Shown here: positions 1 through 64,000 of the stretch, one piece after another
Position numbering within the stretch: the stretch's first letter is position 1
Layout of the letters: the number at the start of each line of letters is the position of its first letter
NCBI RefSeq assembly: GCF_963506605.1
Contig: NC_083292.1
Span: forward strand, 31,558,001 to 31,622,000
Direction of reading: 5' to 3'
Source of the DNA: Zootoca vivipara
Taxonomy: Eukaryota
Length of the DNA: 64,000 nt
Program-made: the position numbers and the translations under genes
The notes under the pieces: generated by a model
Database searches by the model: none
What the model was told of the DNA's origin: nothing
What the model saw: only the letters and a program-made list of their open reading frames with translations

Positions 1-3000
1 CCAGATGTTTTGAGACTACAATTCCCATCATCCCTGACTACTGGTCCTGTTAGCTAGGGATGATGGGAGTTGTAGTCCCAAAACATCTGGAGGGCTGAGT
101 TTGCCTATGTCTGCTCTAGGCTTATTTGCAAGGGTGGTTTTCTCATTAGAGATGTTATTTCTTCATCTGCACATCTAACAAGCAGCTGATGAAAACCCAG
201 GCGGCCAAACAACTAAACCAGGCAGATCTATGCATGTCAGTTCAGAAGCAAGCCCTGTGGTGTTCAGTGAGTTTGCACTTCAAGATGCAAGTGTGCCTGG
301 GGTTGTGGCCTGAGAGGTCTTACAGTGGTCGGGTGACGGGGAATCTGTCAGTCATAGGAATGAGTGCTTTTGATATGCATTGCAGCATAGTATTGAGGGT
401 AGGTCTTTGCTTCTCTGCAACAGCTAGATAGCACACAAACAAGACAGCACCCTAAACAAGCACAGCTGGCTCCTTGAACAATCAGAGCACTTGCCCACTC
501 AGATATCCCCTGAAACGCATATGGGTTCATCAGCAGATGTGCCAAGGGGTCCCCCTGGGCAGGTAAGCAGTATGGAATGCATTCCAAGGTTTTGGAAAAC
601 TACACTCACTTCTCAGAGAGACTGGAACTGCCCGCTACATGCAAGTGTGTGTGTGAGTGAAGGTCTTCACTTAGGCTTGAGAATCTGTGGCCCACCCAGC
701 AGCCTCAGCCACTGTGGTCCAATGGTCAGGGGTGATGGGAGTTGTTGTCCAGCAGTATCTAGAAGGCCAATGGTTCCCCCTTAGACTGGGGCACATCAAC
801 TTTTTAATGTCTGGGGGCACATCTGGAATTTTGAGTGAGGGTCTTCCGCTGGCCACTTCTCTCTCCCCTCAGCTGGATCTCTCCCCCTGCCCCCCCCCCA
901 ACAAGACAGAAAGAGAAAAGCACACACATACGGACCTTGTTTTTCCGAGAAATCTGGGTAAAAGTCACATATAGCAGAATTAATCTAAGACTTAAAAAGC
1001 ACATGGAGCTTTCTTCCAACTTCCAGTTTCAACTCTATGTACTTTTTAAGGGAGAAAAAGATCTAAGGAAGGCTCTTATTATGTATTGGACTGCTGTCAT
1101 CAAGCCATACATAACACCCCCGATGCACGGTGTGTGAGTTTAAAGGGAATCCTACAGGGCCCTGGGTTTGGAAGTACGCAAGCTCTCATCTAGGACTAAA
1201 CATGGTCTACACAGAACCAGAGAAAGGAGACAGCAGCAAGCAGCCCATCAGCATGTTCTTCTGGCAAGGACTTAAAAGTGTGAGCGCCCTCTCCGATATG
1301 AAACAATTTCTATTAGCAGCAACCTCCCGATACCAACCAGCACAGAGAAAAAGAGGCAAGAAAAAGTCCAACATTTCTGCTACTAGAAATGCACTATACG
1401 GAATGAGCGGCAAAATGGGCCTTGGTCTCCTACACTGGCACATTTTGCTTCAAAAGACAAACATTCGGGAATTTCACTTCATTTGTTTTCTTTGCTTTTT
1501 TTGCGAGACCATAAGAAACATATCAGAAAGCTGGATCTGACATCAAGGCTGGTCTCTTAGGCTTAGCACAGCCTGGAAATTGCAGGTACAATAGCAATAC
1601 TTTCTCCACATGTTACATGGCAGTAAACCAGAGATGAGGAACCTTTTGCCCACCAGATGCTGCTAGACTTCAGCTCCCTTTGTCCCTGACCATTGGCTAT
1701 GCTGCCTGGGGCTGATGGAGCCTGAGAACATTGTTGAACTACAACTCCCAGCATCCCTAACAATTGGCCATGGTGGCTAGGGCTGATGGGAGTTGGGAGT
1801 CTAACAACAACTGGAGGGCCACAGGGTCTCCACCCCTGCCCAGCGTTGCCACCCACCATATTCTAAAGATGTGGCAACCAGCTATGGCACTCTTAAAACA
1901 GTCCTTTAACTGCATTATGTACAGAGAGAAGAATATTGCAGCACCTTTAAGCAGTGGCAGACAATGTGGTTCCCTCCAGAGGTTGCTGGACTACAACTCC
2001 CATTATCCCTGATTGGTGGCCATGCTAGCTGAGCTGGAGTCTCAACAACAGGCACCACATAGGCTACCCCTGAACACAAGACTAATAAATTTAGGCTACA
2101 ATCCCATACCCATTTACCTGGGAGTAAACCTCACTGAATTTAGGGACACGTTTATCTCTCAATATTGCGCTCTTATCACGGCAGATACTTTTGCGGACTC
2201 AAGAGACATGCAACTGTGCCACAATAAGCATGTAAGCCAGCGATTCCCAAATTTGGGTCTCTAGCTGTTTTGAACTACAATCCCCATCATTCCTGAGCAC
2301 TGGTCCTGAAAGCTAGGGATGATGGGAGTTGTAGGCCAAAAACTGGTTTGGGAAAAACTGGTAAGCCTTTAAGGAGGGGTGGGCAACCTGTGGCCCTCCA
2401 GACGCTGTTGGACTCCAACTCCCACCAGCCCCCAGTCAGCATGGCCAATGATTGGGAGAAATGGGAATTGTAGTCCAGCACCATTAGGAAGGTCACTGAT
2501 GTTCTCCACCCCTGCTTTAAGGTGGCACAATATTTCTTTGGTATTCATTTGTATAATATCTGGATATCTATTAGCCTCATTTGCACACTACCTTTGTGTT
2601 TCTGCTTAAAGAGCAAGCAAACAAAATGTGTGAAAGAGTCGGGGAAATTACTTAACAACCTGGGACAGAGTTAGAAATCATAGGCGACAAGGACAAAAGG
2701 ACATGATCCAGCCAAAGTGAAGCAAGCTTTGATGCCTTTATGCCTAGAACTTCATCTCTCTGAGCATGGGTATGTGTGAGCAAGGGCCATAGCTCAGGGG
2801 CAGAGCATCTGCCTGGCATGCGGAAGGTGCCAGGTTCAGTCCCCAGCATCTCCAGTTAGGGCTGAGAATGTCCCCTGCCTGAAACCCTGGAGAATTGCTG
2901 CCAGTCGGTGTAGACAATACTGAGCTGGAGGTAGGGCAGCTTCCTCTTCCTTTTTATTCAAATCCCGTTCAAAATCCCATTCACCCCAAGGCTATTGGCT

Positions 3001-3703
3001 CATCCTCCCGGTCCTCATTCTTAACCAAAACCCAGGATTTTGCCCAACCCCATTCCCTCCCATTTGCTGTAAATCTCCACTGTCTAAATATTTTAGGCTG
3101 CCTATGTCAGGTATGGGGAAATTTTGGCCTTCCAGATGTTGCTCAACTGCAACTTCCATCAGCCCTAGCAAGCCAGTAATGATGGGAGTTGTAGTTCAGC
3201 AACATCTGGAAAGTCACAGGTTCCCTACACCTCCCTATGTACTGCTGTCAAGATGCCATGTACACTGATGGGGTGGTAATAACAATGATAATAATACAAT
3301 TCCAGGAAAAACAGAATAAACCTAAGCATTGGGCTTCAACTTTACTATGTCGAAAGTAAAACGACTTAAATCTGGCTGGATCACACCCAGACTTTTTACT
3401 TTTATTTTTAACAGGGACACTTTGATTTGGCTGCTGCCAGCACTGAGTCGCATGAAATTCAACTTCATAAACTTACTCAAGGCAAGGTTTGCGGGAAACG
3501 GGACAGTCAAATGCGTTCATGCACACCTTGGAAACAGAGCTAAAGGCTGCCACACACCCTCAAGGATTTGAGAGGGCAGCAACTAACCACAGGGATCCCC
3601 AAATACGGCACAGGTAAAGGTGGGCAGGGAATGGCAGAGCCACTGTCTAGGCGGCGGCGGGTGGGGAGGGTTTTAGAAACAGTAGCAGAAGCTGCAGATT
3701 TAC

Positions 3704-3769
3704 CTAGAGAAAAGGTTCTTGATCCTATCCCAAATGCTAACGACCGTGCTACTAACTTTATCCGAGAAA
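3704..3769 (-). CDS. GANAB: GANAB 66-nt alternatively spliced exon (FSDKVSSTVVSIWDRIKNLFSR); gene continues beyond window start
   Basis: Phase 2-2 symmetric exon; matches the mammalian long-isoform insert [22 protein letters not shown]. Confidence 0.9.
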
Positions 3770-5161
3770 CTGGGGGGGCCGAGCGGGAGGGGGAGGCACA
3801 AACCAACAAAAACAGAAAACACAACGAGAGTCAGTGCAAGGAATCCCAGAGACGTAGAGACACATTCCTCCAGCCAGCCCCCCAACCACCCCTGAAAATG
3901 GCCCTGCTCTTCCCTCCAGGACAACTAGGACTGGGGAGCAAGGGTAGGGAAAAGGGGGCAGGGTAGGTAAACTGAGACCCCCTTCCCACCCCTTGTACAG
4001 AAAGCCTGCTGCTTTCCCTAGCCCAGTCTTCCCTCAACCTGGTGTCCTCCAGACACTATGAACTTCAGTTCCCATCAGACCCATCCAGGACAGCTGAGGC
4101 TGATGGGATTTGGAGTCCGAACAGCAGAGGAAAGCAGGTTTCCTAGCCCTGCTTTAAGAGATGTGCTTGTGACATGCTCTCGCTCTACAGAATGAATCAC
4201 AGAGCTGGAAGAGATCTTGGAGATGACGTAGTTCAGCCTCCAGGATCATACTGCAGCACAGCTCACCCAGATGTTGCTGGACTACAATTCCCATCACCAC
4301 TGACCATTGGGCTGTGCCTGGTGGAAGCCATAGTCCAACACCACCCAGAGAGCACCAGGTTGGGAAGGCTGACCTAAGCTATACCCCTCCCTCTTCTCCA
4401 ACATCCTGGATGATAGCAACTTCTGGCCTTGTGCCCCGAAGAGAGGGTGTGAATGAAACCCATACAAAGAGGCCTTTGCTCAGTCGCCCAGGCCCGAATG
4501 GAGGTTGAAACATCACTACAGTGTTCCCCACTGGTGGGAGGCTGGAGATGAAAAGCATCAGAGAGCCCCATCAGGTCTTGCCTGGTAGCACTTCCCAGTG
4601 AGAGTGCGGGGTTAAAAACACACCCAGAAAGGCTTCTGGCACAGGCCCCTTTTGCAGGCACCCGTGAAGCACTGGGAGCACCCCTTGCTCCTGCTGGAAG
4701 AAAAAGCAGACTGCAGCTAAAAGGGTTATTTAGCTGCATTGCAGAGGGTTGGGACTAGATGACTATTTGGGTCTCGCCTAACTCTACAAAATATTATTCT
4801 AGGAAACAGGCCGTCCCCGCTTTCCACAAATCAGGACTCCTGCCTCATACCGAATACCCCACCCCACAACCCATTCTGGAATGGGAAGGGTAGACCCATA
4901 GGGAAGTCAATGGTGTGAAATGAAAGAGGAGGCCGACCTCTCCTTTCTACACCCCATTTCCCTGGGTCAGCCGCTTTTCCTAGAAGACTTGAAAGCAGCA
5001 GGCTCCCACCTGTCAGATACACCCCAACCTTGTCCATTGACAGATCCCCTTTCCCTTGTTTGTTTGCTTGATCTTTTTCGTTTGAGGAAGACAGAAGCTG
5101 CCTAGAAGCCAGGAACAGCATTCCCCTCCCTTTCCCCTGTGCCGACGGCCCCGGTACTCAC

Positions 5162-5341
5162 GAGTCCTTCCGCTGCCGCAGGTGCTCAAAGACAAGCAGC
5201 CCCCGGGAGTTGACGCTCAGCACCAGCTCCCGCCCTTCCAGCAAGTCCATGCGGAAGGGCTTGGCCGTCAGAATCAGCTTGTGGTTCCCCTCGCCCAGGG
5301 ACAGCTCCACGCTGTTATCGTCCCGGCCTGTGACAGATAAT
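5162..5341 (-). CDS. GANAB: GANAB exon 5 ([36 protein letters not shown]...[11 protein letters not shown])
   Basis: 180 nt inside ORF 5158..5529; strong similarity to GANAB; gtgagt donor. Confidence 0.95.
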
Positions 5342-6092
5342 CTTTGGTGGGAGGTGGGGGTAGGAGGATTAAGGGGAAAGAACAGAGCAGGTGGCATGAA
5401 GAAAGGGAAGCGTCTAAAGAGAGGGCAGGAAGATATCCTCATGGCTACATAAAAGATCCTGGGCGCTATTCTATAGACTAGGGCTGGGCGATATATTGAT
5501 GTATGGTCCAAACCCAGTTTCACGTTCATAATGTGATCTTTGACCTAGCAATGTACCACAAATCATGATAATGCGTGATTCACATAGCAAATATTATTTT
5601 TTGCTATGCAAAAATCACAACGTGGGAAGAACGGTAAAGCCAACCAATGCCTCTACATAGCTCCATCCTTATTTCTGACATTGTGACATATCAGTATATC
5701 GCGATGTTGAAAATCAGCTATCACCCTGCCCTACTATAGACTGCTGCTACTTTGTGGTGGGAATCAACCAGGCCCTGACAAGATCTTGCTGGATCTTCGG
5801 GCGCAGAAAGGAAGGGCAGATGCTGTTTCGCTCCCCCACCCCAGGGGGAAGGGTTCCCTTTAAAGCAGGGAACCTTTTCAAGTGCGAGGGACACATTCCC
5901 TTCAAGACAACCTTCTGGAGGCGCCATGCAAGTGGTGGGTGGGGCTTGAGGGGGAAAGTGGGTGGGGCAACAAACACAAATTCCCCATCCCACCCTGGGC
6001 CTGAGGTTCCCTGCCCCTACACTAAACCGCTGTGCCTTCTCCTCACATCCCACGGTGAGCTAGGATGTATAAATGGCCCTCCATCTGCGTAC

Positions 6093-6220
6093 CTGGTAGT
6101 GGACGGGTCCTGGACTAACACATCTGGTACCTCATAGCGGGGCTTGAGCGGGTTCAACTCATTGATCCGGATCCGGGTCATGTTCCCTTTCAAGCCGTAG
6201 AGCTCGAGGAGGAGAGGGAC
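6093..6220 (-). CDS. GANAB: GANAB exon 4 ([42 protein letters not shown])
   Basis: 128 nt, AG/GT bounded, NMTR.RI.EL.P..PRY.VPDVLV motif. Confidence 0.95.
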
Positions 6221-7093
6221 CTGAAGGCAGAGAGCAGGGTCAAGTCCTGTCTTTTTCCAGAGGTGGGGAACATCTGTGGCCCTCCAGATGTTGCTGGAGT
6301 ACAGCTCCCATCATACCTGACCGCTGGCCATGCTGGCTGGGGCTGATTGGATTCCAATGTCATGTGGAGGGCCCCCAGGTTCCCTGTCCCTGTTTTACAC
6401 TGAGGGTCCAGCCCCACAGCTGAGACTGCTGCCTGATACATGTATGTTTACAAGCATGGCCTACATTTGGCTGGCAGCAGCTCTCCAAAAATTCGGATAA
6501 GGGCCTTTCCAGCCTTGCAAATGGAGGTTGTTTTTAGTGATGAGCTGAGGGGGATTGAAATTGTGAGCTTCTCTACACCAGCCACCTGTTCTTTCACTGA
6601 GCTACACAGATGTAGGATATCCACCTTGTACCAAGTCATAAATTTGGCACTCTAGTCAAGCACTCTCTCCTCCAGGGCAGCAGTTATCCAGGGTCTCTCT
6701 GGCAGATGCCCTCCAACTAGTGTTCAAAATTAGCCAGGTGCCAGGCGTGTTTTGCGAATTACATGGACCACATGGAGATCGCTGGACACCAGGTTGGCGA
6801 CTGACATCTCCATCTGGCTGGCCACTCCAGCTTTCTTAAGCAGGTAAGCGGAAGAGCTTATTTCTTGCATTTATATCCTACCTTTTTCTCCAAAGAGTGC
6901 ATGGTTCATCCCACTCCTCAATTAATCCCTGCAAGGACCCTATGAGGTAGGTCAAGACACTGCGACTGGCCCAAGGTCACCCAGAGAGCTTCATGACTGA
7001 ATGGGGATTTGAACCCCAATTTCCCAGGTCCTAGTCCAACACTCTAACCACTACACCACCCTGGCTACCTAGGGTTTCAACTCGTCAATTCAC

Positions 7094-7202
7094 CTTGTTA
7101 GCTTCATTGATGAGCTGGATCTTCATGGAATCCTGGCTGAGCTGCAGCGACTCCAGCAGCGCCCTGTAGGGTGAACTCCCAGCTTCCACGTTCCTCTGGC
7201 GC
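7094..7202 (-). CDS. GANAB: GANAB exon 3 (RQRNVEAGSSPYRALLESLQLSQDSMKIQLINEANK)
   Basis: 109 nt, AG/GT bounded, SPYRALL motif, phase consistent. Confidence 0.95.
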
Positions 7203-7886
7203 CTAGGGAGAGGAAACCATGGTTACTGGAGGCAAATGATCAGGGCCACCTTTTACTATCCCTCCCTCCCATTTTAGGAAGCTTGTTTGTTTCTGTACTC
7301 GTAGCCACAAGAGGAAACTTCACGGCACAGGGAAAGGACCTCATCCTTTCCTCGGGGAACAGGAATCCTGTTGAGGAAATGAGCGCCAGCCCTTTTTCCT
7401 CAGCCAGGACAAACATTTAAACTTTTAAAAAAAATATTTCTAAGCTGCTTTTAGTAATATCGTTTTAATGCTGCTATTTTTCACTCTGGGCTCCTTTGGA
7501 GCAATACAATGAAGAAATAAATAACAGGAACATCAGACGAGCATCCTGTTCCCACACTGGTCAACCAGATGCCTCAGTAGGAAGCCTGCAAGGAGGACGT
7601 GAGGACAACAGCAAATGATTTCCAGGGACTGCTGTTCAGAGGCATACTACCTCTGACCGGTGGGGAGAGTCAAAATTGAGGCTATCAGTGGCTGACTGAT
7701 GCTTTTATTGTAAGAAGATAAGAGCCTGCTGGATCAGGCCGGAGGCCTACCTAGTCCTGTATCCTGTTCTTATACTGGTCAAACAGATCCTTAAGGGAAG
7801 ACCACAAGCAAGACCTGAGTACAACAGCAACGCTCTCCCCACTCGAGAGCCCTCCCCTGACAGCAGATATAAGGCGCCCAACTTAC

Positions 7887-7988
7887 TTGCAAAAGGAGCT
7901 CTGGTCGCATGTCTTGAAGTTGCTTCTGTCCACAGCATAGACAACAGCCAGGCAAAGAGCTAACCAAGCAAGAGCTGCCATCTCGAGT
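7887..7988 (-). CDS. GANAB: GANAB exon 2 (signal peptide, [34 protein letters not shown])
   Basis: ccaatag acceptor and gtaagt donor; [15 protein letters not shown] matches GANAB. Confidence 0.95.
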
Positions 7989-8264
7989 CTATTGGGAAGG
8001 AAGAAGTTTCTCCATGCAATACATTGTTAACTTGCAGACTCTCCACCACCAGATGTACTTGAGGGCTGCTGGCTCACAGAGACAGCAAGCGCGTTTTGAT
8101 GCAAACGGCCCCAGATTCATCTCCAGGTAGGGCAGACTCCCTGCCTGAAACCCTGGAGTGCTGCTGCCAGCAAGTTCAGACAATACTGAGCTAGAGGGAC
8201 CAGGGTCTCACTATATGTGCCTGCTCCAAGCCAGCTAGCATTAACCAACAACTACTTACATCTT

Positions 8265-8624
8265 GGGACCCAGGTGGCGCTGTGGGTTAAACCACAGAGT
8301 CTAGGGCTTGCTGATCAGAAGGTCAGCGGTTTGAATCCCTGCAACGGGGTGAGCCCCCGTTGCTCAGTCCGAGCTCCTGCCCACCTAGCAGTTCGAAAGC
8401 ACATCAAAGTGCAAGTAGATAAATAGGGACCGCTCCGGTGGGAAGGTAAACGGCGTTTCCGTGCACTGCTCTGGTTCGCCAGAAGCAGCTTTGTCATGCT
8501 GGCCACATGACCCGGAAGCTGTCTGCGGACAAACGCCGGCTCCCTCGGCCTATAGAGCGAGATGAGCGCCGCAACCCCAGAGTCAGACACGACTGGACCT
8601 GATGGTCAGGGGCCCCTTTACCTT
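8265..8624 (+). mobile_element. Sauria SINE
   Basis: tRNA-like head GGGACCCAGGTGGCGCTGTGGGTTAAA, ACCTTT tail, TSD TACTTACATCTT. Confidence 0.85.
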
Positions 8625-11600
8625 TACTTACATCTTACAACTACTTTGATTGTGCTCAAAAGGGATGTTTTAAGGCCCAGGTGCCACCTGGAATTTCTAC
8701 ACCAGCCTAACCCAAGCAGGGCAGACACAAAATGCCTTTTCAAAGCTAAGATCCCACTGACACAGGCTGCTCAATTGCTTCACTGAAAAAGGGAAATGAG
8801 AATGGGAATACAGAAGATACACAGAATAATAGAATCATAGAATTGTAGAGTTGGAAGGGACCATGAGGTTCACCTAGTACAACCCCAGCAATGCAGGAAT
8901 CTTTTGCCCAATGTGTGGCTCAAACCCTTGGCTCTGACATTAAGAGAATCATGCTCTAGCATTGAACAACATCCTTTTGGGGGGGGGGGGTAATCAGGAC
9001 TGCTGAGACTATCTGCATGTAAAGCAGATGCTCTACCACCGAACTACAGCCCTTCCCCACAGTGTTTAAAAACACAGGTCCTGCGCAAGCTCTCAACTGA
9101 AAGATGGCTTCTGGATTGCCTTATCTCATCTGTAGTGTAGTAATGACAAAAAGAAAGATCAGGATCACCAGATAGGAACAGAGAAAACTGCTTTACACCA
9201 AAGCAGACCATTGCTTCATCTAACTCACTGCTGTCTACACTGGCATCAGTTCTCCAGGGTCTCAGACAACAGGCTTTGCCAGCCTGACCTAGATGCACTG
9301 GGGATCGAAGCTAGGATCTGTGCCTGACCTACACAACATGATTTTTTTTAAATGCAGGAGATTTATAAATCACATAATTTTTACAAACCTCTCTACGTGG
9401 TGTACAACTAAAACTATAGATAAACAACAGCTGCAATCTACTAACCAATTAGAAATGCACAAAACCATTATGATTAAAACGCAGAATAAAAGAATAAAAT
9501 GTAGGTAACCAAATTATATGTCTAGGCAGGCATGCAAAAATGCACACTCACACACAAATCAGCATTGGCAGAACATCAACAAGGGGTTCTGGCTCCTAAT
9601 TATTTAACAACAGCAACAAGAGAAAGCTTTTCTCTCTCCCCAAATTAGGCAGTTAGAATCCCACATATAAAGCTCACTCAAGGGGATTTGTACTTGTACA
9701 TGCACATTATCCCCATTTCTGGCTCATGAGGCGTTTCCTCCTCTTCTCCAGCCACTATACCTGTCTCTGAATGGTGGAGCTTGGGGCCTTAGTAAAAACA
9801 CCAGAGTGGGATTCCACCTAAACAGCTTTTGCTCACATCCACAACACGCTGAAAGCCCTGCCTCAGCATTATGTTCTACCTTGATCACTGGCATCCTGCA
9901 ATGGGGTACTTCTCATGGTCCCGCATGCCCCTGGGTTTTGGTGAGCCCTGCTCGGTGAAACTTCCTGCCAGTGAAGGTTTGGCAGGAATCATCTCTGCCT
10001 CCTTTCATGTATCTCCAAAAAACTGTGTTATTCAGACAGGCCTTTGCAATGTGGATTTCTTATTGCCAATGAATATCTACTGATATTCTTACTGATGTTT
10101 TTATGTCTCTTAATGTAATTTTGTACACTGTATACCAACCTGCTATATGTTTTTTTTAAGTGCAGTCTATAAACACTTTAATAAATAAATGGATATGTTA
10201 ATACATAATAAGAGCAGCGCTTTTATACCACTTGAGCAATCAAGGCTTCCCCAAAGAATCCTGGAAACTGTGTTTTGTGAAGGATGTAGAGGATCATAGC
10301 TCTTGAGAGTTCTCCCAATAACTCTCAGCACAAACTACAGTTCCCAAGATTCTTGAGTGGGAAACGGGGAGTCATGACTATTAAAGAAGCATGAGAGTGC
10401 TTTCAATGTATAGAGAAGATGCGACTGTAAAATCTGCCAACACCTGTTCTTGACGCACAGACTCATTCATAGCAGGAATTCCAAGATGGGACCAGCCATC
10501 TGCTGTGCCGTCAGTGATCAGGAAGTAGCTTCTAGAGACAGAACTATGGGCACAGGGAGAGTGCAAAGGGCAAACAGAGCTCTCCACTGCTGGTGTGAAG
10601 GTCAGTGCTCGTTTCCACACATGCTGCATCTGAGTGATCAAAGGCTGAAAAGCAGGAGCCATGTGCTAATAGCAGGATCAGCACACTGGGCTGGACAAGA
10701 CCTCACTTGCAAAAGCACTAAGTTCTGAAGGCAGTTTCAGTAATAAAAAGATAAAAAGAAAAACTGCCCCTTTATTTTTTGGTTCCTCATCTTTTTCAAA
10801 ACATAGTTCCTTGAGGCAGGGACCTGTCCTTTTTGGTCGTCCACATTATTTTGAAAAGTATTTTGAAGCACACCACGAAAACAAAAACTAAGGGAAATAA
10901 TCACAACCATGCCATGGTTCAATCACAAGAACTACAATTGGGATGGGTATTAGGGAACATAGAAAACCATCTTATATAGAATCAGACTATTGGTGTGCCT
11001 AGCTCAGTCTTGTCTAAACGGACTTGCAGCAGCTCTCCAGGGTTTTAGGCAGGGTCTCTTCCAGCTCTACCTAAAGATTTTGGGGACTGAACTTGGGACC
11101 TTCTGCATACAAAGCAGATGTTCTACCACTGAGCTGTGAACACAGCACAGGTACATAGGAAGCTGCTTTGTACGGTACTGAGTTGGCACAATGGTTCATC
11201 TAGGCCAGAGTTCTTGACACTGACTGCCAGTGGCATCTCCAATCAGATGCTCTACAGCACAGACACAGACCCATGGCTATGCAAAAATGTGCAGAGCACA
11301 GTCCACAGTACAAATCATTTTCATAGTTTTCTGTAAATCTCAGCAGAATAAAGTTTCCAGTCCTCAAGAACATACAAAATGAATGTAATGGAATATGAAA
11401 TGGTCAACAAGCAAAAAGGCTCAGTGCTGTGCTTCTTAATAACTGGTACAGAGCACAGCAAACTAAAAAAGGACTGCTGGATCAAGTCAAAGCCCCATCT
11501 AGTCCAAGATCCTGTTGTCACATCCAAACCTGATCCTTGAAGAATCTTGCAAACTAAGTTTGAAATCACAGCCCAGCCTTGGCTTTGCTTAGGTGGTTTT

Positions 11601-12288
11601 AGACTAGTGTCCCCTGAACTTGGTCTGCCAAAATGGAAATATTGGATTATCTGCTTCATAATAAAAAATAATTGTGGAGATGAATTAGAGAAAGGTCACA
11701 CCCACGCCATACATTGGGAGGCCTAGCTACACCGCAAAATATCCAGAGAAGTGGAGTTGGTTAAGGGCTCTGGGAACTGTAGATCCCTGACAGGGTAAAT
11801 TAGTTCCCAGGATTCTTTGCACTGGGTATTTTGAATGCATCGTGTGCGCACAGCACAGGTAGACAGACGTACAGGCAGGTGGCTGCATTCTAAGGGGTCT
11901 GCAAGCCTTAGAAGGGGCTTATGGGGGTTGCACAAATGGAAAGGGGTCCTGCAAGGGATTCGGGGACCACGGGCTGGGTGGGTGAGCAGGGGCAAGGAGC
12001 AGCACGCGCACCTGTGAGGCGACCTGCGGGAAGGAGGTCTATTCCAGAAGCGACGTGGAAGCACAATGGGGGCGGGGAGAACATGTGGGGTTGGAGGGCG
12101 GGAATAAGGCGACTGTGGGAAGGCAGCGGGGGCTGAAGGGAAGCCCCGGAAGTTAAAGTGTAATTCAGGAGGAATGAAGAGTTGGTGGTATTCGGTGGGG
12201 AGGCAGGGAACCCATTCTAAAAACAGCCCTCACCCCCCCCACACACACCCCGCGTAGCCGCCACCCCACAAGTGAGCCTCGCTCTCAC

Positions 12289-12314
12289 CTCCCTGCTGCC
12301 GCCGCCGCCGCCAT
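12289..12314 (-). CDS. GANAB: GANAB (glucosidase II alpha) coding exon 1, MAAAAAAG(R)
   Basis: CpG-rich region, Kozak-like ccaagATGG, AG|gtgaga donor; joins in frame to exon 2. Confidence 0.88.
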
Positions 12315-12680
12315 CTTGGATCCCGCTTGACTGGCCCCTCCCGCCGAGGGTTATCGTCCCCACCCCGTCCCCACCGAGGCTTCTTATTGGATCCCACGAC
12401 ATGAGCCCGCCCCTTCGCTTCTCGAATCGGCCGGCCGCTCCGCCGCGGGTCCCTCCCACTCACTGTTGCATTATTCATGAGCGGGCTTTCCCGGCGCGTG
12501 CGTACACCGGAGGTGGCAAAGGCACGTTTCCCGGGAGCGGGGGATGGGGGCAGCGCTCGGACACCTGGGTCCCGTTCTGGGAAATGATGATACGAAGCTT
12601 CGGTGCCTGGATCCTGTTGTGAGATGGGACATTCGAACGCCTGGGTCCCGTCCTGGGAGAATGAACATCAGGGATCCGAT
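12315..12680 (-). promoter_or_regulatory. GANAB CpG-island promoter
   Basis: High CpG; CCAAT (attgg 12386-12390) and GC box (cccgccc) upstream of ATG. Confidence 0.7.
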
Positions 12681-12872
12681 TCTGAGAAAGGAGTCTTGGA
12701 CTGGTCCTGGCCCCTTACTGAAATTTTAGAAAGTGAGCAGTAGGATGTGTGTTCTGTTCATCTAGCCAAAACCGCGAAGCCAGCTGTCCCCCACCGCAAT
12801 GCCCCAAACTCAATGGAACTCTTTTTCTTTTGAGGGCTTATGTACTCTGTTCATTTGGGGTTGTATATATCC

Positions 12873-13356
12873 GCTCACTGGAAGGACAGATCGTGAAGCT
12901 GAGGCTCCAATACTTTGGCCACCTCATGAGAAGAGAAGACTCCCTGGAAAAGACCCTGATGTTGGGAAAGATGGAGGGCACAAGGAGAAGGGGATGCCCT
13001 CCATCTTTCCCAACATCAGGGTCTTTTCCAGGGAGTCTTCTCTTCTCATGAGGTGGCCAAAGTATTGGAGCCTCAGCTTCACGATCTGTCCTTCCAGTGA
13101 GCACTCAGGGCTGATTTCCTTCAGAATGGATAGGTTTGATCTTCTAGCAGTCCATGGGACTCTCAAGAGTCTCCTCCAACACCATAATTCAAAAGCATCA
13201 ATTCTTCGGTGATCATTCTTCTTTATGGTCCAGCTCTCACTTCCATACACCACTACTGGGAAAATGATAGCTTTAACTATATGGACCTTTATCGGCAAGG
13301 TGATGTCTCTGGTTTTTAAGATGCTGTCTAGGTTTGTCATTGCTTTTCTCCCCAGC
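12873..13356 (-). mobile_element. RTE-BovB fragment with 108-bp fold-back
   Basis: ORF RRIDAFELWCWRRLLRVPW..LQYFGHLMRR. Confidence 0.88.
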
Positions 13357-14307
13357 ACCCTTAAATTACAGTCCCCATTATTTAAGGGAAGCCATGCTGC
13401 TTAAATGTACAGTGTGGATATGGCACCAGTCATCAGTTAACAGGATCAGGTAGCTGGCGATGGCGAGAGGGCCGTAGTTCAACAACAGGGCACCTGCTCC
13501 ACATGCAGAAGGTCCCAATAATTCAATCATTAGTGTCCCCATGTAGGGCTAAGAATTTACCCCGAATTAAACCCTACGGAGCTGCTGCCAATAAGTTTGA
13601 CATGGTAAAAGCCACACTGAATGCCATGCTATCAAGAAAGGCAGTGTGGTATAGTGATTAGAGTTGAGGTGACCTTGTGGCCTTCCAGGTGCTGATGAAC
13701 TGCAACTTCCCTGTTGCCTGTGCTGGCTGGGGCTGATGAGAGCTAGAGCCCAATGACAGCTTGAGGGCAACACATCCTTGGGTAAGAATGTCTTAATAAG
13801 GCAAGACACACCTGCTGGATCTGGCCATTGACCGATCTAGTACAGCATCCTGTTCTCACAGTGGCCAACCAGAAGCCTGTGGGGAAACTGAAAGCAGGAC
13901 ATGAGCACAACAGCACTCTGCCCACCTGCAAGGCATCTGATCTGTCAGTGTGAACAGAAGGCTGGACTTCAATGAGCCAATGGCCTGGTGCAGCAAGGTT
14001 CTTATAAGTTTGTTTGTTTGTATATCTACTACATATTTTGGACAGTTGTTTGTTGTTATGAACTGGTTGGACACAAAGGAATGGCGGGAGAAACCAGATG
14101 GAGAAGCACCAAGGGGAGAAGGCTCAGAACTTGGGGATAACAATGAGTAATAGTCCAAGGGAGAAGACTGGGAAGAGGAGGTGTCAGAAACCGAAGAGGT
14201 AACAGGGCCTAGTGAGCTGGAGAGTCTGTGTCAGAGAGAAGTCTGGAATCAGAGGCTGAAGCTGAAGCAGGAGGGTGGGGGGAGAGAAGTCAAGTGTCAA
14301 GGGTGTC

Positions 14308-14809
14308 TGTTGGGATTCTGGACAGCAAGGAGTTAAAAAAACACTCTCAGGCGTTCTTATTTCTCTGGGTGCTAGCCCACAGCTGTGCGCTGATTGCTAA
14401 TTGCCGTGTAGTCATAAATCATGCTCTAAAGAGAATGCTCTCTCTCTGTGTCTCTGTGAAGTTTGAGTTGGAGCATGAGAGCAGAAAGTTAGGTGAGAGG
14501 AGTGTTAAGAGATAAGAGTGCTGCTAAAATGCAGCTTAGTTCAGTTGGTTTAGATGTATTATGTTAAGCTTCAGTAAATAAAGTTTAAGTTAGTCTTTGA
14601 AGCTACAGTGTGCTTGTTTTCTTGAAGACACCGGCAAACTGCTATCTGGTTCCAGTTGCGCAGTAACTCTGCTAGATACAAGAAGAGGATTTTAAACTGG
14701 CACAGCGGGAACGTGGCTGGGCGTCATTGCAACTTGGCAGCGTGGGTCCACGAGTGTTTTATGACCCACTAATGAACTTTATAGCACCACGATCATAAAA
14801 ACATCAACA
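14308..14809 (+). mobile_element. Solo LTR nested in an older LTR-like element (~14054-15095)
   Basis: TGTTG...CAACA termini, 5-bp TSD GTGTC, internal AATAAA. Confidence 0.8.
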
Positions 14810-17254
14810 GTGTCTCCCACTCCTGCTGCGACAAGCTCTCTTCCTTGCCTCCCAGAACCAGAAGACGCATGAAAAGGGTGGAGATTGCTTGGAAAAAACC
14901 CTGGAGAGGAGGGGATGTAGACAGCTGTGGGGAGGTGGGGACCTTTAGTCTCAGCAACTGCTTCATGGAGGCAGGATCTACTGGAGATGAGTGGCTGTGC
15001 TCATTAGGCCTAACACTCCTGTGTAGATTGTGTTTTTGTTAATAAAGAGTTAACTCCAACTTGCAGAATGTGATTTACTGCTGCCTCGCTCTACATTTTG
15101 AACACCTCTTAAAATACCATAACCAAATTTTGCACAATGGTTCCTGAGATCAAGGAACAAGTTTTTGTCTGTGTTTGGATGGGTTTTTTAAAATCAAGAT
15201 GGCAGACTGAACCTTTTGAAACAGCACTGATTCTAACCGCAGATCACAAAATTGCACTGATCTTCTTTGGCTTCATAAACCCCAGAGCAACCCTAGGTGG
15301 AAGGCTGCTGGTGTTCTTTCATTGGCTGGAATTTGTCATTTAATTATTATGATTATTTTTTTACAAATTAAAAAGTATTTGCAGGAAGACTGTTTCTGGA
15401 CAAAGCGCCAGTGCTGCGTGAGCTGCTCTTTGTATGCCAAGCCAGCTGCAGAGTCATATAAGCTCCGTTTCCTTAAAAAAAAGAAAAAGAAATTGAAATT
15501 TGCTCAACATTGTTACAACTGCTTATTTCGCCATCAAGATGGAAACTCTCTTAGCCCTCTGTCTCTAACTGAAAAAAGCAAAGGGACAGAAGTTCCTTCT
15601 TCACTTTTTTATTATTTAGAAAATGGTTTAACCCATCACCTCCCACAAAAACCACCCAACTGGGCTGTGATGATGCAAAAGCAGAAAGGTCAGCAACCCT
15701 CCAGCCCTGCTGAAAATGACTGACAGCAAGAACCCCGTGCCACACATGACCTCTTTCTAGCACTTGAATCGTCCCTGAAAAGGAAAGTAGCAATTGCCCA
15801 GAGGGCATTTAGGCACAAGGAGGTCAAGCAGGACTCTTGTCACACACAAGCGGAGCTCTGGTACCAACAGGGGGACATCTTTCTTTGGACTGGCTATATA
15901 GATCAGTGCTCAAGTACGCACGGATAAGTTTAGCTAAGTTCTGGCACTATGGTCAGTTGTTCCCACACAACAGCATCAGAAACCTTCTGGAGAAGAGCCC
16001 TCTGCTTTGTAGGATAAGCTGACCACATCTGTTTATGCAAAGTGTTGTATCCAAGTGCTACTCAGAGAAGGCCCACTGAAATAAAAGTTTCAATGAACAG
16101 GACTTAGCTGGCTACAACCCCATGTGGCAAACCCCCATCACCAGGAATTGTAGTAGGGCGCAATCAATGGTCAGCTCAGAGCCACTCTTGAGAAGCAGCC
16201 AAACAGGCAAATGGCTTCACCTGCCCAAATCCTTACTTTAGTGAAGCAGTATGGGGAAAACACTCTCACGTCAAGTAAGGCAATACTGACTGGGCCCTGC
16301 TCGTGTTGAAGCATTGCATTTTGGGCCCACAGAAGAGCTCTGCATAACCCAGAAACATGAAAGTCTTCCAAGAGCTCTTCAGTAGGGCAACATTTCACCA
16401 ACTCTGTGTAACTAGAAATATTTGCACATTCTTATGCGCACTCACCAACTGAGCAGCCCGATAAGTGATTATTACTTAATCTATTTGTCCTTTATTATGG
16501 GGAAATGGGTTTTGTTTTGTTTGTTTTTGCGGGGAGGGGGTGGTTTGCACCAGAATTTATTTACCAAAATTTCCCTCCTTGCCCCCTCCCTATTCTTGTG
16601 CATTTAGGAATGTGTACCTGCTCAGTGATTGTAACCTCCGTGGGATTCTTAACAGATTTCCAGATCATAGCAATACTATGGCAAGGAAGTGAGCTAACAG
16701 ATCTGGAAAAACAAGAGAGAGAAATGCAAAAGCTTCAGGCATTTCCCCCTCAGCCTACCTGGATATGGCTATGTCAGTTGACATTGACAGCCATAACACA
16801 TGGCACACAGCAGAGTACACCAGACTGTGTCCAAACTGCTACCGTCTGGCTTTAACCGAGGCCTATGACCCTCTCAAGTGCCAGGTCATCCTGGCAACTT
16901 CTCTACTTGCTGCATGTTGTGCTTTTGAAGCAGCATCTCACTACTTTTAACTGCATTTTCAGCTCACAATTCATAGGTCCTTCTGCAAACTAAGCTGCCA
17001 ACACCAGCTTGGGGGGGGGGGCATCACATCGAAGCTGAGGATAGAGATGAGGCCTAGGAAAGAAGGACCTTCTGTTCCTTCTTTCTCATGACAACCCCCC
17101 AACTGCTGCACACCTGGACAAGTCATATGGCAGTTTTTCCTTTGCTTACAATCAAAACCAGACTTTTAAAAAGGCAGGAGGGCAGGATGTTCCCTCCCCT
17201 GACAGTGGCAGGCAGGCTGACCAATCCCACAGGGCAAGAGCACCAAAAGGGGAG

Positions 17255-20063
17255 CTAGATCTGGAAGCGCCCTGAGAGCAGCCCCAGCCGGTCAATGTTT
17301 TTATGCAGGACGCTGTGCAGGACGCAAAGGTATTTGCCAATGTCGGTGTCTCTGCTGAAGTCCCGGAAGAAGAGCCCTGTGCCAGAGTTGAAGGTGAACT
17401 TCTGCGGCAGCGGGCTGTTGTCGCGCATGTAGTCCCAGACGCTGAGGAGCAAGAGGTGGACCTCAAAGGGCGCCAGCTGGTCAAAAATCTCATGCATGTT
17501 GCTGAGCACGGGCGGGAGGAGGTGGCCCTCGCCCATGCAGGCCACCAGGGCGCAGGAGGCCTGCAAGTGCCAGGGGGAGCTGGTGGTGTCGTTCTCCCGC
17601 GAAGCCTCCCAGTGCGCCATCAAAGTCGCCAGGAGGCCGCGGAGAAGCACTGAGCAGTAACAGAGGGCTGGCCTCCCCGCTGCCACCAGGCTAAGCAGCT
17701 GGAAGAGCAGGGGGTTGTCGCGGAAAGCCCTCCCAATCTGGATGTCCCGCTCCACTGTGTTGCGGGTGTGCTCCTCCGGAGGCCACGCCAATTCGCTGTT
17801 GGTGATGTCAGGGCAGACGGTCTCCACCAGCACCACCGCCACCGTCTTCGCTGCCTCGGGGCTGACTGCAGCGTGCTGGGAGGGCTCCGGGCTGCAGCGC
17901 TCAGCTCCGCAGCACCGCAGCAGCAAACCCAGGAAGGTCTGGACATTGTGGGATATCTCCTCCGGCTCTCGTTGGTAGGGGGCGTGGGGCGGCTTCAGGC
18001 CCCTCCCAATCACGCCGGCATGGAACACAGACCATACACTCCCCGAGAAGTTCACTGCGGCCATAAATCGGCGGTTGATATCCAGCAGGGAGACCTTGGT
18101 GCCTTCCAGGGTGGCAGGGTCGTTCCCAACCGCAGGAGGCTCGGGCAGCCCGCCAAAGATCTCGGCGTTCCCTGGGTGCAGGGCCCCTTCCACCAGGTAC
18201 TGAAGTATGGCCTTGCCAGCGGTGGGCGAAGCCCCGCTGAGGCAGCAGAGGAGCCGGCTTCCGTAGCTGATGCCTGTGGGGGACTTGCAGCGCAGCACCA
18301 GGAAGAAGTGGTGGACGGCTGAGCGGATGAGGAAAAGGAGGTGAGCTGGCCGGATGGCCTTTGGCATGGGGCAGACGGAGAGCAGCAAGGCCGCCACCTG
18401 GGCCACCTCCGGGTTGCAGTGCAGCAGGAGCTGCCCAAAGTCATAGAGGTGCGACGCGACAGCCTGGCCCAGCTGGTGGCCCATGGAGGCGGGGCCCTCG
18501 CTCTCCCTCTGCATGATCAAGGCCAGGTTCTGGAAGAGCTGAGCCATGTGCTGCTCGGAGAGGGCGCCGGCGTGGATCTGGCACACGCACTTCTTCACGG
18601 TGGCCGGCAGCAGGTCGCTCATGCAAGAGCTGAGCACAGCGTGGAGCTGAGTGGCCAGGCTGAGCTCCTCCTGGCTCCTGGCCAGCGTCAGCAAAAAGAA
18701 GAGGGCCTCGCTGGCGCAGCTGGGGGTGCAGTAGACGGAGAGGAGGACCAGCAGCTGGTGCTGCCAGAGGAACCGCTTCCTCTCCAGCCGCAGCGTCTCC
18801 ACACACAGTTCCCGCACGTGGCCCTTCAGCTCGTCCAGGAAAGGCACCGGCCGGGGAGGGGCCTCTGCCAAGCTGGCTGAGCCCCGGTTGTACACCAGTT
18901 TCTGGAGGTTGAGCAGCAGCAGCTGGATGACACGGTCGCAAGCCTCTCGCACGCTGTCGTGGACGGCCAGGCCTGGGGTGGTGATGACAGAAGCCGGCAT
19001 GGCTGTGTTGATGAGGAACTGCAGGGTGCGGTAAGCTCCTCCCGACGTCTGGCAGATGAGGTGCACCACGATACTCACCATGTTCTCCAGATCCTCCCGA
19101 GGGAGCGAGGCAAAGTGCTGGTGCAGCTGGTTGAGCACGCCTGGCTTGAGGGAGTCCACCAGCTCGGCCGAGATGGTGCCCAGCAGAGTGGGAGACATGA
19201 CGGCCAGCTGGAGCAAGAAGGGCACGGTGGCCTTCTGCTGCTGGTCCCGCGTGGGGCCCAGGCTCCCATGGAACATCCTTAGCAGCTCCTGCTTGATGCT
19301 CTCGGAGTGGCGGGAGGCCAAGTGGCCCAGGATGCCCACCACCGAGGCGATCTTGGGGACCCTCTTGTCTGCCGCTGTGGCGCTAGGGAAGAGGAGGAGG
19401 TCAGCCGAGGCCGTGCCATGCATGCAGAAGTCCTTCAGCCCACAGGAGAGCACGCGGTTGATGATCGTGTTGGGGAAGGACGAGCCGATGTGGGCCACCA
19501 CCCAGTCGAAGTGTGGAGAGTGCTGGACCGAGGTGTCTAGCAGGGCATCCACGCAAGCGTCTGGGCAGGTGCTGATCATGGAGGAGAGGCACTGCGTGTA
19601 GATCTCCATCAGCGTCCGAGTCGCCTTGCAGGACATCCACAGCTGCAGCAGCTCATTCAGGCTGCTGGCGTGGGGCACGCCGTGCCGGCCAGCATACTTG
19701 CTGCTCAGCTGTCCCATCAGGTCGATGGACCAGGCCGAGACCAAGGCTGCCCACGCCTTGGGGTTCATGCGGACAAACTCGGACAGCACGGCCTGGATCT
19801 CTTGCACCACGTCATCCAAGTTGGGACCCTGGGAGCGGATGGAGCCCAGCCCACCCTCGCTGCTCTCCAGGTCCAGCAAGTAGGTGCACACATACTCATC
19901 AAAGACACCCCGGAGGTGGTCCAGGACGGCGCTGCGAGCAGGCGGCAGACTGCGCAGCAGCAGGATGGCACATCGGGCATGCTCCTTCAGGGTGAGTTTG
20001 TTGCCGTGCAAAGGGTCTACACCACTAAGGAAGGCCTTGATTTCCTGGGCCAGCTCTTGCGAA
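17255..20063 (-). CDS. INTS5: INTS5 (Integrator subunit 5) exon 2
   Basis: Long [20 protein letters not shown]...[10 protein letters not shown]; cctgtag acceptor ending 20064; the ORF-track start at 20095 is intronic. Confidence 0.97.
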
Positions 20064-21115
20064 CTACAGGAGGCAAAGGAAAAAGAAGGAAACATAGCAT
20101 CAATCCTGGGTCACGATCCTAAACAATATTGTTTTAAAGTGGTATGATACTGCTTTAAATATAAAGTGCAGGTGGTGGGGGCTTAATTTGCTTGCAAGGG
20201 CTTACTCTATTGCAATCTCACAACAGAAACTAGCTTTATCACCATGTGTTCCCACAGAAGCATTTCTCTCCTTTTACAATTCTCGCCCCCCACATCCAGC
20301 TTGGAAAAGTGTTGTGTTTAATTCATAAGCTCACAGTCCACTTTATGAACAATGGCTGGTGTTAATGATTGTTTTAATTTGCTTTGAAATGTGATTTGCT
20401 AAATATCTGAACTTTATGCATGTGTCATTTCACAAGAAAAACATGACCAGGGTAGGGGTGAGAGCTTCCTTTCAAAAATAATTCTGTCATTATTAGCCTT
20501 GAGTCTGATCCAGCATGTTAACATAGGAAGCTCCCTTATACAAGTCAGATCCTTGCTCCATCTAGCTCAGTACTGGTTACACTGACTGGCAGTAGCTCTC
20601 CAGGGCTTCAGGCACTTCTTCGCAGCCCTGCCTGGAGATGCTACTGGGTACGGAACCTGGTACTTTCTGCGCTCAAAGCAGATGCTCTGCCTCCAGTCCT
20701 ATTTCCCATCCCAAGTCCTATTTCCCATCTGTCACATCTGAATTTCCCAACAAGCCTTACTTGCAGAGTTGGAAGGGACCCCAAAGGTCATCTAGTCCAA
20801 CCCCCGTTGCTGTGCACAATAGTAGCAGCAACCTAACCCAAAATGCACATAAATGGTACCTATGTTTTCCCTGTGTTAACCCTCCCCGCTACCATTTCTC
20901 TTCGGATTTTAGACTGCAAGCTCTTCGAGGCAGGGACCTCTGTAAAATGACACAAGCGCGCTGTAATTATTCCTTCCCAGAGCCACCAGAGAAAGTGACC
21001 ATCACCACACCCTCTGTACAAAGATGAGGGGGCTGGGTGGTGCCAGTGTAAAGGGGGCGTCCTAGTCCCTTACAAGTGGCAGGGGAGGAGAGAGAAGAGG
21101 TAAGAGAATCAGTAC

Positions 21116-21198
21116 CTGAGCGATGGAGAAGCAGCTGCTGGTTTGGGGCTGGACCCCGGAGGCCCTGCCACCCCCGGGGGATCGCACAGAGCGGACAT
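21116..21198 (-). CDS. INTS5: INTS5 exon 1 (MSALCDPPGVAGPPGSSPKPAAASPSL)
   Basis: MSALCDPPG is the INTS5 N-terminus; 83 nt, CAG|gtact donor, in frame with exon 2 (963 aa total). Confidence 0.93.
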
Positions 21199-21953
21199 AC
21201 CGCCCAAGGGGAGAAAAGCTGCAGAAGAACCAGTCCCTTTGTCCCCCCTACTTCCCTTCTGCGCCTGCGCGCGGTTGAGCAGCGTTGAGGGAAGCATACA
21301 AACAGCGCACAGAAAGTGCCCCCTTGGAAAATTGTTCCGTGCAGGCCTGCCGTCCTTTCAGATTAGCATTCCACTTTCCGTTATAACGCTTGGCACCCAT
21401 GGAAGGCAAGCACTGTGTCACTCTTTAACTGGAGGAGTGTTCCTCAATTGCCTTGACTTGCCAGTCAGAATGGTTTTTTGCTTCTTTTACAGGGCAGTTG
21501 CCAAAACTGAGATGTATGCGTCGCCTGTTTAAAAAAAAGAAAACTTGTGGCACCTTAAAAGCTCGACAGGTGTTTTTTAATAGCATGATCTGTTTTTAGT
21601 ATTATCATTAATCATCATCATCATGAAAGTGCATGACATTCTCACCCTCCACCCTGGTTTATACCAGTCCTTTCAGATTTATGTACAAATACAAGGGAAA
21701 ACAAAAGATCAAGTACAGTAATCAATTGACCAGGAAGGAAAAGAAGCCGGCGGCAGAGTAACAAAACAGGCCCCTGACCTCAGGGGCTTACAAGCTATAA
21801 ACGGGGAAACAAATGGGGTAGGAATACATACATTTTGTTGACTTACACTACAGTATTTAAAAATAATTCTGAAAATCAAAAGGTGTGGGGGCAACTTTTC
21901 ACTCTGGCTTTGGGCTTGTAATCTGAAAAGTGTCATTATGACTTCTTTTAGAC

Positions 21954-22137
21954 CAGGGGTAGTCAACCTTTTTACCTACCGCCCACTAATGAAATTTTCT
22001 TGATGGTAAAATTTCCTTGCTGCCCACCAGTGCTTGATGGAAGGAGGATTCAGCTTGTGCCATAGATCCCCCTACTGCCTACCTAGAATCCTGAAATGCC
22101 TACTATTGGGCGGTTGGGACCAGGTTGACAACCCCTG
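21954..22137. mobile_element. hAT MITE
   Basis: TIR CAGGGGTAGTCAACC/GGTTGACAACCCCTG, 8-bp TSD TTTTAGAC. Confidence 0.85.
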
Positions 22138-22179
22138 TTTTAGACTGACCAGTGGAATACAACATATGAACATATGAAA

Positions 22180-23212
22180 AGTCCTGCTGGATCAGGTCAA
22201 ACTGCATTCAAAATCACCGTGCAGTCACAGTTTTGTTTAGGTGGTCCTGGGCTAGTGTCTCTTGAACTTGGTCTGTCAAATGGAGATACTGGATTATCTG
22301 TTTCATTATAAAAAAAATTGCAGAGATGGATCACATCCACACTATACATTTAGAGTACATGGCTCTCCCCAAAGAAATGAGGGGGAGGAAGAGGTTGGAC
22401 TAGATGACCAATTGAATTGCAAGGAGTGGAACTAGATGACTGTCAGGGTCCCCTCCAACTCCACAATTCTGTGATTCTAAGAATCCAGGGAAGTGGAGTT
22501 GGTTAAGGGCGCTGGGAACTGTAGATCCCTGACAGGGTAAATTAGTTCCCAGGATTCTTTGCACTGGGTATTTTGAATGCATCGTGTGCGCACAGCACAG
22601 GTAGACAGACGTACAGGCAGGTGGCTGCATTGTAAGGGGTCTGCAAGCCTTAGAAGGGGCTTATGGGGGTTGCACAAATGGAAAGGGGTCCTGCAAGGGA
22701 TTCGGGGACCACGGACTGGGTGGGTGAGCAGGGGCAAGGAGCAGCACGCGCACCTGTGAGGCTACCTGCGGGAAGGAGGTCTATTCCAGCAGCGACGTGG
22801 AAGCACAATGGGGGCGGGGAGACCATGTGGGGTTGGAGGGCGGGAATAAGGCGACTGTGGGAAGGCAGCGGGGGCTGAAGGGAAGCCCCGGAAGTTAAAG
22901 TGTAATTCAGGAGGAATGAAGAGTTGGTGGTCTTCGGTGGGAAGGGAGGGCACCCATTCTGAAAACAGCCCTCTTCCCCACCCCGCATAGCCGCCACCCC
23001 ACAAGTGAGCCTCGCTCTCACCTCCCCGCAGCTGCCGCCGCCATCTTGGATCCCGCTTGACTGGCCCCTCCCGCAGAGGGTTATCGGCCCCTCCCCCTCC
23101 CCACCGAGGCTTCTTATTGGATCCCGCGGTATGAGCCAGCCTCTTCGCTTTTCGAATCGGCCGGCCGGCCGCTCCGCCGCGGATCCCTCCCACTCGCTCT
23201 TGCATTATTCAT
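22180..23212 (-). repeat. Direct duplication of GANAB promoter, exon 1 and start of intron 1 (paralog of ~11470-12478)
   Basis: Near-identical sequence 22480-23212 vs 11740-12478; intact ATG exon 23044-23022 with gtgaga donor. Confidence 0.93.
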
Positions 23213-23280
23213 TACCCTGTTAACCTTTCAGGTGCCGCAAGACCCCTTTGGAGTTTTATTTGACAGACTGTACAAGTTCA

Positions 23281-23712
23281 CTGTAGTGATGTATGGAAGT
23301 GAGAGGTGGACCATAAAGAAGGCTGATCGCCGAAGAATTGATGCTTTTGAATTATGGTGCTGGAGGAGACTCTTGAGAGTCCCATGGACTACAAGAAGAT
23401 CAAACCTATCCATTCTGAAGGAAATCAGCCCTGAGTGCTCACTGGAAGGACAGATCCTGAAGCTGAGGCTCCAATACTTTGGCCACCTCATGAGAAGAAA
23501 AGACTCCATGGAAAGGACCCTGATGTTGGGAAAGATTGAGGGCACTAGGAGAAGGGGACGACAGAGGACGAGATGGTTGGACAGTGTTCTCAAAGCTACC
23601 AACATGAGTCTGACCAAACTGCAGGAGGCAGTGGAAGACAGGAGTGCCTGGCGTGCTCTGGTCCATGGGGTCATGAAGAGTCGGACACGACTAAACGACT
23701 AAACAATAACAA
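23281..23712 (+). mobile_element. RTE-BovB 3' end
   Basis: ORF ending ALVHGVMKSRTRLND plus CAA-type tail. Confidence 0.9.
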
Positions 23713-24713
23713 GTAGTTCACGGGGAGTTACTCCTGGGGATTGAGGGGGCTCCATTCTATTGATATGTCAACTATGCGCCAGCACTTGGGCTGGTGGCAA
23801 TCAATCCACATAAGCAGCTCCCAGTTTGGTAAAAAGTTGCTACACTCCCTCCCTTTCTAAAGGATAGTAAATTACAGATTACAGATTTCCTTTCTTTTTG
23901 ATCCAGAACTCCTCCTTCCAATAGCCCAGAAACCTATTGTTCCCCACCACCACTAAAAACACACAAAAAGCAAGGAAGAAATTAGAAGCCAGGAGACAGA
24001 ACTGGTTTTCTGCTATTTTATTGGGACAATATTTCAGCCCTGGAACATCTGCCCCAAATCCAATTGTACCCCAAAATTAGGCTTGGAAACAAAGCCTTCT
24101 AGATTGGTGCCAAATGCAGACTGTTTTCCAGCCTAGTTATTGCACTGGAGGATAAGAGATCTTTGAGCAGAAAATGTCCCTCCTCAGCTGCAGTCTTCAT
24201 TAAGTGCACACACACCCCAAAATGCTTTACCCTCAACAAACCCCATAGCTTGGGGGGGGAGTGAGAGAAGAAGAGTGTCAGTCAGTCAAGTTTATTGCTT
24301 ATAGCCAAAGGCTGCTGCAATAGAAGAGTGAAAGTCTGCATGTGTGCACAGTATCCATGTTATGCATTTCAGCTATAGCCCCACCCACTTTTGGTTTGAC
24401 ACCCCATCAACATGCAATCCTCAGACAGAAAAAAAATGTCCCTCAACTCCCATCAGCCCCCATCTAGATGCCAAAGGCTAGGGGATGATGGGAGTTGTAG
24501 TTCAGCAATATCTGGAGAGGCAAAGGAACTAGACAGTTGCAGCCTGTTCAGCAAACCTCTCAAGACTATGTGTGTATTTAAAGGAAATCTAGCCACATCA
24601 AGTCCATGGGGCTGAAGAGCTTCAAAGCTCAATGCTTATGACTTTCCTGGTTTTGCAGCCATAACCCCAGAGTTCTGCCAGCAGGCAATGAAAGAGAGAG
24701 AGGAGACTGAGAT

Positions 24714-24868
24714 TTAAGACTGTAAAGGAAGATCTGAGCTCCCCGGTTCTGCTGCAGGCTCCACTTCTGCCATCTCTACATCTGGGCCAGCTGTTTTCTC
24801 CCCATTCTTCTTCTTCTTCTGCCGCTTGCCACTCTGGGCATTTTTATTTGGACCTGCAGAAAGGTCAA
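24714..24868 (-). CDS. C11orf98: C11orf98 last coding exon (VDLSAGP...KRQKKKK...DVEMAEV...LQS*)
   Basis: Polypyrimidine plus cgcag acceptor, phase consistent, KRQKK and DVEM motifs; AATAAA on minus strand at 24291-24296 and 24017-24022. Confidence 0.88.
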
Positions 24869-25995
24869 CTGCGATAAGGAGAGAGAAAAGGAACTTTAAA
24901 AACAGTAGCTCAGTGGTACAGCAACTGCCATTAAAGCAATTTAAAAACACAAACCCCAGTTTCTAAAAGCTGTAATTTCTAAAAACAATATCAATAAACA
25001 GACAATCAATTTTCATACATGACTGTAACACCTATCAAGGGAAGCCTCCTTGAACAAAACATGTCTTCAATGGGTACCCCAAAAAATGACATCAAGTGCC
25101 CACCTGATTTCAGCCAATCATTTCTATCCAGAGGGCTGGAGCTACAACACCAAAAGCTAAGTGCACCTGTGAGAACAATGTACTCCTCTGAGCAGTCCCC
25201 CATTTGAGCAGCAAAATTGCCTGCTCTCTGGATCAACAAAGGTAGGAGTGGAGGAACGGTGGCCTTCTAGTTATTACTGGACTGCCACTCCAATCACCCA
25301 TGACTGTTGGCCATACTTGTTGGGGCTGATGGGGATTGGAGCCCCATTCCTATTTTACACCTCTGTCAGTGCCTTTCATATGTAAACCCAGATTGGCTGG
25401 GACATGTGTCAAGGACTGGGGTGCAAAGTCTGTGGCACTCTGGACATCACTAGTCTCCAACTCTCATCACCCCTAATGTTTTGGGCCATGATATCTAGAA
25501 CTGATGGGAGTTGGGGGGAGGGCGCGGCGGCAATGAGATCCCTGTTAAAAAGAGGCTTCATATATTCATAACTAATCAGGCTGTAGCAGAGAACCAATTT
25601 TACACATCCCACAAAACCAAATACTGACTAAAGCTCTTCTTTGACAGCACCACTTCAGAGTGAAAGTGGGGCTCCCATCTGCCTTACCCTCACCCCCTGG
25701 AAATAAAACATAATAATTCCTGCATGCAGAAAACCAGCATGCCCAGAAAGTGGACTCGGCTTAACCTTTTTCTACTACACAGGGACAGGGTCATTCAAAT
25801 ATGCAAGCACCCCTTCCAGAACCTAAAGTGGCAAAATCCAAGAAAAGTCCCACCCATGACATCTGCTGAATGCATAAAATGGTCCATGGCCCCTAAGCGT
25901 TTCAGTATTTAAAATACTGATTTAAGGCTTCCCTGCTTAAGGGACCAGGGTAGGGGGTGGGGGAGGACTGATGAACTGGCCCTAAAAATGCTTAC

Positions 25996-26093
25996 CCTGC
26001 ATTTCTGTCTTCTCCTTTGTGGAATGGCGAATTTGCTTCAGCAGTTTCCTTTTCTTTTTCCCAGAGAGGGTAATGTTCGCTCGGGAGCTAGAA
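25996..26093 (-). CDS. C11orf98: C11orf98 exon 3 (SSSRANITLSGKKKRKLLKQIRHSTKEKTEMQ)
   Basis: RANITLSGKK.RKLL.QIR motif; gtaagc donor. Confidence 0.93.
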
Positions 26094-26435
26094 CTGGAGG
26101 AGGAAATGGCAGGGAGCTGATGATGCGCAAAGAGGAGAAGTTTGGGTTTTTGAACCACGCATTGCTGGATTGCAATGTGCTTTAAAATGCACGGCATGGA
26201 TGTGACCCCCAGCAAAATCCACTTTTCTTGCAAGTATGACAGAAAAAAAGCCAAGCAATCCAGCTCACACTCTTCCTACTTCTCTAGATTCTATTCCCCA
26301 TGCCCATCTCAAGGCTGGGAGCAGTACTGGGCCACTGCCTTCCTACAAATTATCCTAGTGACCACACTCTGATTTCTTCCTTGGTTTCTCAGTGGGTGAA
26401 CTCTCCCAGAGCTTCCAAAGCTAAGCATAACTCAC

Positions 26436-26560
26436 CTACGTTTCTTTAGGTGATGAATGGTGATGAGCCCCTCATCCACCACAGCACCTACAATCCGGTG
26501 CTTCTTCCTCTTCTGCTTGCTAAGGACACGGCGCCTTTTGAAAAGGTTTTTCTGTAGCTC
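26436..26560 (-). CDS. C11orf98: C11orf98 exon 2 ([41 protein letters not shown])
   Basis: AG/GT bounded; conserved LFKRRRVL and VGAV.D.GLIT.HHLKKR. Confidence 0.93.
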
Positions 26561-26927
26561 CTAAAATAGAGAGAAGCCACTTTGAGACACACAAGTCACC
26601 ATCTCAACAACATCCTAGTAGCCACTTACCCTCCATGAATTTGCCTGATCTTTAGTTGGCGGTCCAATTTTAGGTGCAAGCTGTTTCTGTTTTAAATTGT
26701 TTTTAATGTATTTAGTCCTACAAGCAGGGTGTTTTTTCTTACCAGAGAAGCATTCAAGAATAGGACATCCACACCAACCTATGACCACAATTCAATGTTG
26801 GATCCACACATGGCAGCAGAACAAAAGGGGAGAATTCCAATGCAGTATAATAGTTTATACTACAATACTGTACTTGAGACTGACGGTTGAGGGTATTTTT
26901 AAAAGCTCAGCTTCAACAAGTAAAAGC

Positions 26928-27062
26928 AGGCATCCCCAAACTTCGGCCCTCCAGATGTTTTGGACTACAGTTCCCATCTTCCCCGACCACTGGTCCTGTT
27001 AGCTAGGGATCATGGGAGTTGTAGGCCAAAACATCTGTAGGGCAGCATTTTGGGGATGCCTG
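26928..27062. mobile_element. ~135-bp palindromic hAT MITE (family also at 1-113, 43459-43594, 60840-60972 and many decayed copies)
   Basis: TIR CAGGCATCCCCAAA, 8-bp TSD AGTAAAAG. Confidence 0.85.
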
Positions 27063-27684
27063 AGTAAAAGGCTAGCACACAAGGAAGAAGGGTGACCTTC
27101 CCTGTGCATTAGTTTTCAAAAGGCAGGAAATCTGAAACTAGGCAAGCTTTCAAAAAAGACATCACCCATCAAATGCAGCTCATTCTACCACCTTACAACT
27201 CTTCCCATTTCATATGCTGCTTTTTTAAAGGGAGGGCCTGGAAGACCAGGGTTCAAACCCCTACTCAGCCATGAAACTTAATGGGCGGCCTGGGGTCAGT
27301 CAGTCTCTCAGCCTAACCTACCCCACAGGGTGGTTGTGAGGAAGGGAATCAGTATGGTACCTTAAGCTCTTTGGAGTAAAAGAAAAAAGAGGGATACAAA
27401 TGTGATAAACAAACAAACCACAGATAGGGGAGCCTGTGGCTCTCCAAACCCCTGCTGAACTATAACTCCCATAATCGCCAATCGCTAGCCATACTAGCTG
27501 GTGCTGAAGGGAGGTGGCGCCCAACAACATCGCAGAGGCCGCGGGCTCCCCATCCCTCCTCTAGGGCGGCTAATGCTAGACATTATTAGCCGCATTGGGA
27601 AAAACATCAAAAATAAGAGCCATGAAACGGAACAAAACAAAAGCCCGGAACAAGATGCGGGAGGGGAGAGAAAAACTCAATTAC

Positions 27685-27720
27685 CGTCCGGGGCCGGTTG
27701 ATTTTTCCAGTGGCTCCCAT
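27685..27720 (-). CDS. C11orf98: C11orf98 homolog exon 1 (MGATGKINRPRT)
   Basis: Matches human MGAPGGKINRPRT; gtaatt donor. Confidence 0.92.
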
Positions 27721-27996
27721 GCTTCGCCCACGTGACGTCTTTCTCGCCTACTTCCTTATACTGCGTAGTTTAATTTCCGGGTAGGAGACGCACAGCAAGA
27801 ACCTCCGCGATGGCTAGAAGGACCGTCCCCTCATCAAGGCCACGCCCCTGATTCGTTGAAACGGCCAATCAAGGGTAGGAGTTGTCGATCGGCTCCTCAC
27901 TATTCCCTCCCCGTACTGATATATTTTTTAAAAAATGACCACGAGGTGGCGCCTAAGAGCTCCGGCCTGAAATATAAATTGAGGAGGCGGAGGAGT
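27721..27996. promoter_or_regulatory. Bidirectional CpG promoter (C11orf98 on -, putative snoRNA host on +)
   Basis: Overlapping E-box/CRE CACGTGACGTC (~27729), ETS-like TTCCGG, CCAAT (~27865), TATAAA 27973-27978. Confidence 0.65.
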
Positions 27997-28019
27997 CCTC
28001 TTTCTTTTCTGCAAGGGAG
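27997..28019 (+). ncRNA. Putative 5'TOP-type non-coding first exon of a snoRNA host transcript
   Basis: TATA followed by C-initiated pyrimidine tract CCTCTTTCTTTTC and strong donor GAG|gtgagt. Confidence 0.55.
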
Positions 28020-29367
28020 GTGAGTAGCAAGGAGGGTGGGATACTGCGTGGGTTTCGTTGGCCTCCAGAGTCTGGTGATCAAATGGGAACCGCAGGGGCC
28101 TTTCGGTCGGTTTTGTGCAGGTGGCCTGATCCTGTTTGCCTTGTGGGCTGGGGGAACCTATATAGGGCTGTTATAAGAGTTAAAAGGGGTCCTGGAGAAG
28201 GACCCCTTTTAACTCTTATAACAGGGCAGATGCAGGGGAGCCACGTGGCGATTGTGGAGGCCTGTGCGCCTTAACGCGCCTCCATGTTTTCCATCCTCGC
28301 TTCCCCCGCGCTGCCTCTCGTGTCTCCTGCTTGCTCCTCGGCTCGTCCTGCGCGCCATAGCAGGGATCATAAGCCCCGCCGGAATTCAGCCATCGAGCCG
28401 CCTTGTCTCCTCCTCCTGGGTAAACAAGCACCGGGAAAAGTTATTTAATGAGCAGTTCGGGGCTCCGCCGGTGGATCTCTTTAATAATAATAATAATATA
28501 TTATTTGTACCCCGCCCATTCGGCTGGGTTTCCCCAGTCACTCTGGGCGGCTTCAAACAAAGATTAAAATACATTAAAATGTCACACATTAAAAACTTAC
28601 CTAAACAGGGCTGCCTTCGGATGTTTTCTAAATGTCGGGTAGTTTTTTCTCTTTGGTATCTGATGGGAGGGCATTCCACAGGGTGGGCGGTTCCACTCTG
28701 TGAGCCGTCTTGGGGTGAGCGCGAATGCGATTAACTTGCCGAGCGCGCCGTTCTTCAAGGACAGTGTTTATCATACCCCATGACCCCTAAACGCAAGCTA
28801 GCTGCCTGCAGGTCACCTGGAGGGCAGCGTAAGAAGCAGCGATCTGTTCCAACGCTGTAGAAGAAAGTGCCCCTGTTGGATTTATTGAGGACTGCCATGT
28901 CCGTCTCCAAAGCGGCCCGCGTATACGGCCGCAATGAACCCAGCACCTCTGCCATTAAGGTTTGAGAGAGAAATCCGTCAAGCTGTGGCCTCTGGTGCGG
29001 AAGAGGCATTGTAATTGTGGCTGGAACTTCAACTCCCATCAGCACCAGCAAGCACGACTAGGGATTATGGGAGTTGTAGTTCAGCAAGATCTGGAAAGCC
29101 ACCTTTTTCTACTTTTTGTTAGGACTGCATCTCCCACCAGGCCCCCGGCCAATATAGTCATAGATGGCAGGAGTTGGGAAGCGGCATTGGTACTTTTGAA
29201 CTCTTCCTATGGCTTATAAAGAGGAGGTTTTGCTTATTGCTGTGTGTGCTTAAACTGTAGCTGCTACAAAGGTGGTGGGGGTTCACCTCAGTCCAGCTCC
29301 TCCTTTTCTTGGCAGGTCCGGGTCTCCCAGTGCCCGGCTCTGTAATGTCTGGAGGTACAGGAATGCC

Positions 29368-29491
29368 CACCCAGTGTTCTGTCTTCGGTGCCAGCGGTTT
29401 TGCCATCTGCTGGTTCTATCCTCAAGCACTGGGACAAAAGGCTTGTTGGGTCAAGTACAAGCTCTATAACTGTCAAGGCTCTAGCACAGCC
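29368..29491 (+). ncRNA. SNORA57: Box H/ACA snoRNA, SNORA57-like
   Basis: Hairpin 1 (cccagtgtt/aagcactggg, ccagcgg/ctgctgg), H box ACAAAA 29434-29439, hairpin 2, ACA 29486-29488; pocket TGTCTTCG + CCTC complementary to 18S GAGG-UU-CGAAGACG; name assigned from synteny only. Confidence 0.65.
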
Positions 29492-31351
29492 ATCTCCAAC
29501 ATGATGCCCACTCAGATGAGGGATGACTACAACCCCTTCTCAGCCCTGGCCTTTGGCCATCCTGGTTAGAGCCAGTGGAAATTGGGGGGGGGGCTAGCAG
29601 GGGTCTGGTCCACTGTCCCTCAGACCTTGTGGTGGGCTGGACTATATTTTGAAAAAAAATAATGAACGAATTCCTACGCCCCACAAATAACCCAGAGATG
29701 CTTTTTAAATAAAAGCACACATTCTACTCATGTAAAAACACCAGGCAGCCAGGCAGGCCCCACAAATAACTCTGAGGTGCTTTTTTTTTTTTATAAAAGG
29801 GACACATTCTACTCATGTAAAAACACGCTGATTCGCGGGCCGGATTTAGAAGGCGATGGGGCCGGATCCAGCCCCCGGGCCTTAGTTTGCCTACCCATGA
29901 GCTAGAGCCTGTAGAGAGGGGCTGTTTTGTGGGAGTGGGGAGAGAAACCCTTAAGCATAATTTCTCCTTTTTCTTCACAGGGCTTTTTAAGACTTCTGCA
30001 GAGATACGGAACTGGAGGCGCAAGACTATTCAAGCTGCTAAAGGCTACTGTAGAAGAGGGCAATGGTGCCCAAGGGTCTTAAAGGCTGGGTCCCAGAATC
30101 TGGAGAGGAGGTTCAGCAGGCCAGGTGCTAGCACGCAGCCCAACTGGGCACTGGCTATAAGCCACAGGAATTAGAAGAGTCCCTAATTCCCTAAGTGGCT
30201 TGACCTGCTGTGCCATTTCTCAAGAGCCTGGAAAGGGCAGAGAAGCCCTATGTGCTCATGGTGCCAAAAATACGAGAGGGAAGAGTGGCGTGGCGAAGCT
30301 GCTGCCACAGAAAGGCACAGGTTCAGCCTGTTGCGGGGGTGTCCAGTTGCAGGGAGGTTGATATTGGCAGTAGGGGCGGCAGCTAGTCTGCTGAGGGCCC
30401 CTGGGAATCGGGGTTCAAATGATGCTGGATATAAATAACAATTGTGTAGCTGGTTTTACCCTGGCATAGGTTTTACAAAGCAGCCAAAATCTTAATTCAA
30501 GCATTAATGTTGAAGTCCTTGATTTTTTGTGTGCACGAAATTGGGCTTTGATGGGATGCTCCCACAAGCTAGCACTGTAGATTATAGATTACCTTGTTAG
30601 TGTGGTTCGCCTGGCACCCTCGCTGTATTCTTCAGTGGCAGGTATGGCCGCCTTAAAAGTTCACCCAGGACTTGTAATTGTACTAAATTCAACTTCTGCA
30701 TCTTTTTAGGCTTTCTCTGTTGTAAACTTTTCACTCTAAATTTTTTGCTATCTTACATTGTTGTCTTCCGTGAAATATTTGCTTGATGGGCATGTATGTG
30801 TGTTATATATGTTTATAATAAATGTGGCTAAAAACTACCCTCTGGACTCTCAATGTGGCACTATAAACGGGATGGGAAACCTTTTCCAACTCTAGGGCAA
30901 TTTCCGTTCTGCAACCTTCCAGGGGCCACAAACCATTGGTGGGGCAGGGCCACAGGCAAAAGTGGTTGGAGCAATTGGTATAAATGTTCAGTTTGTACGG
31001 TAGGTTCTTTTCTATGCACACTCCTCTTTGCTCCAGGCAACTAAGGCATTATCAGCCTTCAAGGACATGTTCTAGGTCACATGGAAAACTATTGGCTGGC
31101 GGGGGGGGGGGGTTGCCCAGTGATGGGGAGGGCAGCCACAATGATCAAGTTTTTCCCAACCTTTGGTCTCCAGCTGTTTTTTTTTTTTTGGACTACAATT
31201 CCAATCATCCCTGATCTCTGGTGTTGCTAGCTAGGAGACCCAAGGTTGAGAATCTGCTCTAGAACATGTGGACAGCCAATGGAGCTGAATGCTGTAGGTG
31301 GTGAAGAAAACTGCTGTACTCGCCTCTCGTTTGGGCCTCAAAAATCTCAGT

Positions 31352-31475
31352 GTTTGGACAGTGTTCTCGAAGCTAATAACATGAGTTTGACCAAACTACG
31401 GGAGGCAGCGGAAGACAGGAGTGCCTGGCGTGCTCTGGTCCATGGGGTCACAAAGTCGGAAACTACAAAACAACA
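31352..31475 (+). mobile_element. RTE-BovB short 3' end
   Basis: LDSVLEANNMSLTKLREAAEDRSAWRALVHGVTKS. Confidence 0.8.
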
Positions 31476-32376
31476 TCACAATATTGTGGTTTTTGGCAGA
31501 CACAGCTCTAAGTATGCTGATGGTGTTTTATCAGCAGGCTCTAGAACCAACTCGCTCATTTAGATATCTGGGTGTACTCGCTTGGTCATATGGAGGCAGT
31601 GAAAGTGGTACAGAAAACCATAGGGGCATTGATGCAAAGTTTTGTCAACAGTAAGGGAGAGGGCAGCTGATAAAACCCCTGAAGATATTTGGTAGTAAAG
31701 CGCTTACCCAAATGCTCTATGGTGTTGAAAACACTGGTTCGGATTCAAACTCCATTAAAGTTTTGGAAACAGTATATTTCACACACAACAATTAAGACAA
31801 GACAATTTGCTACTATGCCTACGTACTGAGTGTGTTCCTGCACTGTGCTATATGGAATTGGACGGTAACAAGTTTGAAAAGTCGCTTTTGTCATCCAAAA
31901 GCCGCTTGTCAATATGTTTTAGACTATTACCGTATTTTCTAGAACTGAGCTCTGCTAAGGGAGTGGCTCTTCTGGATAGAGTCCAGAAGGGATGTCCAGA
32001 TTTTTGCCTTGGTATCCACTCTTGAGAACACAGCATTTTAGAGCTAGTTACCTGACCAAACTCTTACCAGCTTCCTTTAGAAATGTCTTTGAGTTAGGCA
32101 TCACTTTATAAACACAACTGCAGTCTTTGATGGCCACTGTGTTGTCCTCTACGCAGACAGCCTTGGTATTTGTGGCCAACGTTTGGTGGAAGACATCACT
32201 CATCTGTCATATAGAGACCAAAGAGATCACTTTCTGAAACCTTTGTTGACGCAAGCAAGCAGGTACACCCTGACAGAAATAGTCTAGTTTCTTTTGAGTG
32301 AGCGATAGCTTTGCCACACACAGTGGCTCCCTATGCACTGGCTTCAAAAAAGGAAAGGAAATGGGGGAAAGGAATA

Positions 32377-32414
<38 letters not shown>

Positions 32415-32588
32415 CTACCCTGCCCATCTGACTGGGTTTCCCCAGCCACTCTGGGCACCTTTCAACAGAACATTAAAAACAGAACATTAGATAAAAAAGC
32501 TATAAATCCATCTGAAAGGCTGGATTTGAGTTTGTTGGTGTCCTCTCACATCATGGATGTTGGCTAATAAAGGGGATGTAAACTACTA

Positions 32589-33015
32589 CAGTGGAACCTC
32601 GGTTTACGAACACCTCGGTTTATGAATTTTCGGTTTATGAACGCCACAGACCCATCTGGAACGGATTAATTCACTTTCCATTACTTTCAATGGGAAAGTT
32701 CGCTTCAATTTATGAACACTTCAGTTTATGAACAGACTTCTGGAACCAATTACACCCATGCTTTGGGTTAAGTACGCTTCAGGTTGAGTACTCCGCGGAC
32801 CCGTCTGGAACAGATTAATCCACTTTTCATCACTTTCAATGGGAAAGTTTGCTTCACTTAATGAACGCTTCAGTTTAAGTACTCCGCGGACCATCTGGAA
32901 CAGATTAATCCACTTTCCATTACTTTCAATTGGAAAGTTCGCTTCAGTTTATGAACATTTCAGTTTATGAACAGACTTCCAGAACCAATTGTGTTCATAA
33001 ACAGAGGTACCACTG
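32589..33015. mobile_element. Tc1/mariner (Tigger-like) MITE with internal tandem repeats
   Basis: TA TSD, TIR CAGTGGAACCTC/GAGGTACCACTG, three copies of an ~80-bp unit. Confidence 0.8.
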
Positions 33016-33149
33016 TATATTATTTTATTGGTTTGTCATTGCTTAGGTCTAGAACAATAAACTTCTATATAAAAAACCCACCATGCCTTTCCATTGTTTT
33101 ATGGGCACTCACAAACTACATCCTTCCAACCCTGTCTCAAATATATTTG

Positions 33150-33304
33150 AAACAAAATGTAAAAAAATCCTTCCAGTAGCACCTTAGAGACCAACTAAGT
33201 TTGATACCAATAACAAACTTAGTTGGTCTCTAAGGTGCTATTGGAAGGATTTTTATTTTATTTTATTTTTACTACGGCAGACCAACACAGCTACCTACCT
33301 GTAA
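33150..33304. mobile_element. Minimal Penelope pLTR hairpin remnant
   Basis: ~43-bp inverted arms plus the same terminal gaccaacac.gctacctacctgtaac; 14-bp TSD CTCAAATATATTTG. Confidence 0.8.
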
Positions 33305-33704
33305 CTCAAATATATTTGCTATTTCTTTTAACTGTGCTTGAAGTATAATGAGTTAATTTGGAGGCGGCTATATCTCCAATTTTTAAATTAAAGAAGACAA
33401 ATATAAATGAAAAGGTGTTCTTGATAATTCGGGACACTTGTGCATTTCAAGCTGAAATCAAAGTTGAGAGGGTAAGAGCAAGTAAATCTGGTAAACTTAA
33501 AAGGATCTGGATTTAACGGTAAATTGTTCCTAAGTCTATGTGTCACCAGATAATATTGTCAGCAGTCATTAAGTGCTAGAAATTCCTTTTACAGCTTTTC
33601 AAGCTGGAAGCTCTAAAAAGAACAGGAAGCTATCAAAGGGAAAGATTTGGAACCTCTGCCGGCACGCAATGAATAAATGGTTTCACAGTGCCTGCTGGGT
33701 AAAT

Positions 33705-33946
33705 GGGTGGGTCTATGCAGATTTTGCACCAATCGCCATCGGAGTAACCAGGCAGACGGCTGAGAAATTGACAAAATCGAAATAATAATCTAGTTTTGAG
33801 GTTAAATTGTCCATGAAGAGGTTTCTGAGTTGGAAAACAGGTAGATATGTTGTCAGAGTGTATTTTGTGAAAGTGGAAACGGTGCTGATTCTGATGGGGC
33901 AGTGAGAGCTTTGCAGCGTCAAATACCCACCAACACCTCAAAAGCT
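33705..33946 (+). promoter_or_regulatory. snRNA promoter of U2 copy 1: DSE and PSE
   Basis: GGGTGG, octamer-like ATGCAGAT 33715-33722, CCAAT; PSE-like CCACCAACACCTCAAAAG from 33927. Confidence 0.75.
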
Positions 33947-33986
33947 ATCGGAAAAGGTGACCCGCGTAATNNNNNNNNNNNNNNNN

Positions 33987-34173
33987 NNNNNNNNNNNNNN
34001 NNNNNNNNNNNNNNNNNNNNNNNNNNNNNNNNNNNNNNNNNNNNNNNNNNNNNNNNNNNNNNNNNNNNNNNNNNNNNNNNNNNNNNNNNNNNNNNNNNNN
34101 NNNNNNNNNGGGGCTTGCTCCGTCCACTCCATGCATCGACCTGGTATTGCAGTACCTCCAGGAACGGTGCACC
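33987..34173 (+). ncRNA. RNU2: U2 snRNA gene copy 1 (nt ~1-123 hidden by N run; start inferred)
   Basis: Visible 34110-34173 equals U2 3' end (GCTTGCTCCGTCCACTCC..GCATCGACCTGGTATTGCAGTACCTCCAGGAACGGTGCACC); PSE at -60; 3' box GTGCAAAAACAGA 34197-34209. Confidence 0.92.
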
Positions 34174-34402
34174 TCCCTTCGGGGAGAATATTACTGGTGC
34201 AAAAACAGAAAAACTTTGTTTCTAATTTTGATTGTGCTTTGTTACATAGTTTATATTATACAAAGCTTTTGAGAAATACAACGCAGGGGCACTTTGCGCT
34301 TATTCTGAATGTTTAATTTATACAGTTGTCCAGCCAATGTTTGCAAAAATACGTATGTTTGGAGAGAAGTGATGAAAATGACACACAAAAGTGCATTATA
34401 TT

Positions 34403-34769
34403 GGTTACAGGTAGGTAGCCGTGTTAGTCTGACGTAGTCGAAACAAAATAAAAAAAATCCTTCCAGCAGCACCTTAAAGACCAACTAAGTTTTTTATTTT
34501 GGTATGAGCTTTCGTGTGCATGCACACTTCTTCAGATACACTGAAATAGAAGCCCCCAGACGCAAGACCATTTGCAGTCGTTTACAGTCGTCAACAACTA
34601 TCAGTCAATCACCCATTTCCACCACCCTTCTGAGTGATACCCCTCCCCACCCTTTCTCTATATATAAGCGTCTGGGGACTTCTATTTCAGTGTATCTGAA
34701 GAAGTGTGCATGCACACGAAAGCTCATATCTATGACAAACTTAGTTGGTCTCTAAGGTGCTACTGGAAG

Positions 34770-34771
<2 letters not shown>
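34403..34771. mobile_element. Short palindromic Penelope pLTR element with two hammerhead motifs (34502-34539 -, 34692-34729 +)
   Basis: Same pLTR sequence as 52279-53796, inverted arms of ~100 bp. Confidence 0.85.

Positions 34772-34827
<56 letters not shown>
34772..34827. repeat. (AT)n microsatellite
   Basis: Direct inspection. Confidence 0.95.
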
Positions 34828-34832
<5 letters not shown>

Positions 34833-34870
34833 TTTGCCTGCAAAAATTTGTACATTAGTCAAAACTGCCC

Positions 34871-34954
34871 TGCATCAGCCTGGGGTTGCAGTGCCTCCAG
34901 GAACATTGCCTCCAGGAACATGGCACCTCATCTCTGTGGAAGAATACCGCTGGT
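34871..34954 (+). pseudogene. Degenerate U2 3' fragment with homologous 3' flank
   Basis: tgcatcagcctggggttgcagtgcctccaggaac...ggcacctc resembles U2 nt ~146-187, with a short internal duplication of tgcctccaggaaca. Confidence 0.7.
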
Positions 34955-35674
34955 TTGGGGGGGGGGATGAAACAAGTAGCATAATGTTCTGCTTCAGAAT
35001 GTTCTAGTTCCAAATTCTAACCAGCCAGGCTCTATTTCCAAAATGTTCCAATCACCTCCCCACCCAACCGCTCAGCGTTCCATGGCCATTGACTTTACTT
35101 AGTCATCATTGGTTTCCCCCCTAAATATATATATTTGTTGTACTTTCCAAACAGTCCTGCCTGCTTATATCTCCCGGGAGGGCGTCGTTTTGACTACATA
35201 AGGCCTGGCATTTCAATGAACAGGTTAACAAATATGCAGCAGATTTCAGGAATTCCCCACCACTGCCGCTCAATAAATTAGAGATTTAAGAAGGCATCAA
35301 TTTCCATCCTTACTCCTGCTCCTCACAAGCAGCACTGATTCCTTTCTGCTGCAGTTTGCCTTCCAACAAGAGTCAAATTATTCCTCTAGCTGTCTGCTGT
35401 GGCAGAATTTTACACAATGCATTACAGTATGGTTATGTTATTTTACAATGCTCGTTTCAGTGCAAAGGCCATTCATTTCCATGCAAAGGAAATGCCATGC
35501 AAATGGGGACATAGGTTCTCATTTGCCCATATAAGGGAATGGCCGCTGCCCCACCAACCTCAATCTGTCCTCAGCCAGCCCCCTTCTGTCTGCCTTCCTA
35601 GGGAACAACGGGGGGGGGGGCTGCCTGCCAGCTTCCTCCTCCTTAGAATCAGACTTGTCTTTGCAGAACTCAGC

Positions 35675-35749
35675 GAGGAGGAGGAGGAGGAGGAGGAGGA
35701 GGAGGAGGAGGAGGAGGAGGAGGAGGAGGAGGAGGAGGAGGAGGAGGAG
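35675..35749. repeat. (GAG)~25 trinucleotide repeat
   Basis: Direct inspection. Confidence 0.95.
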
Positions 35750-36039
35750 GACAACGCGAGAATTATCTGGCCCCACCTGCCATTCTGTCTCCACCTCCTG
35801 CCTGGGCTGCCTGCTTTCCCCACTTTAGTCCCAATGCAAACCAGGCACCACGGCCTGGAACCTGCAGTTCGTTAAAGTTGCTTGGAATAAGGGAAATATT
35901 TATTCTGCAACTCTGCTTTGCTTGGCTTGACAGCTGAGTTTTTGCAGGATGCTCTCAAGGGGAACAGGAAGTTAGGAACGGGAAGCTTTGTCGGACCTGT
36001 ACAGGCAGGCAGGCAATGAGTTAACAGTTACAAGGACCA

Positions 36040-36294
36040 TGACGTAAAATGGGCGGGAGTATGCAGATTGAGCACCAATCGCCATTGGAGTAACCAGGCA
36101 GGTCGCTGAGAAATTGGCAAGATCGAAATAATAATCTAGTTTTGATGTTCACTTATCGATTGAGAGGCTCCTGAGTTGGAAAAAAGAAGTAGAAATGTTG
36201 TCAGAGTGTATTTTATGGAATTGGAAACGGTGCTGATTCCGAGGGGGTGGTGAGAGCTTTGCAGCACCCAGGTACCCACCAACAACTCAAAAGG
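36040..36294 (+). promoter_or_regulatory. snRNA promoter of U2 copy 2: DSE and PSE
   Basis: TGACGT, GC box GGGCGG 36051, ATGCAGAT 36061-36068, CCAAT 36075; PSE-like CCACCAACAACTCAAAAGG from 36276. Confidence 0.8.
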
Positions 36295-36335
36295 CATCGG
36301 GAAAGGAGACGCGCGAATTTNNNNNNNNNNNNNNN

Positions 36336-36522
36336 NNNNNNNNNNNNNNNNNNNNNNNNNNNNNNNNNNNNNNNNNNNNNNNNNNNNNNNNNNNNNNNNN
36401 NNNNNNNNNNNNNNNNNNNNNNNNNNNNNNNNNNNNNNNNNNNNNNNNNNNNNNNNNNGGGGCTTGCTTCGTCCACTCCATGCATCGACCTGGTATTGCA
36501 GTACCTCCAGGAACGGTGCACC
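36336..36522 (+). ncRNA. RNU2: U2 snRNA gene copy 2 (5' part hidden by N run; start inferred)
   Basis: Visible 36459-36522 equals U2 3' end; PSE at -60; 3' box GTACAAAAGATAGA 36546-36559. Confidence 0.92.
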
Positions 36523-37602
36523 TCCCTTCGGGGAGAATATTACTGGTACAAAAGATAGATAAAAATTTGTTCTTTATTGTTTGGTGCTAAACTATAATTC
36601 ATCCTATTTCATGAGAATATGATTTTTTTTCTCAACGTTGTGTGTAAGCTCGAATTGTTTTCTCATGTCTCAAAGAAATACACCCGTTAATACCGTAAAT
36701 ATGTTTGTTTCTTCTTAAGGGTTGGAATGACCCCTCGGAGGCCATCTATTCTAGCCGAACCGCCTCCAATGCAGGACTCTTTTGCCCAAGGGTGTGTGTG
36801 GCGGCTCTTGAACTCACAATCCTGAAGCTGAGTCTCATGCTCTACCGACTGAGCTATTCCAGCATGCTCATTCACATACTCATAAAAACAAAGGGCTTCG
36901 ACCCCATAACAATGTTTGAAGCTTTGGGAATTCGTGTCTGCAACGTAGACGTGCCACATAAGATCCATTCTGCATTTTTAATAACTCAAGTCTCTTAGGG
37001 TGGCAGCACAAGTACACTTTGGAACTCCCTGCCTATTGATATCAGGCTTTCGTTCTACTTTTTCAGTGCCTGCTAAAAACATTTTTGTTCCTGCAAGCGT
37101 AGGCAAGTTTTTATACAGTCGATGAGGGTTTTAATCTGTTTTTAGTCGAATGTTATTTTAACGTTTCAAAAGTCTTGAATAGCAGAACTCTTTGAGGGGT
37201 TTAGCGGTGTATAAATTTTATGAACTAAAATAAATAAATTCGAGGAAGAATCGCAACAGCACCGCAGCCCCATAAACACGAACAAGCAACCTTAGCAAAA
37301 CCCAAACAGCAAACGAAGCAATAAAAACCCACTCAAATTGGCAGATAACGAGAACCTCAACCCGCTTCCCTAGTACGCATCGGTGCGGTGGGTCCGTGCT
37401 CCCTCCAAGAATTACCGTAGTCAACATTTCTCCTCCCACGTGGCAGAGCAGTAGCGAAACACATCAGGGAAATGGTGGCAAAAGTTTGACCTGCTTTGCA
37501 ATTGACCCAGATGCCGATGTTCTCTTGCTTTGCAGCGCTGAACTACTTCCTCCTTGTACTCTCCTTAGCTCCTCCTTCCCCCTTCCTCCCGCCCCCCTGA
37601 AG

Positions 37603-37708
37603 ATGGCTGCAGCAACAGCAGCAAGCTGGCTGAAAGGTCCTCCGGGTGTTTTCAGGACCCTCTTGTGCTCCTCGCTTTCTTCTGCTTCTTCCTCTTCCTC
37701 TTGGTCAG
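37603..37708 (+). CDS. CSKMT: CSKMT first coding exon, mitochondrial presequence-like (MAAATAASWLKGPPGVFRTLLCSSLSSASSSSSWS)
   Basis: aagATGG, CAG|gtgggt donor, phase 1 joins in frame to 39578; Ser/Ala-rich with no acidic residues. Confidence 0.75.
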
Positions 37709-38439
37709 GTGGGTGCCTCTCGCGCCAAGGAGAGGAGGGAGGGCAGGGAGCTTTTGCACAATCAAGGTTTGCAAAAGGCTCCTTTCAAGGGATCCGAGCA
37801 TTGATCCCGATCTGCTCGCATCAAACTTAGACCGCGGCTGGGCTCTGGATTTGGAGATTGTTAGATGGTGTTGCCTGTTCGAATGAGGGTTTGCTCTGAA
37901 TGCAAACGCGCCATACATCTGAAACACACGTGCTCCTCAAAGATTTCTGGGAGCTGTAGTTTGTTAAAGGGGTGCCGGGAATTGTAGCTTTGTGAGGGGT
38001 AAGATGCAGTTTCCCAGGATTCTTTGTGCACAACCACAGACCGAAGGCACCCCAAAGAGGAATGCTATGCTATGTAAAGAGTCTTATGCTGTTTATCTGC
38101 ATTTTTTTTATGTGTGTGTACACGCGCACACACAGACACAATTGGTCTGAGAACATCAGGTGCAGAAGCTAAGCAGTTTTGTGCTTCATCAGTCCTTGGA
38201 TGAGAGATCATGGCATGTAAGAGCAGGATCTAAGTTCAAGTTATTATTTCCCCAAAAAAACATTTTTAAAAAAGAATATAACCAATCTTTTCCCCCCTTC
38301 TCCTCCAATGGTGTTTTTGCATTGGCAAATCTCACAGTTTGCCTTGAGCATGCTGATTCCTTCCTCTTGGTTCTTGGTGGTCCCATTTTAGCTGCATTTC
38401 AGTCAGCACACAACACCTGTGTTCATAATTGGAGGGAAT

Positions 38440-38810
38440 AAAGGTGCTGACCTTTAAAGCCCTAAATGGCCTCTGCCCAGTATACCTGAAAGAGCGTCTC
38501 CACCCCATCGTTCTGCCCAGACACTGAGGTCCAGTGCCGAGGGCCTTCTGGCGGTTCCCTCGTTGCGAGAAGACAATTTGCAGGGAACCAGGCAGAGGGC
38601 CTTCTCGGTGGTGGTGCCCGCCCTGTGGAACGCCCTCCCATCAGATGTCAAAGAGAAAAACAGCTACCAGATTTTTAGAAGACAGCCTGTTTAGGGTGGC
38701 TTTTAATGTTTAATAGATTATTTTATTTCATTTTTCTGTTGGTAGCCGCCTAGTGTGGCTGGGGAAGCCCAGCCAGATGGGCGGGGTATAAATAATAAAT
38801 TATTATTATT
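38440..38810 (+). mobile_element. LINE (L2-like) 3' end with (TTA)n tail; related copies 28484-28690(-), 32375-32480(-), 48790-49035(+)
   Basis: Shared gccgcccagagtggctggggaaacccagccagatgggcgggg followed by microsatellite tail. Confidence 0.7.
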
Positions 38811-39577
38811 AGACTAGAATAGATGTTCCTCAGCGTCCCTTCCCACTCTGATTCCAACTCTGAATTATGCCTTTAGAAAATGGCTACCCCAAGGGAGTCC
38901 CACAGAAGGGCAAAAGCAGCCTTTTAAGGCACTGAGGCCCAGTCCCAACATCCTGTTTGTAGCTTATGCATGATTATTTGTGCTTATCATGACCGTGTTG
39001 GGGCAATTGTATGCAATCCAGCTTTCAATACAGTTTGAGCCTGCAAAAGTCCTGGGGCAGCCACACTGCTTCATCCCAAATTGGCGCATAATGCTGCAAC
39101 CTTCTGCTTGAATCCTGTAACATTTTATATCACAAATCTTCTGGTTTATTTTTGTCCTGCAATGATGATGATGATGATGATGATTTTCTCGAATTATAAA
39201 ACAAATGAGAACATAACGAACACAATTAGGGAATGTACATCAAATGATAAATTTGAATATACATCAAATAATAAATATCCTACTTTTGTTACGGGGGGGT
39301 TGGACTAGAACAGATGAACCTTGGGGTCCCTTCTCTACGATTCTAAGTCACAAAAAATGGGCTGGTTAGTGCCAAGGGAGTAAACCACCTTGGATTTAAC
39401 TTCTGAGTAGTAAATATGTGTAGGATTGCGCTCTGGAGAATACCCTGTGAAATAGGAAGCCTGCGTGTTTCGTTTTAAATTTTGTGGGGTCAGAGAAAGG
39501 CAAGGCAAGCTGAGGTCCAGCAGATATGTGGCCTCGCAGTTGACATGCGGCACCTTCTGCCTTTATCCATCTTCCAG

Positions 39578-40245
39578 GTGATCTCCTTCGGCAAATGGAC
39601 CGGCGTGACGCCTGGGACCGCTTCTACACCGCTAAGGAGAAAGGAGCTTCGTGTCCTGGCCACTTCGACTGGTTCTTTTCCTACGAAGATGTCTCGGGGT
39701 TCCTGCTCTCCTTCCTTCAGAGCTCGCTGGCCGGCCGGACCCAAATCCTAGACGTCGGCTGCGGCACATCTGCTTTAAGTCTGGGGCTCTTTCGAGACTC
39801 GCCCCGGCAACTTCGCATCTCGTGTTTGGATTTCTCCCCTCCAGCCATTGACTCCCTGCGACAGCTGGTGAGGGAGAGCCCCCCGCCGGGGCACCCCCTT
39901 TCAGAACTGCACTGCTACCTGGCCGATGCCACTGCTTTGACCAGCACCTTCGAGGAGGGATCGTTCCACCTCGTACTCGACAAGGGGACCTGTGATACGC
40001 TGCTACGATGCCCCCAGGGCCCGGGCAGAGCCAAGACGTTGGTGTCAGAGTGCCTGAGGGTGCTGAGGCCCACAGGCAACCTTCTTCAGTTTTCCGATGA
40101 GGATCCGGACGCCAGGGTACCGTTTTTGGAACAGGCAGGTGGGGGGAAAGTTACCGTGAAGGAAATCGCGCATATCAGTGGCATCTGTTACTATGCTTAC
40201 ATACTAAGCCCAGGCTCTTCAGGGACTCGTGGGGCTGTCAAATAG
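39578..40245 (+). CDS. CSKMT: CSKMT/METTL12 citrate synthase lysine methyltransferase, main exon
   Basis: FDWFF, ILDVGCGTS (SAM motif I), LDFS, LDKGT, ECLRVL, QFSDEDPDAR motifs; cttccag acceptor. Confidence 0.95.
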
Positions 40246-41770
40246 AAGAGGAACCGGAAAATTCTATCCTGTGGGGTGGAGGAAAACCTTTGAGGCCAGC
40301 CGGGGTTTAGAAATTGGGTGCTAGCTAATGCTCTTCAAGGAATCGATCGTGTAGTGTGGCAGCATCTGCTCTCTGGAACTCCTTGCCACTTGACTTTAGG
40401 CAGGCGCCTTTGTTGTGCTGTTTTTAATGTCTGCCAAAAACTTTTCCGTGTAAGCAAGCCTACCCAGGGAAGGAAGAGCTGGAAGGGGGGAAACAACAGG
40501 AATGGCAAAAGGGAATGAAAATGAGCCGGTTGAGAGTTATTCTCATTTATTATATTTCTCACCCACCCTTCACCACCAGGCTCCAGGGTGGGTTACAACA
40601 AATTAAAAATACGTTATTTTAAAATAAGTTACAACGAATGACAGTCGAGAGAATAGGATGGGTTCTAAGATATACATACCAGTATATATCTGAGGTGTCA
40701 AAGAGGTTGATCTTCGGCATATGACAAAAATTACATAATGCAGGTGCCATACACAACTCTGTGGGGAGGAATTTCACAACTGAGGGGCTGCCACAGAGAA
40801 TGTCCTTGCCCAGGCCTCCACCACCACCCCAAATTTTTGAGGGTGGTGGAACTACCAGCAGGGGCCCCTCTGCCAACCCTAACACTCGAGAGGCAGCCAT
40901 CCAGATACCGGTTATTTGGGGCCTAAGTAATTGAGAACCCCAGACATTATCCTGGCTGTTGCATTTTGGACTATTTGACGTTTCCAAATTATCTTCAAGG
41001 GCAGCCCCGCATGCAGTGTGTTGCAGTAATCCAGCTGGAAGTTACCAGAGTGTGGAATACAGTGGCCAAGTCATTTCTGTCCAAAAGCTGGATCCAGGAG
41101 TTACCATCAAGCTATACAGAGATGCTTCTTCTAGCTGCATGTATATAGATTTAGGCGCAGGCAAAAAACCAAAGGTGGAGAACCCCCTTTCGATTTGAGG
41201 GCCACATTCTCTTTTAGACAGCCTTTTGGGGGCCTAGGGGGGAAGCAGGTGTGTGTGAGGAGCAGAGGTGACTGGAAAGAGTCCCAAGGGCCAGACAGAG
41301 ATGTGAAGGCCTGGGGGGAATGTTTTTTTATATAAAATAAAATAAAATAATAATATTATTATTCCATGCTTTTTTCTCCCAAGCCTTCACATTTCTACAC
41401 CTAGAGAGTCACATGTGCCTCTCCCGCCCCAGTTTAAGCCAAGAGCTAAATGGAAAAGGAGATGGCACCATGCAGGAATTGTGGGGAGGAGCTTCAGGCC
41501 TAATCCTCTGCTGACAGACGCTCACCCCCGGTTGATAGAATGATGCTGGTCGCCTTTGCCATGTTTGTCTGCAGGCCCCTTTGCCTGGGCTGTCTGCCAC
41601 CCCTCCGAGAGACACCTCAAAACAAAACAGCAGGAAGCCACTTTTGCTCCTTTCCAAGGCGATGCCCCAGAGTCCCTTTCCAAGACGTTGCCAAGTCGTG
41701 ATTAGACGTGGGTGGCGTTGGGAAAGTGCCGTTTCTGTCCACCTGTCCCAGGGAAACGTCGTGCAGAACG

Positions 41771-41814
41771 TTACAGAAGCACCTCCTCCACATCGCTGTC
41801 GAAAGATGACAATC
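41771..41814 (-). CDS. LBHD1: Probable last coding exon of LBHD1 (GLSSFDSDVEEVLL*)
   Basis: Strong polypyrimidine plus ccaag acceptor, phase consistent, acidic tail. Confidence 0.55.
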
Positions 41815-41890
41815 CTTGGAAAACAAGAAAACAGGAAGAGGGGGAAGGAGGTTATAGTCGGAGCTGGGTAACCTGAAAATCTCTCGCAAA

Positions 41891-42385
41891 TAAGTGGGAC
41901 AGGTACAGAAAAAATATAGTAAAAGTTTAATATCTATGCCAGCATTCGAGTGATTGAGGATAGTTAAAGAGTTGCACTTACAAAATGGAGGATGCACAGT
42001 GTTGTTAGAATGTATTGGATAATAATTTATAGGAATGGTTACTAAGCGGAGTACGTTCATTTTCAAGAAATATGTATATGCATTGAGAATTATCAGGAAG
42101 TCAAAACTCAATTTTTCTTTTCCTTTTTCCCCCTTTCTTTTTTCTTTTTCCTTTTTCGTTTGCGGTTGACTCCCTTGTGCTTGCGTCTAAGGGTTGATAT
42201 AAAATAAGATGACAAGGGACAAAGAGGGTAGAGAATATTTCTATTTTGGTGTGGGAAAGGGTGACAGTTAAGGAAATGTTGGTGTAACAGTGTGTAAGAA
42301 CAAATGAATATTTTTGGGTTTTTGATTTATGACTTTTGTATCTATGTTGCTTTTTGTATTGGTAAAAATATGCAAGAAAAGAAAA
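41891..42385 (+). mobile_element. 5'-truncated L1-like 3' end inside LBHD1 intron (antisense)
   Basis: 16-bp TSD GAAAATCTCTCGCAAA, T-rich 3' UTR, A-rich tail. Confidence 0.7.
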
Positions 42386-42488
42386 GAAAATCTCTCGCAA
42401 AGGATTCTGTGCCGTGTTCACTCAGTAAAGTGTGGCATACTAGGGTGCTATTTTTCTAGAAAAAGAGGTGCCATGAGCGTCTCCCTTG

Positions 42489-42521
<33 letters not shown>

Positions 42522-42732
42522 CCAACCTTCATCAAAGGATCTGAGGGCGGTTCACAAGAATAAAATACAAGCTAAAACATAAGTAAATAATTAAACCAAA
42601 ACAACGAAAATAACAGCAATGGCGCCCACCAGAGAGGTGCCAGAACTGAGCTCCAGCAAGTTCTGGCTGAAAAAAGGCCCACCCTCGGATCAAGTTGGGA
42701 TTTGGGGGGGTGGGCACTAGTAGGGCACTCAC

Positions 42733-43147
42733 CTGCCCCCAAGGCCTCCTCGCCGTCAGCAAAGAGCTCGTCTTGCTCAGCCTCCTCCAGCAACGTGAAG
42801 TCGGGGGGCCACCGCAGCTCCCCGCTTTCCACATCGCCCCCTTCGCTGGGTTCCACTACAATGGAGGGCAGGCGAGACTTGCCTGGCCATGTCCCCACAT
42901 AACGCTCCTCTTCATACAGCCTCCGGGAGGCTGGCCCCTTGAAGACACTCTCACACAGTTCCTCGCATGGCACTTCTGGGCACTGGCCCCCGCAAGGGTC
43001 TGCCCGGACACACATCTCCTCACACGGCAGCTCAAGGGGGTCCCTGGACATCTCCTCGTAGGTCTCGCCAGGGAGGTCGCCACATGACTCCGAGGGGGAG
43101 CTCCGGAAGGGGTCTGCCCCCAGGCCCTGGGGAGGGCTTAGGAAGAG
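42733..43147 (-). CDS. LBHD1: LBH-domain exon (RLPSIVVEPSEGGDVESGELRWPP)
   Basis: Signature LBH motif; ctctccag acceptor and gtgagt donor; synteny between CSKMT and UQCC3. Confidence 0.88.
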
Positions 43148-43603
43148 CTGGAGAGAGAAGTGCAGAAGAAGTTTTAACCCAAATCAAAGAACGGAAGAAG
43201 GCCTGTTCACCGGTTGACGAATTCAGGACTTGGGAGAGAGGCTGGGTGCTGCGCACCATGTGTTCAATTAAACCACGTGATTTCCCCCTAAGAATCCTGG
43301 GAACTGTAGTTCAGCAAGAGTGCAAGGAATAATAGGGGCAAAACTGCAAGTCCCAGGATTCCTTGGGGGAAGTCGCATGCTTTAAATGTGTGGTGTAGCT
43401 TTCAAGCAGCTTATTGATGGTCAGAGCGAGTTTGACAATGGAGCCAATGCCCCTAGAGCAGGCATCCCCAAACTGCAGCCCTCCAGATGTTTTGGCCTAC
43501 AACTCCCATGATCCCTAGCTAACAGGACCAGTGGTCGGGGAAGATGGGAATTGTAGTCCAAAACATCTGGAGGGCCGAAGTTTGGGGATGCCTGCCCCTA
43601 GAG

Positions 43604-43863
43604 CATGGGTAGGCAAATTAGGGCCCGGGGCCCGGATCTGGCCCAATCACCTTCTAAATCCGGCCTGTGGACGGTCCAGGAATCAGCGTGTTTTTACATG
43701 AGTAGAATGTGTGCTTTTATTTAAAATGCCTCTCTGGATTATTTGTGGAGCGTAGGAATTCGTTCACTTCTCCCCGAAAAATATACCATAGTCCGCCCCG
43801 CCCCCCCACAAGGTCTGAGAGACAGTGGACCGGCCCCCTGCTGTAAAAGTTTGCTTACCCCTG
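43604..43863 (-). mobile_element. hAT MITE resembling OposCharlie1 (OC1)-type; second copy ~29598-29899
   Basis: 8-bp TSD CCCTAGAG; CAGGGGT..GGGGGCCGGTCCACTGTC.CTCAGACC..GAACGAATTCCTA recalled as OC1-like. Confidence 0.65.
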
Positions 43864-44779
43864 CCCTAGAGAAATGGGTGGGTTCTCTCTTCCACCAGCG
43901 GAAGCGAGATAACCACCTGCTGGGCTGCTCTAGCTCAGCCATGGGGAATCTGTACCCCTCTCGATGTTGTTGGACTACAACTCCCTTCAGCTCTGACCAT
44001 CGGACATGCTGGCAAGGGGCTGATGGGAGTTGGAGTCCGAAAACCTCACTGGACTCCAACTCCCATCATCCCTTTGCCAGCTGGGGCTGATGGGAGCCGG
44101 GGGCTTAGCTGACCCCCAACTTTACAATTCTGCAGCTAGCAAATTGCTATGGATTTGGATAAGGTTTGTGTTGCTCACATCATCTCCAGTTTGCCATTTT
44201 CTTTCCATGTAAATAAAGCTCTTCTGATAAATAAAACTTGTTTGGGGTGGGGACTCCAATTGCAATAGACAAAGCAGCAGAGCTCACACACAGAGCCTCT
44301 GCTTTGAGCTAGCAGTTCAGCTCTTGCAAAGCTTGCCTTTGGATGTCCCAGTTGCCAAGACCCTAGTGAACAGGGAACATCAATGAGGACATTCACTGGC
44401 TTTCTGATTCGTGCTTTAGACACTGGATGAAGAAGAAGAAGAAGAAAAAGAGTTTGGATTTGATACCCCGCTTTATCACTACCCGAAGGAGTCTCAAAGC
44501 GGCTAACATTCTCCTTTCCCTTCCTCCCCAACAGCAAACACTCAGTGAGGTGAGTGGGGCTGAAAGACTTCAAAGTGTGCTAGCCCAAGGTCACCCAGCA
44601 GCTGCATGTGGAGGAGCGGGGAAGCAAACCCAGTTCCCCAGATTACGAGTCTACCGCTCTTAACCACTACACCGCACTGGCTCCCACACTGGATGAGAAG
44701 GATAAGGGAAGTTGCTCAACTTGCATAGGAGGGAATTATATTATCTGAAGACGGAGGTGGAGAGGTGTTCCCATCTTAC

Positions 44780-44968
44780 CTGGGTGTTCAAAGAAGGCGC
44801 TTGGTGGGAACTGTCCTCCCTGGCTGAGATCCACTGCATCTCCTGATCAGTGTTCGGACCAGGCTCACCACTCATGGCAGGATCCAGACCTCCTGTAGAC
44901 ATCTGGCACGCAGCACACGTTTCGGCCGGAGTTTCAGGGCCCTCACAGCCCCTCATCATTTCAGTCAT
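44780..44968 (-). CDS. LBHD1: LBH-domain gene first recognisable coding exon (MTEMM...SLNTQ)
   Basis: MTEMM resembles LBH MTEVMM; CAG|gtaaga donor, phase 0; true start may lie in an upstream exon. Confidence 0.7.
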
Positions 44969-45345
44969 GACTGCATCTGGGAGCAGGCACTCTCAGGAGG
45001 TCCAGGGAGACTCGAGCCCCTTCCAGCTTTTGAGACCCCATCCACAGCAAAAAAATAAAAATGAATATACATGCAAGCAAAACAAGACCTGAGAGGACAC
45101 AGGCACCGCAACCTAATCTTGTGTCATCAGAACCAACAGAGTTTTACAAGCGTTTTAAAAACTTTTATTATGTCAAGAATTATGGAAGCAGTCCTTTGTC
45201 AAGGGTGCAGAGAGATGTTGGGAGGCCCCTCACAGAACTACAGTTCCCAAAGAGGTACAACAATCATTATCTTTTCACGGGGAACTTGTAGTTCTGTGGG
45301 AGGAAGAGAGAGGTCTCTGAGCAACTCTCAGCACCCTTAATACAT

Positions 45346-45679
45346 AAAGGTCCAGTCGCGGACGACTCTGGGGTTGCGGCGCTCATCACTTTACAGGCCG
45401 AGGGAGCTGGCGTTTGTCCGCAGACAGCTTCTGGGTCATGTGGCCAGCCTGACAAAGCCACTTCTGGCGAGCCAGAGCAGCGTACGGAAACACCGTTTAC
45501 CTTCCCGCCGGAGCGGTACCTATTTATCTACTTGCACTTGACGTGCTTTTGAACTGCTAGGTGGGCAGGAGCAGGGACCGAGCAATGGGAGCTCACACCG
45601 TCGCAGGGATTCAAACTGCCAACCTTCCGATCGGCAAGCCCTAGGCTCTGTGGTTTAGACCACAGCACCACCCGCGTCC
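45346..45679 (-). mobile_element. Sauria SINE
   Basis: Reverse complement of the 8265 element. Confidence 0.85.
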
Positions 45680-45691
45680 ATACCCTCCAAC

Positions 45692-45934
45692 ATTGTTGTT
45701 GTTGTTTAGTCGTTTAGTCGTGTCCGACTCTTCGTGACCCCATGGACCATAGCACGCCAGGCACTCCTGTCTTGCACTGCCTCCCGCAGTTTGGTCAAAC
45801 TCATGTTCGTAGCTTCGAGAACACTGTCCAACCATCTCGTCCTCTGTCGTCCCCTTCTCCTAGTGCCCTCAATCTTTCCCAACATCAGGGTCTTTTCCAA
45901 GGATTCTTCTCTTCTCATGAGGTGGCCAAAGTAT
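45692..45934 (-). mobile_element. RTE-BovB 3' end
   Basis: ORF 45706..45918 and (CAA)n tail. Confidence 0.9.
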
Positions 45935-46593
45935 TAATCCAACATTAATCTGATTAAAAATAGGGATGTCTTAAGGAAAAGCAGCACATTCTGAGATCAA
46001 ATCAGAAACCAGAACGGCTTCTGAAAACCCTCGACTGTCCCTGTAATAACAAACAGCGGCTCCTCCCCCCTTTTTTAAAGGGGGAAGCCATGATTGTTTC
46101 ATGTTTTGCTTTGAATGTGAGGTGTGCATGCGGCCTCAGAATCGCTGCTGCCGTCCCTCTCTGATAGCGGAGAGCTCAGGGTGCAGCCGCTTAAGAAGGA
46201 TTAGGGTCTGAGTGCCCTGACTCTGGCCTGGGATCTCACGGAAGCGCTAAAGCGCTTTGTCCTCGTGGCCAGATAATCCTTCAGCCATAAGATATGCCCA
46301 CATATCCCATCACTGCATGTGGAGCAAAGGTGACGTGACCCCAGCATGCAGATATATATTCCTAAATGTACAAGGCAAACACACATGCATAAGTATTGTG
46401 TCTGAAATAGTACAGGAGAGCAACCCTGAAGCCATTTTGCCTTTCCCAAATTGACCTCAATAATTTCTCTGCGGGGAGGAAGGAAATGGGGAAAGCTTTT
46501 CAATTGTCTTTGGACTGTAGGGGCTTACACCTCCCTGTAAATACAGTCTGGCAAGTATCTGTTAAGCTGAGCACACTATCAATATGCTTAAGA

Positions 46594-47262
46594 CAGTGGT
46601 TCCCAACAGGTGGTCCGCGGACCCCCAGGGGTCCGCGAGCTATGCCAGAGGGGTCCGCAGGATGCTATTAGAATAAAAAAAATATTAAATATATTTCGTA
46701 TGATAACAGATTTTTTGTTTTGGCCGCTTCCTGCATGAGCAGAGTCTAGCGCAAAACTAGAATTAGATAGAGGCAGTAGTTCTGCTGTATGCCGTTAGGT
46801 GGCGCTTTACAAACACTACTGTTTTGCAAAGAGGCAGCGCGCGCATTCTACTAACGCTCACCTCCCCAAGATGCTTTGCGCGCGTCGGCTTCATTTGTGC
46901 GCTACTGCGCAGGTACCCTGTCTTCTCCATTCCCCTCCCTCCTCCCTGGCGCGCGCTGCCTCTTTGCAAAACAGTAGTGCTTGTAAACAAAGCGTCGTTT
47001 TTCGCGGAAGCTACAGTTCGCGTAGTTAAAAATGGACCGTTGGTTAAAAAGTGGTTCGTTAAAACAACAAAGGCCTACAGATGAAGAGGAAGATAATGCA
47101 CTTGATGTTCAAGCAACTGTAAAAAACGTATAAATATAAAATATAAAAAGACTCTTAATTTGGCTCTCACTTTTTAATTTTAGGATTAGGAATTAATGGG
47201 GATCCTTGTCACAATAGCGTCTCGATGAGGGGTCCTCGAGAAAATTTTGTTGGGAACCCCTG
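46594..47262. mobile_element. Non-autonomous hAT DNA transposon
   Basis: TIR CAGTGGTTCCCAAC/GTTGGGAACCCCTG, 8-bp TSD GCTTAAGA, internal ~38-bp inverted repeat. Confidence 0.88.
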
Positions 47263-47415
47263 GCTTAAGAGATTCAGGAACCCAGAAAAGGCAATCAGAT
47301 AATAAGGCGTTATCAGGTATCCTGGCAGACAGGAGAGAAGCAACACACTCAAATTTCAGCTGGAGACCACCTCTTTCTGTGATGTATGTATGATATTTTT
47401 GGGGGGTGGTCTTAA

Positions 47416-47770
47416 GGGACCCAGGTGGCGCTGTGGGCTAAACCACTGAGCCTAGGGCTTGCTGCTCAGAAGGTTGGCGGTTCGAATCCCCGCGACGGGG
47501 TGAGCTCCCGTTGCTTGGTCCCAGCTCCTGCCAACCTAGCAGTTCGAAAGTACATCAAAATGCAAGTAGATAAATAGGTACCGCTCCAGCGGGAAGGTAA
47601 ACGGCATTTCCGTGCACTGCTCTGGTTCGCCAGAAGCGGCTTTGCCATGCTGGCCACATGACCTGGAAGCTATACGCCGGCTCCCTTGGCCAATAATGCG
47701 AGATGAGCGTGCAACCCCAGAGTCGGTCACGACTGGACCTAATGGTCAGGGGTCCCTTTACCTTTACCTT
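47416..47770 (+). mobile_element. Sauria SINE
   Basis: Same head, body and ACCTTT tail. Confidence 0.85.
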
Positions 47771-48035
47771 GAGCTACAGGGTGGGCAATTTCAAAAGTCT
47801 ATATAAGAGCTTGCACACCTTTGTTCTGGGTTCCTCTCCTCCCTTCCTGCGTGGGGTGGCGAGCACCCTGTTGCAACAGTTTAATAAAGATCAGGCTTAC
47901 TAGCTGCTTTGCTTCTCAATATTCTCTGGTTGGCCTATTGTTATTTTCTCCTACTGATAGAGAACCTACTTAAGGGCTCTATACAGGCTCTTGGATACCC
48001 CATAAGGGGGAAATGAGCAGTTTTTTCTTATAACA
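47771..48035 (+). mobile_element. 3' part of an LTR
   Basis: TATATAA, AATAAA, ends TCTTATAACA. Confidence 0.55.
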
Positions 48036-48989
48036 GGGTGTTATTGTGGCAAAAATATTCCAGTTGGGAGAGTCTTCTCCCCCTGGAACTGAGATATTAT
48101 CCTCCTTCGGTGCATGGCAGACTCACTAAATGCAGGGTCTTATAAGCATAGCTGCCAAGTTCTCCCTTTTTTTAAGGGAAATTCCCTTATGCTGAATAGG
48201 CTTCCTCGCGAGAAAAGGGAAAACTTGGCAGCTATGCTTATAACTCCTGAAGCAACCCTAAACTCTAAGGGATTTGCAGCAATGTCAAAGTTGGGCTGGT
48301 CAGAATCTTCACCACATGTTGAAAACCTATACCACTTTAAGCAAGTTGTGGGTTCCCCCCAAGGATCCTGGGAACTGTCATTTGCGAAGGGGCGCTGAGA
48401 GGAGTTAGGAGACCCGTCATAGAGCTATAGCTCCCAGCACCCGTAACAAGCTACAACTCCCGAGATTATTGGATGGAAGGCAGAAAGTGGTAGAGATGTG
48501 CTTTAAATGGAGAGTGCGGGTGTGAGCGCTCTCAAGAGAAGCTGTTTGGGAACCTTGCCACATTAAACAAACAAACAAACAAACAAACAAACAAACATAT
48601 TATTGACACGCAGAAGTTAAAGAGGTGAAGCTTCCCCTCCCCACCTCAAATATTTTGTCTCTACCCTGAAGACAAGCTTCACTCTTCTTAAAAATAGTTC
48701 TGATGCACAAGGCACAGGAGCAGAACCAGAGGGGAAAGTTGCAATTGCAGAGTGTGTGGTATACCATGCTGAAATTCTCATTTCCCGCACTGTGGAACGC
48801 CCTCCCACCAGATGTCAAAGAGAAAAACGACTACCAGACTTTTAGAGGACATCTGAAGGCAGCCCTGTTTAGGGAAGCTTTTAATCTTTAAGAAATTAGT
48901 GTATTCTAATATTTCTGTTGGAAGCCGCCCAGAGTGGCTGGGGAAACCCAGCCAGATGGGCGGGGAATAAATAAATTATTATTATATTA

Positions 48990-49026
<37 letters not shown>

Positions 49027-50614
49027 TTATTATTTACTAGCATGTTGAAATTGGGTCTGGGAATTAACAGGTAGCTAGTGTAACTAAAGAGGCTACACAT
49101 TCCTTACCAGGACTGACCCTCCAACCTGTCTATCTAAGGTTGATATGTCAGTGTAGATGATAACTGAGTTAGATGGACTGAGCTAAAAGGCAGTTTCACA
49201 TGTTCCTATATACTGTATTATTTTCAGCACCTGCGGAAGGCATTCATCCTTGAAGAAGCTTTCCCAGTCTGCACCTATACAGGTACTGGCTCCCCCCCCC
49301 CAGCCAGTATTTCTTAATTGTTTTATTACTTTTTGGTTGCCACCCTGGGCTCCTTTGGGAGGAAGGCCTGGATATAAACTTAATAAAATGAAATAAATTG
49401 GCTCTGCCTTCAGAACTATGAGGAACCATAGAATCTTACTTTATTTGGGAGAGGGGAGCCATGGCTCAGTGGTTCCATGTTTTGCATGCAGAAGGTCCCT
49501 GATTCAACACAGGTAGGTAGGGCTGGGAAGAAGAGATTCCTCCCTGAAACCATGAAGAGCTGCTGCCAGTCAGTGCAGGCAATACTAAGCTAGATGGACC
49601 GACAGCCAGACTCAGCCTAAGGCAGCTTCCTATGTTCCTATAGGAACTCCTCGAAAGCAAGGAAGCAGGTGCTGTTGGGAATCTGCCAAGAGGAACTCTC
49701 TACCCCTCCCCTTCAGTTTCTCACCTTTTCCTGGAAATCAATCCTGTGGGATCTTGGGTGGATCCTCTTCCAATTCCCAGGGCTCACCTTCCAGCAGCGG
49801 AAATATCCTATTCCTTGTCTGGTGGTATTGGTGTGGGGCAGAGAGGGTGTTTGCTTCCCCAGGCTCTGGACAGAATAACAGAGCAATTGGGGGGGGGAAG
49901 GAGGGGCTTCCATATCCAGGGGGTGAGGTCACCCCAGGACACTGGCCATCCATCTCTATTCCCTGGATATTAATCGCCCTCTGAGATCATGGAAACTCAA
50001 AGCACAGCTAATGAGCTCAAGGCAGAGATTGTCACAGGGCTAGTGCGAAGGGTGGGGAATGCCTTACTTAAAGCGGACAGCTGTCCTTTGTGTGTGCCTC
50101 ATTGCACATATCAAGGTGTAAGTGGGTTGCCAACTGATAGGACAAACCCAGCTAGGCCTGCACCTCTGCTTTTAATAGCGGCTTGACCCTCAAGTTAGAC
50201 TTTTGGGTTTTTAAAAATAATAATACAATACATTTTTTGTATCTAACCTTTCTGATGCATGTCCATCGATAATGGCAACCTCACAATAAAGTCCCAGCAT
50301 CAGTAAACTACTGTGGAAGAAAGTACGTGAGTTGAAAAACGATACTCAAATCAGAATGTTGTCCACCCAGCGAGGCAAGAACAAACTCTGACACCCGCAA
50401 GCCAACATCTCGTGGTAACAGCACAGGAGCAGGGGCTGGTAAACAACGTGGCACCTGAAGGATTGCCCCTCAAGGGGCAATCAACATTAACAGCATTATC
50501 CAGCTTCGGTTCATCCAGGCAGCAAGCTCCCATCTCCTATCCTGTGATCCATTTTTACAAAGCATCCTCTGAGATCATATGGCCTCATCCACTCATAAAA
50601 TTAATGTGGCTATT

Positions 50615-51844
50615 GGTTCCGGTTTCCGCCTGCAGGAATGGCGGACCTGTTTTCCATCCCTCTGACCTTCGTAAGGAATTTGGCGGTTGCTAGGGGAGTA
50701 AATGGCAACCCCCTACCCTCTCCGGGGGTTACGGAGAGGGGCCGCTGGCCCGCGATGCCCCCAGACCCACTCCGACTATTTATGGAGTGGGGGGAGCTTG
50801 GGCTGAAGCACTTACGAGGGCCAGGACTCCCGGACGCTAATCTGCATGGCGGGGATTTCCATGATTAAAGAAGATAATTAGGCTTAAATCTATGGACATA
50901 CTTCAGAAGGAGGGGCAGAAGCGCTGTTTACTGCCGAGAAATCTATGCTGCTGAGGGTGAGGAGTTAAAGGCTATATTTCATCTGGAAGAAGGATTGATG
51001 GGGACGGAGCGATAAGGGAAGCGAGTCTTTCTTTTTTATTTTTTTTCATATGAGTTACTTCGTACCTTCCCAGACGTGATGTCCTGGCTTGTTTGGAGTG
51101 AAAGAGAAGCAAAAGACTGTGTGAGTTGAACTTTATAAACTGTTGTTATTGAGTATATTTTTTGAAGATGAGGAGTTGCTGACGAGAAAAGCCCCCCTCT
51201 AGTTGGATGGGAGGAGTGCCTGGACGCGTTCGGAGGATTTATGAGTTGTGACGCACTTTGAATTGGAGCAGCGACCTGAAGCTAAGTTCAGCTATAGGGC
51301 AAGGAGATCCATTAATTTACCAAGAGTCTATGCATGGTGTGAGGTCTGGTTCTTCTGCCTGGAAAAGCTGTAAATTTTATAAAGATCGTTAATCTATGAG
51401 AGAAAACGAAAGTGATTTGAGTTTTTTTAAGATGGCGCTGCTTCGTGTTGAGAGTCGACGCAATAGGGACGCTCCAGACCAAGAAGATTTATGGGGAGGC
51501 TGGACTGATTAACTCACACAGGAGAAAGAACATTTGTGAAACTTTGTTTGACATTTATCTCAGCAGCTGGGAAATAATCGGTTGAAAGAGGAAAACATCT
51601 ATGTGACTGTAAGGGAAAGATCTGGATTATTATGAACTCGGAGAGACGATTTGAACTTTAGAAAAAAGACGGCAGTGGACGGTTGCGAGGAATCCCCAAT
51701 TTCTTGAAGCATGGGAACCCAAAAAAAATTTCTAGATGATTTGGCATAACATTCGGTTTGATTGATATATATGTGTATAATTTGAAATAATGAATGTGAT
51801 ATAATTGGTTTTAATTGGAAAATTAATAAAAATATATTTTAAAA
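50615..51844 (+). mobile_element. Non-autonomous L1-type retroposon (~1.2 kb)
   Basis: 18-bp TSD AAAATTAATGTGGCTATT, CpG-rich 5' end, AATAAA plus A-rich tail, no long ORF. Confidence 0.75.
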
Positions 51845-52278
51845 AAAATTAATGTGGCTATTAAGTTACTTGTGTCTGGTTTCCCAGCATCCTCAGTCAT
51901 GTCCCCCGCCCTCCAACTAATGTGGATTTCCCAGATCTGATGATAATCCAATTAAGGGGAGAAGGGAACCCATCCTTGGCTGTGTGCACAGCACATTGTC
52001 ATAAACTCTGGATCCAATTTACTGTACTCCCAACACAGGCATTTGAAGCCTCACACTCATCTGTATCCCGTAGTCTATCTAGAAATTCTGCTGTTCGATG
52101 CATTCCCCCACAAACCACCTGCCACCTGATTTGAAAATGCAAGTTGAGATGTGTACTGCTCAGGCATATGGTAGCACACATGTGCAGAAGACATATTCCT
52201 TGAATAGGAATTCTGTGGCAGGTGGGGTTTGCCAGTTCGGGGAAACAAATCAGGTAAGACAGTACAGTATGGGGTGAA

Positions 52279-53796
52279 ATTAAAAAAATTCCTTCAGTAG
52301 CACCTTAAAGACCAACTAAGTTTTTATTTTGGTATGAGCTTTCGTGTGCATGCACACTTCTTCAGATACAGTGAAATGGAAGTTTCCAGGCACTTATGTA
52401 GAGAAGGGGTGGGGAGGGGTGGGGATGGGGAGGGGGGATCACTCAGAAGGGTGGTGGAAATGGGTGATTGACTGACTGATAGCTGTTGATGACCGCAAAC
52501 GACTGCAAATGGTTTTGCATGAAAAAGCAAGGGTTGAGATGGCTGAAGATCGCTTATCATGTATAATGAGATAAGAACCCGATATCTCTGTTCAAACCAG
52601 GTCCCTCCATGGTTTTGAGCTTGGTGATAAGTTGCAATTCAGCAACTTCTCTTTCCAGTCTATTTCTGAAATTCTTTTGTAGTAAGACAGCTACTTTGAG
52701 ATCTTGTATAGAATGTCCTGGGAGATTGAAGTGTTCTCCTACTGGTTTTTCTGTCTTCTGGTTCCTGATGTCAGATTTATGTCCATTTATCCTTTGGCGT
52801 AGGGTTTGGCCTGTTTGTCCAATATAGAGAGCTGAAGGGCACTGTTGGCATTTGATGGCATACACAATGTTAGAGGATGAGCAATTAAATAGTCCTGAGA
52901 TGGTATGTTGGATGTTGTTGGGGCCAGTAATGGTGTTGTCTGGGTGTATGTGGCAGCAAAGTTGGCATCTGGGTTTATTGCAGGCTCTGGTACCAGTGTC
53001 CATGTTAAGTTAACCACCAGACTTAACATGGACACTGGTACCAGAGCCTGCAATAAACCCAGATGCCAACTTTGCTGCCACATACACCCAGACAACACCA
53101 TTACTGGCCCCAACAACATCCAACATACCATCTCAGGACTATTTAATTGCTCATCCTCTAACATTGTGTATGCCATCAAATGCCAACAGTGCCCTTCAGC
53201 TCTCTATATTGGACAAACAGGCCAAACCCTACGCCAAAGGATAAATGGACATAAATCTGACATCAGGAACCAGAAGACAGAAAAACCAGTAGGAGAACAC
53301 TTCAATCTCCCAGGACATTCTATACAAGATCTCAAAGTAGCTGTCTTACTACAAAAGAATTTCAGAAATAGACTGGAAAGAGAAGTTGCTGAATTGCAAC
53401 TTATCACCAAGCTCAAAACCATGGAGGGACCTGGTTTGAACAGAGATATCGGGTTCTTATCTCATTATACATGATAAGCGATCTTCAGCCATCTCAACCC
53501 TTGCTTTTTCATGCAAAACCATTTGCAGTCGTTTGCGGTCATCAACAGCTATCAGTCAGTCAATCACCCATTTCCACCACCCTTCTGAGTGATCCCCCCT
53601 CCCCATCCCCACCCCTCCCCACCCCTTCTCTACATAAGTGCCTGGAAACTTCCATTTCACTGTATCTGAAGAAGTGTGCATGCACACGAAAGCTCATACC
53701 AAAATAAAAACTTAGTTGGTCTTTAAGGTGCTACTGAAGGAATTTTTTTAATTTTACTTCGATCCAGACCAACACGGCTACCTACCTGTAACCAGA
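52279..53796. mobile_element. Penelope-like retroelement, 5'-truncated, head-to-head palindrome with GIY-YIG endonuclease C-terminus and pLTRs
   Basis: Identical ORFs 52557..53003(-) and 53028..53474(+) with NIVYAIKC..C..LYIGQTG..LRQRINGH; 734-bp arms; 13-bp direct repeat AGTATGGGGTGAA flanks. Confidence 0.93.
53662..53699 (+). ncRNA. Minimal hammerhead ribozyme in Penelope pLTR (mirror copy 52332-52369 on -)
   Basis: GTAT-CTGAAGA-A-GTGTGCATGCACAC-GAAA-GCTC-ATAC: core CUGANGA/GAAA, stems I and II, palindromic AGCT stem III. Confidence 0.8.
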
Positions 53797-54060
53797 AGTA
53801 TGGGGTGAAGACACTGTCCCCCTCTCTGGGTGTGTACAGTACAGGAATGCATAAATTTGACTTGAAACAGATGGGCCCTTTCAATGTGTATATAGCCACA
53901 AAATCACATTACCCGACTGTGGACAGTGGGCACACTGAAGTACATTGTGATATCATACTGTTGTTTTTTAATGCACAAGGTGACATTTCATCGGACAAGC
54001 CAATAGTGAGGTGTAGGTTGCCACCTTTTTTTCAGTTGCTTAGTTGCTTCTTAGTTGCTT

Positions 54061-54398
54061 CCCATGGACTGCAAGAAGATCAAACCTATCGATTCTGAAG
54101 GAAATCAGCCCTGAGTGCTCACTGGAAGGACAGATCCTGAAGCTGAGGCTCCAATACTTTGGCCACCTCATGAGAAGAGAAGACTCCCTGGAAAAGACCC
54201 TGATGTTGGGAAAGATGGAGGGCACAAGGAGAAGGGGACGACAGAGGACAAGATGGTTGGACAGTGTTCTTGAAGCTACGAACATGAGTTTGACCAAACT
54301 GCGGGAGGCAGTGGAAGACAGGAATGCCTGGCGTGCTATGGTCCATGGGGTCACGAAGAGTCGGACACGACTAAATGACTAAACAACAACAACAACAA
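54061..54398 (+). mobile_element. RTE-BovB 3' end
   Basis: ORF 54044..54382 and (CAA)n tail. Confidence 0.9.
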
Positions 54399-54965
54399 AG
54401 TTGCTTCTTTATTTTTAACCGGCCCCACCCCTGGCCTTTTATAAGCAACTTGTCTCCCAGAAATTGAAGTGGTGAAGAAGATAAACGTTCTCTCCATGCC
54501 ATAGCGTTCCAGGCTAAAATCACCTTATAACAGTGGTTCTCAAACTTTTTTTCTCAGGGCCAAACATTCTGAATAAAAATGTGCTCGTGCCACACCATTT
54601 TTTAAATCAATAATAAATACGTTGGAAAACACAACTACGATTGTATTCAGTATCACTTGAAGTCCTTGCTCTCATTTTGAAAAGATATCTATCCACATTC
54701 TGCAAATAAAAATAATTTTTTTGATACTATACTACGCTGAAATGTTTAAAGGTTTCTTTGATTGTCCTTGAATCTTCCCACAACACTTGCCACCCTCTCC
54801 TGCCACACCAATGTTGCATGCCACATCCTTGGAGTACCACTGCCTTACTAGATTGCCAAGGGGATCCTTTTACCTCTCCCCATTTTTTGCTTAAGGTTGC
54901 TTAATGCAAAAAAACAGCCCTTTTCCACTTGCAGACCCCTTTGCCTGCAACTACCTCCTGGAACA

Positions 54966-55310
54966 GGGACGCAGGTGGCGCTGTGGGTTAAACCACTGAG
55001 CCTAGGGCTTGCCAATCAGAAGGTCAGCAGTTTGAATCCCCACAACGGAGTGAGCTCCTGTTGCTCGGTCCCAGCTCCTGCCAACCTAGCAGTTCGAAAG
55101 CACGTCAAAGTAGATAAATAGGTACCGCTACAGCGGGAAGGTAAACGACGTTTCCATGTGCTGCTCTGGTTCGCCAGAAGTGGCTTTGTCATGCTGGCCA
55201 CATGACCTGGAAGCTGTACGCCGGCTCCCTTGGCCAATAACGCGAGATGAGCGCCGGAACCCCAGAGTCGGTCATGACTGGACCTAATGGTCAGGGGTCC
55301 CTTTACCTTT
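54966..55310 (+). mobile_element. Sauria SINE
   Basis: Same head, body and tail. Confidence 0.85.
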
Positions 55311-56403
55311 AAAGTAATGAAGATGAGGTTCAGAGCATGGGAAGTCACCCAAAGATATATAATTTGGCATAAAATTTGGTCTTCTTGGTTGTATTATATT
55401 TTGGAATGCATTTAATGTGGTTTTTATTGGATTGTTAAATTGGAAAACTCAATAAATATATAAAATAATGAATATGAGGATAATCTTATTCTGCTCTTTG
55501 GTCATTATGAGACATTAAGATCATTTGCGGGAGGAAGCTGAGAGCTCTTTCTGCTATATCCGATATACGGTTTCCAACGTACCATAAAATCATCCCTTTG
55601 TTTGGCATCCTTTTTACCAGTGATGTGAGGTGGGATCCCCCCCCCGTGCTTTATTTTTCCAGGGGAAAATAAACCCGTCACATAAGGTAATTAGTAGCAA
55701 TCAATAGATGCCAATTGTCAATAAATATCAGGCAGGCTTGGCAGTTTCAGAGCGTTTAGCTCAGTTTGCTAAATAGGATTGCATGGAGCATGCGGTAAAT
55801 TGAGCGCTCTTCACCCGTCTGGTGTCCTCCAGATATTTTGGACTACAATTCCCATCAGCCTCGCTTTTCCTCCAGAGTAACACAAAGAAAAGAAAATAAA
55901 GAAGAGGAAGCTGCCTGCTATTTCCATCGGACCATCTACCGGCCCTTCTAGCTCAGTACTGCCTACACTGACTGGCAGCGGCTCTCCAGGGTTTCAAGCA
56001 AGGAGCTTCTTCCTGAGATGCCATTGGGGACTGAACCTTGTGCATTGCAACGGAGATGTTCTGCTACCAAGCTACGGCCCTTTCCTATTGATGCCGGCAT
56101 TTTCAGGGCAATTTTAAAATCCAAATCCGAAAGAATTACTTTTTTAAAAAACAAAAGAAGACCTAAGTTCGAAAGAGGAAGACTCTCTCCCCTCTTTGGC
56201 GCTCCTTTAACATCTCCAAAACTCTCTCCTTTTCTTATCTCTAGGTTGCGGCCGGGACACTCTAGCCCAGACACACCTCTGCTCTCTGGGTGGTGCGCCA
56301 CGTTTTTTCTTCCCCTCGCCCTTCCAGGGAGGCTGGTCCTTACCGCTTGTTTTTTTTGGGGGGGGGAGCGTGTTTTTGGAGCGGTGGGGTGTCGTTTGCT
56401 TCC

Positions 56404-56523
56404 ATGGAGACTGCCTACCGCGTAGCAAAGGGGATCTTGTTCGTGGCGGGGTCCACGGGCGCGGGGCTTGTGCTTTGGACCGTGATCGCGCCGGACGATG
56501 CGCGCAGAAAGGAGATGGCGAAG
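56404..56523 (+). CDS. UQCC3: UQCC3 exon 1 (METAYRVAKGILFVAGSTGAGLVLWTVIAPDDARRKEMAK)
   Basis: Single TM segment followed by P...RK.EM.K; AAG|gtgggc donor; synteny. Confidence 0.88.
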
Positions 56524-56830
56524 GTGGGCGAAAGCTCCCGTCTCTGGGGTTTGCGGTGGAGGTCAGAGGAAGCGACGGTGCCGCTCCGAGCACATGCGGG
56601 GAGCCCGGGCTCAGCCCGTGGCGTTTCTGGCTAAAGGTAGCAGCTGACGAGAAAGAGACCCCAGAGATCCCGAGAGAGCTGCTGCCAGTCAGAGTATACT
56701 GGCCCCAATGGGCACATGTAGTCCTCCCGTGTCTCTCTCTATAGCCGTAGCTGCAACTCTCCAGCGGTTTGACGTCACCCTTGAAGGCACCTCTCTTGGA
56801 TCTCCTAAACATCTTTATTTCTTTCTCCAG

Positions 56831-56962
56831 GAGTTCGCGGATGCTACCCCACAGGTGTTGACTGAGCGGCAAAAGCAGAACGCCATGGTAATGGAGATCC
56901 TGAAAGAGGCAGCGAAGACCGATGAGAATGTGGCTCACAAGCCATGGCCCTGGAAAAAATAG
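56831..56962 (+). CDS. UQCC3: UQCC3 exon 2 (EFADATP...LKEAAKTDENVAHKPWPWKK*)
   Basis: L.EAA.T.ENVA motif of UQCC3; tttctccag acceptor. Confidence 0.9.
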   Translation, partial: EFADATPQVLTERQKQNAMVMEILKEAAKTDENVAHKPWPWKK

Positions 56963-57544
56963 CGGTGAACAGAAAGAGTCTGTGCTGGCTGGACTCTATT
57001 CTAAATTGAGAACTTTGCAGAAGCTGCTCCATGCTGGATCTAGGAGGACTTTACTGTCTCTTCAATGGAGAGGTTCTTCTGTTTTTTCTTCCTTCTTGCT
57101 GTAAGGCTTGCTTTGGTGTAAACATTGAGCGATAAAATTTCCTTTGTAAATCACAGTGACACCTGTGCTTATTTAAAGGTTTGTTGTAAACTAGCAAAAT
57201 AATAATAATTTGTAGTTACGATAGAAATATGTGTTTGTAGAGACAGAGAGGGCTTATATTTTGCCAAGTTGTCTGTGCAATGGCAACATGCACTTTACAG
57301 CCAGAGCAGGATACCTCAGTCCCAGGGGATGAATGCAGACCTTCAGGCCTCCCTATCTGATTCTCAGAACTTTCTTCAAGTTGCACCTCTCAACCTGCTT
57401 TGTGTCCCAGAAGTGTTTGCCTGGCTTGAATGCAGCCTTGGACTCTGATCCTGCGTCTTGTTTGCCTGGGCGGAGGGTACAGAGGTAATTGTGTAGAAAC
57501 TAGACCACTGTACCAAGGTAACATTAATTGTAGTGCCTACTTTT

Positions 57545-57951
57545 TGTGGGATATAAAGCTATCAGTCAAATCCAACATTCCAAGAGGACTAACTGCCTCT
57601 ATGTGGCAGGCAGTTTTGTCAGTTGGACGGTTGGTCGGTTGCTGCTAGGAGTGTTAACAGGTAACTGCTCGGATGCAGACTTCTCATGACTCACTACTAT
57701 CTAGTATATAGTTTATCTGTTATTTAACCTAAGCCTGCCTTCAAGAACAACTCTGTAAACCTGAAAGAATCTAATAGTAAAGTAGTTTATATTAATATGA
57801 ATCAGATTCATTTGTGTTTTCTTTAAGAGGGGCAGAAAGGGATTATCAACCAGGAAGGTATAATTATTGATAGGACTCAAACAAGTTAGCAACCCATAAA
57901 CTCAAACAGGGTGTTGTTTAAACTCGGCTAAATTATATAAACGTTTCCACA
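57545..57951. mobile_element. Solo LTR
   Basis: TGTGG...CCACA termini, 5-bp TSD CTTTT. Confidence 0.7.
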
Positions 57952-59197
57952 CTTTTGCCTTTGGCTTTGCCTACCACTGGCATGTGGTCCTCAGAAGGTT
58001 GCCCAGAAAGGAACATGGTCCTCTTGTGCTGAAAAAAGCTTCCTTACCCCTGTCTTCCATGACCTATCATCACTTGAGGTTCAGGCCACCCATTGCCAGG
58101 CATGGAATGATAGGCTGGGCCCTCACAGCAGTGACATTGCCATGAACAGTACTTAGGGAACCTGTGCACTGCTGAAAGTTGTTGGACTCCCATAATCCAT
58201 GGTTCTTTCAATATGCTGGTCAAGGTTGATGGAAGTTTGAATTTGTCATCACATGGAGAAACAGGTTCCACATCCCTGACTTAAATGTTTCCCCATTAGA
58301 CTGAATGACAGCTATTCATTGGCATGGGTGGGAAAAAATGAGAAACCTTATGAAGACCATTTGAATGCAGTCTGTGGTGGCTGCGCCCCTTGGAACCGCT
58401 GGGGCAGAAGGCAGGGAGCCCAACAGGAGCTGGAACCATCTAATGCAAGTGCTGTGCCCATCTTCCTCCTGGCTGAGTTTTACAAGAAGCAACACTGACA
58501 CAAAGGAGTAGGAATCTGACAGGTAGAGCTGCCTCCGGGACTGGTTGTATATCAGAAGGCAGGCAAGTGGCGGCTAGCTGTGGGATGACGCACTGACAGG
58601 GCAGTGCCCCTGTATGGTTTCGCATTGGATGGGGGACCTCTTGCTGAGATTCCTGCATTGCAAGAGGGTTGGACTAGATGACCCTTGGAGTTTTCCCACT
58701 CTATGATTTGCCCTAGTAGGCCAGCCTAAGCATGGTCCAAACCTGCTCTCTGTGAAGCCCACCCATCGGAATCAAACCTGCTCCTATTGCCACAGCCTAC
58801 ATAAGCCCCTTTCCCTAGCAAAAGCCTTATTCTCAGTTCTATTCTTCCACTGAAGAATATTGGAAAGCTGGCTTTTATACAGATGGAGAAGTGGACAAAT
58901 AACTGGACAAAATCTGCTTGATTTCCCTAACTAATATCTCCTGGAGGGAGGAAATTCCCCCTTCCTCTCCTCTTGAGATTTGCCTCCATTTGCAAACGCT
59001 GACGGGAGCCAGCGTCACAATCCAAATCGATGGCGGAACCAATCGATCGGGGAATTTTGGCCTTTTCGGACACCCATTGCAGTGCACGCCGCCCTTTCTG
59101 CTTCCACCGAGACGAGGGACAGGAAGCAGAGCGGCTTCTGGGCCGCTTCCGTGTCCTGGGCGCCGCCATCTTCCTTCCCCCTCAGGAAAGCCGAGGC

Positions 59198-59396
59198 ATG
59201 TCTTCGAGGGCCGAGGACGCCGCTTCCTCACCGGAGCAGAAACGCTCCTTTTTCTGGTCCTGCTTCAGCTGCCGCGCCCTGAGCGGGGGAGCCCTGATCG
59301 CCTCCTCCTTGTTCGTCTATTCGGGGCCTCTCCGGATTATGAACCAGAGGATCTACCCCAGCATGGGCAACATCGCCCAGATGACCTTCGCCGTCT
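59198..59396 (+). CDS. DMAC1: DMAC1/TMEM261 homolog exon 1 (..CFSCRALSGGALIASSLFVY..IAQMTFAV)
   Basis: C-x-SCR-x-LSG motif as in human CWSCRVLSG; CpG promoter with CCAAT and YY1-like GCCGCCATCTT; gtaagt donor. Confidence 0.82.
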
Positions 59397-60539
59397 GTAA
59401 GTGAGGGGGCGCAGAGAGGTGCGGGAGCTCAATTCCGGGGTGGGGGTGGGGAGCCGGTGCGGGCCGGATTTAGGTTTGATGTGGCCCTAAGCTACTGAAG
59501 GTAATGGGGTCCTTTGACAACAACAAATTGTCGCTGTTTTTTGTGTTGAATATATGCTCATACCCTTAGTCTATGCTGCCTGATCATCAGTCTACAAGCA
59601 CTCTTTAATATTAGATAACAGGTACAACAGCTTGACCGATATTCAACCGTGCTGCACTGCAGTCTGCAGCTGCATGCTACATGTTGCCCTGCAACCAGTC
59701 CATGCAGAATGTAGGCACCCTTTATATAGAAATGAGCAAACCAGTGATATTTTAGGGAGCAGGCCAGCAGGTGGGGCCCATGACTTACATCATAGGAGCC
59801 TACACAACACAAAACACAGTTGCTGTATGTAGGTTTTATTTTATTTGTCTTTTATCTCATATTTTGGAAATGTACATTCAGCTTTTTTTTCTTTTAATTT
59901 TTTTGGGTTGCCTCCAAGAGAGTGGGGCCCTAAGCTATAGCTTGTTTAGCTTATACATAAATCTGGCCCTGGGCTCAGCGCCAGGACCGACTGCGAGATC
60001 GACATTTGGGTGAAGTTGCCTCTGAGCATATGCAGAGTGTGTTTGCCCTCACCGTAGTGAAGGTAACTGCGCCTGCCCTTCTGAGCTGGTGGGTGTGGAT
60101 TTCAGACCTTACCCTGCCAGTCCCAGGAGACATCAACTGTCTCTGCCTCTTGGAAAAGTTAAGGTTCTAGTCCTCATGGTTGTGAACTGAAGGCGCTGTT
60201 TTCAAACAGGAGCATAGGAAGCTTTGTAGCACGTCGGGACAATATTGCCTACTGCAACGTAGCCCCAGCTCTCCAGAGTCCCTCCTCCTGGCCATTTCTG
60301 GGGATGCCCTTGGGGGATTCAGCCCCTGGGACCTTCTGCGAGCAAAGCCACCAAGTAGCGGCTGTTCCCTGTCTAGGCCAGCGACTTCTTTACGGCCAAG
60401 TGTTTTATGAGCTCTTCCTCAGGGCAGCAGGGCAGTCATCCCCCTCCCACCCTGTTTGTTTCCAGCACCTGGCCCTCAGCGGGTAGACCGCTGTTGACCA
60501 TAGAGGCTCTGTTGTCATGGTGAATAACCATTGCCATTA

Positions 60540-60770
60540 CAGTGGTACATCTGGTTAAGAACTTAATTTGTTCCGGAGGTCCGTTCTTAACCTGAAACTG
60601 TTCTTAACCTGAGAGACCACTTTAACTAATGGGGCTTCCCGCTGCCGCCGTGCGATTTCTGTTCTCATCCTGAAGCAAAGTTCTTAACCTGAGGTACTAT
60701 TTCTGGGTTAGCGGAGTTTGTAACCTGAAGCGTTAGTAACCTGAAGCGTTTGTAACCTGAGGTACCACTG
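60540..60770. mobile_element. Tc1/mariner (Tigger-like) MITE
   Basis: TA TSD, CAGTGGTAC/GTACCACTG termini. Confidence 0.8.
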
Positions 60771-61336
60771 TACTTTTATCTTCCCCTGATATGATTACTG
60801 AGGCCCATTTCTTGTTCAGAGGTTGATCTATTTCTAGAGCAGGCATAGGCAACCTTGGCTCTCCAGATGTTTCGGAACTACAACTCCCATGATCCCTAGC
60901 TCTAACAGGGCCAGTGGTCAGGGATTGTGGGAGTTGTAGTTCCAAAACATCTGGAGCCAAGGTTGCCTGTGCCTCTTCTAGTGTGACCCCCAAAACTGTA
61001 CTTGGGAAAGTTGGTCCAGTGGGAGTGCTAATGTTCCTCCTATAGTCCAAAATCATTCAGTTTATATGGGGCAAGAAATCTGCCCTAAAATCATATAGAC
61101 TAGCAATCATTTCTCTTCATTTGCCTTGCGGGGTATTGGAGATGTCTGTTTCGAAGTTAGCTCTGCCACTGGCCCCTTTTGTTTCTTCCTGCTGTTTGTG
61201 GCATACATCCTTGGATGACTAAGATCAAGGGTGGGAAACCTCAGGACCAGGGGGGCCAAATGGGCCCCTCTATCTGGCCCTTGGAACTCTTCCTCGCACC
61301 ACACCCCTCACATGCTTTTCTTTTTCTCCCTTCCAG

Positions 61337-61401
61337 GTCTCTTCTGTTGGGGCGTTACTGTGTTGGTAAACCCAGTTGGAAGCTTAAAGAAAGATGAGTG
61401 A
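61337..61401 (+). CDS. DMAC1: DMAC1 homolog exon 2 (CLFCWGVTVLVNPVGSLKKDE*)
   Basis: WG....(D/N)P.G like human ATWGIVVMADPKG; strong acceptor; AATAAA 61470-61475. Confidence 0.82.
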
Positions 61402-63139
61402 ATGGCAGTACCCCATTACTGGATGCCCATCGTCTTTTTCCGGATTTGGAAGCAGTTCAAACCGTAGCCAATAAAAGACTAATGGAGGGAAATACCCTGG
61501 ATCTGTTTGTGATGTCTGGCAAGCTGGTTTATATGCCAAGAAGACACCGTGCACCCTCTGCAGAGACTTTAGTATAGTATATTGTCAGTAGAAGCTGTGG
61601 CAGGGGAGAAAATCTGCTTCCTTCTGGATTAAAAAAAAACCCCAAGCACCATGTATTCTATGTAAATATTTAACTGGATTTAATTAAATCAAGCTGTTTC
61701 TGCATCAGGGGCTATAGTTTCACTTAGGGGTTGCCCCTCCATGTTTTTTATCTTAATTGCAGCAGCATGCAAAGGGAAGTGGAAGGAAGAGGTTCCTCCC
61801 TCCCTCCCACAACACAATTTGTGAAATAGGTCAGGGAGGGACACTGGCTTCAATAAGGGATTTAAAGGACCCAGAACTAATTTATAAATTGTTGAGTGCT
61901 GTTAAAAGAGGCTGTTACAGTTGCAAGAGACACCAATTCCTACAATTGCACAACATGACCTATCTAAAAGAGCAGCTCAAATGCCAACCATCCAGGACCC
62001 TGATAGAAGGTTTGTCCAATTGGCAGTGACCCCATAAGCAGCATGGCCTTGTCAGTGGTGGCTCCTCATCTGTGTAATTCCCCCGCCCCCCAATTGAGAT
62101 GCATCTGTCTTCCTCATGAACAATCAGGTGAAATTTAAAAACAGTCCTCTTCACCCTGGTCTTTTGATACCTGAAATATACTGTTTCTAGGAACTTTGAA
62201 ATTATTAGCTGCGAGGGCAGGTGGCTGGTTTTTTTAAAAAAAGCTTTCAGGTGTCAATGTTTTAAAATTATTGCTATTCATTACATTTGTTAGTTGCTTT
62301 ATACAGTAAGTCTCAGAAGCAACTGAACAAAATTAAAACACAAAATAATATAAAAACCAGAAAATTTTTAAATGATGTACAACACAAAATTCCTAAAATG
62401 CTAATCTGACCCTACAAAAATATGAACACCATTGTGTAGAGGCTAATTTAACTACTAACGGCCTGGTAAATAAAATTGTCTTAACCTGGTGCCTAAAAGC
62501 TGACGATGATGAAGGGATGTATGTTCTTTGCTACATTTTTAATTGCTTGGGAGGGGAGAGTGTGGTAGAAACTTCAATGTCTAACACTCTAATACAGGAA
62601 GGTAACATCCTCACCACCCCTACAGAGGACAGAAGCCATGACTCAACTGGCAGCATATGAGAAGGTGACCAGGAAATTATCGGATATCTGGACTCTTTGT
62701 ACAGATCTATTCGCCTGAATGTCTGAGTGCTGGTTGGTCTGGACCACCCGCTTTCCTCCCTTTGCTTCTTCCCACAGAACATGTTGTCTTTGTTATGATT
62801 TGGTTTGCATTGTCTGCATTTTTCTTTCTTATTAGAAAGTTCGATTTTTAAAAAACCCTAGTAAATACATCAAAGTCCCTGGAGTAGAGAGACAAGGCAG
62901 CAGGATAGCAGCCTTTTCCTGGATGAGAGCCCCGGGCACTGCCCTCCCAATGCCAACTAGATGTCTCTGAGTGTCCGACCTCTTAACAAATGGGATAAAA
63001 GAATTCTCGCAAGAAGCAAGGAAAGAGAGAATAGGTTTTATTCATGGTGTGTGTGTGGCATGAAGAGAGGAAGTCAAGTTGCAACCTTGCCCCTCCCTCC
63101 CCGACAGGAGGGGAAGCCCAACACACTTCTCCATCGCAT

Positions 63140-63288
63140 CCAACCCCACCCCGATCGTCGCCATTGATTCGGAATCCCAGCCCCAAAACATGGCGGTGCT
63201 TTGGAGTCTCTGTGGGCAGAGTTGGTTAGGAAAACCAGGAGGGGCTGGGATGTGCGCTCCCCCCCCAGAGACAGAGCACAGGGGTCAG
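63140..63288 (+). promoter_or_regulatory. Possible promoter or first exon of the next gene
   Basis: Local CpGs, AAACATGGCGG (YY1/Kozak-like), donor-like CAG|gtgaga; no downstream exon recognised. Confidence 0.25.
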
Positions 63289-64000
63289 GTGAGAGTCACC
63301 TCCGGCAGCAAGGGAAGGAGGGGGCTGAGAGAGCGAGGAGGAGAGCCACTTCAGCTGTTGCCTTTCTTCGCTACGATCAACACAGCAGAAGGCACCAAAC
63401 CTACAGAGGAGACACAGAGAGAGGCAGAGAGTGGAAGGTAATGGGGAAAACGCACATCCAGCAGTTAGCAGGGCAGGTGAGGGGGTGTTGAGACTTTGGG
63501 TCAAAGCAAAACAGTCAATATTTATGTACTACTAGCTGGCCCAGCCACGCGTTGCTGTGGGTTTTTGTGTTAAATGGACCCTTTTCTGTTAAATGGACCT
63601 TCCCTAGAACCGGACCAGGCAACAGTCTGGGATGACGAAATGTGTGTGTTCCAATTGCGTCTGGGGGAAAACTGGCCCTCCAGATATTGGTGGACGGCAA
63701 CTCCCATCCTGAGCATTGGGCCATGTTGGCGGAGGCTGATGGGAGCTGGAGTTCAGCAGCTTCTGGATTGATTTGGATGTATTTCTAGGCTGCTTTTCAT
63801 TCAAATGAATCTCAAAACGGCTTACCAACAATACATAATAACGTAATGCGGCATAAATCGTATGAAATAATTAACAATCTACAATCTACAAAACGCTATT
63901 AACAAAATGAGCTAAAAAAAAGAGCTAACCATCACATTTACAGCAGAAGTCATATCATATGATCAACAAATCAACATGGCACTTAGAATCTATAAAACAA

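Follow-up and report, generated by a model that had tools for sequence, protein, structure and literature searches.

Organization of the INTS5-GANAB locus

The window analyzed here is a 64,000-nucleotide stretch of the genome of the lizard Zootoca vivipara. Along its minus strand, which carries the INTS5 and GANAB exons and the copy, lie, in this order, a C11orf98-like gene, a repeat fragment (23277-23712), a partial copy of the beginning of GANAB, INTS5 exons 1 and 2, the GANAB promoter with exon 1, and GANAB exon 2. The first of these genes, which we take to be C11orf98, has exons near 26560-25994 that are matched by a fused sheep model. INTS5 exon 2 (17255..20063; 935 codons) matches named INTS5 proteins, including that of Zootoca vivipara, at 100%. 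The native exon 1 of INTS5, with its coding part at 21116..21198 (ATG 21198, donor 21116, phase 2), matches protein P0001; it sits downstream of the copy and ahead of exon 2, with a separate small CpG island (21160-21419), and transcribed sequence extends to at least 21479. The identity of GANAB was established through five exons that match database protein P0210. The GANAB promoter occupies the parent segment of the duplication (11741..12478), in which the coding part of exon 1 (12314-12289, from the ATG at 12314 to the donor at 12289) encodes MAAAAAAG plus 2 bases. GANAB exon 2 (7887..7988) starts in phase 2 and carries the hydrophobic leader.

The copy (23212-22198) is located upstream of INTS5 (ATG 21198) and in the same orientation, both being on the minus strand. 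It lies 1.8 kb upstream of INTS5's own first exon, and its parent is 10.7 kb away, in the next gene downstream. The coding part of the copied exon 1 (23022..23044; 23 bases) encodes MAAAAAG plus 2 bases, ends in phase 2 and is followed by the donor GTGAGA, the same as in the parent; it is one codon shorter than the parent exon and shows three third-position differences in the alignment used. A CCAAT box is found at 23120-23116, 76 bases before the ATG of the copy, and the aligned place in the parent is CCAAT as well. An earlier note on this DNA described the CCAAT, the ATG context, the donor and the phase of the copied exon correctly, and the in-frame splicing that it proposed, to INTS5 exon 2 (20063) and to GANAB exon 2 (7988), is possible in silico: the frame is open from the copied exon through INTS5 exon 2, with 943 residues before the stop, and also through GANAB exon 2.

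Two observations concern INTS5 exon 1 itself. The contig from X1 and proteins P0002, P0121 and P0003 contain two codons more than the window at 21143, a length polymorphism. Lacertid INTS5 models include a predicted 33-residue in-frame extension upstream of the ATG (21297-21198), which is well conserved in Zootoca, Lacerta and Podarcis.

Extent and integrity of the duplicate

Self-BLAST delimits a core of the copy (22483..23212) that comprises a cut-down GANAB promoter, exon 1 and the start of intron 1 and is 93.7% identical to 11741-12478 over 742 columns. Beyond the core, a more sensitive BLAST search detects a diverged tail (22198..22373): positions 22373-22198 match 11738-11550 at 72% over 190 columns (E 1e-26), with 72-78% identity across the tail, whose best-aligned part shows 28 differences in 134 columns. 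The same search yields a weak 25-base match of 22201-22177 to 11491-11467 (E 0.005). Between core and tail, in an alignment gap, lies a repeat fragment unique to the copy (22413..22479, minus strand; 79% to 8830-8895). Genome searches recover the core twice at full length, the other 38 of the best 40 matches listed being fragments of about 60-105 bases. The tail is matched at just two places in the genome (2/2) and is therefore part of the duplicate rather than a repeat. All aligned parts of the copy map to the GANAB promoter, exon 1 and intron 1, pointing to a single ancestral gene source. The proximal segment (11741-12478) appears to be the parent, as it has the full CpG island and is used by GANAB gene models. 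Thus, the direct duplicate of 11470-12478, put at about 1 kb in the earlier note, is real and its ends are about right, but the close likeness is limited to about 730 bases; the CpG richness is indeed kept (39 CpG in the copy vs 41 in the parent).

Just upstream of the copy, there is a young repeat fragment (23277..23712), presumably LINE-like, that is 94-96% identical to 12873-13262, 45693-45935 and 54060-54392 in mixed orientation. The repeats upstream of the copy were considered as a part of the duplicate and rejected as such, given the mixed orientation and the equal likeness to other repeat copies. The two young fragments located just upstream of the parent promoter (12873-13262) and of the copy (23277-23712) are apparently independent insertions, and the former consists of two pieces in opposite orientation.

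Mis-assembly is an unlikely source of the copy, and in particular, a false duplication of a haplotype is very improbable. Such an artefact would fit the part of the copy that is 98% identical to the parent, but other segments differ by 8.7% and 21%, the flanks differ, and the copy holds an insertion of its own. In four DNA-like runs with the same species label, 0.91-0.96 of the sampled words of 17200-23300 are present, compared with expected shares of 0.871 without the whole copy and 0.917 without the core; the former value is exceeded in 4/4 runs and the latter in 3/4. These runs all come from one study, and one is possibly the source of the assembly, so that the word content is support for the copy, not proof.

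Divergence mosaic and probable gene conversion

The divergence between copy and parent falls into three levels: 28/134 (21%) in the tail, 24/277 (8.7%) in the promoter/exon part, and 7/449 (1.6%) in the intron part. The intron segment (22483..22931), with 7 substitutions in 449 columns, is significantly closer to the parent than the promoter/exon part (Fisher p 1e-5; best-breakpoint permutation p 0.0014). Because the best-kept part of the copy is an intron, selection is not a ready explanation, and gene conversion fits. A tract of significantly higher identity is present inside an older duplicate, as in non-allelic gene conversion between nearby duplicates, and we infer that 22483..22931 is a recent gene-conversion tract.

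The non-CpG divergence of the tail (0.205) exceeds that of the repeat pairs in the window, which is 0.05-0.09 for six SINE-like pairs and 0.03-0.05 for four LINE-like pairs; therefore, the duplication likely predates those insertions. The segment is likely an old local duplicate whose similarity has been maintained by gene conversion; such exchange with the parent, in either direction and over 10.7 kb, would have refreshed the promoter part first and the intron part later. The age, the direction of the changes and the conversion are all read from one genome. An absolute date for the duplication was considered and rejected for want of a rate, as the accessible parts of PMC6733905 and PMC7643610 contain no rate usable for this purpose.

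Elsewhere in the window, a second duplicated unit (33603-34220 and 35944-36571) is 79% identical over 374 columns and 95% over 113; both of its copies contain a masked stretch.

Promoter content, CpG decay and RNA signal

The homology to the parent stops 168 bases upstream of the copy's ATG. As a comparison of the CpG islands shows (11920-12729 in the parent vs 22700-23289 in the copy), the upstream part of the GANAB island (12479..12729; about 250 bases) is absent from the copy, and beyond the end of homology, 20 CpG in the parent (12479-12780) are opposed by 3 in the copy (23213-23514). The promoter/exon segment of the copy, which includes the first 90 intron bases (22932..23212), keeps CCAAT and a AAGATGGC motif that we take to be YY1-like. 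The pattern search found in the parent only, and not in the copy, a GGGCGG box (presumably a GC box), a CCACG adjoining CCAAT, and motifs that we take to be NRF1-like and ZNF143-like; all these calls are simple pattern matches, which do not show function. With the upstream part of the island and several motifs missing from the copy, the idea that INTS5 inherited the regulation of GANAB is weakened. The promoter capture suggested in the earlier note, with INTS5 placed under GANAB regulation, stands with respect to the in-frame splicing, which is possible, but suffers from the truncation of the promoter, the loss of motifs and the presence of INTS5's own start, all points that the note leaves out.

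In the promoter part, 5 of 28 CpG sites have decayed between the two copies, compared with 30 of 64 in three disjoint repeat pairs (Fisher p 0.01), the comparison being matched on non-CpG divergence (0.068 vs 0.065). One side of this pairwise comparison is a functioning promoter, and just 2 of the 5 losses lie in the copy, with a per-lineage p of 0.03-0.11, depending on the comparison chosen. The low decay modestly suggests that the copy is unmethylated in the germ line, with the caveat that a silent copy could also regain CpGs through conversion from the parent.

The RNA data on 19700-23400 comprised three raw runs and one contig set, with about 6 in 100 reads per raw run, and two of these runs, X19 and X20, also had zero depth on INTS5 exon 2. 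The only junction among the alignments listed is the native INTS5 joint 21116>20063, in one read (run X21) and one contig (X1). The copied exon region (22924-23171) has depth 0 in 4/4 RNA sets, and the parent exon is equally blank in its 4/4: the control on 11830-12850 (runs X21, X20, X4 and X11), in which 12285-12319 was skipped as a repeat (GCG), returned 0 records. This control shares two runs with the test of the copy, with X19 and X1 standing without a control. Because the genuine GANAB exon 1 is also blank, the zero depth on the copy is no evidence of silence.

A candidate splice acceptor upstream of INTS5 exon 1 (21524..21549) ranks third among 101 YAG sites by pyrimidine count. Joined to it at 21524, the copy would contribute an upstream frame of 40 codons that precedes the native INTS5 ATG and is out of frame with INTS5; no read supports this acceptor in the RNA runs examined (about 6 in 100 reads per raw run). 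The acceptor looks strong, precedes the 5' end of the INTS5 contig by 45 bases, and could be used either by the copy or by transcripts reading through from the upstream gene.

Gene models and splice compatibility across vertebrates

Automated gene models may overlook first exons that are rare or nearly identical; in the models retrieved, the copy is not used. Eight of the nine lacertid INTS5 models contain the native exon 1, and the remaining one is truncated; three of the four Zootoca GANAB models begin with the parent peptide, and the fourth begins in exon 2. The start predicted from the copy, MAAAAAG[SR], occurs in 0/427 proteins retrieved in the INTS5/GANAB searches. INTS5 does not require a promoter from elsewhere, as its own exon 1 is intact and spliced. 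Since this exon is in use and no model starts from the copy, the copy can only be an additional first exon.

The 427 proteins were collected through searches and cluster look-ups and are a sample rather than a census, with 68/427 falling outside the classification patterns. Among 212 GANAB proteins with a recognizable N-terminal region, 19 begin with a stretch of 13-31 residues that they have in common with an INTS5 protein (P0169, P0174, P0192, P0219, P0220, P0222, P0232, P0235, P0245, P0249, P0256, P0257, P0265, P0276, P0369, P0371, P0372, P0374 and P0375). These models, which join INTS5 exon 1 to GANAB exon 2, come from 10 species, from bichir to snakes: Polypterus senegalus, Rhinophrynus dorsalis, Pelobates fuscus, P. 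cultripes, Gekko japonicus, Heteronotia binoei, Varanus komodoensis, Anolis carolinensis, Liasis olivaceus and Ahaetulla prasina. The same join (21116 -> 7988) is also open in this window, and INTS5 within a GANAB intron is already modelled in other species without a duplicate. Given the joined models in 10 species, any copy of GANAB exon 1 would fit INTS5 exon 2. The phase-2 match of the second exons of INTS5 and GANAB, to which the earlier note had drawn attention, is correct but not special: it is ancestral and, being older than the copy, carries no weight. As a sign of selection, it was rejected for this reason.

The read-through models resemble the arrangement with the copy in the locus involved, in phase-2 compatibility and in placing INTS5 exon 2 inside an intron of a GANAB transcript. 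They differ in using INTS5's own exon 1, in needing no duplicate and in being automated models. A conserved INTS5-GANAB read-through isoform, known from such models, may exist. Among the papers listed in a literature search on the INTS5-GANAB locus, with most subscription papers outside its scope, none deals with gene structure, the copy arrangement or the read-through isoform, and the accessible part of PMC7980224 contains nothing on the INTS5 N-terminus.

In snakes, several INTS5 and GANAB models are named '-like' (P0153, P0156, P0155, P0159 and P0160), and Pseudonaja has two INTS5 entries on different short contigs; the INTS5/GANAB locus is possibly duplicated in this group.

In 3 of 147 INTS5 proteins, all from caecilians (P0024, P0133 and P0135), MAAAAVVG or MAAAVVG directly precedes the exon-2 sequence. 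The GANAB protein of the caecilian Rhinatrema starts with MAAVAAVG (the caecilian INTS5 proteins were compared with P0193 and P0215). A takeover of INTS5 by a GANAB-type exon in caecilians would fit these sequences and would be a possible parallel, one that consists of 8 low-complexity residues in a single GANAB species, at the protein level. Against this parallel, a second Rhinatrema INTS5 model starts differently, and shark INTS5 is also alanine-initial.

Discussion

The arrangement is related to two processes described previously. According to the accessible part of PMC3371713, promoters of the primate LRRC37 genes were copied from BPTF and DND1 by segmental duplication, and the copies are active. 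As in LRRC37, the promoter of an unrelated gene was copied here upstream of a gene that keeps its own start (PMC3371713). However, the LRRC37 copies are active and come from distant loci, whereas the donor of the present copy is the next gene, 10.7 kb downstream, and the copy is known from sequence alone; furthermore, unlike in the part of the LRRC37 study available to us, a coding first exon is included, and conversion seems to link the copies. The copy is, then, a candidate for promoter capture of the LRRC37 type rather than a member of this class. Partial and chimeric gene duplicates were defined by Katju 2012, who, in the accessible part of that article, asks for an outgroup check (PMC3449122). 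The copy resembles this class in that a gene fragment was duplicated and might form a complete frame together with adjacent sequence (PMC3449122). As far as that part of the article describes chimeric duplicates, the copy differs from them in that its partner exons are those of an intact gene, which has a first exon of its own, and in that the fused frame is a predicted one.

The reading that we favor, with a probability of about one half, is that the duplicated part of GANAB, with promoter core, exon 1 and early intron 1, would act as a weak additional start site, giving rise to minor transcripts without a takeover of INTS5. Rare transcripts from the copy could be spliced in frame to INTS5 exon 2, whereby the 27-residue variable N-terminal tail would be replaced by a 7-residue one; the alternative splice, to GANAB exon 2, would yield an ordinary GANAB one alanine shorter. 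With either outcome, the effect would be on dose, not on the type of protein. The N-terminal tail region of INTS5 varies widely among vertebrates, and a small protein change is predicted because exon 1 of INTS5 encodes only this tail and the hydrophobic leader of GANAB resides in exon 2.

We regard it as rather unlikely, although a serious competitor, that the copy is a silent remnant that starts no transcripts and whose exon and CpGs persist only through repeated conversion from the parent. The absence of the upstream part of the island and of several motifs, together with the repeat inserted 65 bases upstream, would be in line with silence, and so would the fact that the best-conserved part is intron rather than promoter or exon, and that no gene model uses the copy. 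The zero depth at 22924-23171 in 4/4 runs points in the same direction, but is uninformative with the parent exon blank in 4/4 runs too. Outside the recent conversion tract, however, the CCAAT, the ATG context, the frame and the donor have all survived 24 substitutions and 3 indels, and the CpG decay is low; both findings speak against silence. At the other extreme, the copy might be the main start in some tissue, either for INTS5 (beginning with MAAAAAG-S) or for a long GANAB transcript enclosing INTS5, which would be a true promoter capture. This we consider improbable: the native INTS5 junction is the only one seen, 0/9 lacertid INTS5 models and 0/4 Zootoca GANAB models use the copy, and its promoter is truncated. 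Nevertheless, the frames to both acceptors are open, models that bypass INTS5 exon 2 on the way to GANAB exon 2 exist in 10 species, and a short alanine-rich start like that of Rhinatrema GANAB is found in 3/147 INTS5 proteins, all caecilian. The three coding substitutions are all at third positions (chance about 0.02), a count that is to be read with the ambiguity of alignment in the alanine repeat and with the changes having occurred, perhaps, in the parent.

A broader scenario, which we consider equally improbable, would tie the lizard and caecilian observations together: the first exons of the two genes, both in phase 2, would have been swappable since early bony vertebrates, the lizard would carry an old, conversion-maintained, active GANAB-type exon feeding INTS5, and caecilians would have fixed the swap.

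The copy is real and exemplifies, in a form that has probably not been described before, a known process. If it is silent, nothing more than an ordinary local duplicate is present. If active, it would be a compact example of a housekeeping promoter that was duplicated to a neighbouring position and held similar to its source through gene conversion, in a locus where the first exons of both genes are interchangeable, and caecilians may represent the end state.
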